DNA from: Verrucomicrobiota bacterium
GTDB taxonomy: Bacteria; Verrucomicrobiota; Verrucomicrobiia; Opitutales; Coraliomargaritaceae
Direction: 5' to 3'
DNA length: 64,000 bases
NCBI GenBank assembly: GCA_039815375.1
Contig: JBCBZJ010000015.1
Span: forward strand, 15,170-79,169
The position numbers and the translations under genes are program-made. The stretch's first letter is position 1. Every line of letters begins with the position of its first letter. The notes below the pieces were generated by a model that had not been told where the DNA came from, ran no database searches, and worked only from the letters and a program-made list of their open reading frames with translations. Below, piece by piece: positions 1 through 64,000 of the stretch.

Positions 1-77
1 AGGTCACGTTTTATGCGATGCACGGGATACTTGCCCTATCCAACAGAATGCTGGAAAGTCCCTCTGCATTGTTCGGA

Positions 78-1136
78 TCAATCCTCTTTGTTCTTTCTTG
101 AGCGGTGCTTGTCTGCGTATTGCCGCTTGCGAGCAAGTTCACGCATATCCACTGCTGGATCGTCCTCCTCAAAAATCTCCTGACCGATGATATGTTCCAT
201 AACGTCCTCCATTGTGATGACCCCGGACATGGATCCGAATTCGTCGACTGTAATGGCAAGTTGTTGGTGGTTCTTCAGGAAGGTTTGTAGCGCATCATCA
301 GCCGTGGCTGTATCAGGAACAAAGATTGCCTCCCCGGCGAGCTCAGCGATTCGGAGGTTGTCGCGATCTTCAGCCTTTGCGCTCAGTATGTCGCGGCGGC
401 GGACGATACCGGTGATGTTGTCGGTCTGATTCCGGTAAACGGGGATTCGGGCGAAGGGGATGTTGCTGCCTTTCTTGAATACACTTCCGATTGTATCATC
501 AGCATCGACCGCATAGACCACAGTCCGTGGCGTCATGATTTCGTCGACGAGTATCTCATCGAGGCTAAGTGCGTTATTGATCACCTCCCGTTCATTCGAG
601 GTCATCGTGCCTTCTTTTTCGCTCTTTTCCGCCAGCAACATGATTTCCTCGTCGCTGTCGGTTTCCTGCTCTTCATTTTTTAGAAGGAAGCGAATCAAGA
701 GGCCCACGATCTTGGAGACTGGCGTCATGATCGTGCAGATCCAGCTCAGCGGATAAATGAGCACTGGTTGTAGGCTGCTACGATAAAGCACGCCGACATT
801 CTTTGGTATGATCTCGGAAATAAAGAGGATGGCGATCGCCATGATGAGCGATACGTTGTAAAGCACGTTAGTGCTTTCAGACCAGATTTGCACCGCGAGT
901 CCGCCAACGATAGTTGCCCCTAGTGTGTTTGCGATCGTGTTGAGGCTTAGAATTGCCGAGCTGGTTTCTTCAATTTCCAGTTTGGCTTTTTCGAGTCTTT
1001 CGCCGACTTTCGCATGCGTTTTCTTCAAGCTCTCGATCTCTGCAGTGGTAGTGCTGAGGATCATAGCCTCAAGAATCGAGCACAGAGCTGACACACAGAT
1101 GGTGAAGGCTATGGCTAGAATAAATGCGATGATCAT
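78..1136 (-). CDS. CNNM/DUF21 + CBS-pair membrane protein (hemolysin/CorC-HlyC family)
   Basis: N-terminal TM segments with SALCSILEAMILS and SEIIPKNVG motifs, then IMTPRT...ARIPVY...VDEFG CBS pair. Start placed at ATG 1136 (MIIAFIL); the ORF track extends to 1208. Confidence 0.9.
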   Translation of the reverse strand: MIIAFILAIAFTICVSALCSILEAMILSTTTAEIESLKKTHAKVGERLEKAKLEIEETSSAILSLNTIANTLGATIVGGLAVQIWSESTNVLYNVSLIMAIAILFISEIIPKNVGVLYRSSLQPVLIYPLSWICTIMTPVSKIVGLLIRFLLKNEEQETDSDEEIMLLAEKSEKEGTMTSNEREVINNALSLDEILVDEIMTPRTVVYAVDADDTIGSVFKKGSNIPFARIPVYRNQTDNITGIVRRRDILSAKAEDRDNLRIAELAGEAIFVPDTATADDALQTFLKNHQQLAITVDEFGSMSGVITMEDVMEHIIGQEIFEEDDPAVDMRELARKRQYADKHRSRKNKED

Positions 1137-1281
1137 TGCGGGTGCGTATGGGCTGCCGGTTCGGGTCCGGCATTTGAGCTCTACCCAGCACGTATCTGTG
1201 TTCTGCAAGGGTTATTTATTCTTTCAAGCATATTTGCTTATTTACTAACTAAGTCGTCCGGATAGTGATTTCGCTAAATAC

Positions 1282-1311
1282 TTGACCGCGTTTCCAAGCA
1301 CTCTCTATTCT
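1282..1311 (+). promoter_or_regulatory. putative sigma70 promoter for the PEGA lipoprotein/gcvH genes
   Basis: TTGACC-N18-TATTCT, 30 nt upstream of ATG 1342. Confidence 0.4.
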
Positions 1312-1341
1312 AACCTAATTGAAATTTCACTGTATCCCTAA

Positions 1342-1848
1342 ATGAAAATACGTTTACCCTTAGTTTCTGCTCTTTTCAGCATCTTACTGCTTGGCGGTTG
1401 CCAGCACTTTGAGACAGGCCTGCCTCAGGAGGTGATCATCCTTTCCTACCCAACTGAGGCAAGCGTCTACATCAATGGCGAGCCCGCTGGTATAACCCCT
1501 TTAACCACGGCACTTCCTCGCAAGGTCAATCACGAGATACGTCTCGAAAGATACGGCTATAATAAAGCAGTAAAATATTTCACACCGGTTCTCAACGGTA
1601 AGGCGGATAACTTTATACGCTTCGGCCTGTCTGAGGATTTAGGATACTATGTCGACTTGGAGCCTGGCACGATGAAAGCCAAGATGAAGAGCGATCTGGT
1701 TCCCGGTTCCGTAGGTTCCGACCCATTCGAGAAGATGGCACTACAGGCTTTGAAGGCAGATACTATGCTCGAAGCCGGCGAGATATCAGCTTTGGAGCAT
1801 CGGTATATCATCGAGCAAATTGTCGACTTTTTCGAGTCGCAAAACTAG
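1342..1848 (+). CDS. PEGA-domain lipoprotein
   Basis: Lipobox LLLGG-C; PEGA-like SYPTEASVYINGEPAGITP...HEIRLERYGY. Confidence 0.75.
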   Translation: MKIRLPLVSALFSILLLGGCQHFETGLPQEVIILSYPTEASVYINGEPAGITPLTTALPRKVNHEIRLERYGYNKAVKYFTPVLNGKADNFIRFGLSEDLGYYVDLEPGTMKAKMKSDLVPGSVGSDPFEKMALQALKADTMLEAGEISALEHRYIIEQIVDFFESQN

Positions 1849-1872
1849 CTCGCGGTGCTTTGTTTCAAATCC

Positions 1873-2253
1873 ATGAGCGAAGTTCCGGCTGATTTAGTTT
1901 ATACGAAAGACCACGAGTGGCTGAAGGTCCATGAAGATGGAACAGCCACAGTTGGCATCACAGACTACGCACAGGAGAGTTTGGGCGACATCACCTTCGT
2001 CGAGTTCCCTGAGGCCGGTGAATCCTTCTCGACGGGAGACACTTTTGGCGTTGTTGAATCTGTAAAAGCTGCATCCGATCTCTATATGCCGGTTGAGGCA
2101 GAGGTTATCGAGATCAATGAAAATGTGGATTCTGAACCGGAATTACTCAATCAGGACCCTTACGAGAGGGGCTGGCTTTTGAAAATCAAGATTACAGATT
2201 CTTCGCAGTTGGACAGCTTGCTGAAGGCGGATGCTTATCGGGGTATCATTTAG
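1873..2253 (+). CDS. gcvH: glycine cleavage system H protein (lipoyl carrier)
   Basis: YTKDHEW...VGITDYAQESLGDI...VESVKAASD lipoyl-lysine motif, NQDPYERGWL. Confidence 0.97.
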   Translation: MSEVPADLVYTKDHEWLKVHEDGTATVGITDYAQESLGDITFVEFPEAGESFSTGDTFGVVESVKAASDLYMPVEAEVIEINENVDSEPELLNQDPYERGWLLKIKITDSSQLDSLLKADAYRGII

Positions 2254-2359
2254 TTTAGCCCAACATCAGGTGCCATTAGACCATAGTCTACCCCGGTAAG
2301 ATTTTCTTCTTGGCGGGTTCACTCTTAGGGTTTGTAAGGCTATCCTGCTAATTTAAGAA

Positions 2360-2530
2360 CTTTTGGCGAGATCGGCAGGTTGGATGAGCTGCAAGCAACA
2401 GTGGGTGACTGAAAACCTGTTAGAAGAAAATCGCATCCTTAAAGAACAGTCCGGCACGATGCGCTCAATGCGCCCTCAGGTAGAAAAACTTAGCTTGCTG
2501 ATAATCCGGCATTTTGCCTTGTGTTCATGA
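2360..2530 (+). pseudogene. decayed N-terminal fragment of an rve/integrase-core type transposase
   Basis: Reads LLARSAGWMSCKQQWVTENLLEENRILKEQSG...PQVEKLSLLIIRHFA*. This resembles, from memory, the AGWxNRxQQxVIEYLxEENRxLKEQ start of integrase-core IS proteins common in PVC bacteria. It is bounded by stops and has no catalytic domain. Confidence 0.5.
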
Positions 2531-2812
2531 AAAGAGAACAGGGCGTGATCTCCTCGGCGCATGGCTCAAGCCAACCTCTTGCAGTGGCCTTCATATGCGC
2601 ACTTGCGCGGAGTGAACTGGCGCAACTGCGCCGGTCATCTTAAGATTTGGCCCTAGGAGCGATTAGGAGACGGTTGCCATGCCTTTCCGCACTTCAAGTC
2701 TTTGTTCAGCGCTCTTGTATCTTACAGCTCATGCCTAATCGGAATGCTGTAATTGTGTGATTTTCCGAGCTATGTCGTTGACGATTTAAGCGAACTTACC
2801 ACAGAAGGACGG

Positions 2813-4735
2813 ATGGAATTGAAGGAAGCGGGAAGCCGTGCCTGGACAACGGCAGATGCCACGAACTACTACGGCTTGAATCAATGGGGAGGTGGGCATT
2901 TCTCGATCGATGATGACGGATTTATCCAAGTTTGTCCTTTGCGGGACCAGAGAACGATTCGTATCGCAGACATCGTCAAGGAAGCTATCAGTAAGGGGCT
3001 AAAGCCTCCTCTCACGATTCGTATTCAGGACCTTCTCCGGACACGGGTCATTGAATTGAACAAGCTCTTTGCTGAAGCGATTCAGGACGAGAAATACGAT
3101 GGTTCTTACCGGGGTGTTTTTCCGATTAAGGTAAATCAGTTGCGGGAAGTGGTTGAAGAAATCCGCGATGCCGGGCGGGAGTTTCATTTTGGGCTCGAAT
3201 GTGGAAGCAAGCCGGAGTTGATGATCGCGCTGGCTATGCACAAGGATCCGAAGTCGCTCATTATTTGCAATGGCTACAAAGACGAAGAGTTTATCCGCCT
3301 GGCGCTATTCGGACGTATCCTGGGCAAGGAGATCTACCTTGTTGTAGAGCAGCTCAGCGAAGTCCAACGCATCATCGAGATATCCGGAAAGCTCGGAATC
3401 GAGCCGTTGATCGGGTTCCGGGTTAAACTATCCACGACAGGTGAGGGCAAATGGGCCAGTTCTTCCGGCGAAAATGCCAAGTTCGGCCTTACCAGTCCTG
3501 AGATTGTCGAAGCCTCCCGCCGTATCAAGCAGGCCGGACTCACGGAGAGCTTGCGTCTGGTTCACTTTCACATCGGGTCGCAGGTGCCGAATATTCAGAC
3601 GATTAAAAAAGCCACGGTTGAGGCGACGCGCTTCTATTGTGAGTTGAAGAAAATGGGCTTCCCGATGGAGCTGCTGGATGTCGGTGGGGGACTGGGTATC
3701 GATTACGATGGTTCCCGAAGCAACTACGAAAGCTCGATGAACTATACGATGCGTGAATATGCCCGCGATGTGGTGTATAACGTAAAAAATGTCTGCCAGG
3801 ATGCAGGTGTTGATGTGCCGGACCTGATTACGGAGAGCGGCCGGGCGATTGTTGCACCGCACTCGATTCTGGTCACCGAAGTGTGCGACAGTATTTCCAA
3901 GACCTCGGTCCTGCCTCAGCCGCCAAAAAAGAATAAGCAGAACCTTATCCTCCGTGACCTGGAAGCGATACTTGTCAATGAACATGGTTCCAGCCCCTTG
4001 GAGCGTTTCCACGATGCGCAGCAAAAGAGAGAGGAGGCTGATCATCTCTTCAGTCTGGGTTATCTGGACCTGAATGATCGTGCACAGGTGGATGCGCTCT
4101 ACTGGCAGATTTGCGAAGAAGTCTCGAACCTGTCGAAGAACGGTTCGTATACGCCGGAAGAACTCGAGTCGCTACCGTCGATGATGGCAGACCAGTATGT
4201 CTGCAATTTCTCGGTGTTTCAGTCGTTGATCGACCATTGGGCTTGTGATCAGCTGTTTCCGGTGGCCCCTTTGCAGCGTCTCGACGAGAGCCCGGACATC
4301 GACGCGACCCTCGTCGATATTACTTGTGACAGCGAGGGTAAGGTTTCGATGTTTACCGATGTGGAGGATGTTCGCCACACCCTCCGGCTTCATTCCTTGA
4401 AGCCGAATGAGCCTTACTATCTTGGTGTGTTTCTGGTGGGAGCGTATCAGGATATCATGGGGGATCTGCACAACCTTTTTGGTCGAGTGAATGAGGTTCA
4501 CGTCTTTCTTGAAGATGACGAGGAGGACGGCTTTTACATCGAAGATAGTATTAAGGGATTTTCTACCTCTGATGTGCTCGGTTTTACCCAATATGACGGG
4601 CACATCCTGACCCGGCAGATGAAAAAGCAAATTGATCGTGCGACCAAGGCCGACCGGATCAAGCCGCGTGAAGGAACAAGGATGCTCGACGAATATGCGG
4701 ATTTGCTGCGCGGGCATACATACTTGGCGACTTAG
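2813..4735 (+). CDS. speA: biosynthetic arginine decarboxylase
   Basis: FPIKVNQ (PLP lysine), HFHIGSQ, DVGGGLGIDYDGS, ITCDSEG, GAYQDIMGDLHNLFG. Start at ATG 2813 after GAAGGA. Confidence 0.96.
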   Translation: MELKEAGSRAWTTADATNYYGLNQWGGGHFSIDDDGFIQVCPLRDQRTIRIADIVKEAISKGLKPPLTIRIQDLLRTRVIELNKLFAEAIQDEKYDGSYRGVFPIKVNQLREVVEEIRDAGREFHFGLECGSKPELMIALAMHKDPKSLIICNGYKDEEFIRLALFGRILGKEIYLVVEQLSEVQRIIEISGKLGIEPLIGFRVKLSTTGEGKWASSSGENAKFGLTSPEIVEASRRIKQAGLTESLRLVHFHIGSQVPNIQTIKKATVEATRFYCELKKMGFPMELLDVGGGLGIDYDGSRSNYESSMNYTMREYARDVVYNVKNVCQDAGVDVPDLITESGRAIVAPHSILVTEVCDSISKTSVLPQPPKKNKQNLILRDLEAILVNEHGSSPLERFHDAQQKREEADHLFSLGYLDLNDRAQVDALYWQICEEVSNLSKNGSYTPEELESLPSMMADQYVCNFSVFQSLIDHWACDQLFPVAPLQRLDESPDIDATLVDITCDSEGKVSMFTDVEDVRHTLRLHSLKPNEPYYLGVFLVGAYQDIMGDLHNLFGRVNEVHVFLEDDEEDGFYIEDSIKGFSTSDVLGFTQYDGHILTRQMKKQIDRATKADRIKPREGTRMLDEYADLLRGHTYLAT

Positions 4736-4828
4736 ACTATAGTCTGCTAAGTTCAGGATGTGTCTAATAAATTGCTAAAGGCGTTACTTTACTTCTTGTG
4801 TGTTTCGAAATCGAAGTCAGCGAAGCAG

Positions 4829-4874
4829 AAATCGACATCCAAATCGATTGCGACCTCGATTTGGATGTCGATTT
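4829..4874. repeat. perfect 19-bp inverted repeat (REP-like hairpin)
   Basis: AAATCGACATCCAAATCGA-ttgcgacc-TCGATTTGGATGTCGATTT; no U-tract. Confidence 0.85.
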
Positions 4875-4934
4875 AGCCCACCTTGCCTTGGAGAGTAACC
4901 AGAATTAGATTTTATTGATCGCCCTCTCAGCCCC

Positions 4935-6386
4935 ATGTCGGAAAAAGTAAAGTCCATCAATTGGCCCAGTGCAGCGCAGGCGCTGATCGAGAGGGTCGGG
5001 CCTTCGTCGATGGAGCCTTCGGTTTTGGACTGTCTGCGTTCTACCGAGAACAAGCCCGTCATGGTGGCTTGTTCAGGTGGTGCTGATTCGGTTTTCATGT
5101 TGTGTGCACTTTTTGCGCGCGCGGATGAGCTTGGCCTCAACTTACATCTGGCGCATTATAATCATCGCTGGCGTGGGCAGGCGTCCGAATTGGATGCTGA
5201 ATTTGTTCGCTCTCTGGCCGATGCGTTTGGTCTGCCTTTTCACTTGGCTCAGCGTCCTGATAATGAGGCGGCATTTACCGAGACGACGGCACGTTCGCTG
5301 CGCCTCGCGTTTCTCCGAAAGGTTGCTCGTAAGATTGGCTGTCAACATATTGCCTTTGGCCATCAGCTTGACGACATTCTGGAAACTCAGCTGCAAAGGC
5401 TGGCCCGTGGTTCGGGAACCGAAGGTCTCGCCGCTCCCAGACCTGTGGCCACTTTCGACGGCAAGCCGATGCACTTACGTCCTTTGTTGAAGTTGCGCTC
5501 CGTGGACATTCGCATGGGCTTGAACTCCCTCGACATCCCATGGCGGGAAGACAGCTCCAACGAGGATGCCTGTATCGCGCGCAATGCGCTTCGGCACGAC
5601 GTAATTCCCGAACTCACTGATGCGCTGGATCGAGACCCGTCAACCGGAGCGGCCCGTAGCCGCGCACTGCTCGAAGAAGATGCTGCGGCACTCGACCAGC
5701 TGGCTCGTGAGCGTTTGCCGGAAGCCTTCAGTGGGGAGAGTGTATTAAAACGATCGACGCTCCGTTCTCTGCCTATGGCGCTCTTGCGTCGGGCACTTGC
5801 CGGTTGGTTGAACGCCCACGGATTGATGGATTCTTTCAGTGCGCCTGCGATGGATTTGTTGATTGGTTCAATACTGTCGAGTGCTGCTAGTAATCGTCAG
5901 AGCGCAGGTGCCTCTTTCATCCGTATCGACTCGGAGAGCATTTGTATTGAGGAGGATGAAATCGAAACACCGCTCCAGCACGTTCAGTTCGAGCCTGGTG
6001 AGGCGGTAGTTCTTTCTAATGGTTTTTTGATTGAATCGGAAAGGCTTGAGCTTGATGACAAAGTACGGGCCGAGATACTGAGCGGTTTGATTGATCCTGA
6101 GGCTGAGGCGGTCTTGGTTGTTCCGTGTGATGACCCGCTTGATGTGCGCGGCTGGCAGCCGGGTGATCGCTTTCGCCCGCTCGGTGCCCCGGGAACGCGC
6201 AAATTGAAAGACTGGTTTATCGACCGCCAAATCCCGAAGAAGGAACGAAATCAGCTTCCAATTGTCACTACCTCGGCCGGGGAAGTCATCTGGGTGCCCG
6301 GCTTCCCTCCTGCGGATAAACTTAAGATCCTCAAAGATACCAAACTGGCTCTTAGGTTGACTTACCGCCCTAGAAATCCACGTTGA
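4935..6386 (+). CDS. tilS: tRNA(Ile)-lysidine synthase
   Basis: VACSGGADS PP-loop, HYNHRWR, GHQLDDILET, C-terminal GDRFRPLG...KLKDWFID; lies upstream of ftsH. Confidence 0.95.
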   Translation: MSEKVKSINWPSAAQALIERVGPSSMEPSVLDCLRSTENKPVMVACSGGADSVFMLCALFARADELGLNLHLAHYNHRWRGQASELDAEFVRSLADAFGLPFHLAQRPDNEAAFTETTARSLRLAFLRKVARKIGCQHIAFGHQLDDILETQLQRLARGSGTEGLAAPRPVATFDGKPMHLRPLLKLRSVDIRMGLNSLDIPWREDSSNEDACIARNALRHDVIPELTDALDRDPSTGAARSRALLEEDAAALDQLARERLPEAFSGESVLKRSTLRSLPMALLRRALAGWLNAHGLMDSFSAPAMDLLIGSILSSAASNRQSAGASFIRIDSESICIEEDEIETPLQHVQFEPGEAVVLSNGFLIESERLELDDKVRAEILSGLIDPEAEAVLVVPCDDPLDVRGWQPGDRFRPLGAPGTRKLKDWFIDRQIPKKERNQLPIVTTSAGEVIWVPGFPPADKLKILKDTKLALRLTYRPRNPR

Positions 6387-6395
6387 CCCGTTCAC

Positions 6396-8456
6396 ATGTC
6401 TTCAGAGAATAAAACACCGCAAAATAACAATACTGGAAACAACGGCTCACCACAGCGTTTTCAGCCTAAGGTGCTGCTCATTTATCTCGTTATTGTAGCC
6501 GCCATCCTGACTATCTGGTTTGCCAACCCCAGTGGTGGTGGGAACGTCAAACAGTTGACCATCAGTGAACTTATTCAGGAAGTAAAGGATGGGACGATCG
6601 GCGAGGATGACGGCGTCATGGAGCCGGACCCATCTTACGGGCGCGATGGCTATGTGATTTCCGGTGAAATGCGTAATCCGCTTTGGACGGAGCAGGAAGA
6701 TGGAGTCATTGTCGCGGCTGATACGCCGGAAAAAATTCGTTTCAGTTCACGTGGCCGGCTGACAGAAGAAGATTTCCTTCTCGTGCGAGAAGTTCTTAAG
6801 GAGAAGCGTGCGAGCACTGCGATGCAGGACATTCTTATCAGCTTCCTTCCCTTTGTTCTGATCATCGGACTTCTGTATTTCCTTTTTGTTCGCCAGCTTA
6901 AGAATGCCGGACGTGGTGCAATGAGCTTTGGCAAGAGCAAGGCCAAGATGCTGACCCGCGAGAAGGATTCGGTAACGTTTAAGGACGTTGCCGGTTGCGA
7001 CGAAGCTAAGGAGGAAGTCTCCGAAGTGGTCGATTTCCTAAAGGACCCGAAGAAGTTCCAGCGAATTGGCGGCCGTATACCGAAAGGTGTGCTCATGGTC
7101 GGCCCTCCGGGCACCGGTAAAACACTCCTTGCCAAGGCCGTCGCTGGTGAAGCGGAGGTCCCATTCTTTTCCATCTCAGGTTCCGACTTCGTCGAAATGT
7201 TCGTTGGTGTTGGTGCTGCCCGTGTTCGTGATATGTTTGAACAGGGCCGCAAGAACGCGCCATGTATCGTTTTCATCGACGAGATTGATGCGGTGGGTCG
7301 CCAACGCGGTGCCGGTCTCGGTGGCGGCAACGACGAGCGCGAGCAAACACTCAATTCGCTTCTCGTTGAGATGGACGGCTTCGATGGCCATGAAGGCGTC
7401 ATCATCATCGCAGCAACCAACCGACCGGATGTTTTGGATAACGCGCTTCTACGTCCCGGTCGCTTTGATCGCCAGGTCACCATAGATTTGCCAGATCTGA
7501 ACGGTCGCCACGAGATTTTGAAGGTCCACGCCAAAAAAATTGCACTCGCAGAGGAGGTGAATCTGGAGCACGTGGCCCGAAACACCCCAGGTTTCTCGGG
7601 CGCTGATCTTGCCAATCTCTTGAATGAAGGTGCGCTGATTGCCGCTCGTTACAACAAAAAGGTTGTCGAGATGCAGGACATCGACGAAGCCCGCGACAAA
7701 ATTTCCTTCGGTCGTGAACGCCGCAAGTTGATGGATGACGAAGATCGAAAGATCACGGCTTATCATGAAGCAGGCCATGCGATCGTTCAGGCTGTCGTCG
7801 ATGACGGGCACTTGCCCGTCCATAAAGTGACAATTATTCCACGCGGTCAGAGCCTCGGTTCGACCATGTTCATGCCGAAGAAGGATGTTCTGAACCATTC
7901 CAAGCGCCGTCTGCTCAATCAGATTTGTTGTGGTATGGGTGGCCGTGCTGCTGAAGAAATCGAAATGGGTGACATCACTTCGGGGGCTTCGGGAGACATT
8001 CGCATGGTGACTAAGACCGCACGTCACATGGTCTGTGACTGGGGGATGACCGATCTTGGTCCGGTCGCTTATGGCGAGAATAAAGATCATGTTTTCCTTG
8101 GTCAGGAGGTCGCTCGCTCTCAAAATTACAGTGAGGAAACGGCTCAGAAAATTGATTCGGCTATCCACACGATCGTGGATGAGCAATACCACCGCAGTCT
8201 CGATATTCTGAATGAGCACCGCAAGGCGCTTGATGTCTGCGCGCAGGCTTTGCTCGATCACGAGACGATTGATGGCAAACACGTCCATGAGATTCTTGAG
8301 TTTGGGGAAATTCGCTCGCCCATTATCAAGCGTGAGATTCCTGAGCCTGAAGCAGAGGAAGATGAGAAAGAGGCTGACGTGAAAGAGGCTGCTTCTGAAA
8401 AGAACGATGAGGGTGGTCTTGCCGGCGAAGAAGCACCGGCTGGCGCTCCTGCGTAA
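6396..8456 (+). CDS. ftsH: ATP-dependent zinc metalloprotease FtsH
   Basis: Two TMs, GPPGTGKT Walker [22 protein letters not shown] zinc motif. Confidence 0.98.
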
Positions 8457-8520
8457 CATTTTGTTTTGTCTCGAAACCGTAAGTGGATCGGCTAGCTTAC
8501 GGACTCACTTGAAAGACTGC

Positions 8521-9441
8521 GTGGATACCGAACTTACTTACACTGTCGACGACTTGAATCGTCTTGAGTTCAGTGGAACACCGCTTGCAGTCATCGGTCA
8601 TCCGGTTCGTCACTCGGTCAGTCCGGCGATGCATAACGCTGCAATCGAGGAGCTGCGCGCTGTCGGTAATCGCTTTAGCGACTGGGTGTATTATCGCTTC
8701 GATGTGCCACCGGATGAGTTTGCCGATGCAGTTCCGCTCTTCCATCAGCATAACTTTCTCGGGCTGAATTTGACTATACCTCATAAAGTTCAGGCCATGG
8801 ATCTAGTAAAGGATGTGTCGCCTGATGCCGGGCGTATGGGTGCCTGTAACACGCTTGTGTGGGATCAGTCTGGCTACGATGGTTTTAATACTGATGGTTA
8901 CGGTTTAAAGAAGGGCTTACTTGAGGACTTGGACTTTGAGCTAAAGGGGGGCACGGTTGTTCTTCTGGGCTCCGGTGGTGCGGCCCGTGCTGCTGCGGTG
9001 CAGTGTGTGCTTGAAGGATGCGCAAAACTCTATGTTGGCAACCGCACGCTCTCTAGACTCGACGGGCTTATGTCTGTGGTAAATGGAATGCCGGGTTGTG
9101 ATTGTGCAGAAGCGTTCCCTCTGGCCGAGCCTCCCCAGGAGCTTCCCGAGACGGGTGTCCTGATCAATGCGACTTCTCTGGGCTTAAGGGAGGATGATCC
9201 TGTGCCGTTCGATATTTCTCTACTGCCGGACGGTTGGAAAGTCTATGATATGATTTATAACCCGTCTGCCACCAACCTGATAAAGGCGGCCGCAGATCGT
9301 GGGCTTTCCTTCGCTAACGGACTCTCCATGCTCGTTCACCAAGGGGCTCGTTCACTGGAAATATGGTCGCATGCCGACGTCGATTCTCATGCAATGATGG
9401 AGGCAGCTTGTCATGCCCTGAAACAGCCGCTGAGAATGTAG
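8521..9441 (+). CDS. aroE: shikimate dehydrogenase
   Basis: GHPVRHSVSPAMHN, NLTIPHK, NTDGYG, GSGGAARA, NATSLG, GLSMLVHQG. Start GTG 8521 is inferred. Confidence 0.93.
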   Translation: MDTELTYTVDDLNRLEFSGTPLAVIGHPVRHSVSPAMHNAAIEELRAVGNRFSDWVYYRFDVPPDEFADAVPLFHQHNFLGLNLTIPHKVQAMDLVKDVSPDAGRMGACNTLVWDQSGYDGFNTDGYGLKKGLLEDLDFELKGGTVVLLGSGGAARAAAVQCVLEGCAKLYVGNRTLSRLDGLMSVVNGMPGCDCAEAFPLAEPPQELPETGVLINATSLGLREDDPVPFDISLLPDGWKVYDMIYNPSATNLIKAAADRGLSFANGLSMLVHQGARSLEIWSHADVDSHAMMEAACHALKQPLRM

Positions 9442-9454
9442 AGATAAATCACCT

Positions 9455-10375
9455 ATGTTAGAGACCTTTGAAATCGTGAATGAGGAACTGCCGTGGTTCT
9501 TTGCCAGCATGAGTTTCATCTTTGGAGCTTTGGTCGGCAGTTTTCTAAATGTCTGCATTTACCGCATTCCGGCAGGGCGCTCCATCATCTTTCCTGGTTC
9601 CACCTGTGCTTGTGGCGAGGCGATTCCCTTCTATCACAACATCCCGATTTTTACCTGGCTTCTGCTTAGGGGGAAGGCGCATTGCTGTGATTTGCGTTTC
9701 AGTGTGCGCTACCCGGCGATCGAGCTGCTGACGGCATGCCTGTTTCTCTGGACGTGGCTGACTCATCCGCCACTCGTAGCTTTGGTCGGTATGCTGTTCG
9801 TCTCCTTTCTGATTTGCGCGACCTTTATTGATCTCGACCATATGATTATACCTGATCGATTTTCAATCGGAGGCATGGTGATCGGCGTAGTTATCTCATT
9901 TACGGTGCCAAGCCTGCATGGCTACGAAGGTGTCTGGTTGGGTACTGGTATTCAGTCGACGATTACTTCAATAATAGGCGCTCTGATCGGTGCAGGGTTG
10001 GTCTACTGGATCGCGGTGCTCGGTGAGATTGTCTTTCGGAAGCCTGCAATGGGTGAGGGTGATGTGAAGTTTGTCGGTTTCATCGGTGCCTTTTGCGGAT
10101 GGCAGGGCGCGGTTTTTGCCATGTTCGGCGGTGCTTTAATCGGGTCTGCCGTTCTTTTGCCTGTCCTACTTCTCGGTCGCTTGTTCGGCTGGAAGCAGAG
10201 TATTCAATACGATGATGAAGAGACAGGAGAGACTAAGACTGAGGAAGTTGCCTTTGGTGCAGTTGTTCCCTTTGGTCCCATGTTGGCTGCGGCCGGGCTC
10301 GTTTACTTCCTTGGTTTCAGCAAGGTCGTTGATGCCTACTTCGCAGATTTAGCGGGCTTTTTCTTTGGCGTCTAG
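9455..10375 (+). CDS. pilD: prepilin peptidase (A24) / N-methyltransferase
   Basis: GSFLNVCIYRIP, Cys pairs, FIDLDHMIIPD, AMGEGDVK, VPFGPML. Confidence 0.92.
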   Translation: MLETFEIVNEELPWFFASMSFIFGALVGSFLNVCIYRIPAGRSIIFPGSTCACGEAIPFYHNIPIFTWLLLRGKAHCCDLRFSVRYPAIELLTACLFLWTWLTHPPLVALVGMLFVSFLICATFIDLDHMIIPDRFSIGGMVIGVVISFTVPSLHGYEGVWLGTGIQSTITSIIGALIGAGLVYWIAVLGEIVFRKPAMGEGDVKFVGFIGAFCGWQGAVFAMFGGALIGSAVLLPVLLLGRLFGWKQSIQYDDEETGETKTEEVAFGAVVPFGPMLAAAGLVYFLGFSKVVDAYFADLAGFFFGV

Positions 10376-12159
10376 TCTCGTTCTATCGTTTCTTCGATGG
10401 CGTTTTGCTGTCGTGCGATGTCATGTAAGGTGACAATGCCGAGGAGTTTGCTGGAATCCTTCCGGCTAACGACCGGGGCCTGCAGCACATCTTTGATGAC
10501 GAGGGTGTTGGCGGCATCGCGTATCGAATCATCCGGGCGGATGGAGATGATTTCTTGCCCAGCCAGTATCTCGTGCAGTGGAGCATCGTTGTCTGCAGCG
10601 ACTAACTCCTCGAGCTCGTGATGCATGATCATCCCGATTAATTCTTGAGAATTCAGATCAGCTATGACCGGGTAGCCGTGATGGATGTGGCCGCTATCTC
10701 TGATCGCTTCGAGATTTTCCAATGCATTGAAGGTTCCGGTCGCAGTCCTGCAGTCGTGCGTCATGATCGTGCCGACAGGTAGGTTGCGCCAGTCCTGTTG
10801 ACCACGATAAGCAGGAAGCTTCTTTAAGCTGATGCCGTCTTGGAGAAGCAGCGCGTCGTAAATCGGGACTTGGCGTAGCTTGACCGAAATTATGTAGGCA
10901 AGGAAGTTGCCGATCATCAAGGGTAGGATGAGCGAGTAGTTATGCGTCATCTCAAAGATGATTAGCACGGAGGTGAGTGGGCATCGAATAACCGCAGCGA
11001 AGAAGGCTCCGGTGCCGAGAAGTGCGCAGGCGGCTGCAACAGAACTATCCAGCTCAAAGAACTGGACTATCAGTGCGCCAAAAAGGCCACCTAACATGCT
11101 TCCGAGAAAGAGGACTGGTGCGAAAATACCGCCGCTGGCACCCGAGGCGTAGCAGATCGCGGTGGCGAAGAACTTGCCAATGAAAAGAAGGAGCAGAACA
11201 TGCCAAATGAGGTGCCCGTTCAGCGCTGCATTCAAATCGTTGTAGCCGATGCTGAAGACACCATCGTTACCGGCGGTGAATTGCCAAACGGTTACTCCGA
11301 TCAGGCCAACACTTAGGCCACCGAGAGCCGGTTTCGCCCAGACAGGAAATTGCTGCCATTGTTTGAAGCGCCCGCGGAGGATGAGCAACAGGCTGGTGAA
11401 AGCGTGGCCGAGCAAGCCGGAGGCCGGACCGATGAGCAGACAAACCAGCATCCACCACGAAGTCTCGAAAATTTCAGTGGTGGCGTGAAGGGCGCTATGA
11501 TTCCCCAATAGACTGCGCTCGACCACCGCTGCGACGACCACTGCGATAAGAATACCGCCGAGTGCCTTACTGCTGAAGTTGTTGTCGAACAGCTCCTCGA
11601 AGACAAATGTAATGGCAGATATCGGTGCATTGAAAGCCGCTGAGATACCTGCTCCCATACCGACTGGGACCATTGCCTGCACCCGCAGCTTGCCGAGGCC
11701 GAAGAGTCGACCGAGTTTCGAGGAGACTGCGCTGCAGATGTGGACGGTGGGGCCTTCGCGGCCCAGGCTGTTTCCGAAAGCAACCGAAATGGTGCCGATG
11801 ATGAAGCGCCAGAACGCTTCGGAGGTCTTAATCACCCCGAATTTCTGATGGTAAGCCGCCTTGGTCTGAGGAATACCGGAGCCTGTTGCTGTCGGCGAAA
11901 TATGACGAATCATCAGCCCCACGACGAGTCCGGCTACTGCCGGAGATAGAATCATGGCGGGAATGGCCCAGAAACCGAGCCCTTGATAGAAGCCGAAAAG
12001 TCCATCAAAGAGCACTGTAATCGCGAGGTGGAAGCTGACACCAATCAGTCCACAGACGACACCTGCACAGATGCAGAGCATCAGGAATCGCTGGCCGTCA
12101 TCAAAACGACCCCGCATCCAGTTAGGCAGATTGTTTAAACTAAAGGATTCCCTGGCCAT
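10372..12159 (-). CDS. ClC-family Cl-/H+ antiporter with C-terminal CBS pair
   Basis: GSGIP, GREGP (gating Glu), FVFEEL (proton Glu), GGIFAP, PIYD; CBS pair ends GIVTLHDI. Confidence 0.92.
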   Translation of the reverse strand: MARESFSLNNLPNWMRGRFDDGQRFLMLCICAGVVCGLIGVSFHLAITVLFDGLFGFYQGLGFWAIPAMILSPAVAGLVVGLMIRHISPTATGSGIPQTKAAYHQKFGVIKTSEAFWRFIIGTISVAFGNSLGREGPTVHICSAVSSKLGRLFGLGKLRVQAMVPVGMGAGISAAFNAPISAITFVFEELFDNNFSSKALGGILIAVVVAAVVERSLLGNHSALHATTEIFETSWWMLVCLLIGPASGLLGHAFTSLLLILRGRFKQWQQFPVWAKPALGGLSVGLIGVTVWQFTAGNDGVFSIGYNDLNAALNGHLIWHVLLLLFIGKFFATAICYASGASGGIFAPVLFLGSMLGGLFGALIVQFFELDSSVAAACALLGTGAFFAAVIRCPLTSVLIIFEMTHNYSLILPLMIGNFLAYIISVKLRQVPIYDALLLQDGISLKKLPAYRGQQDWRNLPVGTIMTHDCRTATGTFNALENLEAIRDSGHIHHGYPVIADLNSQELIGMIMHHELEELVAADNDAPLHEILAGQEIISIRPDDSIRDAANTLVIKDVLQAPVVSRKDSSKLLGIVTLHDIARQQNAIEETIERD

Positions 12160-12173
12160 TGGCCGAAGTAGGT

Positions 12174-12201
12174 AAAAATAAAGCCCGTATAGACGGGCTT
12201 T
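12174..12201 (-). terminator. intrinsic terminator after tRNA-Tyr
   Basis: Minus strand reads AAAGCCCGT-ctat-ACGGGCTTT-ATTTTT. Confidence 0.75.
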
Positions 12202-12202
12202 G

Positions 12203-12292
<90 letters not shown>

Positions 12293-12359
12293 TGAGGAAA
12301 AGCAGGAGACAGTAGGTCGCCGGACGGCCTTGCCAAGTAATTTTTTGGAAATTTCTGAT

Positions 12360-13565
12360 TTACAACGATTCTTCGACCGGCAGCTCGATGATCTGCCATG
12401 GGAGGCCACGTAGGTTGAGCTCCTGCATAAAGGGGTCTGGGTCGCGTTGTTCCATGTTCCAGACTCCTGGCTCTTTCCAGAGCCCTTTCAGGATCATTTG
12501 AGCGCCGATCATGGCTGGAACCCCAGTGGTGTAGCTGATGGCCTGACTGGAGACTTCTTTATAGCACTCCTGATGGTCGCAGGTGTTGAAAATAAAGATG
12601 CGCTTTTTTTGGCCGTCCTTGATGCCTACGATGTCGCAACCGATGCAGGTCTTGCCCTTGGTACGGGGGCCGAGGCTAGCGGGATCAGGGAGGACAGCTT
12701 TCAGGAATTCAATCGGTTGGACCGGCTGCCCTTGGAAATCAATCGGCTCGATTGAGGTCATCCCGACATTTTCGAGCACTCGCAGATGGTTGAGATATTT
12801 TTCGGAAAAAGTCATCCAGAAACGGATACGCTTTAGACCCTTGATATTCTGGCAGAGCGACTCCATTTCCTCGTGGTAGAGTAGGTAAGCGTCCTGCGGA
12901 CCGACGATGGGAAAGTCATAGACCTGATGCACACTCATCGGTGCGACTTCCTTCCACTGACCTTCTTCCCAGTAGCGTCCGTTCTGCGTAATCTCGCGGA
13001 TATTGATCTCCGGATTGAAGTTGGTCGCGAAGTGGTAGCCGTGATCGCCTGCGTTGGCGTCGAGGATGTCGATAGTTTCGATTTCGTCGAAGAGGTGCTT
13101 CTGTGCGTAGGCGCAAAAGACATTGGTCACACCAGGATCGAAGCCGGAGCCGAGCAGGGCCGTGAGCCCCGCATCCCTGAATCGGTCCTGGTAGGCCCAC
13201 TGCCATTTGTATTCGAACTTCGCTTCGTCGGGTGGTTCGTAGTTGGCTGTATCAAGGTAGTGGACCTTGGCGGCGAGACAGGCATCCATCAGCGGCAGGT
13301 CCTGATAGGGCAGGGCCACATTGATTACGAGCTCGGGTTGCTCGGCCTCCAGGAAAGCGGTAGTGGCTTTGACATCATCAGCGTCGATTGCGGCAGTTTG
13401 AATGCGAATGCCAATCTTCGATTCAACATCGGCTGCAATTGCTTCGCACTTCGCAAGGGTTCGGGATGCCAGAACGATATCCGTAAAGATCTCAGACATC
13501 TGAGCGCACTTGTGGGCGACCACATTTCCGACTCCACCTGCCCCAATTATGATGACCTTTGACAT
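12360..13565 (-). CDS. carboxy(nor)spermidine dehydrogenase/synthase (saccharopine dehydrogenase family)
   Basis: IIGAGGVG, NVALPYQD, YLDTANYEP, GSGFDPGVTN, ATNFNPEINIRE, QAISYTTGVPAMIGA. Confidence 0.88.
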   Translation of the reverse strand: MSKVIIIGAGGVGNVVAHKCAQMSEIFTDIVLASRTLAKCEAIAADVESKIGIRIQTAAIDADDVKATTAFLEAEQPELVINVALPYQDLPLMDACLAAKVHYLDTANYEPPDEAKFEYKWQWAYQDRFRDAGLTALLGSGFDPGVTNVFCAYAQKHLFDEIETIDILDANAGDHGYHFATNFNPEINIREITQNGRYWEEGQWKEVAPMSVHQVYDFPIVGPQDAYLLYHEEMESLCQNIKGLKRIRFWMTFSEKYLNHLRVLENVGMTSIEPIDFQGQPVQPIEFLKAVLPDPASLGPRTKGKTCIGCDIVGIKDGQKKRIFIFNTCDHQECYKEVSSQAISYTTGVPAMIGAQMILKGLWKEPGVWNMEQRDPDPFMQELNLRGLPWQIIELPVEESL

Positions 13566-13720
13566 GGCACACAGGTTGATGGCTTGGAGTTAAACTGAAA
13601 AGAACTGAATTTAATGAACTCAGAATTTCACTGATGTTCACTTGTGATTCGCGTGGATAAGTGTCGATTAGTGGTGAACTTGACTTGGAATAGAGTGCGG
13701 ATACGTCATCTCTAGTTGAT

Positions 13721-14347
13721 ATGCAGCAATTTAAGCTTATTCTGAAATATTCCTTCGTGATCGCATTTGCGGGGGCTCTCTTACTTGTAGCTATGCCTGA
13801 TCGTCCAAAACCACCAGAACCTTCCGATGTGAACGTCAGTGAATGTGCATCTGCTTGCGGATTACCGTCTTATGCCGACCTTAGCGGCGACGAATTCCCG
13901 ATTCAGCGCACGGAAGAAGAGTGGCGCGCGATGCTGACCGAGCTACAATACCACGTAACACGGAACCACGGCACAGAGCGTCCGTTTAAAAACGAATATC
14001 ACGATAATAAACGAGTCGGGCTCTACCGTTGCGTGAGTAGTGGAGCGCCGCTTTTCAGCAGCACTGATAAGTTTGACTCGGGGACGGGCTGGCCAAGCTT
14101 CACAAAGCCGATCGATGAGCGATTGGTTGGCGAGAAGCGCGACACAAGCTTCGGCATGGTTCGCGTCGAGGTGCACAGTGCACTTTGTGGCTCGCATCTC
14201 GGCCACGTCTTCCCTGACGGTCCAGCTCCGACCGGATTGCGCTACTGCATCAATTCAGCTTCACTTAGGTTCGAGGAAACCGAGACAGAGGAAGATATCA
14301 AGGCTCTCGCCAAAGCATGGTATGATCAGGAAGAGACGAATCATTAG
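13721..14347 (+). CDS. msrB: peptide-methionine (R)-S-oxide reductase with N-terminal signal/anchor
   Basis: [36 protein letters not shown]. Confidence 0.93.
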
Positions 14348-15165
14348 TATCTCTTCGATTTGATATTGTTACGATGGTTAATTATATCCGAGGTTGCCTG
14401 AATGAGACGACAACAGATCGGCGAACCAGCAGATTAAGAAACAATCTCCCCGGTATGAGCATGTCGATGCCTTGGATGGCGTAGACTTTCATCCACGAAA
14501 TCGCTACTACACACAGGTTCCCGCAGGGGTGCCTCCACTCAAGTCCTGAGCTCAACTTTATCGAAAGACTTGATAGGGTTTGCGTGCTTCACGTAAAGGA
14601 CTGGTGGGTAGATCCCGGGCGGGTCGTCGGTATTTGTTTGGTATGCGCTTCAGCAAACGCCTCCCCAGGTCTCTGTATAACGACAGAGTTAAATCGAAAT
14701 GATGCAAACGAACTTCAAAAACATGATATCGAGTGACGTCATTGCTTTTTTATAAGCCACATTCCTAATGCAAAGCATTAGAAATGTGTTCACCCAAATG
14801 GTGTTTTCGAACTGTTCCGGTTCCGGCAGTGGCCGGACCGGTCTTGTCGCTTCCCATCAGAGCTGCAGTCACGTAGGATTATACGTTTCTGCGCTCTTCG
14901 GTTGCCGATTTCCGCTTTGCTGACCTCGATTTCGCGACACACGAGAAGTAGGGTAACGCTCTTATCGGTTTATTAGAAAGCCCCTTGGATTTGAGTGCCC
15001 TCAGGAAGATTTCGAAAAGGAACCGATAATCATGAACAACGGTGAACACATAATTTGCCCAGATGAAGCGCAGCTGGCCCAGCATCTAAACTGAGAGAAG
15101 CATCGTGAGATTTCGGAGCAAGGAAAGCTTACAAAATGAAAAGTGATTTTTCAGGACATTATTTA

Positions 15166-16866
15166 CTAGCGGCCGAACCGTGTCGGTTTGGGTGTTTGCA
15201 TCAAATAGATGTCCTGAACACGGTCTTCGCTTTTCTCAAGGGAACGGAGCACATTACGAAATGCGTTGCGAGCCCTCCAGGATTCGGCTGCAAACTGAAA
15301 TATTGGTTGGTTGTCTCGAATTGCACTTGCAAGTTTCTTACTAATTTCCCGATCAGTCAGTGCGCTGTATTTGGAAAGGTATTCCTGTCCTCGACGAATG
15401 TAGTATCTCCACGATTCTTCGTAACGCCCGGCGTTGTAAATCAATGCTGCATCTTCCAATGTTTTTTGAACAAATAGAATTGCATCGACTGTGGAAATAT
15501 CTCCCTCAGGTAACTCCATAGGGTCAGGGATAACTTCATCTATCACATTGATCAATCCGTTGAATCCTTCGAGGTCAGTTTCTGAAATTGAGATTCCGTT
15601 GATTGTGCGTTGATCGTTTTCTCGAATCAAATAAATCGGCGCACCATGTATCGTCCGCAATTTATTGTAGGGCTTGCTGTTTTCGCTCACATGCTTGCCT
15701 GTTATAACATGTCTGGCGAGCAATCCAAAGATTGCTTCACGGTTTTCTCCCGTTGGATTTGCTACAAGCTCAGCAACTGCTTTGTCTTTCCAGGCATCAT
15801 TGGTAGGAGCAAAAATTGTAAAGTTGCTAGTCGATGCGACAGGTAGATCAAGGCCGCTGGCCTCAAGGAGCGAAACTAAAGTTGTGAGACGGTTGTCTCT
15901 CTTGAGTAGTTGCAATAGTCCTTCTTCGACCGGAGGTATGACTGTGTCGATAACGTGGACTATCCCGTTTGCACAGGGTAAATCAGCTTCAATAACTTTA
16001 GCTCCGTCAATAGTTGCTTCGCCATCTACTACTTTAAAATTAAGCTGTTGACCGAACGCAGACGTGGGCGTGACTCCAGAGACTCCCAAACTACGGAAGC
16101 CAGGGACTTTTCCAGCACCCAACACACCTTCGGTAATGTGATGTTTAATGATGTCCTCAAGGCGTTCATCATTTTCGGGTAGGAACAACGAATCTACAAA
16201 ACCCGCTGGAAGCTTTTTAAAAGCAGCGTCCGTAGGAGCAAAAGTAGTGTAGAGGCCATGCATGTTCTGGAATAGTTTGCCTTGGCGACTTGCTGTTATT
16301 GCTCGGGTAAAAATGGTAAATCTTCCATCTTTTTGCAGCCGTTGGAACAAATCATCTGTTGTGGGAGTTAGAACCGAATCAATCAAATACAGGACACCAT
16401 TAGAGCACTGGATCGGTTCTCCAATAAAACGTGCGTTTCCAATTTGACTCTCGAGATAATTGATCGAGGTAAATTGACTAGTCTGTGTTCTAAGAAGAGC
16501 GTATTTTTCCAATTCAAAAGGAGACGCTGAAAATCCCAGGACATGGAAGTTAAATACTTCCTCTAAACGGTCATCATTACGGGGATCGAGTAGCGTCTGG
16601 ATGGCACCTTGAGGCAATTTTTCGAAAGCAGAGTTTACAGGAGCAAACACAGTAAAACGTTCTCCGGTTCGTTCTGAGAGCCGTGACCCAGTCTCAGTCT
16701 TTTCCAACAGGTCTAGGAAATTGCTTAGGCTTTGGTTTTCCCGAACTATACGGCCAATGGTTTTTGCTTCAGCAGGATTAGCGGCGTGGGTGCTTTGGGG
16801 AACCAGACAAGAGAAGATTGTCACGAGGCAAGTTATCTTAATCAGTAGGGCAGTTTTCATAAGCAT
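15166..16866 (-). CDS. secreted fasciclin (FAS1) repeat protein, three FAS1 domains plus helical C-terminus
   Basis: Signal peptide; three repeats of FT[VTI]FAP[VT][ND]xA[FW]...NG[VIL]xxxIDxV. Confidence 0.88.
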   Translation of the reverse strand: MLMKTALLIKITCLVTIFSCLVPQSTHAANPAEAKTIGRIVRENQSLSNFLDLLEKTETGSRLSERTGERFTVFAPVNSAFEKLPQGAIQTLLDPRNDDRLEEVFNFHVLGFSASPFELEKYALLRTQTSQFTSINYLESQIGNARFIGEPIQCSNGVLYLIDSVLTPTTDDLFQRLQKDGRFTIFTRAITASRQGKLFQNMHGLYTTFAPTDAAFKKLPAGFVDSLFLPENDERLEDIIKHHITEGVLGAGKVPGFRSLGVSGVTPTSAFGQQLNFKVVDGEATIDGAKVIEADLPCANGIVHVIDTVIPPVEEGLLQLLKRDNRLTTLVSLLEASGLDLPVASTSNFTIFAPTNDAWKDKAVAELVANPTGENREAIFGLLARHVITGKHVSENSKPYNKLRTIHGAPIYLIRENDQRTINGISISETDLEGFNGLINVIDEVIPDPMELPEGDISTVDAILFVQKTLEDAALIYNAGRYEESWRYYIRRGQEYLSKYSALTDREISKKLASAIRDNQPIFQFAAESWRARNAFRNVLRSLEKSEDRVQDIYLMQTPKPTRFGR

Positions 16867-17096
16867 GTATCCTGTTTCTTTTTCATTACTTACAAATAGA
16901 TCTCTAAATCTTTTGCGTGAAGTAATCTCAGGCCTGCTTAAACCAAAATTAAAATAGCTTTTTGAGCGTTAGTAATTTCTGTTGGAAAAGGGCGCACATC
17001 CTACCTGGAAAGGTATAAGTTTTCATCCGAATCTACCGAAATTGCTGCACTCAGGTGTTGCCTTAAAATCATATTTTTAGAGATTTGGCAGCTTCT

Positions 17097-17594
17097 ATGG
17101 TTAAGGTTCTCCAGCTGATTGTCCTTATTGTTGTCTTCGTTCTCGGATACAGCTTCGGGTCTTTTACCTCCGAAGAAAAGTCGGAGTCGCCTGAGAAAGA
17201 CAGATCTCCTCAGGGTCAAGTTGAGTTCCAGGGAACGGCTGCCGAACGCGGGTTGCTGATCACTGCCCCTGTCACAGCTCAAACACTGGAAGTGATTGAG
17301 CAGCCCAATAGCGGAGCTCTGCAGGAAGCGCGACCTACCGTGACAGCACCATTTGACGGCCGGATAACTCTAACAAATTTGGAAGGGGCAAAACTGGACG
17401 TCACACTTGTCGATGCGGATGAGAATACAGTGAAGATTCGGCGCGGTAGCGACCTACGGGAGTTCACTATCAAACTGGACACGCTTCAACCCGCAGATCG
17501 CCAAGCCATTGAGAATTGGCGATCAGCTCGAGAACCCGCATCTAAGGAGCCTGACGAGGTGGACCTTGATGCAATCTTCAGTATCTTCAAGTAA
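17097..17594 (+). CDS. membrane-anchored hypothetical protein with SHD1-like C-terminal domain
   Basis: N-terminal TM; TNLEGAKLDVTLV...VKIRRGSDLREFTIKLDTLQPADRQAI resembles SHD1. Confidence 0.6.
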   Translation: MVKVLQLIVLIVVFVLGYSFGSFTSEEKSESPEKDRSPQGQVEFQGTAAERGLLITAPVTAQTLEVIEQPNSGALQEARPTVTAPFDGRITLTNLEGAKLDVTLVDADENTVKIRRGSDLREFTIKLDTLQPADRQAIENWRSAREPASKEPDEVDLDAIFSIFK

Positions 17595-19472
17595 CTACTT
17601 CGCGCTGAGCTTCTCAAGGATCTCGTAGTTGCGCTGTAGCATCTCGCTGGGGTCTTCGAGGAGACCGGCAGCGACTCGTGCGTTGTCGAGGATTTGTTTG
17701 CTGATGAGCGTAGCAAGCTCTCCGTCTGACTCACGGAGTCCGGAAAGATTCTTGACCAGTGCGTGGCGCGGATTGACCTGAAGCTTCACGGGAGGCTCAC
17801 CGCCCATGTCAGGGCCGCCTGCCTTTTGCTGCATTGCCTTCATCATTTTGCGCATTTGCGAGGTCATCATTTTGTCCGCATTAACGATCATGGCCGGGCT
17901 GCCGACGAGACGATCGCTGGCGGTGACTTCGCTGACGTCGTTGCCGAGTCTTTCTTTGATGAACGTGCAGAGTGCTTCGGAGTCGTCTTGGGCGAGTGCT
18001 TCGGCTTTGTCGGTGTCGACTTCAGGTGCAATGGCGTCAAGGTCGATGTCGTCGGAGTCGGCGGAGACGAAGTTCTTTTCGTCGAAGGCGCGGGCATGGT
18101 TCATGACGAATTCGTCGATAGGCTCGTAGAGATAGAGCACCTCGATGTTGCGCGCCTTGAAAGCTTCGAAGTATGGGCCGGACTCGATTGCCTGGCGGCT
18201 GGCACCGGATAGATAGTAAATCTCCTTCTGGCCTTCCGGTGCCCGCGTCAGATAGTCAGCGAGGCTCGTTGTTGTGCCTTCTTCAGTATATGAGGATTCG
18301 TAGCGGAGCAGCTTGAGGAGCTGGTCGCGGTGAGTGAAGTCGGTGGTCACGCCTTCCTTGAGGAAAATACCGAAGTTCTTCCAGAAGTCGTCATAGACCT
18401 CTGGTTCTTTCCTGGCCTTTTCTTCGAGGGTCTTGAGGAAGCGCTTGGTCAGGACCTTATGAAGCTTCTGGATGAGTGAGCTGTCCTGCATCGACTCGCG
18501 GGAAATGTTGAGCGGCAGGTCGGCACTGTCGACGACACCGCGCACAAAGCGGAGCCATTCCGGGAGCAGGTTCTTGGGGTCGCTGTCGATCAGGACCTTA
18601 CGGCAATAGAGAGAAACGCCCGGCTCCATGCGGCCGAAGCCGAAACCTTCCATGTTTTCGTTTGGTGCGAAAAGAAGTGCGTTGATTTCCAGCGGTGCAT
18701 CAGCTGAGAAGTGGAGCCAGAAACGTGGCTCGTCGAAAGCGTTGGCCTGGAACTTGTAGAACTCCTTATATTCGTCATCGGAAATCTCGCTTTTATTCTT
18801 GAGCCAGAGCGCACCGATGGTCGCGACTTCTTCGCCATCGACTTTGACGGGAAACTGAACGAAAGCGGAGTATTTCTTGATGATTGATTCGAGGCGGTCC
18901 TTTTTACCAAATTCTTTGAACTCTTCCTTGAGCTTGATCACGATACGCGTGCCGCGGCGCTCACCCTCGACGGTTTCGATTTCGTAGGCGCCGGAGCCGT
19001 CGCTGGACCATCGGAAGCATTCGCCTTCAGTCTGCCAAGTGCGGGTATACACGTCGACCTTCTCAGCAACCATAAAGACGGAGTAGAAGCCGACCCCGAA
19101 CTGGCCGATCAGGTTCTCGTTTCGCTCGCCGGATTCCTTGAGCGCGTTAAGAAAAGCCTTTGAGCCGGAATGTGCGATGGTGCCTAGGTTCTCGACCAGT
19201 TCCTCTTGTGTCATGCCGATACCGAAGTCACGAATCGTGATCTCGCCTGCTTCTTCGTCTGCTGTGACTTGAATCTCGAGGTCGAGGTCGGCGTCGAAGA
19301 TTTCCTTTTCGGTTAGCTGGGTGTGACGCAATTTCTCGGTTGCGTCGGAGGCGTTGGAAACGAGCTCGCGGACGAAGATCTCTTTGTCCGTGTAGAGCGA
19401 GTGGACGACGATATCGAGGACTTGTTTGACCTCTGCTTGGAACTCGTGGCGTTGAGGTGCAGTTGTGCTCAT
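17595..19472 (-). CDS. htpG: chaperone HtpG (Hsp90)
   Basis: [43 protein letters not shown]. Confidence 0.97.
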
Positions 19473-19520
19473 AATTGAGATAGGATATTTTTGAATTAAG
19501 ATTTAGCGGAAAATTATGTA

Positions 19521-19709
19521 TTACCGAAACTGGTTTTGTTCCGGACGGTATTTGTAGCCAGCGTTTGCAAGGCAGGCGCTCAATTTGTCTTTATCGACAT
19601 CGTGGGTTAGGCAGAGGTCTTCAAGCGAGTCCGCGTGATTTCGAAGCTCGGTGTTTACCAATCCGACGAGAAGATGCGGGTCTGTGGATTCAAACTTCGT
19701 CCAAACCAT
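19521..19709 (-). CDS. DUF4250-family small protein
   Basis: DPHLLVGLVNTELRN...SLEDLC...GYKYRPEQNQFR pattern. Confidence 0.8.
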   Translation of the reverse strand: MVWTKFESTDPHLLVGLVNTELRNHADSLEDLCLTHDVDKDKLSACLANAGYKYRPEQNQFR

Positions 19710-19723
19710 TTTTGTCCGGCAAA

Positions 19724-21394
19724 TTATTCGAGCTCTTCATCCGGTTTTTCGCTTAAGCCGCGGAAAACAAGTTCGTTCGTCAAATCAGTGCGGGTTGTGA
19801 AGCTGGCCCAGCGTTCAAGCATACCTCGGGATTGTGCTAGATCTGGATCGTCTTCTGCAATCTCGGGCGTTTCCTTGCTTTCAACATAAACGAGTGTGCC
19901 AATCCCGCCAAGTGTGAGCATGGGTGAAACATCGCCGGCACTCATACTTTGTGCTTGCTGAAGGGCAGAGCGGTTGAGTTCGACCGGTGCATTCCTGACT
20001 TCGAAGTCTTCAAAAGTGCGGGTTGTGAGGTTCAGTGCTTCTGCAGCTTCAACGAAAGCTGTGTCAGCGCCGACGGCTGCTTCAAGCTCGGCCTTGATGG
20101 TTTCGCCCTTTTCGCTGAAGAGGCGGCGTTTTTCGTCGGCAGCAAAGTCTGCAGCAACTTCTTCCGCCACGGCCTCGTAGGCTGGAATCTCCGGAGCGAT
20201 ACGACCCGTGTAAATAAGCACTGCATATCCCCTGCCAACCTCGTAAGCGTCCGAGAAATAACGGTTTTCGCTAAGGCCAAATGCTGATTGTAGCATTTCG
20301 GGTGATGGCGGGAGTGTTTCTGCATCTGCCGCAGTGAATGGCTCGATTTCAGTCAAGCTGAGGCTGGAATCTTTTAGGAGTTGGTTGAACCTCTCGGAAT
20401 CGTTCGCGATTTCGTCGCGGTAGAGCTGATAAGCGAAGGCTTGAGCCGCTTCGTTCGCTGCACGCACAGCTTTTTCATCAGCAAGGCTGGTAGCGACAGC
20501 ATCTTGCACTTTTTCGAAAGTGACAGGTTCCGGTTCGGGCGCTTCTTCGCCCTCTACAGCTTGGGGAATGGGGTTTGCGGCTTCATATGCAGCAACAAAG
20601 GAGGCGCGGTTGGCAACGAAGTGCTCGCGTAATTCTGCTTCGGTTGCTTCGGCGCTCTGCTCGCTGTAATTATCAGAAGCAAACAGCACATAGCTGGCCT
20701 TGATCCGTTCAGGAATTTCGTAGCGCTGTTTGTTTGTCTCGTAGTAAGCGGTAAGGGCAGCCGGGTCTTCTGTCAGTTCAGGTTCAAACTCATTGTAGGG
20801 AAGCTCGGCAACGGCAAGACTGAGCTTGGTTCGGTTGCGCTGTGCTTGTGCACTGGTTTCAGATGGAAGCAGATAACCGGGCCCCGAAAGTGCCTGAACG
20901 ACTTGTTCGATCCGAAAGTCTTCTTCTAGGACATTGATTACCAGGCCTTGTGGGGTGCCTGGGTTCGACTCCATTTGATCAACGAATCTAGTGTAAGCAT
21001 CCGGGCTAAATGAACCGTCGGGTCCACTAAAGGCGTTTTTTGTTTTGATATACTCAGCGAGCGTTTCCTGAGCCGGTGTGGGAACACCGATTTCGTCTGC
21101 CAGATGAAGCATGGCTATGCGGCTGGTCAACTGCCCCTGGAACTGTTCGTTGCTGCGGAACTGCTGATTGTTGAGCATCGCGCTCAGAGAGACTTTTTGA
21201 GACAGCGCCTCGGCTTCCAATGAGGAGTTGAGGTCGAAGCCATAGAAGAGGTTTTCTTCGTATCCAGATTTGTCCACGGTGCAGCCGGGGCTGTTACCAA
21301 TGGTGAAAACGAAGGCCACAATGATGACGGTCAGTAGGGTGAGGAATATCCAGCGCCCGTGGCGGATGAGGTGATGTTGAATCCAGGAAATCAT
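19724..21394 (-). CDS. PpiD/SurA-like membrane-anchored periplasmic chaperone
   Basis: N-terminal TM (WIFLTLLTVIIVAFVFTIG), AFSGPDGSFSPDAY, YYETNKQRYEIPERIKASY. Start at ATG 21394. Confidence 0.75.
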   Translation of the reverse strand: MISWIQHHLIRHGRWIFLTLLTVIIVAFVFTIGNSPGCTVDKSGYEENLFYGFDLNSSLEAEALSQKVSLSAMLNNQQFRSNEQFQGQLTSRIAMLHLADEIGVPTPAQETLAEYIKTKNAFSGPDGSFSPDAYTRFVDQMESNPGTPQGLVINVLEEDFRIEQVVQALSGPGYLLPSETSAQAQRNRTKLSLAVAELPYNEFEPELTEDPAALTAYYETNKQRYEIPERIKASYVLFASDNYSEQSAEATEAELREHFVANRASFVAAYEAANPIPQAVEGEEAPEPEPVTFEKVQDAVATSLADEKAVRAANEAAQAFAYQLYRDEIANDSERFNQLLKDSSLSLTEIEPFTAADAETLPPSPEMLQSAFGLSENRYFSDAYEVGRGYAVLIYTGRIAPEIPAYEAVAEEVAADFAADEKRRLFSEKGETIKAELEAAVGADTAFVEAAEALNLTTRTFEDFEVRNAPVELNRSALQQAQSMSAGDVSPMLTLGGIGTLVYVESKETPEIAEDDPDLAQSRGMLERWASFTTRTDLTNELVFRGLSEKPDEELE

Positions 21395-21893
21395 GACTAG
21401 CAGAAAATCGAAACCGGCGAAGGTTAGGTGCGCCCCTAGGACTGTCAACCCCATGCTAACAGGAGTGCGATTGCATGTGTTACGCAAGACTCAGCGAAAA
21501 TACCTTTCTGGAAAGGTCAAAATGAGCCTTGGCTAGATTTCTCGTTGACGGGCTCAACACTCATTTTTCGAGTTTCCCGCCTTTGGGAGGGTAAAGTCAC
21601 GATTATGGCGTTTCGGGCACTTTTCATTGATTTGATTGGTGCTCGGTAAAGCTTTGTTCCAGTATTACGATAGCGTCACTAGCCATAGATGAAAGGGTAG
21701 ATTCTGTCAGGATGACGCTTTGGCTTAGTGAATACACCGGATCGCTTGGAACTTTTTGTGCAGGAACGACTTGGCAAAGCTGCCAACTACCACGAATCAT
21801 TCAGAAGCAGTTTTGGGAATGCGATCCAGAAACAATGCAAAAGGCCAGCTATTCTCGTGATTCTTGCAGAGTCCTCTAGTTTACTTCGTTGAA

Positions 21894-23318
21894 TCAAATC
21901 AATTCGCTGAGTTTCAGATTGGCTTGGGCGCAGTTCTTCAACGAAACGACATCATCCAAATAGGCACGAACAGCTGAGTCGACCGTGGCGACGATTTTCG
22001 TGCCCTCGTTGTTGCCGTAGGATTCAAAGCTCTGCTTGAAACTTCCAAGTGTGACTGTTTCAGCCGGACGTCCGGGCTGGTAAGCGCGGTTGCGTTCTTC
22101 CTCAATGGTTTTGCCCTCAATCGGATTAAGGTAACCGAGCTCGCAAAGGCGAGCGATGCTGGAGTTCATGATGTGGCTGGGCACCCTCAACCTCTGGAGA
22201 ATTTCACTGGCCTGAATCGGCCGCTCACCCTTTTGGAAACGTCTCATCGCCATGAGAAGGATACTCAGCGATATGGCTTCTCGGGCTCGTTCACTGATCT
22301 TCTGCCAGGCATTTTCATTGGTCAGATAGTCGGCGTTTTGAACTGCATAGGTGACTTGGCCACCAAGTAGAATGAGAAGCCAGAAAACGTAGAGTCCCAG
22401 CATCAGTACAACGATGATGCCGACTGAGCCATATAGGCTATTGGTCTGAACAACCCGGTCTACATAGAGGAACGATACGAGTCGGTAGAATTCGAGCGAA
22501 AGGACGACGACAATACTTCCGCAAAAAGCAGGGCCCCATTTTACCTGTGTGTTTGGAATAAATCTGAAGAAGACCGCCAGCAGCGAACTGATCATTATGA
22601 AGCTAATGATTGGAGCAAACAATAGAAAGAGATTCGCCAGCAGTTCACCCATGGGTAATGTTTCCATGCGCGAAACAACTGCATTCAGGGTGATTAGTGT
22701 TACAGAGAGTGTGCCGAGCACTGCACCCAGACTGATAAATGTCCAGTAGGTGACAATGCGTTCCCCGAGTTTACGCCCCTGTGTGACGCCCCACAAAGTG
22801 TTAAACGAGCCTTCGATTGAGCTGAGCACTTGCAGGCCGATGACAAAGAGCATGATAAGACCGACTGCTCCGACCGCTCCGGATGATGCAGCTTCACTGA
22901 ATTGCCCGATCATCTGCAAGACCTGTTCTTCCATTGCGTTTTCTGTATCGCCTGCCTCGAGTTCAATCTGAGGTGCCGCCCAAGCGATCACATCGTAGAT
23001 GCGCGCCAGAATAACTTCTTCGCTCCCTTTCTCGAGTGCGAAGCCGGACACCATGATACCGAGTGCGACAAGTGGACCGATCCCGATGAGTGAGTAGAAT
23101 GTGAGCGCTGCGGCCTGAACCGGAATCTTGTTTCGCCTCAATCCCTGCCAGGTGAGTGTGAGCACACGCAAGAGATGGTAAAGACGTGCCCGCACGGTTT
23201 TTCGACCGAGGTGTTCAAGCTCCCAAATGTCGCGCCCCATCAAAGCTTTGGTGCGGTGGGCGTATTGCTTGATCTCACTTAAGCCCAAGGACATTTTCTT
23301 TGAATTCTCTTCTGCCAA
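21894..23318 (-). CDS. YihY/BrkB-family membrane protein with winged-helix-like C-terminus
   Basis: AAALTFYSL, SIEGSFNTLW, FRFIPNTQV, LYGSVG..., IILLGGQ-type helix. Confidence 0.85.
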   Translation of the reverse strand: MAEENSKKMSLGLSEIKQYAHRTKALMGRDIWELEHLGRKTVRARLYHLLRVLTLTWQGLRRNKIPVQAAALTFYSLIGIGPLVALGIMVSGFALEKGSEEVILARIYDVIAWAAPQIELEAGDTENAMEEQVLQMIGQFSEAASSGAVGAVGLIMLFVIGLQVLSSIEGSFNTLWGVTQGRKLGERIVTYWTFISLGAVLGTLSVTLITLNAVVSRMETLPMGELLANLFLLFAPIISFIMISSLLAVFFRFIPNTQVKWGPAFCGSIVVVLSLEFYRLVSFLYVDRVVQTNSLYGSVGIIVVLMLGLYVFWLLILLGGQVTYAVQNADYLTNENAWQKISERAREAISLSILLMAMRRFQKGERPIQASEILQRLRVPSHIMNSSIARLCELGYLNPIEGKTIEEERNRAYQPGRPAETVTLGSFKQSFESYGNNEGTKIVATVDSAVRAYLDDVVSLKNCAQANLKLSELI

Positions 23319-23341
23319 AACACGAGGCTACAAGACCGTAG

Positions 23342-24151
23342 CTATTGCGCGATTAGATTGATTTGGACGATACTGTAGAATTCGTCGAAGCGCCCACTGA
23401 TGGCAAGGTAAGCAAGAATACCGTTGCAGCCAATTCCCATCAGGATTGCGGCAATCATGACGGAGATTTTCTGAGTTATAGTGGCGAGGAAAACACCAAT
23501 CCCGCCCAGTCCAAAAAGTAGCATAAGTTGAGGGTCGCCGATCGCCCATCCGAGGTAGACGCCGAAGCCCAACCCGATCATACTACGTCCGCGGATAAGG
23601 GGGTAGATATCGGTAACGGATAGAAGGAGCAGGACTGCCATAAAAAGGTCGAACACACCGAGCAGAAGGAAGGGGTAGTTGGGTAAGCTGGAGTAGAGCT
23701 GCTCGTCGACTGCTCCCTGAATGATGGCAAGGTGTGGGAAAATGAATGAGACGGCCGAGAGCAGCATCATCAGGCCGAGTGTCATGGATGCAAGGGCGAC
23801 GGCGCGCTCGAAGCTTTTTTGGCTTTGCCTCAGGTGGCGGGTTTCCTTGGTATCGGCTTCCGCTGCCTTAAGCATATCCTCAACGTTGATTCCATCTTCC
23901 TCCTCCGCCTCTTCATTCTCTGAAGAATCTTCATTGTCTTCGATTTTCAAGCTGAGTTTTTCGCGCTCGGGGAAGACATGAGTCTTGAGCTCTTCATTGA
24001 GTGCAATCGGGATCCATTCTTCTTTGGTCTCGTCGTAATAGAGGGTGTTTTCCGTGATCTGCCCGGCATCGGCCAGCGTTGCAAGTTTCGCCACGTCGAA
24101 GGGACCTCGCGACTCGTCCTGTTCCGGAGTTCGGATGTAGTATTCAGCCAT
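23342..24151 (-). CDS. GYF_2 (DUF4339)-like domain membrane protein
   Basis: YYIR...SRGPFDVAKLATLADAGQITENTL...WIP, then five or six TM helices. Confidence 0.7.
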   Translation of the reverse strand: MAEYYIRTPEQDESRGPFDVAKLATLADAGQITENTLYYDETKEEWIPIALNEELKTHVFPEREKLSLKIEDNEDSSENEEAEEEDGINVEDMLKAAEADTKETRHLRQSQKSFERAVALASMTLGLMMLLSAVSFIFPHLAIIQGAVDEQLYSSLPNYPFLLLGVFDLFMAVLLLLSVTDIYPLIRGRSMIGLGFGVYLGWAIGDPQLMLLFGLGGIGVFLATITQKISVMIAAILMGIGCNGILAYLAISGRFDEFYSIVQINLIAQ

Positions 24152-24473
24152 CTTATAAAGATTAAATGAAGGTTCCTTGTTTTGCGCAGTTATTCCTTGT
24201 TTTTGATGAACGATTGGAGGGTATCTAAAATCGATTCATGGCGCAGTGATTTTGATATATAGTGCTGTATTCCCACCTTCTTGCAGGTAATCTCTCGAAT
24301 TCTTCGAGCAAGCTCCTTCTGTGTCTACCCAGTATGTCTTGGAGGTCGACGAGTTTTTTTGAAAACATCAGTGCTATTGTTCATGAAATAGTGAGCGCTT
24401 TCTTGAGTCTATTTGTTCATCCTGCACGCCTGCGAAGGAAGGCCAAGCTTATATCCGTTTACGGTCTATTGAC

Positions 24474-24503
24474 AAAAAAGCCCCTCCATTGCGGAGGGGC
24501 TTT
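24474..24503 (-). terminator. intrinsic terminator after ppdK
   Basis: Minus strand reads AAAGCCCCTCC-gcaat-GGAGGGGC-TTTTTT. Confidence 0.85.
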
Positions 24504-24527
24504 GTGAAATGAAACCTAAAAGAAGGA

Positions 24528-27269
<2,742 letters not shown>

Positions 27270-27479
27270 GGGAGCGACCGTATATGTGGATCGAGTTGGG
27301 TCCGAATTTGCCGTCTTAGGGCGCCTTCGGAGCGGAAAAACGGTGTAGCAAATCTATTTCGAGATCGCTGTCAATGGATTAGGACTTCCCTTGGCGTTAA
27401 GATTGAGAAACCGATTGGTCTAGAATAATGAACTCATTGGGGTTGCCAGTCGGCGATGCAGTTGCCTTTTTCCTTCCGA

Positions 27480-28568
27480 ATGAGCGATAAGCCACCGAAC
27501 GACGAAGAAGAGAACCTGGGTTCTGACGAGCCGAAGGATGATGCCTCTTTGCCCGAAGACGAAGTTCAAGGAGAGTTCGATGGCATGGACGGTGAACAGG
27601 CGGACGAGACCTCACCCCTTCCCGATGAAGAAGTCTCGGAAGACTACGGTCTTGATGAGAGGGATGCTCCGAAAGAGCCACGCTCGGTAGCGAATCGGCA
27701 GACGGAAGAGTCCGACAATACCGAGGACATCGTTGACTGGGAAGACGACTACTCAGACGATTACTCGGACGACTACTCGGATGATGACGAGGATGAAGAG
27801 AACGGAAACGGGATGTCTTTTCTCGATCATCTGGAAGAGTTTCGTTGGACGGTTGCCAGGAGTGCGATCGCCTTTATTCTTGGGGTTGCGATCGTCGTGA
27901 TCTTTCACAAAGACATTGCTGATTGGATTCAGATTCCATTACACAAAGCATATGGTTCCGCAGAGGTCGCTCGCGATAACTTGATTACTTACAAAGCGAT
28001 GGGGGTCATTACCGTCTTCTTTCAGATCGCTTTGCTTGGAGGACTGACCTTGTCCATGCCCTTCATGCTCTATTTTGCCGGGAGTTTTGTTGCTCCGGGT
28101 TTGACTGACAAGGAAAAGAAGATTTTGCGCCCGTCCTGTTTTGCCGCGTTTATCTTATTTTTAACCGGGGTGGCCTTCGCGTTCTTTATCATCCTACCGC
28201 TGGCGCTTGGATTTACAGTGCGTCTGAATCAGAGGCTCGGCTTCGATATTTTTTGGGCAGCCTCGGACTATTATAATATGGTGGTTTGGTTCTCGTTGGC
28301 GATAGGAGCCTTCTTTCAGTTCCCTCTCATCGTTGTGCTGCTTGTTTATATCGGAATCCTGACGACTGAGAAATTAAGACGTGCGCGTCGACTCGTTTTC
28401 GTCGGACTAATGATCTTTTCGGCGCTGGTTTCCCCGGGAGGGGATCCGATTTCCCTGACCGTAACGACTGGCTTCATGTACGGGCTCTATGAACTCGCGA
28501 TCTGGGTCGGTAGTCGAATCGAGGCCAAAAAGCGCGAGGCGGAGCTTGATGAGCGAGAGGAGGAGTAA
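27480..28568 (+). CDS. tatC: twin-arginine translocase subunit TatC with long acidic N-terminal extension
   Basis: [39 protein letters not shown]. Confidence 0.93.
27744..27779 (+). repeat. 3 x 12-nt in-frame tandem repeat (DDYS)3 in tatC
   Basis: GACGACTACTCA GACGATTACTCG GACGACTACTCG. Confidence 0.85.
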
Positions 28569-28740
28569 CTCTTATACCCTCTCTGCACTTTATCTGGCCA
28601 AAACATAGGAGGCACCGCGCTCTGAAACGAGCGAAGCACTTTGTGCGCGTGCTGCACTACAACCGACTAAAATGATCTGTAGATAGGGTCAGAAAAACTC
28701 AGACGCTGTACTTTGCCTGATCGTGCTTGGCTGGGCAATT

Positions 28741-29766
28741 TTAGGGCAGTTTCAACACCATAATGTAACTACCTATGTCTTCATCATCAGTGCCGAGGAT
28801 AAATCCGTTACTAACAGAGTCGCCCACAAATTCTATGGCTTCCACCTTTTTACCATATCCGCGAATGAATAGATCCGTTAATGGTATGTAAGGCTTTTGT
28901 GCATCTTCAAAGTTGCTCACACTAATAAATTCACCGATCTCGTATAACGTGCTGGCAAATGGACCATCATCGCCACCATCGAATGCTGAGGAGATATAAG
29001 TAGTGCCTTCCGGGTTTGAAATTTTTAAATCCGATACGAGTCGAGTTTGTGAATCATTGCTCCACTTGGGCCGTGGCCATTTAACATCATCCTGCTCAAT
29101 GTAATACTTTTTCGAATCATTGAAGGAAAGTTCGGAACTGCTATTAACAAAGTCAGCCGCAAACATACGCGCCGAATGATCTCTCGACCCTCGGCTTGAC
29201 CAGACAATTTTTGTATTGCCACTACTTTGGTTCACAAAAAAAGCGACCGACTCGATTTGCTCTGCGCTACTGTTCTTGCCGGACAATGTTAATTTTCCCT
29301 CTCCAGCGAGCAGGTTATCAATCTGGTCAATGCCGTTTATTGTAAAACGCCAGTAGCGACCGCTGGAGGTTGTAGCGACGAACTGTTGATTCAAATCAAG
29401 TGTATTGGGAACAGCTGCAACACTTTCTAGGTCTTTGAGATTATCGGGATAGCCAGTGGGCCAGATGAGTTCGATTACTCCGATCACTTTAAAATTACTA
29501 TCCAGATTAATCATCACCGTTCGGGGCTCATCGCTATTTCTGTTATCAAGCACCCCCAGGAAGCTGTAAGCAGCGTTGTGTCTGGGTGGAGTAATGCGAG
29601 CTAGGCCCGACAATCCTTCAAGGGGCCCTGGGGAGGGAGAAGTAAATTCCAATTTTTGCCAGCGCCCCTCCTCGTTTGCTACAATCAATGGACTGAAGCT
29701 CAAAAAGCCTAAAAATAATAATAAGTGATTTAAGCTTAGGAGGCGTGAAGGTTTTATTGGATACAT
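28741..29766 (-). CDS. AT-rich secreted hypothetical protein (possible beta-propeller)
   Basis: Signal-like N-terminus; repeated EGLSGLA / DLESVAA / QIESVAF / KVEAIEF...LGTDDED blade-like motifs. Confidence 0.6.
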   Translation of the reverse strand: MYPIKPSRLLSLNHLLLFLGFLSFSPLIVANEEGRWQKLEFTSPSPGPLEGLSGLARITPPRHNAAYSFLGVLDNRNSDEPRTVMINLDSNFKVIGVIELIWPTGYPDNLKDLESVAAVPNTLDLNQQFVATTSSGRYWRFTINGIDQIDNLLAGEGKLTLSGKNSSAEQIESVAFFVNQSSGNTKIVWSSRGSRDHSARMFAADFVNSSSELSFNDSKKYYIEQDDVKWPRPKWSNDSQTRLVSDLKISNPEGTTYISSAFDGGDDGPFASTLYEIGEFISVSNFEDAQKPYIPLTDLFIRGYGKKVEAIEFVGDSVSNGFILGTDDEDIGSYIMVLKLP

Positions 29767-29974
29767 TATTTTCGGTGGATTTATGCTGAATTTAACTCTG
29801 GTTAACGCGGTTAGTAAGAATCTAAATGAGGTCAAATAAATAACGGTAAATAAATATGAGTCGTCCGCAACTCCAGTAGGCGTAGGTTCATGTTAGGCTT
29901 CTCGCAGTAGAAGAGTATAGCGACTTTGAACTTGTTCTGTTTTGGGTGACCGACCACTTAGCATCGAAAACACG

Positions 29975-30053
29975 AAGGTAGGGACGGCTGCCCTCAATCG
30001 TCCACCGTGCCTGTCCGATGTGATGGACGCCCGAGGGCAGGCGTCCCTACCTT
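29975..30053. repeat. GTAG-type REP pair (REPIN-like hairpin)
   Basis: AAGGTAGGGACGGCTGCCCTCAATCGTCCA...TGGACGCCCGAGGGCAGGCGTCCCTACCTT; inverted arms begin with GTAG. Confidence 0.75.
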
Positions 30054-30158
30054 TCTGGGAACGCCTTCATTCGGCAGCCTCTTTTCAGGGCACCCAGCAC
30101 TGCATCGCGAAATTCTCCGGCTCTTTCGTCCGGGTAGGCGACTGTAGATTCGTGTGCT

Positions 30159-30187
30159 AAAAAAAAGCCGCCCGGATCGGGGCGGCT
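30159..30187 (-). terminator. intrinsic terminator
   Basis: Minus strand reads AGCCGCCCC-gat-CCGGGCGGC-TTTTTTTT. Confidence 0.8.
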
Positions 30188-30209
30188 CTCAATAAAATGT
30201 TTATCCAGC

Positions 30210-30473
30210 TTACTCAGCCTTTTCAGCTCTTTGTTTGAGCTGGTCCATCAGCACAACAAGGAACATGTAAATGGCGAACCAGAAGGTTGCCGCTACAGGG
30301 AATGCGGCGAAACAGGCCTGCGCCTGAGCAATCAGCGGGTCTGGCGAGAAGGTGAACGGGCGCAGGGTGAAAGCCATGAATCCATAGAAGCAGAGCGTGA
30401 GAGCATTCGCAATCACATGGTGCACGGGCTTAAGCAACTGTTGGTAGGACTTTTCCATTTCTTCTCTAGCCAA
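30210..30473 (-). CDS. small two-TM hypothetical membrane protein
   Basis: 87-aa ORF with two hydrophobic segments, followed by a terminator. Confidence 0.65.
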   Translation of the reverse strand: MAREEMEKSYQQLLKPVHHVIANALTLCFYGFMAFTLRPFTFSPDPLIAQAQACFAAFPVAATFWFAIYMFLVVLMDQLKQRAEKAE

Positions 30474-30503
30474 TGGCCGAGTGCTCGGCTGTCAAAACGA
30501 AAG

Positions 30504-31439
30504 TTACGAATCAAGTCCTCGATTTTCTTTGCGGCTGCTTATGACAAATGCTGCAGAGCATAGACCAGCTAACAGAGCAAATAGTCGGAATTCGGGCACG
30601 GGGTTGGCAGCGATGAAGGCATCGATTTCTTCCGAATAATTTCCCAGATAAGAGAAACCGCTGAAATTCCCAACCGATGAGAACCAGTTTAGCCCGATTA
30701 TGGTCAGGCCACCCATGCCGTCATCAACCAACACCGGGCCGCCTGAATCACCGGCTCTGAGGAAAGCCTCGGAACTTACGTAATTCGGATCGAGGACATC
30801 GTCATACACAGCGACTACTGCCTCGTGGGTTCCTTCATAATCAACCCACCAGATATCCAGTACATTCCTGCCAACAGCGATGTCCTGGGTCGTATCCCAG
30901 CCGGGAGTCGGAGAACGCCCGAAGATAAAGGCTGTTTCTTCATAGTAGGGTGCGGAAGAGATATCGTATGCTCCGCTTGGAAAAGCCTGGTCGAAGGTTT
31001 CCGTTGCGTAATCGTAGTAAGCGTAGTTGGAGGGCAGAGGTGAATCCAGAACTCCAATCCGTACGTCGCTTGAGCCGATCTGCTGGCTGCTTTGAACGGT
31101 TCTTGTAGTTGAACCACCTAAAGGATCATTCGATGCATAGAAAGTAACCGACTGACCGTTGTTGGGGAAAAAGGTCGAATGCTGCACCGAAAGGAAGACA
31201 TTCGGGCTGATCATGGTCAGCCAACGACCGTCGGTGTCTGAGTCAGTCAATGGTGCTTCATCTGCAATCGCAACTCCTGAAAAGTCCAATCCGGCTCCAA
31301 TGAACGATGCGTCGTTGGCGAACCTGTCGTTCGTTAGCGTATCAAAGTTGTCGATATTGATAGCTCCGTTCACGGAGCTGCACAAAAGAAGTGTAACGAG
31401 CAGGGTAGTTATGTTCTTGAGGGGAAACACCCTAGACAA
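30504..31439 (-). CDS. secreted trypsin-like serine protease with PEP-CTERM-like sorting tail
   Basis: Signal peptide; ISPNVFLSVQH (His), SDVRIGVL (Asp), GDSGGP (Ser); C-terminal VPEF-TM-RK. Confidence 0.75.
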   Translation of the reverse strand: MSRVFPLKNITTLLVTLLLCSSVNGAINIDNFDTLTNDRFANDASFIGAGLDFSGVAIADEAPLTDSDTDGRWLTMISPNVFLSVQHSTFFPNNGQSVTFYASNDPLGGSTTRTVQSSQQIGSSDVRIGVLDSPLPSNYAYYDYATETFDQAFPSGAYDISSAPYYEETAFIFGRSPTPGWDTTQDIAVGRNVLDIWWVDYEGTHEAVVAVYDDVLDPNYVSSEAFLRAGDSGGPVLVDDGMGGLTIIGLNWFSSVGNFSGFSYLGNYSEEIDAFIAANPVPEFRLFALLAGLCSAAFVISSRKENRGLDS

Positions 31440-31471
31440 ACTGCATATTTCTTAAGATTTGTAAACCTGCA

Positions 31472-32227
31472 TTACTGCTTAGCTCTGAGCCCAATCAGAA
31501 ACTCGCGGTTGCCATCCGTGCCCTTGATGGGCGAGTCCGTTGTTCCGATGAGTTCGGCACCTGGCAGCTCAGAGAGTGCAAAGTTGCGGATTTCGCTGAG
31601 CACACGCTCATGTATGGCCTCATCGCGAATAATCCCGCGAGCGGCATCGACTTCCTCTTTTCTGGCTTCGAACTGAGGTTTAATCAGTGCGATCAGGCAG
31701 CCGCCTGTTTCCAGGAATTGCCAGACTGCGGCCAAAACTTTAGTCAGCGAGATGAAAGACAAGTCCATTACAATAAGCGGATAGGTATCGCAGGGTAGGT
31801 CGCCGGGTTTGAGGTGGCGTGCATTCGTCTTTTCTAAATTGGTGACGCGTGGGTCCTGAATCAGTTTATTGTGCATCTGGGCTCGACCCACATCAACACA
31901 GGTCGCGCGGATTGCTCCGCGTTGAAGACAGCAATCGGTGAAGCCGCCTGTCGACGCGCCAACGTCGAGAATGTGAAACCCTTCGACTGGAATCTCAAAT
32001 TCATCCAAGAATCCTTCCAGCTTTTCACCGCCGCGACTAACAAAACGCGGCGGTTTTTCGACGATTAGTTCGGTATCCCGGGAAAGTGCTCTTCCGGGTT
32101 TATCCAGTCGTTCCGTGCCGAGCAGAACCTTGCCCGCGAGGATGAGCGCCTTTGCCTGCGAGCGGGAGTCTGCCAGACCTTTATCAACCAGTAGTTCATC
32201 CAGGCGAATCTTCTTGTTGGCCGACAT
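31472..32227 (-). CDS. tlyA: TlyA-family rRNA (cytidine-2'-O)-methyltransferase
   Basis: S4 domain [49 protein letters not shown]. Confidence 0.93.
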
Positions 32228-32364
32228 TATTTATTATCCAAGCTCTGGAATCGTTTTTTTCGCAGTTTTGTATGTATGGTATTTTCGATACTCAGAAGTT
32301 TCGAAAATAAGGATTTCAACTAGAGACTCGCAATCTTTTTGATCCTGACAATATTAGTAAGCCT

Positions 32365-33789
32365 ATGTGTCTTAATCGCATCCCCTTATATATTCTGATT
32401 TTCTTTGTTCTGACCAATGGCTCTTTTTCACAAAATCGTATAGGAACGGGTGAGGTCAAAGAAATCTATGAACAGTATTGCCTCTCCTGCCATGCCGCTG
32501 ATCTGAAAGGCGGTCTGGGTAATTCACTGTTGGACCGGTCCACTTGGAAAATGATCGGTCCGGATCTCGATTTTATTGATTATGTGCTCGAAGGTCAGGT
32601 TGAACTTGGGATGCCTGCTTACAAGGGTGTTCTGACTCGGGCACAAGTTCGCTCGCTTGAAGTTTATATTGAGGAAAAGCGCGCCATGGATGATGCGCTA
32701 CCTGCTCCTGTGGCAAATGAAGGAACGTATGAATCAGGTGGATACAGATTCAAGTTGGAAACAGTTGTAGAAGGCTTGGAAATTCCCTGGTCGGTGGCGT
32801 TTCTCCCCAGTGGTGGTTTGTTGATTACGGAGCGGGACACGACAGATTTACACCTTTATCAAGATGGTAAGCTGCACCCGCGAGTCGAAGGTATTCCGGA
32901 TGTCTGGAACAAAGGCCAAGGTGGGCTGATGGAGGTCGCGCTCCATCCTGATTACGAGCAAAATGCTTGGATTTATCTAGCTTACTCGGGCCGGAGCCCG
33001 GAAAACACCGAAGGTAAGGAAGTTGGCATGACAAAAATTGTTCGAGGCCGTATTGTGGATCACATCTGGACAGATCAGGAACTTATCTTTGAAACGCCCA
33101 CTGAAATGCATTCTCCATCGGGGGCTCATTTCGGCACTCGTCTTGTCTTTCAGGATGATTATCTCTTTTTCGGCATTGGTGACCGGGGCAACATGAACTC
33201 TGCTCAGGATCTGAGTCTTCCCAATGGTAAGATTCACCGCATTTTCGACGATGGGCGGATACCCGAGGACAATCCCTTTGCGGAGAAACCAGATGCATAC
33301 CCAACCATCTGGACATTGGGGAACCGCAACCCGCAGGGGCTTGATGCGCACCCCGTTAGCGGCGAACTCTGGGAAACGGAACATGGCCCGAGAGGTGGTG
33401 ATGAGCTGAATTTGATCGAACCGGGCCTGAACTATGGCTGGCCGGTCATTTCCTACGGTATGAATTATAACGGGAAACCAATTACTGATAAAACCGAAGC
33501 ACCCGGCATGGAACAACCCGAATGGCAGTGGACGCCATCCATCGCGGTTTGTGGAATCGATTTCTACGAAGGCGACCGATTCCCGGAATGGAAAAACGAC
33601 CTATTCGTCGGTGGCCTGGCTTCTCAGGAGCTGTGGCGAATACAGATTGAGAACGGCGAGGTCGCCTCGAAGGAAATTATTCTAAAGGATGAAGGCCGCG
33701 TGCGTGATGTTGCGAATGGTCCGGACGGATATCTATACGTTGTGCTCAATAAGCCGGACAAAGTTGCTCGGCTTGTTCCTGCCGAATGA
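32365..33789 (+). CDS. cytochrome c + PQQ-dependent soluble aldose (glucose/sorbosone) dehydrogenase fusion
   Basis: Signal peptide, CLSCH heme motif, [41 protein letters not shown]. Confidence 0.88.
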
Positions 33790-34625
33790 AACGACCAGTC
33801 GTTGTTTTTAGCTACGACTCGGGATCGCTCGGCGAGGCACTGGCAGGCGAATTTGATTTGCCGTTAGTTGATGCTTCCGGGCTAAAAAAGTCCAGAGCCA
33901 AGGACCGGTTGTGCTTTTACCAACAGCATTCTGTCGAGAGCCGATTTCTAGCTTTTATCGTCTCGGAAGGTGCAGTGCGCATTGCTTTAATCGACGAAAC
34001 TAAAGTGCTGGCCATTGAAGCCGATTTTACCGGAGCGACGGTCAGCTATCGGAGGAAGCACGGAGGAGGTTCAGGACAAATGATCGCCAAAGCAGTAGGC
34101 ATCAAGTCGGGATATGTGCCTGCCGTTCTGGATGCGACTGCAGGACTTGGTGGCGATGCTTTCGTGCTTGCGAGTCTTGGTTGCGAAATGACGTTAATCG
34201 AGCGTGTGCCAAGTGTTCGGGCTATATTGAGGATCGGTTTGCAACGCGCTAAAGAGCACCAAGAGGATGCACAACTAGTAGAAACCCTGGAGCGGATGAA
34301 TCTTTTGGAATTTGATAGCCGTGATTATCTGAAGCTGCTGCCCGAAAAATCCCGACCTGATGTAATCTACCTCGATCCGATGTTCCCTGAACGAACCAAG
34401 TCGGCTGCGGTAAAAAAAGAGATGCGAGTCTTTCACGAGCTGGTTGGCGCAGACTCGGATGCCTGCGAGCTCCTGCCCCTGGCCTTGGAGAGCGTGCGTT
34501 GCAGAGTCGTCGTCAAACGTCCGAGAATTGCTCCTGTATTGGCCGGAGCCTCGCCGAGCTATGTTCTCAAAGGGAAAAGCAATCGCTTCGACATCTATGT
34601 AAAGGAAAAGCTGCCGGATAGTTGA
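33786..34625 (+). CDS. rsmJ: 16S rRNA m2G1516 methyltransferase
   Basis: [56 protein letters not shown]. Confidence 0.9.
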
Positions 34626-34655
34626 CCTCAGCACTATTTTCGTTGGGCTGAAGCC

Positions 34656-35765
34656 ATGGAACCAAATTTTGAGAAACTAGCCGAAGTCTTGACCGGCTTT
34701 TCCACCAATTTACAGAAGGATGAACGCGTCCTGATCGATGCTTTTGATATCCCTGACTCAATGGTCGTCGCTCTGGTGCGTGCCGCTCGAGAGCGGGGGG
34801 CCGTGCCCTTTACAAATATCCAGCGAGCTCGAATCAGTCGGGAGCTGGTAAATGATGTGGATGTGAACCAGTTCGAAACGCAAGCTGGCTGGGAGCTGGC
34901 CCGTATGGAGAAGATGGACGCTTACATTGCCATTCGGGGCTCGGATAACATCTTCGAAATGTCAGACGTGGATCCGGTCAAGGTCAACCGAGTGATGCGT
35001 GCGATGAAGCCAGTTCTCGACCATCGCGTGAACAAGACCAAATGGGTGATCCTACGCTGGCCGACGCCGGCCATGGCTCAGCAGGCCATGATGAGCACGG
35101 ACAGCTTCGAAGACTTTTTCTTCCGTGTCTGCACTCAGGATTACTCGCGCATGACCGAGGGCATGGCTGCTCTTAAGGAACTGATGGCGGCGACGGATCA
35201 AGTTGAACTGAAGGGTCCTGAAACCGACTTGCGTTTTTCCATCAAGGGCATTGGTGCAATCGCCTGCGGCGGAACCCATAACATTCCTGACGGCGAGGTG
35301 TTCTCCTGCCCGGTCAAGGACTCCGTTGAGGGAGAAATCACCTACAATGCACCGACGGTTTATCAGGGCGTCTCTTTTGATCGTATTCATCTTAAGTTCG
35401 AGCAGGGTAAAATCGTCCACGCCGACGGGACCAACGCCGATCGGTTGAACGAGATTCTCAACTCCGACGAAGGCGCCCGCTACATCGGAGAATTCGCAAT
35501 CGCCTTTAACCCCCATATTCTCGAGCCGATGCGCGATATCCTCTTTGATGAGAAGATTGCGGGCTCTTTCCATTTCACCCCCGGCCAAGCCTACGAAGAG
35601 GCTGACAATGGGAATCGCTCGCAGGTCCACTGGGATATGGTCCAGATCCAGCGCCCCGAGTATGGTGGTGGTGAAATCTGGTTCGACGGCGAGCTCATCC
35701 GCAAGGATGGTCTCTTTGTGAAGGATGAGCTGAAGAAGCTGAATCCGGACTATTTGCTCGCCTGA
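34656..35765 (+). CDS. M29 aminopeptidase (AmpS/AmpT-like)
   Basis: [36 protein letters not shown]. Confidence 0.92.
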
Positions 35766-35780
35766 TAGAAAAATAAGCTA

Positions 35781-35802
35781 GGAGGCTTGCCCTCAAGCCT
35801 CC
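35781..35802. other. 9-bp hairpin between the aminopeptidase gene and dnaX (possible terminator)
   Basis: GGAGGCTTG-ccct-CAAGCCTCC. Confidence 0.5.
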
Positions 35803-35824
35803 GCGTCGTTTTCAATCTACCTGA

Positions 35825-36982
35825 ATGGAGCAAGGTTATCAGGTTATCGCACGCCGCTGGCGCCCGAAGCAGTTCGATGAGCTGGTAGGGCAGGACCACA
35901 TTGTCCGCACGCTGCGCAATGCGATTGAAACCAAGCGTATTGCCCATGCCTACCTGTTTGTTGGCCCGCGCGGCACGGGTAAGACCAGCACGGCCCGGCT
36001 TTTCGCCAAGGCCCTCAATGCAGAGGGTGGGCCCAGCGCCAAGCCGGATAACGAATCCGAAATCAGCAAGGCCATTATGGGTGGTTCCTGCATGGACGTG
36101 ATCGAAATCGACGGTGCCTCCAACAACTCCGTCGATCAGGTCCGCGATCTGCGCGAAGACTGCCAATACGCGCCCACTCAATGCACTTATAAGATCTACA
36201 TTATTGACGAAGTGCATATGCTTTCTACTGCTGCATTTAATGCGTTGCTCAAGACACTTGAAGAGCCACCCGGGCATGTGAAGTTTTTCTTTGCGACGAC
36301 TGAGGCGCACAAGGTTCTACCGACCATTGTTTCTCGCTGCCAGCGCTTTGAGTTTCGTCCCATTTCGGATGCTGTTATTGCGGAGAAACTTCTTCAAATT
36401 TCTGAAGCTGAAGGTATCAAGGTCGAAGCTGAGGCACTGAAGTCCATCGCCCGCCTCGCCAATGGCGGGATGCGTGACGCGCAGTCCATTCTTGATCAAA
36501 TGATTTCCTTTTGCGGGAGCGAAATCAGCGAAAGCGATGTGCTTGATGTCTACGGTCTGGTTTCTTCCGAGCGCATCGCTGAGCTCGGTAAAGCTCTGGG
36601 TTCGCTTGATTTCCCCGCTATTATTGCAGCAGTTGATGGTTTTGTCGAAGAAGGGCGGGACCTCTATCGCGTCTTGCTCGATCTTGAAGCTCATGCCCGT
36701 GGGGCTTTACTTGATGCCATTCAAAATGGTGGCTCAACAGAAAAGCTTGGCACCAGTCTAAGCACCGAGTCGATCATGCGAATGCTGGATGCACTCCATC
36801 GTGGTGAGGCATCCGTCCAGAAAGGACTTTCTGAAAAGGTTAACTTCGAGGTCGTGCTACTTAAGGCGGCCGAGGAGTCCCGCTCTCGGGCCATTGATAG
36901 TCTGATTAAACAAGTCTCTGCGGCTGCTTCGACAGGCTCAGGACAATCCGGCGGCGGAACCGGCGAAAAAAAAAAGCCCTAG
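35825..36982 (+). CDS. dnaX: DNA polymerase III gamma/tau, zero-frame (gamma-like) product
   Basis: [46 protein letters not shown]. Ends GEKKKP* at an A10G run. Confidence 0.96.
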
Positions 36983-37347
36983 TTCCGCCACCGCCTAAAA
37001 GCGAAGCTGCCTCCGAATTGGAGGACGATGCTTTGCAGGTTGCGGTCGAGCAAAGTGGGGTGGGTTCACCGGCACTTGGAGAGCAGCCTGTTGTCGGTGC
37101 CGAGCGAACCACCTCCGAATCAGAAGAGGAGCGCTTTGCTGCCTATGCCGAAATGGAAGCCGCGGCACCGCTTGAGGTGGCTGAAGCGTCTCCCTCACTT
37201 CAGCCGAGTGCGAAGGCTGAACCTAGTCTCACTCTCCAAGATGCCGCCAAGTGTCTCAGCCCGAAAGTCCTTCAGGCGCTGGAGGACCAATTTAATGGCA
37301 GTCTTACCGAGGTGCGTGCACCGGACGACAAAGACCAGTTCTTCTAG
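36973..37347 (+). CDS. dnaX: -1 frame C-terminal extension of DnaX (tau-specific part)
   Basis: Open from the A-run: [19 protein letters not shown]...[20 protein letters not shown]...DQFF*. Pro/Ala/Glu linker followed by a tau-like terminal motif. Confidence 0.7.
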
Positions 37348-37396
37348 AAATTTACGGTTGACGGGCAGGGTGCTGAACTCAACCTCCTTTCCTTTG

Positions 37397-37475
<79 letters not shown>

Positions 37476-37681
37476 ACCTAGGCCGAAGCTTCGGCTGGCT
37501 GCGTTGCTGCATTTATCTTGTTGATCTAGCAGTTGTATAGCCTTTCGGGAGGCTATTGGATAGGTCAACTTAGAGTCGTTTTCCAGTTTGCAACAGCCTG
37601 GTAAGTAATTGGGACTAGTTACACATGAGGTCGAAATATTCTTTGATCTTGTGGCTGCTGAAATCCATAGTTTCATAGATA

Positions 37682-39814
37682 ATGACTAGAATCGCATTTA
37701 TTTTCGGCCTTTCTGCGGCACTGTTTCCGAGTCTATTTGTAGGAGCAACGGGTGCCGATCCGCAGTTTGATTCACCTACGTCGGTTCTTAGCACCAAAGA
37801 GGGTATTGTTTACGCGATGGGAGCTCCGATTCCTGAATACCCTCCGATCGACAATCCGATCCTTTCTTTCGATCAGATTCTGCAACCCTACAGTGGGCCC
37901 ATTGTAGTCGATCAGAAGAACGAGAACATTTACAATAAGGTGATGACCGGCTATCAAGGTTGGTTCGGGCATAAGGACGACGGCTATAATTTCGGCGAAC
38001 GGCATTGGGGGAAGATTTTGGACGATCCGCCGCGCTGCACAGTCGATCTGTGGCCCGATATGAGCGAGCTCGATGACGATGAGAAATATCTGACCAATTT
38101 CAAATACCCTGACGGCACTCCCGGAATGGTCTTTAGCTCCCGCAACAAGAAAACTGTTGTCAGGCACTTCAAATGGATGCGTGAGCACAACATCCACGGT
38201 GTATTCAAGCAGCGCTTCGGCGCGCGCTTCGTAAATAACAAAGGTAACTACTATGAATCGGCTGACGACCTTCAAGTGCTTTCACATGTCCGGGAAGGTG
38301 CGAATCGCTACGGTCGTCTATTCGCACTTATGTATGATGTTTCGTTCAATGCTGCGACGGTGGACGGTATGATTGAGGACTGGAAGAGGCTTTATCACAA
38401 AATGCGAATTACGGAAACACCAGCCTACATGAGGCACCGAGGTGGGCCAGTAGTGACTTTTTGGGGTTATGCCGACAAGACCCGAGATTGGGACCCGGTG
38501 GCCGCTGAGAAGCTTTTCAAGTTCTTCAAGGACCCTGCGAACGGTGGTTGCACGATTATGGTCGGTGTGCCGGATAACGATTGGGCGCGGTGGGATGACG
38601 AGCGGATGGAACTGCTCAAGAAGTATGTCACCATCGTCAGCCCGTGGACGGTGGGCCGCTACCGCTCGCCGGAAGATGCACGCAAGTTTTTTCGCAACAG
38701 AGTCCCCGGAGATTTGGCGGTTACGCGTGCCAACGATTTGGACTACTATCCGGTGATCTTTCCCGGCTTCAGTTGGACTAATCTGAAGCAAGGTGCCGAG
38801 CTCAATCTAATCCCGCGCCTCGGTGGGCGGTTTTTGTGGACGCAGGGGGAGCTTATAAAGGAATATGGAATCAATATGGTCTATGCGGCGATGTTTGACG
38901 AAGTGGACGAAGGCACTGCGCTGTTCAAGGTCACGAACAACCCACCGATCGGGCGCTTCGCCACTCTGGAAGGATACCCGAGCGATTACTATCTTCGACT
39001 TACAGGCTTGATTGGGCAGATGGTGGCCGGGAAGTCTGTGCAGTTTCCAAATATCACACCTGAGCCTGATACTTATGTGCCTCTATCATCTCTCGAATAC
39101 TATCAGGATGCAGATTACTTTTCCGAAAGTATCACGAGTGCATGGAAGGAAGTCTTCGAGCGTATCCCGGTGATCGTGGATAGCGAGGATTATGGGAAAT
39201 GGGCACTTTCGCTCAACAATGTGTCTTCCGTTCTCAACATGTATTTCCGTCCGTGGCAGGACATTGTTAAGATAAAGCCCAGTAAATATGTTCTGGTTAT
39301 GGCTCAGCAGCGCGATCGTTTTACGACTGGCGATGTGCCTATGTCCAAGCTTACCGACTTTATCAAAAAGTGCATGCGCGAGGGAACTCTACTTCTCGTT
39401 ATGTCGGATTCGAGGAATCCGCTGCAGGCCCCTGATCGTGGTTCGGCTGCTGAGGCAATTGGTTTTAGAATATCTGATCAGCGGGGGTCTAGTGACTGTA
39501 CCGTCCAATTCGATGAAATACTCGGGAAGCAGTTAGCAAAATGGACTTGGAAAAATCCCCACGGTAATACGCCCGCAGCGCGCCTCATGAGAAAAGAAGA
39601 TTATCCGCAGGCGATCAGTTATCGCTCGCTCGCCATGGTATACTCGGCAAGCGGAGAGTATATTGGAGATGCGGCCGCCGTAGTTCAGCCTGGAGAGGAA
39701 TTTGGTTCCGGTAAAATAGTTTACGTCTCCAGTATGCTCACGACGCTACCGGGTTCGTGGAAGAAGCGATTTCTCGAAGGCGTGATCAGCGCTATTGCTG
39801 AGCTCTTGGGTTGA
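37682..39814 (+). CDS. secreted GH71/GH99-like glycoside hydrolase with extra C-terminal domain
   Basis: Signal peptide; VMTGYQGWF, DLWPDMSE, HFKWMREHNIHGVFKQRF, SPWTVGRY, PVIFPGFSW, AMFDEVDEGTALFK. Confidence 0.78.
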   Translation: MTRIAFIFGLSAALFPSLFVGATGADPQFDSPTSVLSTKEGIVYAMGAPIPEYPPIDNPILSFDQILQPYSGPIVVDQKNENIYNKVMTGYQGWFGHKDDGYNFGERHWGKILDDPPRCTVDLWPDMSELDDDEKYLTNFKYPDGTPGMVFSSRNKKTVVRHFKWMREHNIHGVFKQRFGARFVNNKGNYYESADDLQVLSHVREGANRYGRLFALMYDVSFNAATVDGMIEDWKRLYHKMRITETPAYMRHRGGPVVTFWGYADKTRDWDPVAAEKLFKFFKDPANGGCTIMVGVPDNDWARWDDERMELLKKYVTIVSPWTVGRYRSPEDARKFFRNRVPGDLAVTRANDLDYYPVIFPGFSWTNLKQGAELNLIPRLGGRFLWTQGELIKEYGINMVYAAMFDEVDEGTALFKVTNNPPIGRFATLEGYPSDYYLRLTGLIGQMVAGKSVQFPNITPEPDTYVPLSSLEYYQDADYFSESITSAWKEVFERIPVIVDSEDYGKWALSLNNVSSVLNMYFRPWQDIVKIKPSKYVLVMAQQRDRFTTGDVPMSKLTDFIKKCMREGTLLLVMSDSRNPLQAPDRGSAAEAIGFRISDQRGSSDCTVQFDEILGKQLAKWTWKNPHGNTPAARLMRKEDYPQAISYRSLAMVYSASGEYIGDAAAVVQPGEEFGSGKIVYVSSMLTTLPGSWKKRFLEGVISAIAELLG

Positions 39815-39911
39815 GTGTTTCCATATCGCCAAGGCCTGAAATTTTCTAGAGTGAATTAGAGGTATTCGGGCTGAAAGACTTTCTCAAAGTGATTTCTTCG
39901 AGAATATGGTC

Positions 39912-41315
39912 TCACTCTGATGGGAAGGCGCCAAACTGTTGATCGAGACGCTTCTTCATCAGGCCTCGAATTGAAGCGTATTCAGGATTTTCTGCCAGGT
40001 TGTAGTGCTCGCCTTCGTCGTTGCCATGGTTGTAGAGCTCAACGCCGTCTTTCCCGTTTTTGCCCCATTCAGTGTAGCGCCATTCGTAGCTCCGAACCGT
40101 GCGGCCGATCCTTCTGCCGCCATTCACCTGGGTAAAAGCAGCGTCTTTGTGTTTCGCTTCCGGATTCTGGAAAACGGGATTCAGACTTTTACCGGATAAC
40201 TTATGCGGAGGCGCTAAACCTGCAAGGTCAGTCAAAGTGGGATAGAGGTCGATAAATTCCATGATAGAATCAGTCGATTTCCCCATGCCGTCTTTGTTGG
40301 GCACCCAGATTATCATAGGTGCACGTGCCCCGTCTTCAAAGAGCGTAACCTTGTTCCACCAGTCTTTCTCACCGAGATGATAGCCATGGTCTCCCATCAG
40401 AATAACGATAGTCGAATCCCAAAGCTCCAAGCGATCAAGTGTATCCATGATTTTTCCGACTTGTGCGTCTGCGAAGCTAACACCGGCATGGTAGGCACGT
40501 TTGAATTCAACGCGCTCCTTGTCCGTGAACATTTTATCAAACGGGATATTAGGAAGCGCATATTTTACCAAGGGGCTCCGGTTCTCGGGCTCTTCGGGAA
40601 GGGTGGTGCTGCCCTCCGGATAATAGTCGAAATATTTTTTGGGCGCGAAGAAGGGATCATGCGGCTTGTGTATTCCATAGCCGATGAAGAAGGGCTTGTC
40701 TTTGTTCTCTTCCAAAACCCGAACTGTCTCGGCGGCGATCTGCCCATCCGGTTGATCGATATCATCCCCTTCGGTTGCTTTCCAGCTGGCCCACGGGACT
40801 TTGCCACCGGTGAGGTTTCGTCCTTCGCCTTTGCGCCCCAGGCGGGTGGTGTTTCCCAGCGCATCGTAAAAATAGTCCCATGACTGCGGGTCTTCGAATA
40901 AGACGCGCTGGTCCGGATTATCGACACTTAAGTGGAATATCTTCCCCAGCCCAGCCGTGAAATATCCGTTCTCTCTAAAAAGCTGTGGTATTGTTACAAG
41001 ATCAGGCTGTATCCTGCGAAATGGGATTGTGTTGCTGGTTATGCCGACTTCGTCCGGTCTAAGGCCCGACAAAAAGGATGATCTGCTTGGGTTGCAGACT
41101 GGATACTGGGAGTAGGCATTTTCGAAAAGCATGCCCTTCTTTGCCAGACGATCGATATTGGGTGAATGCACTTCATCCACGCCATAGCAGCCGAGCTCTG
41201 TTCTCAGGTCGTCGATTACGATCATTAGAACATTTGGTTTGTCCGATGATGCCAGTGTGGATGCTGCCGAAAACAGGCTAATGCATAGCACGAGGAGGTA
41301 GTGCTTTATTCTCAT
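39912..41315 (-). CDS. formylglycine-dependent sulfatase (iduronate-2-sulfatase-like)
   Basis: Signal peptide; [39 protein letters not shown]. Confidence 0.93.
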
Positions 41316-41394
41316 TTCTTCTTTTTTAACTAAATGCCTTTTGTATCTTACCGTGGAGTCTTAGACTTTATCGAGTGAATAAAGAGTTTTGCCG

Positions 41395-42756
41395 CTACAT
41401 CTTTTTCTTCTTCTCTGATTTGACGTAATTCTGCGGAAGAGTGCTTCCCCAGGCTTTGAGCTTCGTGCTTAATTTGTCAAAGACAGCGGTCTTGGTCTCT
41501 GCTAAGTTCGTGCTTTCTGTAGGGTCTGTTTTTAGATTGTAGAGTTCAGCTTCGCTACCATTGCGATTGCGGGCATTAAGATGCAGTTTCCAGTCGCCGT
41601 CACGCATGACTATCGGAGAGTTTTTGCTGCTGAATTTCCAGAAAAGCGGAGCACCTCGTTCGCGACTTTCGCCAAGCCAGATGTCGGATATGTCCTGTCC
41701 ATCAAGGTTGTCCGGAACTTTCTCGACACCAGCAATAGAACAGAGAGTGGGGAGCCAGTCGATGAAGGATGTGACGCTTTCGGTGTCGCGACGTCCAGCC
41801 GGCACTTTGCCCGGCCAACGGATAATGAAGGGAACACGAGTGCCGCCTTCGTAAAGGTTGTGCTTTGCACCACGAAAAATACCGGCATAGCCCAGCATAT
41901 TATTGGAATATTGACGGTGACCCTTGCCGCTGAGAATCACAGGTGCAGGACCGTGATCGCTGGAGAAGACGACAATGGTGTCATCGCTAATTCCAAGCTC
42001 GTCGAGGGCTTTCAGCACTTCGCCGACATTGAGATCAACCGAGTAGACGTCTCCCAGATACTGGTGCATGGAGGCATCTATATCGCCGCCGATTTGCAGA
42101 CACTCATCAAATTTCTTCTGCATAGTGTCCGAGAAGTCCGAGCGTTTCACTTTGACTTCGATAAACTTGCTGGCGAGTTCAGGGACGACGCTAACCGGAA
42201 AGTGAGTGCTATGGCCCCAGATATTTACATAAAAGGGTTGGTCCTTGTTTTCCTTAATAAACTCAATCGCGCCACGGAACAGTCCTGCGTCCCGTCCCAT
42301 CGGGTCGGTCTTTGTCGAGCCAATTACCTCCACCTGATCGATGCCATACATGCCATCGACTTCAGTCTCTTTCGGACCAATGTGCCACTTGCCGAAGTGC
42401 CCTGTTGCGTAGCCCCGCTGTTTGAGCAGGCTTGTAATCGTTTCAAGGTCCTGGAAACCAAAAGAAGCGGCATACTTTTTATTACGTGCCGGATAAATGC
42501 CGGTCATCAGGCCTGTGCGGCTCGGGTTACAGGTCACACCAGTCACGTAGTGTTGCATGAAGCTAGTGCCTTCTGCAGCGAGTCGATCAAGATGTGGTGT
42601 AACCGCATAAGGGTGCCCATAGGATGCAAGATCCGCGTAGCCCAGGTCGTCCTGAAAAATGAAAACGATGTTTGGCGGACGCTCGGCCGATGCTTTGAGT
42701 GCGCAGGCGATTAGCACAAGGATGCAAAGATGAATAATGTTAACGGAGGGTATCAT
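41395..42756 (-). CDS. formylglycine-dependent sulfatase (arylsulfatase/GALNS-like)
   Basis: PNIVFIFQDDLGYAD, CNPSRTGLMTG, GHFGKWHIG, SSDHG, LYEGGTRVP. Confidence 0.93.
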   Translation of the reverse strand: MIPSVNIIHLCILVLIACALKASAERPPNIVFIFQDDLGYADLASYGHPYAVTPHLDRLAAEGTSFMQHYVTGVTCNPSRTGLMTGIYPARNKKYAASFGFQDLETITSLLKQRGYATGHFGKWHIGPKETEVDGMYGIDQVEVIGSTKTDPMGRDAGLFRGAIEFIKENKDQPFYVNIWGHSTHFPVSVVPELASKFIEVKVKRSDFSDTMQKKFDECLQIGGDIDASMHQYLGDVYSVDLNVGEVLKALDELGISDDTIVVFSSDHGPAPVILSGKGHRQYSNNMLGYAGIFRGAKHNLYEGGTRVPFIIRWPGKVPAGRRDTESVTSFIDWLPTLCSIAGVEKVPDNLDGQDISDIWLGESRERGAPLFWKFSSKNSPIVMRDGDWKLHLNARNRNGSEAELYNLKTDPTESTNLAETKTAVFDKLSTKLKAWGSTLPQNYVKSEKKKKM

Positions 42757-43097
42757 ATAGGGCTTATCGAAATTGTTGACTAGATAGTTAAGACTTCTAA
42801 ACGGTCTATTTGTGCATTTTCAGATATAATTCTGCAACTGTAATGGTTGGTTCCGGCAACTTTTGCACTTAATTGAACAGTCGGAGGACTCGAGAGCTTG
42901 AGGGATTACTCTGCCATAGGCCGATGCATTACAGCCTTTTCGCTTGCCAAGCCCTTCCGCGCTGGTATCCCTCTCCGCTTTCCCGCTCGGAAGGGGTGAG
43001 GAAAGAGTTAGAAGTATACAAAATAAACCAACCACATCACAACTAAAAGAAACGTTCGTTTCTCCCCGGGCTGATTGCCTAGGGCTTTGAACATCAA

Positions 43098-43949
43098 ATG
43101 AATACAACACCAAAAGACCTCCTCGACGCAGGCGTTCACTTCGGTCACCAGCTTCGCCGCTGGAATCCAAAGTCCAGGCCCTACGTTTACGACAACCGTA
43201 ACGGAATCTCCATTATTGATCTGGAGAAAACACATGCTCTCCTCGAAAAGGCCTGTGAAAAGATCGAGGAGCTCGTCTCTTCCGGTAAGGATGTGCTTTT
43301 CATTGGCACGAAAAAGCAAGCACAGGAAATCGTCCGCGAAGCGGCTACGGCTTGCCAAATGCCCTTCTGCGTGAATCGCTGGATGGGTGGAGGCCTTACC
43401 AATTTTGCCACGATCAAGACCTCGCTCACGAAATACCGCAAGTTCCTTAAAATGGACGAGGAGGGTGAGCTCGAGAAGCTTCCTGGTAAGGAAGAGGCTG
43501 CCATCCGCCGCCAAATGAGCCGGATGAACCGAAATTTTGAAGGTATTCTTGAAATCGAACAGCTCCCTGCAGCTGTTTTCGTGATCGATACCAAAAACGA
43601 AGAAATCGCTGTCGCTGAAGCCAACCGCCTCGGTATCCCTGTGATCGGCCTCGTTGATACAAATTCCGACCCGACAGTTCTCGACTACCCGGTCCCTGGT
43701 AACGACGACGCCGTTAAGTCGATCCGCATCATCGTGGAGACCATTATGGAGGCAGTTCAGGAAGGTCTTGCCAAGCGTGAGGCGAAGAAGGTTCAAAAGA
43801 CCGCTGGCCCAATCGTTCGTGAGCAAGTCTTCGAGCAACAGGAAGATGTCGAAGTGACTCTCCCTGCTGGCTATGGTGAGGACGAGGAGGAGAAGCCGGC
43901 TGCTGAAGAGCCCGCTGAAGCTGCTCCCGAAGCCACCGAAGAAAAGTAA
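43098..43949 (+). CDS. rpsB: 30S ribosomal protein S2
   Basis: LLDAGVHFGH, WNPK, RWMGGGLTN, DTNSDP, PGNDDAVKSI. Confidence 0.98.
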   Translation: MNTTPKDLLDAGVHFGHQLRRWNPKSRPYVYDNRNGISIIDLEKTHALLEKACEKIEELVSSGKDVLFIGTKKQAQEIVREAATACQMPFCVNRWMGGGLTNFATIKTSLTKYRKFLKMDEEGELEKLPGKEEAAIRRQMSRMNRNFEGILEIEQLPAAVFVIDTKNEEIAVAEANRLGIPVIGLVDTNSDPTVLDYPVPGNDDAVKSIRIIVETIMEAVQEGLAKREAKKVQKTAGPIVREQVFEQQEDVEVTLPAGYGEDEEEKPAAEEPAEAAPEATEEK

Positions 43950-43969
43950 TTACCCAATTCAAACATACA

Positions 43970-44563
43970 ATGAGTGTTCAAATTAATGCTAAACAGGTAG
44001 GCGAGCTGCGCGAAAGCACAGGTGCCGGTCTGATGGACTGTAAAAAGGCGTTGGTCGAAGCTGAGGGCGATTTCGATCAAGCGGTCGAACTGCTTCGCAA
44101 GCGTGGTGTAGCCAAGGCTGCAAAGAAGGCTGGTCGCGAAGCCTCCGAAGGCCTTATCGATACCTACATCCACCTCGGTGGTAAGGTTGGCGTGCTGACG
44201 GAAATCAACTGTGAGTCTGATTTCGTTGCCAAGACCGACGACTTCAAGCAATTCGTTAAAGATATTTCCATGCACGTTGCGGCAGCTAGCCCGGTTTGCG
44301 TCTCTCGCGAAGACATCGACCCGGCACTACTCGAAGCCGAGCGCAAGGTTGCTGAAGGTCAGGCCGAAGGTAAGCCTCCGCAAGCAGTCGAAAAGATTGT
44401 TGAAGGTAAGCTCAACAAGTATCTCAGCGAGAACTGCCTCCTGGAGCAGGCTTACGTCAAGAATCCTGACCAAACCATCCAGGAAGTGCTGACCGAAAAG
44501 ATCGCCAAGATGGGTGAAAATATGGTGATTAAGCGTTTCGCGCGCTTCCAGATCGGCGCATAA
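43970..44563 (+). CDS. tsf: elongation factor Ts (short form)
   Basis: LRESTGAGLMDCKKAL, EINCESDFVA, RFARFQIG; follows rpsB. Confidence 0.97.
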   Translation: MSVQINAKQVGELRESTGAGLMDCKKALVEAEGDFDQAVELLRKRGVAKAAKKAGREASEGLIDTYIHLGGKVGVLTEINCESDFVAKTDDFKQFVKDISMHVAAASPVCVSREDIDPALLEAERKVAEGQAEGKPPQAVEKIVEGKLNKYLSENCLLEQAYVKNPDQTIQEVLTEKIAKMGENMVIKRFARFQIGA

Positions 44564-44592
44564 GAATCTCCCTAGTTTTCTGTTTTGGAGAA

Positions 44593-44622
44593 GCCCGCTT
44601 TCGAAAGAGAGCGGGCATTTTT
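44593..44622 (+). terminator. intrinsic terminator after tsf
   Basis: GCCCGCTTTC-gaaa-GAGAGCGGGC-ATTTTT. Confidence 0.8.
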
Positions 44623-44625
44623 GTC

Positions 44626-45078
44626 TTAGGGGATATCGATATTGCTGATCGCGTCTCCCGCTTTCTCTGCAACCGATCCAATGATTTCGCTGAGAAATGC
44701 GGCTGCATCAATTGCGTCAAAACTCGTCATGCTATCAAGAATGTGCCCCAGCGTTCGTTTAACTCCGAATATAGCGAAGAGGGCAAAAAAGATCGAAAGC
44801 ACGACAAAGATGCTTCCACCCAGAGGTTTGCCGTTCGTGAAACAAAGATAGCTCAAGTAGCCGGAGCCACAGCATAACGCCCAGGAGGCACCACGAACCG
44901 ACCTCGGCATGATTTGGACTCTCAGATTTCTGAGTTCGTCCTCATTCAGAAGGTGACCCTCTCTTTTGGACGCTCGAATTCCTGCTGATTGGATGCGTTT
45001 CCTAAGTGTCTTGGTATTTCTCAAAGTAAAGTGGGTTGGAAAGAGAACTCGTAGCTGTTTGCTTGTATTCTCGGGCAA
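44626..45078 (-). CDS. hypothetical two-TM membrane protein (start uncertain)
   Basis: Fills the gap between tsf and trpS; two hydrophobic segments. Confidence 0.5.
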   Translation of the reverse strand: MPENTSKQLRVLFPTHFTLRNTKTLRKRIQSAGIRASKREGHLLNEDELRNLRVQIMPRSVRGASWALCCGSGYLSYLCFTNGKPLGGSIFVVLSIFFALFAIFGVKRTLGHILDSMTSFDAIDAAAFLSEIIGSVAEKAGDAISNIDIP

Positions 45079-45173
45079 ACAGATCGCAAGTTCATCTTAA
45101 AGTGCTTTTTCAGGGCTACCGATGAAGATAAGTATAAGTTGACAAGCCTGTCGCCGCCATCGTCAATCGCGTG

Positions 45174-46244
45174 ATGAGTGATGAAAAGCCTGTTATCTTA
45201 ACCTGTGCCCAGCCGACAGGTGTATTGACCCTTGGTAACTACCTTGGTGCGGTAAAGAATTGGGCGACCATGCTGGATGACTACAACTGCTACTTCGGTG
45301 TGGTTGATTTACATGCTATCACGGTGAAATATACCCCGGCCGAGCTGCGGAAGAACACGCTCTCCTGTGTGGCTCAATACATTGCTTGTGGTCTTGAACC
45401 AGAGCGCTCCAATATCTTTATTCAATCCCATGTTATCGGGCATACTGAGCTGGCCTGGTTGTTGAGCTGTATCACGCCGATTGGCGAGCTCCAGCGGATG
45501 ACTCAATTCAAGGAGAAAGCGGCCAAGCTGGGCTTTAAGGTCGCGGAAGAAGACGATTCGAATGAGCTTAAGTTCTCCCATGAGGGTGCACGTGCTCAGG
45601 CCTCGGTGAATTCCGGCCTGCTCATGTATCCCGTGTTAATGGCTGCAGATATTTTGCTCTACAACGCGGATGCCGTTCCGGTCGGCAACGACCAACGCCA
45701 GCACCTCGAGCTTTGCCGCGATCTGGCTCAGCGTTTCAACCACAACTACTCAGATACCTTTACCATTCCTGAGCCTTTTATTCCGAAGGCCGGTGCGCGC
45801 ATCATGTCACTTCAGGATCCGATGCGCAAGATGTCGAAAAGCGACGAAAATCATAACGCGACGCTTTTTATACTCGACGATCCAAAAGTGCTTCAAAAAA
45901 AGATCATGAGTGCGGTGACGGATTCCGGTAGCGAAATTAAAGCGACAGAGGATAAGCCTGGAGTTTCGAATTTGCTTCAGGTTTATTCGGCTTCCTCTGG
46001 CCGGGAAATTGCCGAGATTGAAGAGGCCCTCGCAGGCAAAGGCTACGGCGACTTGAAGAAGGAGGTGGCCGATGCGGTCATCGCCATGCTCGAGCCGGTG
46101 CAGGCCAAATACAAAGAGCTTATCGGGGACAAAGGCTATCTTGAGAGTGTTCTCAAAAACGGTGCCGGAGCGGCACAAAAGCGGGCCTACAAGGTCTTGG
46201 GCAAAGTATATCGTAAGGCTGGATTTGTGGAACGTCCACGTTGA
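45174..46244 (+). CDS. trpS: tryptophan--tRNA ligase
   Basis: QPTGVLTLGNYLG, DLHAIT, YPVLMAADIL, VPVGNDQRQH, KMSKS. Confidence 0.97.
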   Translation: MSDEKPVILTCAQPTGVLTLGNYLGAVKNWATMLDDYNCYFGVVDLHAITVKYTPAELRKNTLSCVAQYIACGLEPERSNIFIQSHVIGHTELAWLLSCITPIGELQRMTQFKEKAAKLGFKVAEEDDSNELKFSHEGARAQASVNSGLLMYPVLMAADILLYNADAVPVGNDQRQHLELCRDLAQRFNHNYSDTFTIPEPFIPKAGARIMSLQDPMRKMSKSDENHNATLFILDDPKVLQKKIMSAVTDSGSEIKATEDKPGVSNLLQVYSASSGREIAEIEEALAGKGYGDLKKEVADAVIAMLEPVQAKYKELIGDKGYLESVLKNGAGAAQKRAYKVLGKVYRKAGFVERPR

Positions 46245-46320
46245 CCGCTTTAGAAAAGAAGGTTGATCGGTCGGTCGTAGTCCATTTTACTCTGTTCTCG
46301 AAAAAGCGACTAGCCCCTGA

Positions 46321-47613
46321 ATGCATCCAGACGACGATTCGCAGACGACACTTTCCAAATGGCCCTTTATTTTGGGGGACATTTTGCTCGTCACTACTGC
46401 GCTCGCCATTGCGATCCTCGGTGAGTGGCAACTGACAGAGTGGCAGATCGCATCCTGCGTCATTGCGGTTGCACTTGGTGCCGCTCTATTTGTTTTGCCT
46501 TACATTGTAGAGTATCAGGTTCGTGTTCGGGAGGAGCAGGAAGATCGCGCTGGAGATCTTCGTGTTTTAGAGCGGCACGTTCTTTCCGCCGAGCAGGCGA
46601 TTGATGGGATAGACGCCCGCATACGTGCACTCGAGGCAGCAGCTGCATCTGCTGCATCCGCTGGGGAGCCAAATTTTGTTTTGGCTGATGTATTTGGCCA
46701 AAAGCTTGAACAGCTTGCGAAAGAGCGTGCCGCTCAGGACAATGTTATTGGGGCACTTGAAAAGGAGATCGAAGCTCTGCCCAATAAGATCCCGGTTGCC
46801 TTCGATCCTGCCATCCTGGAGCCTCTGCAAGAGCGGCTGACAGCCTTGGAGAAGCGCCCAGTTGCTTCGTTGCCTAAAGAGATTCCGGTTCCGGTAAAAA
46901 CTGCCGATCTAAAAGCTGAGGATTCACCGGGACCTCCAGCTAGGAAAAAGGTGCTGGCAAAGCCTAAAAAAACCGTCTCTCAAATCGAGCGACCGAAACG
47001 CTCAACTCGAGAGAGACATAAGCCCGAGGAATCGCGACTTCTAAACCGTGCGATCAAAGAGAAACAGGATAGCTCATCAAGCGCGGTAAGCCGAATCATC
47101 GAATCCAGTCCGCAAGAGGAACTTGTTGAAAAGAAGAGTCCTCAAGCTCCGAAAAAGGAGGCGGTCGAGAGCTCCAAAGAGGAAGCCTCCCAGCCGGCTC
47201 CGGAGAAGAAGGAAACGCCCGCGAAAGTCGCGAAACCAGAGCCTAAAGAGGAAACTATCGATCTGAATGCTGAAGTTCCTGTCTTGGATTCCTCAGACAT
47301 GCTTTTCGACGAGCCTGCTCTAACTTCGCCAGCTAGGAAAACCCGGGCCAAAAAGACCGACGCTGTGTTGACTGCGTCGGTTTTCATTGGAATCGGCAAC
47401 AAGCCCTATCTTCGAGGCAATGGCGCAGGGCTCAATTGGGATAAAGGAGTCGCCATGGAATTTCAGGAAATTGGCAAATGGCGTTGGGTCGCTTCGCCTG
47501 ATTTGGACGGAGAACTTGAGGTGCAGCTCTATCGCAACGACGAGGATCCCGACAAATCAGGAAAGTACAAACTTAAGCCCGGGCAGAAACTCGAGGTCTC
47601 GCCTGTTTTCTGA
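46321..47613 (+). CDS. membrane protein: two TMs, coiled coil, P/E/K-rich linker, C-terminal beta-sandwich (CBM20-like) domain
   Basis: C-terminal VFIGIGNKPYLRGNGAGLNWDKGVAM...GKWRW. Confidence 0.7.
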   Translation: MHPDDDSQTTLSKWPFILGDILLVTTALAIAILGEWQLTEWQIASCVIAVALGAALFVLPYIVEYQVRVREEQEDRAGDLRVLERHVLSAEQAIDGIDARIRALEAAAASAASAGEPNFVLADVFGQKLEQLAKERAAQDNVIGALEKEIEALPNKIPVAFDPAILEPLQERLTALEKRPVASLPKEIPVPVKTADLKAEDSPGPPARKKVLAKPKKTVSQIERPKRSTRERHKPEESRLLNRAIKEKQDSSSSAVSRIIESSPQEELVEKKSPQAPKKEAVESSKEEASQPAPEKKETPAKVAKPEPKEETIDLNAEVPVLDSSDMLFDEPALTSPARKTRAKKTDAVLTASVFIGIGNKPYLRGNGAGLNWDKGVAMEFQEIGKWRWVASPDLDGELEVQLYRNDEDPDKSGKYKLKPGQKLEVSPVF

Positions 47614-47659
47614 TCCGGCACTTGCCTTTCCAGACTTAGATAAGTATCAAGGAGTCTGC

Positions 47660-49189
47660 ATGAGCAAGAAGGACAACTTGAAATTGCCTATTGATCCAGC
47701 GGATCTCTTAGCAGCCTTGCCCGACGCAATTGTGGTTCATGATATGGAGAATCGCGTTCTTTATTGGAGCCGTGCTGCAGAAAAACTCTATGGCTGGAGC
47801 GCTGAAGAAATCGAGGGCCGCCCAGTTGAGCCGATTTTCTACCTTGAACCGTCTGAGCGTCAGCTCGCTGTTGAGTTGCTTCGTGATACCGGCTTCTGGT
47901 CTGGCGAACTCCGGCAGTTCGACCGTGATGGTCATGAATACCTTATTGATGTTCGCCAACAGTTGTATCGTGATGAAGGCGGTGAGCCCGTCGCGGTCTT
48001 TTCCTTTAATCGTGATATAACCGAGCAGCGCAGGCAGGCGGATGCTGCTGAACGGGCGCATCATATCCAGTCTTCCAGTATTCTAGCTGGTGGCATTGCT
48101 CACGAGCTGAATAACGCGCTCGCGCCGATCATGCTTTCTGCGGCGATGTTGGAACGCTCAATGGACGACGATAAAGCCAGAAGGATGCTCGCGATGATCG
48201 AGAAATGCGCATCTAAAGGAGCAGACTTGATTTCTGATTTGCTGGCGTTTGAGCGAGGTAAATGGGGTGCCCGTAAGGTGATTAGTAAAGCTCAGATAAG
48301 CAAAGGGATTGAATGCGCCAGAGATTCTGTCGTGCCCGAATCGGTAGAATTGAATACTTCGCTTGCCGAAGACCTCTGGGAGTTTCAGGGAGAAGCCTCT
48401 GAATTGGGAGAAGCCTTTGAGCACGTTATGCAAAACGCTTGTGAGGCAATGCCGGATGGCGGCTATTTAAACATCGAGATTTCGAATTGCTTGTTCGATG
48501 AAAACTTCTCCAACCTTGCACCTGAAGCGAAAGTGGGTGCTTATGTGAGCATTGCTTTTAAAGATACCGGGTTCGGTATCGAAAAGAGCATAATAGACCG
48601 CGTGGCAGAGCCTCTCTTCACGACGAAGGAACCAAAGCGGGACCATGGATTCGGGCTCTCCAAAACGCATGCTATCATTAAGGGGCATAATGGATTTATG
48701 GTTCTCGATAGCGAACGTGGTGACGGGACTACGCTGACATTTTATCTGCCAGCCCACGCTAAGGCCGGAAAGTCAGACGTTGAGCAGTCTCAGGCGGCGG
48801 TGGAGGATTATACATCAGGTGCTGATCGGCTCGTTTTGGTTGCCGATGACGAGCTCTTTGTTCGTGAGACGATCAAGTGCACGCTTGAAGACCGTAGCTA
48901 CACTGTGATTACCGCCCAAGATGGCGTAGAGGCGTTGGCTATTTACGCGAGCCGTCAAAAGGAAATCGACATCGTCATAACTAATATCGAGATGCCTTTT
49001 ATGGATGGCCCAGCTCTCTGTAGAGCTCTGATCAGAATGAATCCGGAGGTGCGCATACTTGTCTCCAGCGGCCATAGGCAGAAAGAGAAGCTTGCAGAGA
49101 TCAAATTATCCGGCGTCGACGAGTTTCTGCCAAAACCTTATACTGCGGATCAGCTGGCTGATCGTGTCCGAACCATTTTGGAACGCTAG
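47660..49189 (+). CDS. PAS-HisKA-HATPase-REC hybrid sensor kinase
   Basis: PAS (YWSRAAEKLYGW), H-box IAHELNN, DTGFGI, EPLFTTK, receiver VADDE...KPY. Start ATG 47660 after AAGGAG. Confidence 0.9.
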   Translation: MSKKDNLKLPIDPADLLAALPDAIVVHDMENRVLYWSRAAEKLYGWSAEEIEGRPVEPIFYLEPSERQLAVELLRDTGFWSGELRQFDRDGHEYLIDVRQQLYRDEGGEPVAVFSFNRDITEQRRQADAAERAHHIQSSSILAGGIAHELNNALAPIMLSAAMLERSMDDDKARRMLAMIEKCASKGADLISDLLAFERGKWGARKVISKAQISKGIECARDSVVPESVELNTSLAEDLWEFQGEASELGEAFEHVMQNACEAMPDGGYLNIEISNCLFDENFSNLAPEAKVGAYVSIAFKDTGFGIEKSIIDRVAEPLFTTKEPKRDHGFGLSKTHAIIKGHNGFMVLDSERGDGTTLTFYLPAHAKAGKSDVEQSQAAVEDYTSGADRLVLVADDELFVRETIKCTLEDRSYTVITAQDGVEALAIYASRQKEIDIVITNIEMPFMDGPALCRALIRMNPEVRILVSSGHRQKEKLAEIKLSGVDEFLPKPYTADQLADRVRTILER

Positions 49190-49203
49190 CTAAGTCGCAA
49201 AGC

Positions 49204-49290
<87 letters not shown>

Positions 49291-49356
49291 ACTTGATGAG
49301 GGTCTAGAAATGCAGCCGCTTATCCGGATTGCAAGTATTTGCTTTGAGTTGCGTGT

Positions 49357-49821
49357 CTACTTCTCGACCTGCAGCACTCCATCATTGATAATTCGAGCAC
49401 GCAGGCCCCCGCGTCCCCGGAGTGCCTGTTCAGCCCCTTCTGCCACGGCCTCATTCATCCAGTAGCAGGGCTTGGCTTCTTCGGTTCCTTCAAATTCGAT
49501 ACCTTGTATGCTAAAAGGCTGGCCGATCATGGAGTTGAGATTGGCTCCCGATAAAATTACGTTGCGACGAAACACGGAAGGTTCGAGCTCGGGTTTCGAA
49601 AATGCCTTTTTGATGTCCTCAAAGACGGCTTCGTCAAAGAAAGTAACTTGGCCTTTGTAGTTGTCTTTGTAGTCGAAGAAACGGTCTCCAATAAGGCCTT
49701 TGCCTGCGACGCATTCGACTGTATCGACTGTCTGAATGCCATGGTCCATTCTGTCTTGTCCGTTTCTTCCGTAAAAATCGTGGCCCGAAGAAATAAAGAT
49801 GGCTTTGACTTTAATGCTCAT
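49357..49821 (-). CDS. MOSC-domain protein (Moco sulfurase C-terminal-like)
   Basis: GKGLIGDRF, GQVTF, FRRNV, KPCYWM, GRGGLRARI. Start at ATG 49821. Confidence 0.85.
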   Translation of the reverse strand: MSIKVKAIFISSGHDFYGRNGQDRMDHGIQTVDTVECVAGKGLIGDRFFDYKDNYKGQVTFFDEAVFEDIKKAFSKPELEPSVFRRNVILSGANLNSMIGQPFSIQGIEFEGTEEAKPCYWMNEAVAEGAEQALRGRGGLRARIINDGVLQVEK

Positions 49822-49855
49822 GGTGATGGTGGTTTTCGAAATTGGCGGGATCGGC

Positions 49856-50278
49856 TCATCCGCAAATGTGGTTTTCAATCCAACTGCTTTTGCTGTCTTT
49901 GTAGGTTTCCTTTTTCCAGACTGGAAGGCGGAATTTCACATTATCAATGATATATCTGGAGGCGCTGAATGTGGCGTCGCGGTGATCGGCTGTGACACCG
50001 ATCCAGACGGCGATCTCACCGATCTGAAGGGTGCCGCTTCGATGAACAATCGCCGCGTCCTTAATTTTGAATTTCTCTTTTGCTTCAGCGAGAATGGCCC
50101 CGGCCACCGATGGTGCAAGCTCGGGATAGCAGCTGTAATGAAGCTCGCTGACGGTTTTTCCTTTGTTGTGGTCGCGAACCCAGCCTTCGTAACTGCAGTA
50201 GGCACCTGCACTAAGCGATAGCATTTGCTCCCGTAGCTTAGATGGTTCGATCACGTTTTCTGTGAGTTCGAATTTCAT
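49856..50278 (-). CDS. moaE: molybdopterin synthase catalytic subunit (frame continues past the TGA to TAA 49811)
   Basis: GAYCSYEGWVRDHN, HRSGTLQIGE, HRDATF, VKFRLPVWKKE. Confidence 0.93.
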   Translation of the reverse strand: MKFELTENVIEPSKLREQMLSLSAGAYCSYEGWVRDHNKGKTVSELHYSCYPELAPSVAGAILAEAKEKFKIKDAAIVHRSGTLQIGEIAVWIGVTADHRDATFSASRYIIDNVKFRLPVWKKETYKDSKSSWIENHICG

Positions 50279-50514
50279 CCTCCGGTCATAGGGGGCAGGA
50301 ATGCGATTTGGTCTCCGTCCTCGAGAGGCGTCTTGTGGGCGCTGAGCTGGTGGTTGATGGCTACCTGTAGCTGAGTGAAGGTATGCGGGAAACTGTAGTC
50401 GGATTTCAACTTATTGTAGAGAGCCTCGGCAGAGGGGTCTTCCAACTCCAGAGTTTCTTCTGTTTTATGAGCCAGATCGGCAAGTTGTGCGAAGTAGAGA
50501 ACTTTAACATTCAT
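50275..50514 (-). CDS. moaD: molybdopterin synthase sulfur carrier
   Basis: VLYFAQL...VAIN...DGDQIAFLPPMTGG with C-terminal GG. Confidence 0.93.
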   Translation of the reverse strand: MNVKVLYFAQLADLAHKTEETLELEDPSAEALYNKLKSDYSFPHTFTQLQVAINHQLSAHKTPLEDGDQIAFLPPMTGG

Positions 50515-51101
50515 TGTCTATCGAGAATAGCTTCATATTCTTCGTTCGTGTTGATGTTGATAAGGCTCTCTGGGTCGTCTTGATCGATCAAGCGGGCCTT
50601 CTTGATAATTAGTAGCTCCCGAATGCTAAATCTGCCTATTTCCCGTGCGAGAGCAAGGAGCTCACCGCCTTTGCCTGAGGGATAAATTGCGCATAGTGGT
50701 TCCGGCAGGTCGCCATGTTTGCTTTTGTAGGCGATTAGGTTTTCGGAATGTAGATGGTAGCTGGAAACGAGCCTTTGTAGTGTTTCTTTTTTGAGTTTTG
50801 GCAGGTCGCAGGCGACGACCAGCCAGTTGGCTTCAGGGTGGGCTGCCATGGCCGAGAGGATTCCGCAGAGAGGACCTGCTACTTCATCGACCGAATCGTA
50901 GATCACATCTGTTCCTGGCGGCAAATCAAAGTGCTGCTCCCGGCGAAGTGAGATAAAGGTCTTTTTGCAAACGGCACTCAGTAGAGACGCGCTACGTTCG
51001 AGTTGAGTTCGTTCGCCACCGTAAGAGAGCAAGGCTTTGTCTCGACCCATACGTTCACTTTTCCCGCCGACCAGGAGGAGTCCGAAAATGGGTGCACTCA
51101 T
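50511..51101 (-). CDS. mobA: molybdenum cofactor guanylyltransferase
   Basis: LLVGGKSERMGRDKA, GPLCGI, VACDLP, EPLCAIY, NINTNEE. Confidence 0.9.
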   Translation of the reverse strand: MSAPIFGLLLVGGKSERMGRDKALLSYGGERTQLERSASLLSAVCKKTFISLRREQHFDLPPGTDVIYDSVDEVAGPLCGILSAMAAHPEANWLVVACDLPKLKKETLQRLVSSYHLHSENLIAYKSKHGDLPEPLCAIYPSGKGGELLALAREIGRFSIRELLIIKKARLIDQDDPESLININTNEEYEAILDRQ

Positions 51102-51568
51102 GCCTTGTAATCGTTTTTGCCGCCAGTCTTTTCAATCAGGCGCGTATCCTCGATGACGATGTCTTTCGAAGCCGCTTTGCACATATCGTAGATCGTGAGC
51201 GCGGCACCTGAAGCAGCCGTTAGCGCTTCCATTTCAACGCCTGTTTGATCGAGGACCCTGACCCGTGCTTCGATGCGTAATCGCGCTTCGTCGACAGGTT
51301 CAATTTTGATTTTTACTGATTTAAGATTGAGCGGATGACAGAAGGGAATCAATTCGGAGGTTTTCTTTGCTGCCATCGTTCCGGCAATGATCGCGGTGTC
51401 TAAGATCGGACCTTTTTTCGAGCTCCATTCCGAATTCTTAAAAGCGATCATGATCTCCGAACCAAGTCTTACGAAGCTCTCCGCAATGGCCACGCGCTCG
51501 GTAACTGCTTTTTCGGAGACGTCGACCATGGTTGGCTTTTGATCCTTATCGATATGCGTAAAGTCCAT
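51098..51568 (-). CDS. moaC: cyclic pyranopterin monophosphate synthase
   Basis: MVDVSEK, KKTSELIPFCHP, TGVEMEAL, TIYDMCKA, KTGGK. Confidence 0.96.
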   Translation of the reverse strand: MDFTHIDKDQKPTMVDVSEKAVTERVAIAESFVRLGSEIMIAFKNSEWSSKKGPILDTAIIAGTMAAKKTSELIPFCHPLNLKSVKIKIEPVDEARLRIEARVRVLDQTGVEMEALTAASGAALTIYDMCKAASKDIVIEDTRLIEKTGGKNDYKA

Positions 51569-51610
51569 AGAGGGTATAGTCTGCAGATTCAGAGATTTGC
51601 ACAGAACATT

Positions 51611-52813
51611 TTAGTGCCATGGGTAGAAAGTGTAGGCTTTACCCTGAGTTGCCTCCGCTTCGCCGGGCGGAACCATGATGTATCCATTGCTTTGAAGGAT
51701 GCGAACAAGGTCGCCTGAGTTTTGAGGCTGACAGGGTGAAGCGGTGTTGTTTGAACCTACCGCAACGGGGAGGAATACAGTGGTGTCTTTACGGACGGAT
51801 TCACTTTTGTTGAGCAGGACAGATTGATGGGAATCTGCTGAGTCGAGGCCCAATGCTTTCTCAAGCGCAGGTATGACGTAGTGATGGAGGCAGGTGAGAG
51901 TCGAAAGTGGATTGCCGGGTAGGGCGAAAACTGCACAGTGGTTAGTCGTCCAGTAGCCCATAGGCTTCCCGGGCTTTTGTGCGATGCCATGGAAGTGGCA
52001 TGTTAAACCGAGCTCATCGAGTGTTTCGGGAATGAAGTCTTTTTTTCCCATAGAAATGCCGCCGCTTAGGATGACGAAGTCGTTTTGTTCGATGAGAGAC
52101 TTGAGTTTGCTGTAGACGATTTCTGGCTCGTCCGGGAGGTGGACTTTTTTCTCAGCGTTGAGATGGATGCGCGCGAGTCCGGTTTCGATGCAAGAATCGT
52201 TGGAGCGTCGAATTTGGTGTGGTTCGGGTTTCTGGTCGACCGCCACAAGCTCATCGCCGGAGCATGCGATTGCGATACGTGGGATCTTTGAAACTTTAAG
52301 TTTGGCGTAGCCACAGGTCGCTGCAGCCGCGACCTCGCGACTTCCGATTTTTTGGCCTGTTTGAAGTAGAGCTGCTCCGGCATCAAAGTCACTACCTTTT
52401 CTGTGAATGAAATCACCCGGATGGATCGGTGCTTCGTCGGTCAGGCGTATCTGGCCATCGTCCGTGCGCTCGGTATTTTCATAGGGCACAACACAGTCCG
52501 CCATTTCAGGCAGGATCGCACCAGTCATGATTTCAACGCAATCATTGGGTCCTTCACCGTTGCTGATTCTTGGTGCTCCGGCGGTAGCCATGCCAGTGAG
52601 CTTTAAGGTGAGCCCGTGTTTTGCATCAGATGCACGTAGCGCATACCCGTCCATCATCGAACGGTCGAATGGCGGGAAGGGTCGGTCCGTCACGATATTT
52701 TGACGGAGGGCGCGACCCGCGCATTTATCCACCGGACAGTCAATGGTCGGGATGTTCGGCAAATGTGCGGCAATGCGTTGACGTGCCTCGGATGGCTCTA
52801 TCAGTTCCTTCAT
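51611..52813 (-). CDS. moeA: molybdopterin molybdenumtransferase
   Basis: PPFDRSMMDGYA, IMTGA, SGDEL, SGGISMG, KPGKP, LPGNP. Start at ATG 52813. Confidence 0.94.
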   Translation of the reverse strand: MKELIEPSEARQRIAAHLPNIPTIDCPVDKCAGRALRQNIVTDRPFPPFDRSMMDGYALRASDAKHGLTLKLTGMATAGAPRISNGEGPNDCVEIMTGAILPEMADCVVPYENTERTDDGQIRLTDEAPIHPGDFIHRKGSDFDAGAALLQTGQKIGSREVAAAATCGYAKLKVSKIPRIAIACSGDELVAVDQKPEPHQIRRSNDSCIETGLARIHLNAEKKVHLPDEPEIVYSKLKSLIEQNDFVILSGGISMGKKDFIPETLDELGLTCHFHGIAQKPGKPMGYWTTNHCAVFALPGNPLSTLTCLHHYVIPALEKALGLDSADSHQSVLLNKSESVRKDTTVFLPVAVGSNNTASPCQPQNSGDLVRILQSNGYIMVPPGEAEATQGKAYTFYPWH

Positions 52814-52819
52814 GCTGGA

Positions 52820-53869
52820 ATGCAAGTAAGTAGTAAAAAGTTGGAATTTAGAGAAGAGAAATCCACAGTAAAGGATCTGCAAGGCCGTGGACTGAGCGAT
52901 TTGCGTATTTCACTGACGGATCGTTGCAACCTTCGCTGCACTTATTGTATGCCGAAAGAGATCTTTGGAGCAGATTACGTTTTTTTGAAGAAGGACGAGT
53001 GGCTTCGTTTTCAGGAGCTTGATGACCTCGTCGAAGCTTTTGTCGGATTAGGTGTTCGCAAAATCAGGCTTACGGGAGGCGAACCGCTTTTACGCCCTGG
53101 TCTGGTAAAGTATATCGAGGGTTTACGGCGCTTTTCCAAGATCGAAGATATTGCACTGACTACCAATGGCCTGCGGCTCGCGGAGAAAGTGGAAGAATTG
53201 AAGGAAGCGGGCCTGAGTCGTGTGACGGTCAGTCTGGATGCGCTCGACCCTAATATCTGTGGGACAATGAATGGCCGAGGCATTGCGCCGAAGGTTGTGC
53301 TGGCCGGAATCGAAGCGGCTCTGAACGTTGGGCTTGGTGTAAAAGTCAACATGGTGGTCGAGCGTGGAGTCAATGACTCCCAGATCCTGCCAATGGCACG
53401 CTACTTTAAGAACTCAGGTATAACGCTCCGCTTTATCGAATTCATGGATGCTGGAAACCATAATGACTGGAAGTTGGAACGCGTAGTGAGCGGCGAGGAG
53501 ATTCTTGAATTAATCCGATCCGAGTTTGTCGTCCAACCGGTCGACCTCACTTCGAGTGCAGAGGTAGCCAAGCGCTATACTTATGCTGATGGTGGTGCGG
53601 AGTTCGGCCTGATTACATCAGTCACCAAGCCTTTTTGTGGAGGTTGCACCCGGGCGCGTATCTCGGCGGACGGAAAGTTGTTTACCTGCCTTTTTGCCGC
53701 AAAGGGCCTGGATTTGAAGGCTTATATGAGATCCGAAGCTTATTCGAAAGAGGGCCTTTTCAATAGGTTATCCATGCACTGGGGCGTTCGAAATGATCGA
53801 TACTCAGAGCTTAGAGCCGGTGGATCAGCGGTTCAATCGAAGGTAGAAATGTCCTATATCGGAGGCTAG
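52820..53869 (+). CDS. moaA: GTP 3',8-cyclase
   Basis: LRISLTDRCNLRCTYCM radical-SAM motif, RLTGGEP, FCGGCTRAR...TCLF, MSYIGG terminus. Start is ATG 52820 or TTG 52841. Confidence 0.95.
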   Translation: MQVSSKKLEFREEKSTVKDLQGRGLSDLRISLTDRCNLRCTYCMPKEIFGADYVFLKKDEWLRFQELDDLVEAFVGLGVRKIRLTGGEPLLRPGLVKYIEGLRRFSKIEDIALTTNGLRLAEKVEELKEAGLSRVTVSLDALDPNICGTMNGRGIAPKVVLAGIEAALNVGLGVKVNMVVERGVNDSQILPMARYFKNSGITLRFIEFMDAGNHNDWKLERVVSGEEILELIRSEFVVQPVDLTSSAEVAKRYTYADGGAEFGLITSVTKPFCGGCTRARISADGKLFTCLFAAKGLDLKAYMRSEAYSKEGLFNRLSMHWGVRNDRYSELRAGGSAVQSKVEMSYIGG

Positions 53870-53872
53870 TGC

Positions 53873-54802
53873 CTAGTTTGTGCCACTTGTTGTGACTACT
53901 TGTGAGTTGCTGCTGACCGATTCACATATGCCGAGGAATGTCTCTTCGGTTATCGAAAGTTTCTTTTCCTTTGCGTAACAGATACCCCAGTCCCGGGTGA
54001 TTTTCTTACGCCCGAGCGGTATTTGCGACATACTGCCGCGTGCTAATTCGTCACGCACGCTCCAGGATGCCATGAAGCTGATACCGTAGTTGATCTTAAT
54101 CAGTTCCTTGATCGCTTCCATACTTCCAAGTTCGATATAATTTTCGAGTGTCACTTTATTTTCACGAAGAAATTGCGCAATTTTTTGGAAGGTCAGGCTG
54201 GTTTTATTGTACAAAACTAGACGTTCGTGATCAATTTCGCTCATGCGAATGCTTCCTTTTTGAACAAAATTATGGATAGGCGAGGTAACCAGGATAAGGT
54301 CATCAGAAAAAAGCGGGCGGATATTGATGTCTTTTGAGGGTCCTGGATCCACTACGATCGCCAGATCTATTTCGTGAACTTCGACTTTTTGGATCAGTTC
54401 CGGAGAGTCTGCCGGGGTAATGTTGAGAATGCAGTCGGGAAAGCATTCATTGAACTCTCTCAAAACGTTAGGAAGTATGTGTTGGCAAGCTGTTGTGCTG
54501 GCTCCGATTCGGAGACGACCTCTGCCCCAATTGGCTCGATCCTGGATCCGGTTGCGCGCTTCTTCCATTTGATGGATAATGGCTTGCGCATCTTTATAAA
54601 GTTCTTCTCCGTCGGCTGTGATGTGAATTTTTCGTCCTGTTCGGGTCACTAATTGACATCGCAAATCAGATTCCAGATTTTTAATGGAATGGCTGATTGC
54701 AGATTGCGTTAGGTTTAGAATCCCGGCCGTTTCAGTGAAGCTTCCAGTCTGAACAAGCGTGCAAAAGGCGAGTAATTGGCGGCTGTCGATTGTCTCAATC
54801 AT
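53873..54802 (-). CDS. LysR-family transcriptional regulator
   Basis: [36 protein letters not shown], substrate-binding domain; divergent from the nitrate operon. Confidence 0.93.
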
Positions 54803-54816
54803 GAATGAAATTCATT
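54801..54816. promoter_or_regulatory. candidate LysR box (T-N11-A, AT-N11-AT) overlapping the LysR start
   Basis: ATGAATGAAATTCATT with dyad symmetry (AATGAA-a-TTCATT). Confidence 0.5.
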
Positions 54817-54854
54817 AAATTTATGATTACATTTATATCGCTTATTTGAGAGAC

Positions 54855-54870
54855 TGGTATCGTCAATGCT
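54855..54870 (+). promoter_or_regulatory. candidate sigma54 (-24/-12) promoter of the nitrate operon
   Basis: TGGTATcgtcaATGCT has exact GG-N10-GC spacing against the TGGCAC-N5-TTGCW consensus. Confidence 0.45.
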
Positions 54871-54884
54871 AAATTGGCACACAG

Positions 54885-55949
54885 ATGTCAGCAGATAGTA
54901 CAGATTTTAGCATTCGCACAAAAAAGAGCCCAGTCATCCGGTTGGGATACGTGCGCTTGTTGGATGCCTCCCCTTTGATTGTGGCAGAGAGTTTGGGATT
55001 TTTCCGTGACGCCGGTTTGGATGTTTCCCTGAGCCGCGAAGTGGGGTGGGCATCGATCCGGGACAAGCTTGCTTTTGGTGACCTTGATGTGGCCCAAGCG
55101 CTGAGTCCCATGCCCTTTGTCATGCAGCTAGGTCTCGGTGTCGCGAAAACGCCTGTGTTTACAGGAATGATCCTGAACTGTAATGGCAATGCGATCACGC
55201 TCTCAAAGCAGCTTCTGGACGAAGGTGTCACTGATGGCAGTTCACTCCGTCGCTACATCAAGCAGGGTTACCGCACTCGGAAGCTCGTCCTCGGAGTGGT
55301 TTCTCGTTATTCCTCTCATCACTTTATTCTTTGCCGATGGCTTGAGCTTCATGGAATCAAGCCGCATGAGGAGGTTATTATCTCGGTGCTGCCACCTGAG
55401 CAGATGGTCCGTAACATTGCGGCGGATAACATCGATGGTTTTTGTGTTGGTGAGCCATGGAACTCGCTCGCAGTTGAAGAAGGCCTTGGATGGTGTCCTG
55501 CAACCAGTGAGGAGATATCATCGGGCTACCCCGAAAAGGTTCTTGCGACGACCGAGCGATTTTACGCTTTTCGCCCGGATGAGTATCTTCGGATGATCGA
55601 TGCGCTCAAACAGGCCTGCGCATTCTGTGAAGATGCTTCCAATCATAAAGCACTGTTAAAAATTCTCTCCAAGCCTGAATACTTGAACTGCACGCCCCGG
55701 ACCTTGGCGCATGCTCTTTCTGGCAAATTTCCCATGGGGCAGGGACGCAGCTCCGAGGGGCGCTTTATCTGCTTCCGCGATGAAGCCGTGAACCGCCCGG
55801 ATCTCGAACGTGCAGGTCTGGTCCTCGATGATCTATGCCGATATGCGCCTCAGGAGCGCCTCAAGTCGGTGCCCAAGTCTCTACTCTCCCGTGTTTATCG
55901 GGAAGAAATTTATGATCAGGCCGCCAGCCCGGTGGTCGCTCACAACTGA
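54885..55949 (+). CDS. NasS-like/NrtA-CmpA-family protein lacking a signal peptide (probable cytoplasmic nitrate sensor)
   Basis: [40 protein letters not shown]...[13 protein letters not shown]; no hydrophobic leader. Confidence 0.8.
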
Positions 55950-55965
55950 ACTAGAAAACAAAAAT

Positions 55966-57336
<1,371 letters not shown>

Positions 57337-57364
57337 ACGAATTTCTACCCTATATTATATAACT

Positions 57365-57394
57365 AAGCCTCCTTTCCTCACGGGAAGGAGGCTT
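57365..57394 (+). other. intercistronic stem-loop after nrtA (mRNA stabiliser or attenuator)
   Basis: AAGCCTCCTTTCC-tcac-GGGAAGGAGGCTT; no long U-tract. Confidence 0.6.
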
Positions 57395-57435
57395 CATAGG
57401 CGACAGACCTAACTGACGAAAAACCAACATTTACC

Positions 57436-59064
57436 ATGGCTGAAAAAACAGCAGACGCTATCAAATATAAGATTCTAAAGTTCCTCGACGTGACCGGTTT
57501 TACGGTTTTCGACCCGATGGTGCGCTTGGCATTTGGCGAGGACCCTAAAAAACAGGTCGAATCGATTCTGAAATTCTTTGTTACGCCGATCCTATTCATT
57601 CTCGCGTGCACTTGGCTATGGTGGACTGTGGCTCCGAACCACAAGACTAAATCCGGTGAGGTTCCGACGCCCGACGTCGTGTGGCAGTCTGCTGTGATCA
57701 ACAACACCTTCAGTGAGCGTGAAAAGGCCAAGGAGTCCGACTTCCTACTCGTCGGAGAGGAGCGTGAGCAGGCCCTTGCCGAGGTCGAGGCAAGGATCGA
57801 AGCACAAAGCGAAATCCTGACGGAGCTCAACGCGAAGCTGAAGGAACAGGAAGAAGCTTACACGGCTCAATTGGATGAACGTATTTCGCCGCTGCAAGCT
57901 GAACTTGATGTGATCAAGGGTGAAAACAAAATTTCAGCTGATGAGCGAAAGGCATCGATTGAGGCGATTGCCAAGGAGGTTGAAACAGGTGAGACAGGCT
58001 CGGAGTTTCTCATCGCTGCGATTCGTGAAGACGGTGAGGCTAAAGACCTCGGTCGCGATGCGGAATCCATTGTTAAAGATCAAATCGAAGCGATTCGTTC
58101 TGAAAAATTTAAGCCTCTTGAGGTAGCACGTCTTGATGTCAACGCAGTAGCTGATGACATCCAGTTTTTGAAGAAGCGTGTCGACTTTCTTTCTGATGCA
58201 AATCGCAGCGTGAAGGTCGTGGTCGCAAAAGAGAAGCTTGAGGAAACTAAAGCAAATCTAGCTGGTGCAGAATCTTCGAAAAAGGCTGTGCTCGAGGCGA
58301 AGAAGGTCGTGCGTGGTGAAGAATCCATCGAGCGTCTTGAGGGGCAGCAGTACGCGTCTGCCATGACGGTCTATCTCCAGATTCAGCGTAGTCTTTTCAC
58401 GGTCTTTGTTGGCTTTTTTATGGCCGCTTTCATCGCGATTCCAGTTGGTGTGCTCTGTGGGCTTAACCGTATCGCAATGGCCTGCCTCACGCCGATAATC
58501 TCGGTCTTCAAACCGGTCTCTCCTGTGGTATGGCTGCTGATCTTCCAGATTATCGTAGGCGCTTTTTTCCCGGATCCGGAATCGCATCCGTTTTTCCTAT
58601 TCTTTAACAGCCTTCCCTTGATTGGCGGTCTTGGAATTAATCCAGCGCTGGTCTTCTCCGCCTGCACTGTAGCGATGTGTGCGGTCTGGCCGGCACTTGT
58701 AAATACCGCCTTGGGTGTCTCTTCGATTGATAAAGACCACATTAACGTGGCCCGTGTCCTCAAACTCGGCTTCTGGGATCGCTTAACCAAAATTATTATT
58801 CCGTCTGCCCTCCCGCTGGTCTTCGCTGGCCTTCGTATCTCGCTGGGTGTGGGCTGGATGGTCTTGATTGCTGCAGAAGCGCTTTCCTCTTCTGACGGTT
58901 TGGGTAAGTTTGTTTGGGATGAATATCAAAACGGTTCCTCCTTCTCCTTTGCCAACATCCTTTATGCCTGCTTCGTGGTCGGTATCATTGGATTCCTTCT
59001 GGACCGTATGATGATCGTTCTACAGCGCTTTGTTTCCTTCGATGGCGGTGGCACATCCCTTTAG
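57436..59064 (+). CDS. nrtB: nitrate ABC transporter permease with large coiled-coil insert
   Basis: [65 protein letters not shown]. Confidence 0.88.
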
Positions 59065-59074
59065 ATTCTGAATC

Positions 59075-59998
59075 ATGGCATTCTTAGAAATAGACAACGC
59101 TTCCATCGGTTTCGGCCCGCACGATAATCGCTATGAAGTGCTCACTGACATTAACCTCTCGGTCGTAGAGAATGAGTTCATCGCCGTAGTCGGATTCTCG
59201 GGCGCTGGTAAGTCGACGCTTATCTCTTTGTTGGCCGGTTTGCTGAAGCCGGACAAAGGGGAGATCCGTATTCATGGTGAAGTCGTCAAGGAACCGTCGC
59301 CGCGACTGGGGATCATGTTCCAAAATTATTCGCTACTTCCGTGGTTAACCGTTTTTGAGAACGTTGCTCTGGCGGTCCAGCAAGTTTTTCCCAAGTATAC
59401 GAAATCAGAGCTCAAAGAGCATGTTGAGAAATACGTTGCCATGGTGAAGCTCTCTCCGGCACTCGGTAAAAAGCCGTCCGAGCTCTCGGGTGGTATGCGT
59501 CAACGTGCGTCACTTGCACGGACTCTGGCCATGCAGCCGGAGATTCTCCTGCTTGACGAGCCGTTGTCTGCCCTCGATGCGCTGACCCGTGCCGAGATCC
59601 AGGACGAGATTATCAATATCTGGGAAAATGATAAGCGAACCATCGTTATGATTACCAACGATGTTGACGAGGCTGTTCTGATGGCTGACCAAATAGTGCC
59701 TTTGACGATGGGTCCCTCTGCGACGTTGGACGAGCCATTTCCGGTCAATCTTGAGCGTCCGCGTAATCGCACGACCTTGAACACCAATCCTGAGTTTCGC
59801 CGTTTGCGCAACGACATCTCGAAATATATGGTCACTCTTAACGAAGAGACTAAGGCGCTCAGTTCGCATCAGTCTGTAGCCGATCTCCCTGAGATAATGC
59901 CACTGGACTTTACCAGCTTGCCTGCTGGCCCGGCCCGCGGTCGCCGCCGTCCCGCCGTTTCTCAGGCCTTCAATCCGAAAGTCACTTTCTTTAAATAA
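59075..59998 (+). CDS. nrtC: nitrate ABC transporter ATP-binding subunit
   Basis: [39 protein letters not shown]. Confidence 0.87.
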
Positions 59999-60019
59999 CC
60001 GCTAACGGAGACGCATTAT

Positions 60020-60880
60020 ATGTTAAGCGAACGATACGTAGAAATTTCTAACTTAGTAAAAGCATATCCTAATCCTTTTGGTGACGAAATCAAAGTCGTT
60101 GATGGCTTTGAACTGAAGGTGCCGCAAGGTGATGTCGTGTCCATTATTGGTCACTCCGGATGTGGTAAATCGACCGTGCTCAATATGGTTGCCGGACTGA
60201 TTCCAATATCTGACGGCGGCATAATTGTTGCCGGAAAAGAAATCGATGGTCCAGGCCCAGACCGCGCGGTTGTCTTCCAGGCGCCCTGCCTGCTCCCTTG
60301 GATGACTGCTTTTGGTAACGTCATGATTGGCGTTAAGGTAAGCTATCCGCACGTGTCGAAAGCCGAGCGTTCTGAAATGGTTGAAGCAGCCTTGAGCATG
60401 GTCGGGCTAAAGGATTCCATGAACAAGTATCCGCGTGAGTTGTCCGGCGGCATGCAGCAACGTGTCGGCATCGCTCGTGCGATTGCACTTAAGCCACGCA
60501 TGCTTCTTCTCGATGAGCCGCTTGGCCGTCTTGATTCGCTGACACGGATGGAGCTGCAGGACGTCATACTCCGTATCCTCGACAAAGAAAAGATCACTAC
60601 GATGATCATTACGCACGACCCGGATGAAGCCGTCTATATGTCTGATCGGATTTGTATGATGACAAACGGACCGCACGCCAAGGTAGGTCAGATTATGGAA
60701 ATCGAATTCGAGCGCCCCCGCGATCGTGCCGCAATTGTCGAAACAGATCAGTTTTATGAATATCGCCGCCGTCTGCTCGCTTTCCTTGATGAGTGCGAGG
60801 CGGAAAAAGAAGAGCGCCGTCTATTTAAAAAGAAGCAACCTGCGAGCGAACCCCCTGCCTCGGTTAAGAAGGCAAGTTAG
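60020..60880 (+). CDS. nrtD: nitrate ABC transporter ATP-binding subunit
   Basis: [41 protein letters not shown]. Confidence 0.88.
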
Positions 60881-60904
60881 GCCCAGTTACCTCTCCGCAT
60901 ACAA

Positions 60905-63202
60905 ATGAGTTCCGGAAAAGATTCAGCGCGCGATGTGCGTTCGGTTTGCCCCTATTGTGGGGTTGGCTGCGGTATGGTCTTGAAGGTCAAAGACGGCGAG
61001 ATCATCCGGATTCTTGGTGATAAGTCGCATCCGGTCAACGAGGGGCGCCTCTGCACTAAGGGTGTGACAGCAGGTATACCTGTAAACCATTCGGACCGGC
61101 TTGAGCGTTTCCAATATCGCGAAGACCGAACTTCCGATTTCCTCCCGCTTGAGCCCGAGGCAGCGCTGGATCAGGTAGCTGAACGCTTGAAAGTGGTTCT
61201 CGCAGAGTCTGGCCCTGACGCCCTTGCTTTCTATGTTTCCGGCCAACTCTCCACCGAGGCTCAGTATCTCAGCAATAAGCTCTGTAAGGGTTTCTGGGGC
61301 ACCAACAATATCGACTCAAATTCCCGCCTCTGCATGGCAAGCGCGGCCTCTGGTTACAAGTTAAGCTTCGGCGCTGACTCACCGGAGGCTTCCTACTCGG
61401 ATATTGACGAGGCAGATGCCTTTCTTGCCATTGGCTCGAATATGGCTGACTGCCATCCGATTCTTTTTCAACGGGTTACCCGGCGCATGAAAAAGGCCAA
61501 CGCTCGCTTGATTGTCGTTGATCCGCGCCGCACCGCGACTGCTGCGTCTGCTGATCTCTTTTTACAAATTGCACCGGGCACGGACCTTGCCCTGCTGAAC
61601 GGATTGCTCAACGGCCTGATCCAGCGGGGCTGTGTCGACCAGCGTTTCATCGCCGGCCACACTGAGGGTCTTGAGAAGGCCATGGCTATTGCCAGTCAGT
61701 TCCCAATTGAACGCACGGCTGAGCTCACTGGCCTTGAAGAAAAGGAAATTGAAGCAGCACTCGACATTCTTTGCGAGTCCGAGGCATGGATGACTTTTTG
61801 GACGATGGGCCTTAATCAGTCGCGTCGTGGCACTGCCCATACTTCTGCGATCTGTAATCTGCACCTGCTTGCGGGGCAGATTGGAAAGCCAGGTGCCGGG
61901 CCTTTTTCTCTTACTGGCCAGCCGAATGCAATGGGTGGGCGAGAAGTCGGTTATCTCTCAGCTGGGCTGCCGGGGCAGCGTGCGGTGGTGAATGCTGAAG
62001 ATCGCGCTCATGTTGAACAGTTATGGAACGTATCCGAAGGAAGGATACAGTCGAAACCTGGTCCCGTTGCGCAAGAGATGTTCCGGCAAGTTCAATCGGG
62101 GTCAATCCGTGCGATCTGGGTGATTGGAACCAATCCGGTTGCTTCGATGCCACGAAATGGGTCGGTCGCCGAAGCACTGAAGCAGGCTGATTGTGTCATT
62201 GTGCAGGATGTTTACGAAGGTAATGAAACTGCTGAATATGCGCACTATCTTTTACCGGGGTCGCTTTGGGCCGAGGCCGAGGGCACGATGGTCAATTCCG
62301 AACGTCGTGTCACTTTGATGGAGAAAGCGGTTGATCCGCCCGGTCATGCGATGCCGGATTGGCAGATCATTTGTGAGGTTGCGCAACGCATGGGATACTC
62401 TGGATTCGATTTTGAAAGCGCGTCGGAGGTTTTCGAGGAAGTTAAGCTATTTCGTAACGAGGCGACTCGATACCTGCTTGATGGTATGAGCTACGAGCGG
62501 CTGCGTAAAGGGCCGTTGCAGTGGCCTTGCGAATCAAAAGACAGCTCCGGCGAAACGAAGCGCTATGGCTGGCATTACGGAGCGGTCGATCCGCATGATC
62601 CCGAAACGAGCAAGGGGGTGCAGTTTGCAAGAGCCTCGGGCAAAGCTCTCTTTGTTGAAACACCTTACGAGCCGGAGGCTGATGCTGATCCAATTGGTAG
62701 TCTGATTTTGAATACGGGTCGCTACCCTCACCAATGGCACACGCTCACCAAGACAGGGCGTGTTCAGCAACTAAACGACCTTAACGCCGGTCCGGAGTTG
62801 GAAATTCACCCAACTGACGCTGAGCGGCTTGGAATTGTTGACCGTAGTCAGCTTACACTTACTTCGATTAATGGCACTTTTCGTATACCCGCACGGATCA
62901 GTGACGCAGTCCTCCCGGGGCATTGCTTTGCGCCGATCCATTGGAACCAAGCCTTTGCGCCTGATTGTTCAGTCAACTCCGCGACCTTGGAAACGTCCGA
63001 TCCGGTTTCCCTGCAACCGGCTCTGAAGTCTGCAAGTGTTGAGATTGAAGTAGCTGCTCCGGTTGACGATTGCCGTGAGCACAGTCAAACTGATCCCTTT
63101 GAGGAGGGATTCCGTATCGCCAAACAAAGTGTCCGCTTCTTTCGTGCGCCTGGTGGAAGGCTAAGCGGACATATTGAACAAAAACCACAATTTAATCGAT
63201 GA
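60905..63202 (+). CDS. nasA: assimilatory nitrate reductase catalytic subunit (Mo-bisPGD, 4Fe-4S)
   Basis: CPYCGVGC...[47 protein letters not shown]...[19 protein letters not shown]. Confidence 0.93.
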
Positions 63203-64000
63203 AGCAACCTTCCGCAGATAACAACGCTTTCACCCTCGAACAGAAATATTACCTTGAGGGCTTCTTCAATGGCGTCTCGCAGCGTGCTGCAAATCCCTTT
63301 CTCGGCGAGACTGCCGGTGGATTGATTACCAACGATCCTGCTCAGGCGGTCACGGAAAACAAACTCGAAGCCGTTTACGGCGTCCCCATCGAAGACCTGT
63401 GTAAAGAGGAAAAGATTAAGCACGAAGAGCATGGTCTCGATGTCTTCGATAAGATTTGGGAGCATGCAGAGCAGAACAAGTTTCCCGAGGGCGGCGACGT
63501 TTTTCGCTGGAAATTCCATGGCCTCTTCTACGTTAAGCCTGCTCAGGATTCGCTTATGCTGCGTTGCCGTGTTGCAGGCTGTGCACTCTCTGCTCACCAA
63601 ATGGATGGGCTTGCCGAGATTGCAGCCGATTGGGGCGGCCAGTATGCTCATGTCACGACTCGTGGGAACTTCCAGGTGCGCGAGATCATGCCGAAGGATG
63701 CGATGAAGATCCTCCTCAAACTTGCAGATATCGGACTGACTTCAAAAGGCTCAGGTGCGGACAACCTTCGTAATGTCACCGCTTCACCGACTTCTGGATT
63801 CGACCCGAACGAAGTCTACGATGTGCTCCCGCTTGCGCGTAACATGCACACTTATATCCTCAATACGCGTGAGATGTATGATCTCCCGCGCAAATTTAAC
63901 ATCTCCTTCGATAATGGTGGCACAGTCAGCGTCTGTGCGGATACCAATGACATCGGTTTTCTGGCCGTTCGCGTAGGCGAAGGTCAGGGTGTTGAACCGG
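63199..64000 (+). CDS. nirA: NirA-type siroheme nitrite reductase, truncated by the window end
   Basis: ATG overlaps the nasA TGA (ATGA). Translates [23 protein letters not shown]...[23 protein letters not shown]...[11 protein letters not shown]...[11 protein letters not shown]...DLPRKFNI. Not in the ORF track because it has no stop in the window. Confidence 0.88.

Follow-up and report, generated by a model that had tools for sequence, protein, structure and literature searches.

A kept poly-A run at the gamma/tau junction of dnaX in Opitutales, followed by a tail in any of three reading frames

At the gamma/tau junction of dnaX, 137 of 152 loci from the bacterial order Opitutales carry a run of nine to thirteen A's (A9-A13), and the tail beyond the junction lies in the -1, the 0 (in-frame) or the +1 frame, in a direction that is conserved in the window's family but not across the order. 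The window is the whole 64,000-nucleotide stretch of DNA that was analysed. Its dnaX layout, in which the zero frame gives gamma and the tail lies in -1, was called 'reversed polarity' in a preliminary description of this DNA; the term is true of the window and its family, and comparison of the loci indicates that the -1 layout is one of three interchanging states in Opitutales and no fixed design. We consider it probable that tau is made from this dnaX by RNA polymerase slippage on ten A's; a tail found in -1, 0 and +1 around one fixed run in an essential gene would be strong, if indirect, support for slippage at the level of transcription.

A split dnaX gene and its tail

In the window, dnaX is divided between two neighbouring ORFs, and the zero frame ends immediately past the poly-A site. 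The features of the locus are as follows:

35825-36982, + strand: zero-frame dnaX ORF for a gamma-sized clamp-loader subunit of 385 aa (AAA+ domain, lid, domain III), assigned with Pfam, TIGR02397 and the E. coli tau/gamma chains
36966-36975, + strand: A10 run, predicted slippage site, from the exact letters; conserved among relatives
36980-36982, + strand: TAG ending gamma in the zero frame, two codons past the A10 run
36973-37347, + strand: -1 frame extension of 124 codons, the putative tau-specific part, with a low-complexity linker and a conserved C-terminal motif
37231-37344, + strand: conserved C-terminal motif of DnaX (two helices followed by F-x-G and a brief extended segment), from profiles and the helices of a model
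37400-37475, + strand: tRNA-Ala(GGC), directly 3' of the dnaX extension

The zero-frame protein matches Pfam families PF13177 and PF22608, and PF12169 weakly; it scores above the TIGR02397 cut-off and aligns with the E. coli tau/gamma chains at E~1e-66. Its ORF ends in GAA AAA AAA AAG CCC TAG, which contains A_AAA_AAG in the zero frame, and the run at 36966-36975 consists of exactly ten A's. The -1 frame is open from 36910 to a TAG at 37345-37347 (124 codons if counted from 36973), and its linker, rich in Ala, Glu and Pro, leads into the motif. The +1 frame reaches a stop 8 codons after the A10 run, the two non-tau frames thus closing at 3 and 8 codons. A shift of one base at the run is predicted to give a 507-aa DnaX fusion. 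The preliminary description had reported the split gene, the run, the -1 frame open to 37347 and the length of the fusion, all of which we re-found in the sequence; its view that the default product is gamma-sized agrees with a zero frame that stops at 385 aa, and its view that tau needs recoding with a zero-frame stop two codons after the run and a tail in -1. Annotation pipelines would call a truncated dnaX and a small hypothetical ORF here.

A search of the genome found one dnaX only and one copy only of the tail motif. The tRNA-Ala(GGC) gene at 37400-37475 bounds dnaX, so an ORF at 37028-37540 is unlikely to be real. Upstream of dnaX lies a gene of 369 aa (34656-35765) with no NCBIfam match at E<=0.01, which we take to resemble an aminopeptidase; between the two, at 35781-35802, a GC hairpin of 9 pairs has a terminator-like score on both strands.

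Is the extension truly a part of DnaX? The sequence comparisons indicate that it is the C-terminal part of tau, homologous to DnaX C-termini, in line with what the preliminary description proposed from the sequence alone; the matches are to the C-termini of continuous DnaX proteins. A profile of 54 continuous tails gives the -1 frame of the window 22.2 bits, versus -2.4 and 3.8 bits for the other frames. We built a second profile on the 50 C-terminal residues of 83 continuous DnaX proteins from outside the order; when the window was cut into 1,464 segments in six frames, its motif had the best score with this profile (12.4 bits, E 0.014), the runner-up reaching 5.2 bits. The two profiles align weakly with each other (hhalign probability 44%, E 2.3e-4), and the outside-order profile agrees with the frame call at no more than 88 of the 152 loci. 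Among the 22 loci of the window's family, variability over the motif is highest at the third codon position (0.43, 0.33 and 0.70 for positions 1, 2 and 3), and the -1 frame has 0 stops, with 103 and 161 in the others. Additionally, the same tail motif is fused in frame in related genomes. No meaningful match to the extension or motif was found in Pfam or NCBIfam, and both motif alignments gave chance-level matches only against PDB sequences. An AlphaFold model of the 48-aa motif shows helices (pLDDT 78, pTM 0.43) and had no fold match at E<=0.001.

Tau is established as a binder of the polymerase alpha subunit, as set out in PMC4756838, and the tail of the window would be expected to bind this subunit as well. 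The replicative DnaE is present in the genome by Pfam search. A second Pol III alpha homologue of ~1,100 codons (L213 / L215, on G000:C30) presumably resembles the error-prone DnaE2 type.

The run and the tail frame across Opitutales

Among 221 Opitutales genomes, 215 gave a match and 218 dnaX matches were obtained, of which we examined 140 of the best 150 and, from the 68 weakest, a group largely of small genomes, 18 (3, and 15 later); with about 50 of the 68 outside the survey, the frequencies of run and frame given here overstate the Opitutales-wide share. The main set comprises 153 genomes, 152 of them with the junction region. The run, at residue ~368-394 of DnaX, is an A10 in 108 loci, an A9 in 25, an A11 in 3 and an A13 in 1; it is shorter in 15. 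Of the 152 loci, 62 from 10 families have the tail in -1, 34 from 8 families have it in +1, and 56 from 25 families have it in frame; the run is kept in 41 of the in-frame loci. Tail frames are mixed within 8 of 34 families. In other words, dnaX is split in 96 of the 152 genomes examined; every split locus has a run of at least nine A's (96/96), and every locus with a shorter run is in frame (15/15). Since related genomes are not independent samples, we place no weight on a Fisher test that compared run length with split state. The preliminary description had suggested an alignment for a kept run with the same offset, and the answer is divided: the run is kept in 137/152 loci and the family is uniformly in -1 (22/22), but the offset varies across Opitutales.

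Tail frames were called by a profile trained only on the 54 continuous DnaX proteins. In each of the 137 loci with a run, no other frame stays open as long as the called one. Among the 96 split loci, 94 give it a lead of >5 bits over its competitors. Scores were <8 bits for four of the calls. Of the 15 loci added later, 14 could be scored, 8 with a run (4 split in -1, 4 in frame) and 6 without. Named MAGs of Opitutaceae and Puniceicoccaceae carry the same A-run site, which fits the placement of the window in Opitutales.

Some single loci depart from these layouts. In L249, from an Opitutaceae MAG, the zero frame already stops two codons ahead of the A10, and the tail nevertheless lies in -1; we take this for either an error or a broken allele. 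Two tandem dnaX matches of identical score, 1,770 bases apart, make up L072 (G132:C3), a duplication or an assembly artefact. In L199, L201 and L205, from genomes of ~0.9-1.0 Mb, a dnaX of ~360-370 aa lacks the A-run, and the next 900 bases downstream hold no tail motif; these loci possibly encode gamma-only clamp loaders.

A quick maximum-likelihood tree, made from 152 rows and 364 columns of the DnaX core, served to map the frames; many of its inner branches are weak and some branches are long. The three tail-frame states need at least 19 changes on it, versus a mean of 69.2 after shuffling, 15 among the 108 A10-only loci, and 17 after removal of six suspect loci whose run length is unlike that of their sister loci; these counts carry no direction. 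For gain or loss of the run, 3 changes suffice. Well-supported branches alone force at least four changes for the -1 state, at least eight for the in-frame state and at least eight for the +1 state. Some frame switches leave the A10 untouched and come with a one-base difference elsewhere (G200 versus G098), and some switches seen in a single genome may be homopolymer assembly slips.

We hypothesize, as a proposal that we judge evenly balanced between true and false, that the A-run is a slippage switch that works whatever the frame and goes back to the ancestor of Opitutales, that the tail moved among three frames around it at least 15-19 times with the run kept, and that frame and run length together would set the gamma:tau ratio of the replisome in each lineage. 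Slippage would fill all three frames, so a one-base indel near the run would alter only this ratio and tau would be kept; this is our proposed reason why the tail frame switched often while the run stayed. If the proposal is true, these lineages form a natural allelic series for what gamma does and how much of it a replisome needs. The pattern implies long-term selection to keep producing gamma, a subunit whose role is described in PMC4756838 as little studied outside a few model bacteria.

Routes to tau

How might a gene laid out in this way yield tau? RNA polymerase would slip on the A10 and some transcripts would gain one A; A11 transcripts would be read straight through to the 507-aa tau, and unslipped transcripts would give the 385-aa gamma, so that both gamma and tau would be produced. 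Three elements of this account are inferred: the slippage itself, its place in transcription, and the production of both proteins. The reading is favoured because orthologues require both shift directions, -1 in 62 and +1 in 34 of the 152 loci, and shifts in both directions among orthologues are a criterion for transcriptional realignment (PMC3711429, section 10). The codon phase of the run varies (0, 1 or 2), as does the next base (G, C or T), and A_AAA_AAG stands in the zero frame in 31 of 62 -1 loci and in 16 of 22 loci of the same family. Where the preliminary description had left -1 ribosomal frameshifting and slippage by one added A side by side, the comparative data thus favour slippage, and a ribosomal share in -1 lineages is possible.

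The stops around the run point the same way. In 127 of the 137 loci with a run, a stop ends each of the two non-tail frames within 15 codons, versus 432 of 2,466 and 148 of 844 control positions (~17.5%); in split loci one of the two near stops is partly true by definition, the zero frame closing within 15 codons in 62 of 62 -1 loci. The third frame taken alone closes in 62/62 -1 loci and 30/34 +1 loci, versus 33-51% in controls. Prompt closure of both frames fits slippage because transcripts would reach three frames and gamma must end promptly in each. Runs of nine or more A's are the threshold reported for slip-prone runs (PMC1088944). The genome encodes tRNA-Lys(CTT) and two copies of the TTT lysine tRNA, and possession of two lysine tRNAs has been suggested to favour slippage over frameshifting (PMC5009743).

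The A10 of dnaX is the sole A10 inside any ORF of at least 150 codons in this 3.56 Mb genome. Coding A-runs of nine or more number 3, versus ~29 expected from synonymous-codon shuffles; by the same shuffles, runs of 5-6 are not depleted, and the drop at nine is sharp. The depletion of long coding A-runs could come from replication slippage instead. The genome's other 10-mer run is a single T10, 3' of a GC hairpin, which looks like a terminator.

Several local elements were examined as well. A +1 model based on a shifty stop was rejected, since AAA-stop covers only 7 of the 34 +1 loci. In the window, 36949-36964 pairs with 36976-36993 in a stem that holds the run in its loop (z -2.6; flank duplex z -5.1); we rejected such a stem as a stimulator of general importance, since z falls below -2 in no more than 3 of the 22 loci of the family. 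Within the 45 bases that precede the run, a hairpin passes the same threshold in 14 in-frame loci out of 41 and in none of the 22 from the window's family, and is possibly lineage-specific.

Ribosomes might instead shift by -1 at A_AAA_AAG, in the manner of E. coli, alone or on top of slippage; we regard this route to tau as unlikely. It is attractive in that the heptamer stands in zero-frame phase in the window, and A_AAA_AAG or A_AAA_AAC (X_XXY_YYZ type) occurs in 48 of 62 -1 loci. There is also a mild enrichment of SD-like pairing upstream, at or below -7 kcal/mol in 12/62 -1 loci versus 1/41 in-frame and 0/34 +1 loci (window, -5.0 kcal/mol). A two-ORF dnaX of Chlorobium is named as a frameshift candidate, unpublished there, in PMC5009743, and a preprint gives 14% shifting in vitro for a bare dnaX site (bioRxiv 10.1101/2025.10.02.679949). 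However, such a shift gives no account of the 34 +1 loci or of the 41 in-frame loci that keep the run, ten A's are present where six would suffice, and C replaces G after the run in 6 of 22 family loci. A hairpin in the window starts ~25 nt after the run and is not conserved (z -1.85); a conserved downstream hairpin was not found, z falling below -2 in only 4 of 62 -1 loci, and no Rfam frameshift element appeared at E<=1. The presence of tRNA-Lys(CTT) likewise argues against ribosomal shifting.

It is very unlikely that the tail is a gene of its own, with TTG 37018 as the start of a small partner protein. The sequence does offer an ORF of 109 aa, and ATG, GTG or TTG precedes the motif in 86 of 95 split loci, but in 9 of the 95 the stretch from run to motif lacks any start codon and in 58 it lacks an ATG; moreover, in-frame fusion of this motif in relatives speaks against a separate protein, and two genes would leave the conserved A-run unexplained.

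A mutational switch in the DNA itself (replication slippage or phase variation), by which cells would differ in genotype and not in transcripts, is highly improbable. Close relatives do differ in run length and frame (A10/A11 in g67 and g15, A9/A10 in g72). On the other hand, length is tightly fixed, at A10 in 22/22 family and 108/152 Opitutales loci, contigs spanning the A10 have no gap, and a gamma-only allele would leave the cell without tau, the genome having no second copy of the tail.

Least probable, and largely refuted by the sequences at hand, is an assembly error in a continuous A11 gene: homopolymers are error-prone and the spanning evidence consists of contigs and not raw reads, but 23 independent same-family assemblies, single-contig G014 included, share the A10 and the -1 offset, and a gapless contig from a second sample spans the run. 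In all, assembled contigs of two public runs span the A10 in this way: one is from X1, which may be the source, and the other, from X3 (record 17), is 154 bases long, has a depth of 2.5 and belongs to another sample from that study. Among same-family relatives with an intact region, all 23 (21 of the main set and 2 later) have the A10 and the long frame in -1, and with the window's locus 22 of 22 family loci of the main set keep the A10; two family genomes were left out, G003 (locus cut by a contig end) and G007 (no dnaX match). We thus take the A10 and the -1 offset to be genuine rather than errors of assembly, because 23 relatives share them. The preliminary description had named as grounds for doubt an A11 in the true sequence, relatives without the run and an unrelated downstream ORF; what we find are contigs without a gap at the run, relatives that keep it and a tail evidently homologous to DnaX C-termini.

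Known systems and loci beyond Opitutales

A poly-A split dnaX had been described before in other lineages, as the preliminary description supposed. Antonov et al. (2013, PMC3711429) list a GeneTack cluster, COF_239165634 by its id in PMC4066793, of 17 two-ORF dnaX genes from 12 genera in which tau needs recoding, all described there as -1 and nine with A10, and they propose transcriptional realignment; the reversed layout is repeated in PMC5009743. The window's gene resembles theirs in its adjacent ORFs, its plain reading to gamma, its -1 offset and its A10, which fits their range of 7-10 A's at the junction. Unlike that set, all in -1 as presented there, Opitutales hold -1, +1 and in-frame forms of one site. 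The window's dnaX is, then, of the two-ORF type known since 2013, and to it the comparison of loci adds three-frame switching around a kept run. The 2013 and 2016 papers, in the passages concerned, left the mechanism of two-ORF dnaX open. We found no paper on a +1 two-ORF dnaX or on three-frame switching in Opitutales in the open literature; subscription journals were mostly uncovered.

Thermus thermophilus, where slippage is transcriptional and on an A9, is alike in three respects: many A's in a row where gamma and tau part, a stop soon after in each non-tau frame, and two types of lysine tRNA (PMC1088944, PMC5009743). By the account in these sources, tau is there in the template frame and slippage gives gamma, whereas the template frame of the window gives gamma and stops at 385 aa; the Thermus layout is found in 41 Opitutales relatives. 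With E. coli dnaX, a case of -1 programmed ribosomal frameshifting, the window shares the heptamer in phase and the arrangement of one gene for two nested clamp-loader subunits. In contrast, the shifted product is the short gamma in E. coli and would be the long one in the window; the E. coli heptamer (A_AAA_AAG) and upstream SD are at best partly conserved in Opitutales, and the downstream stem-loop is not conserved; and the window's genome has a CTT lysine tRNA, where the E. coli type has UUU as the sole one, and relatives that shift both ways.

Within the phylum, an A9-A10 run was absent from all 6 loci that were scored in other orders of the window's class; in other classes of Verrucomicrobiota it occurred at the same place in 7 of 17 complete loci (4 split in -1, 3 in frame; L177, L178, L181, L182, L173, L185 and L186). 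These counts are not frequencies, as the loci were partly picked for short ORFs. Outside Opitutales, in a sample of the best 80 of 599 matches in one 64th of the collection, 8 of 74 scored dnaX loci have an in-frame A9-A11 at residue 379-426 with the other frames closing within 10 codons: L264, L265, L270, L286, L296, L297, L304 and L324, from Ignavibacteriota (2), Planctomycetota (2), Fibrobacterota (1), Thermodesulfobacteriota (1) and Bacteroidota (2). These eight are candidate Thermus-type slippage sites, and in-frame runs of this kind in five other phyla suggest that gamma made by slippage is far commoner than the few described cases.
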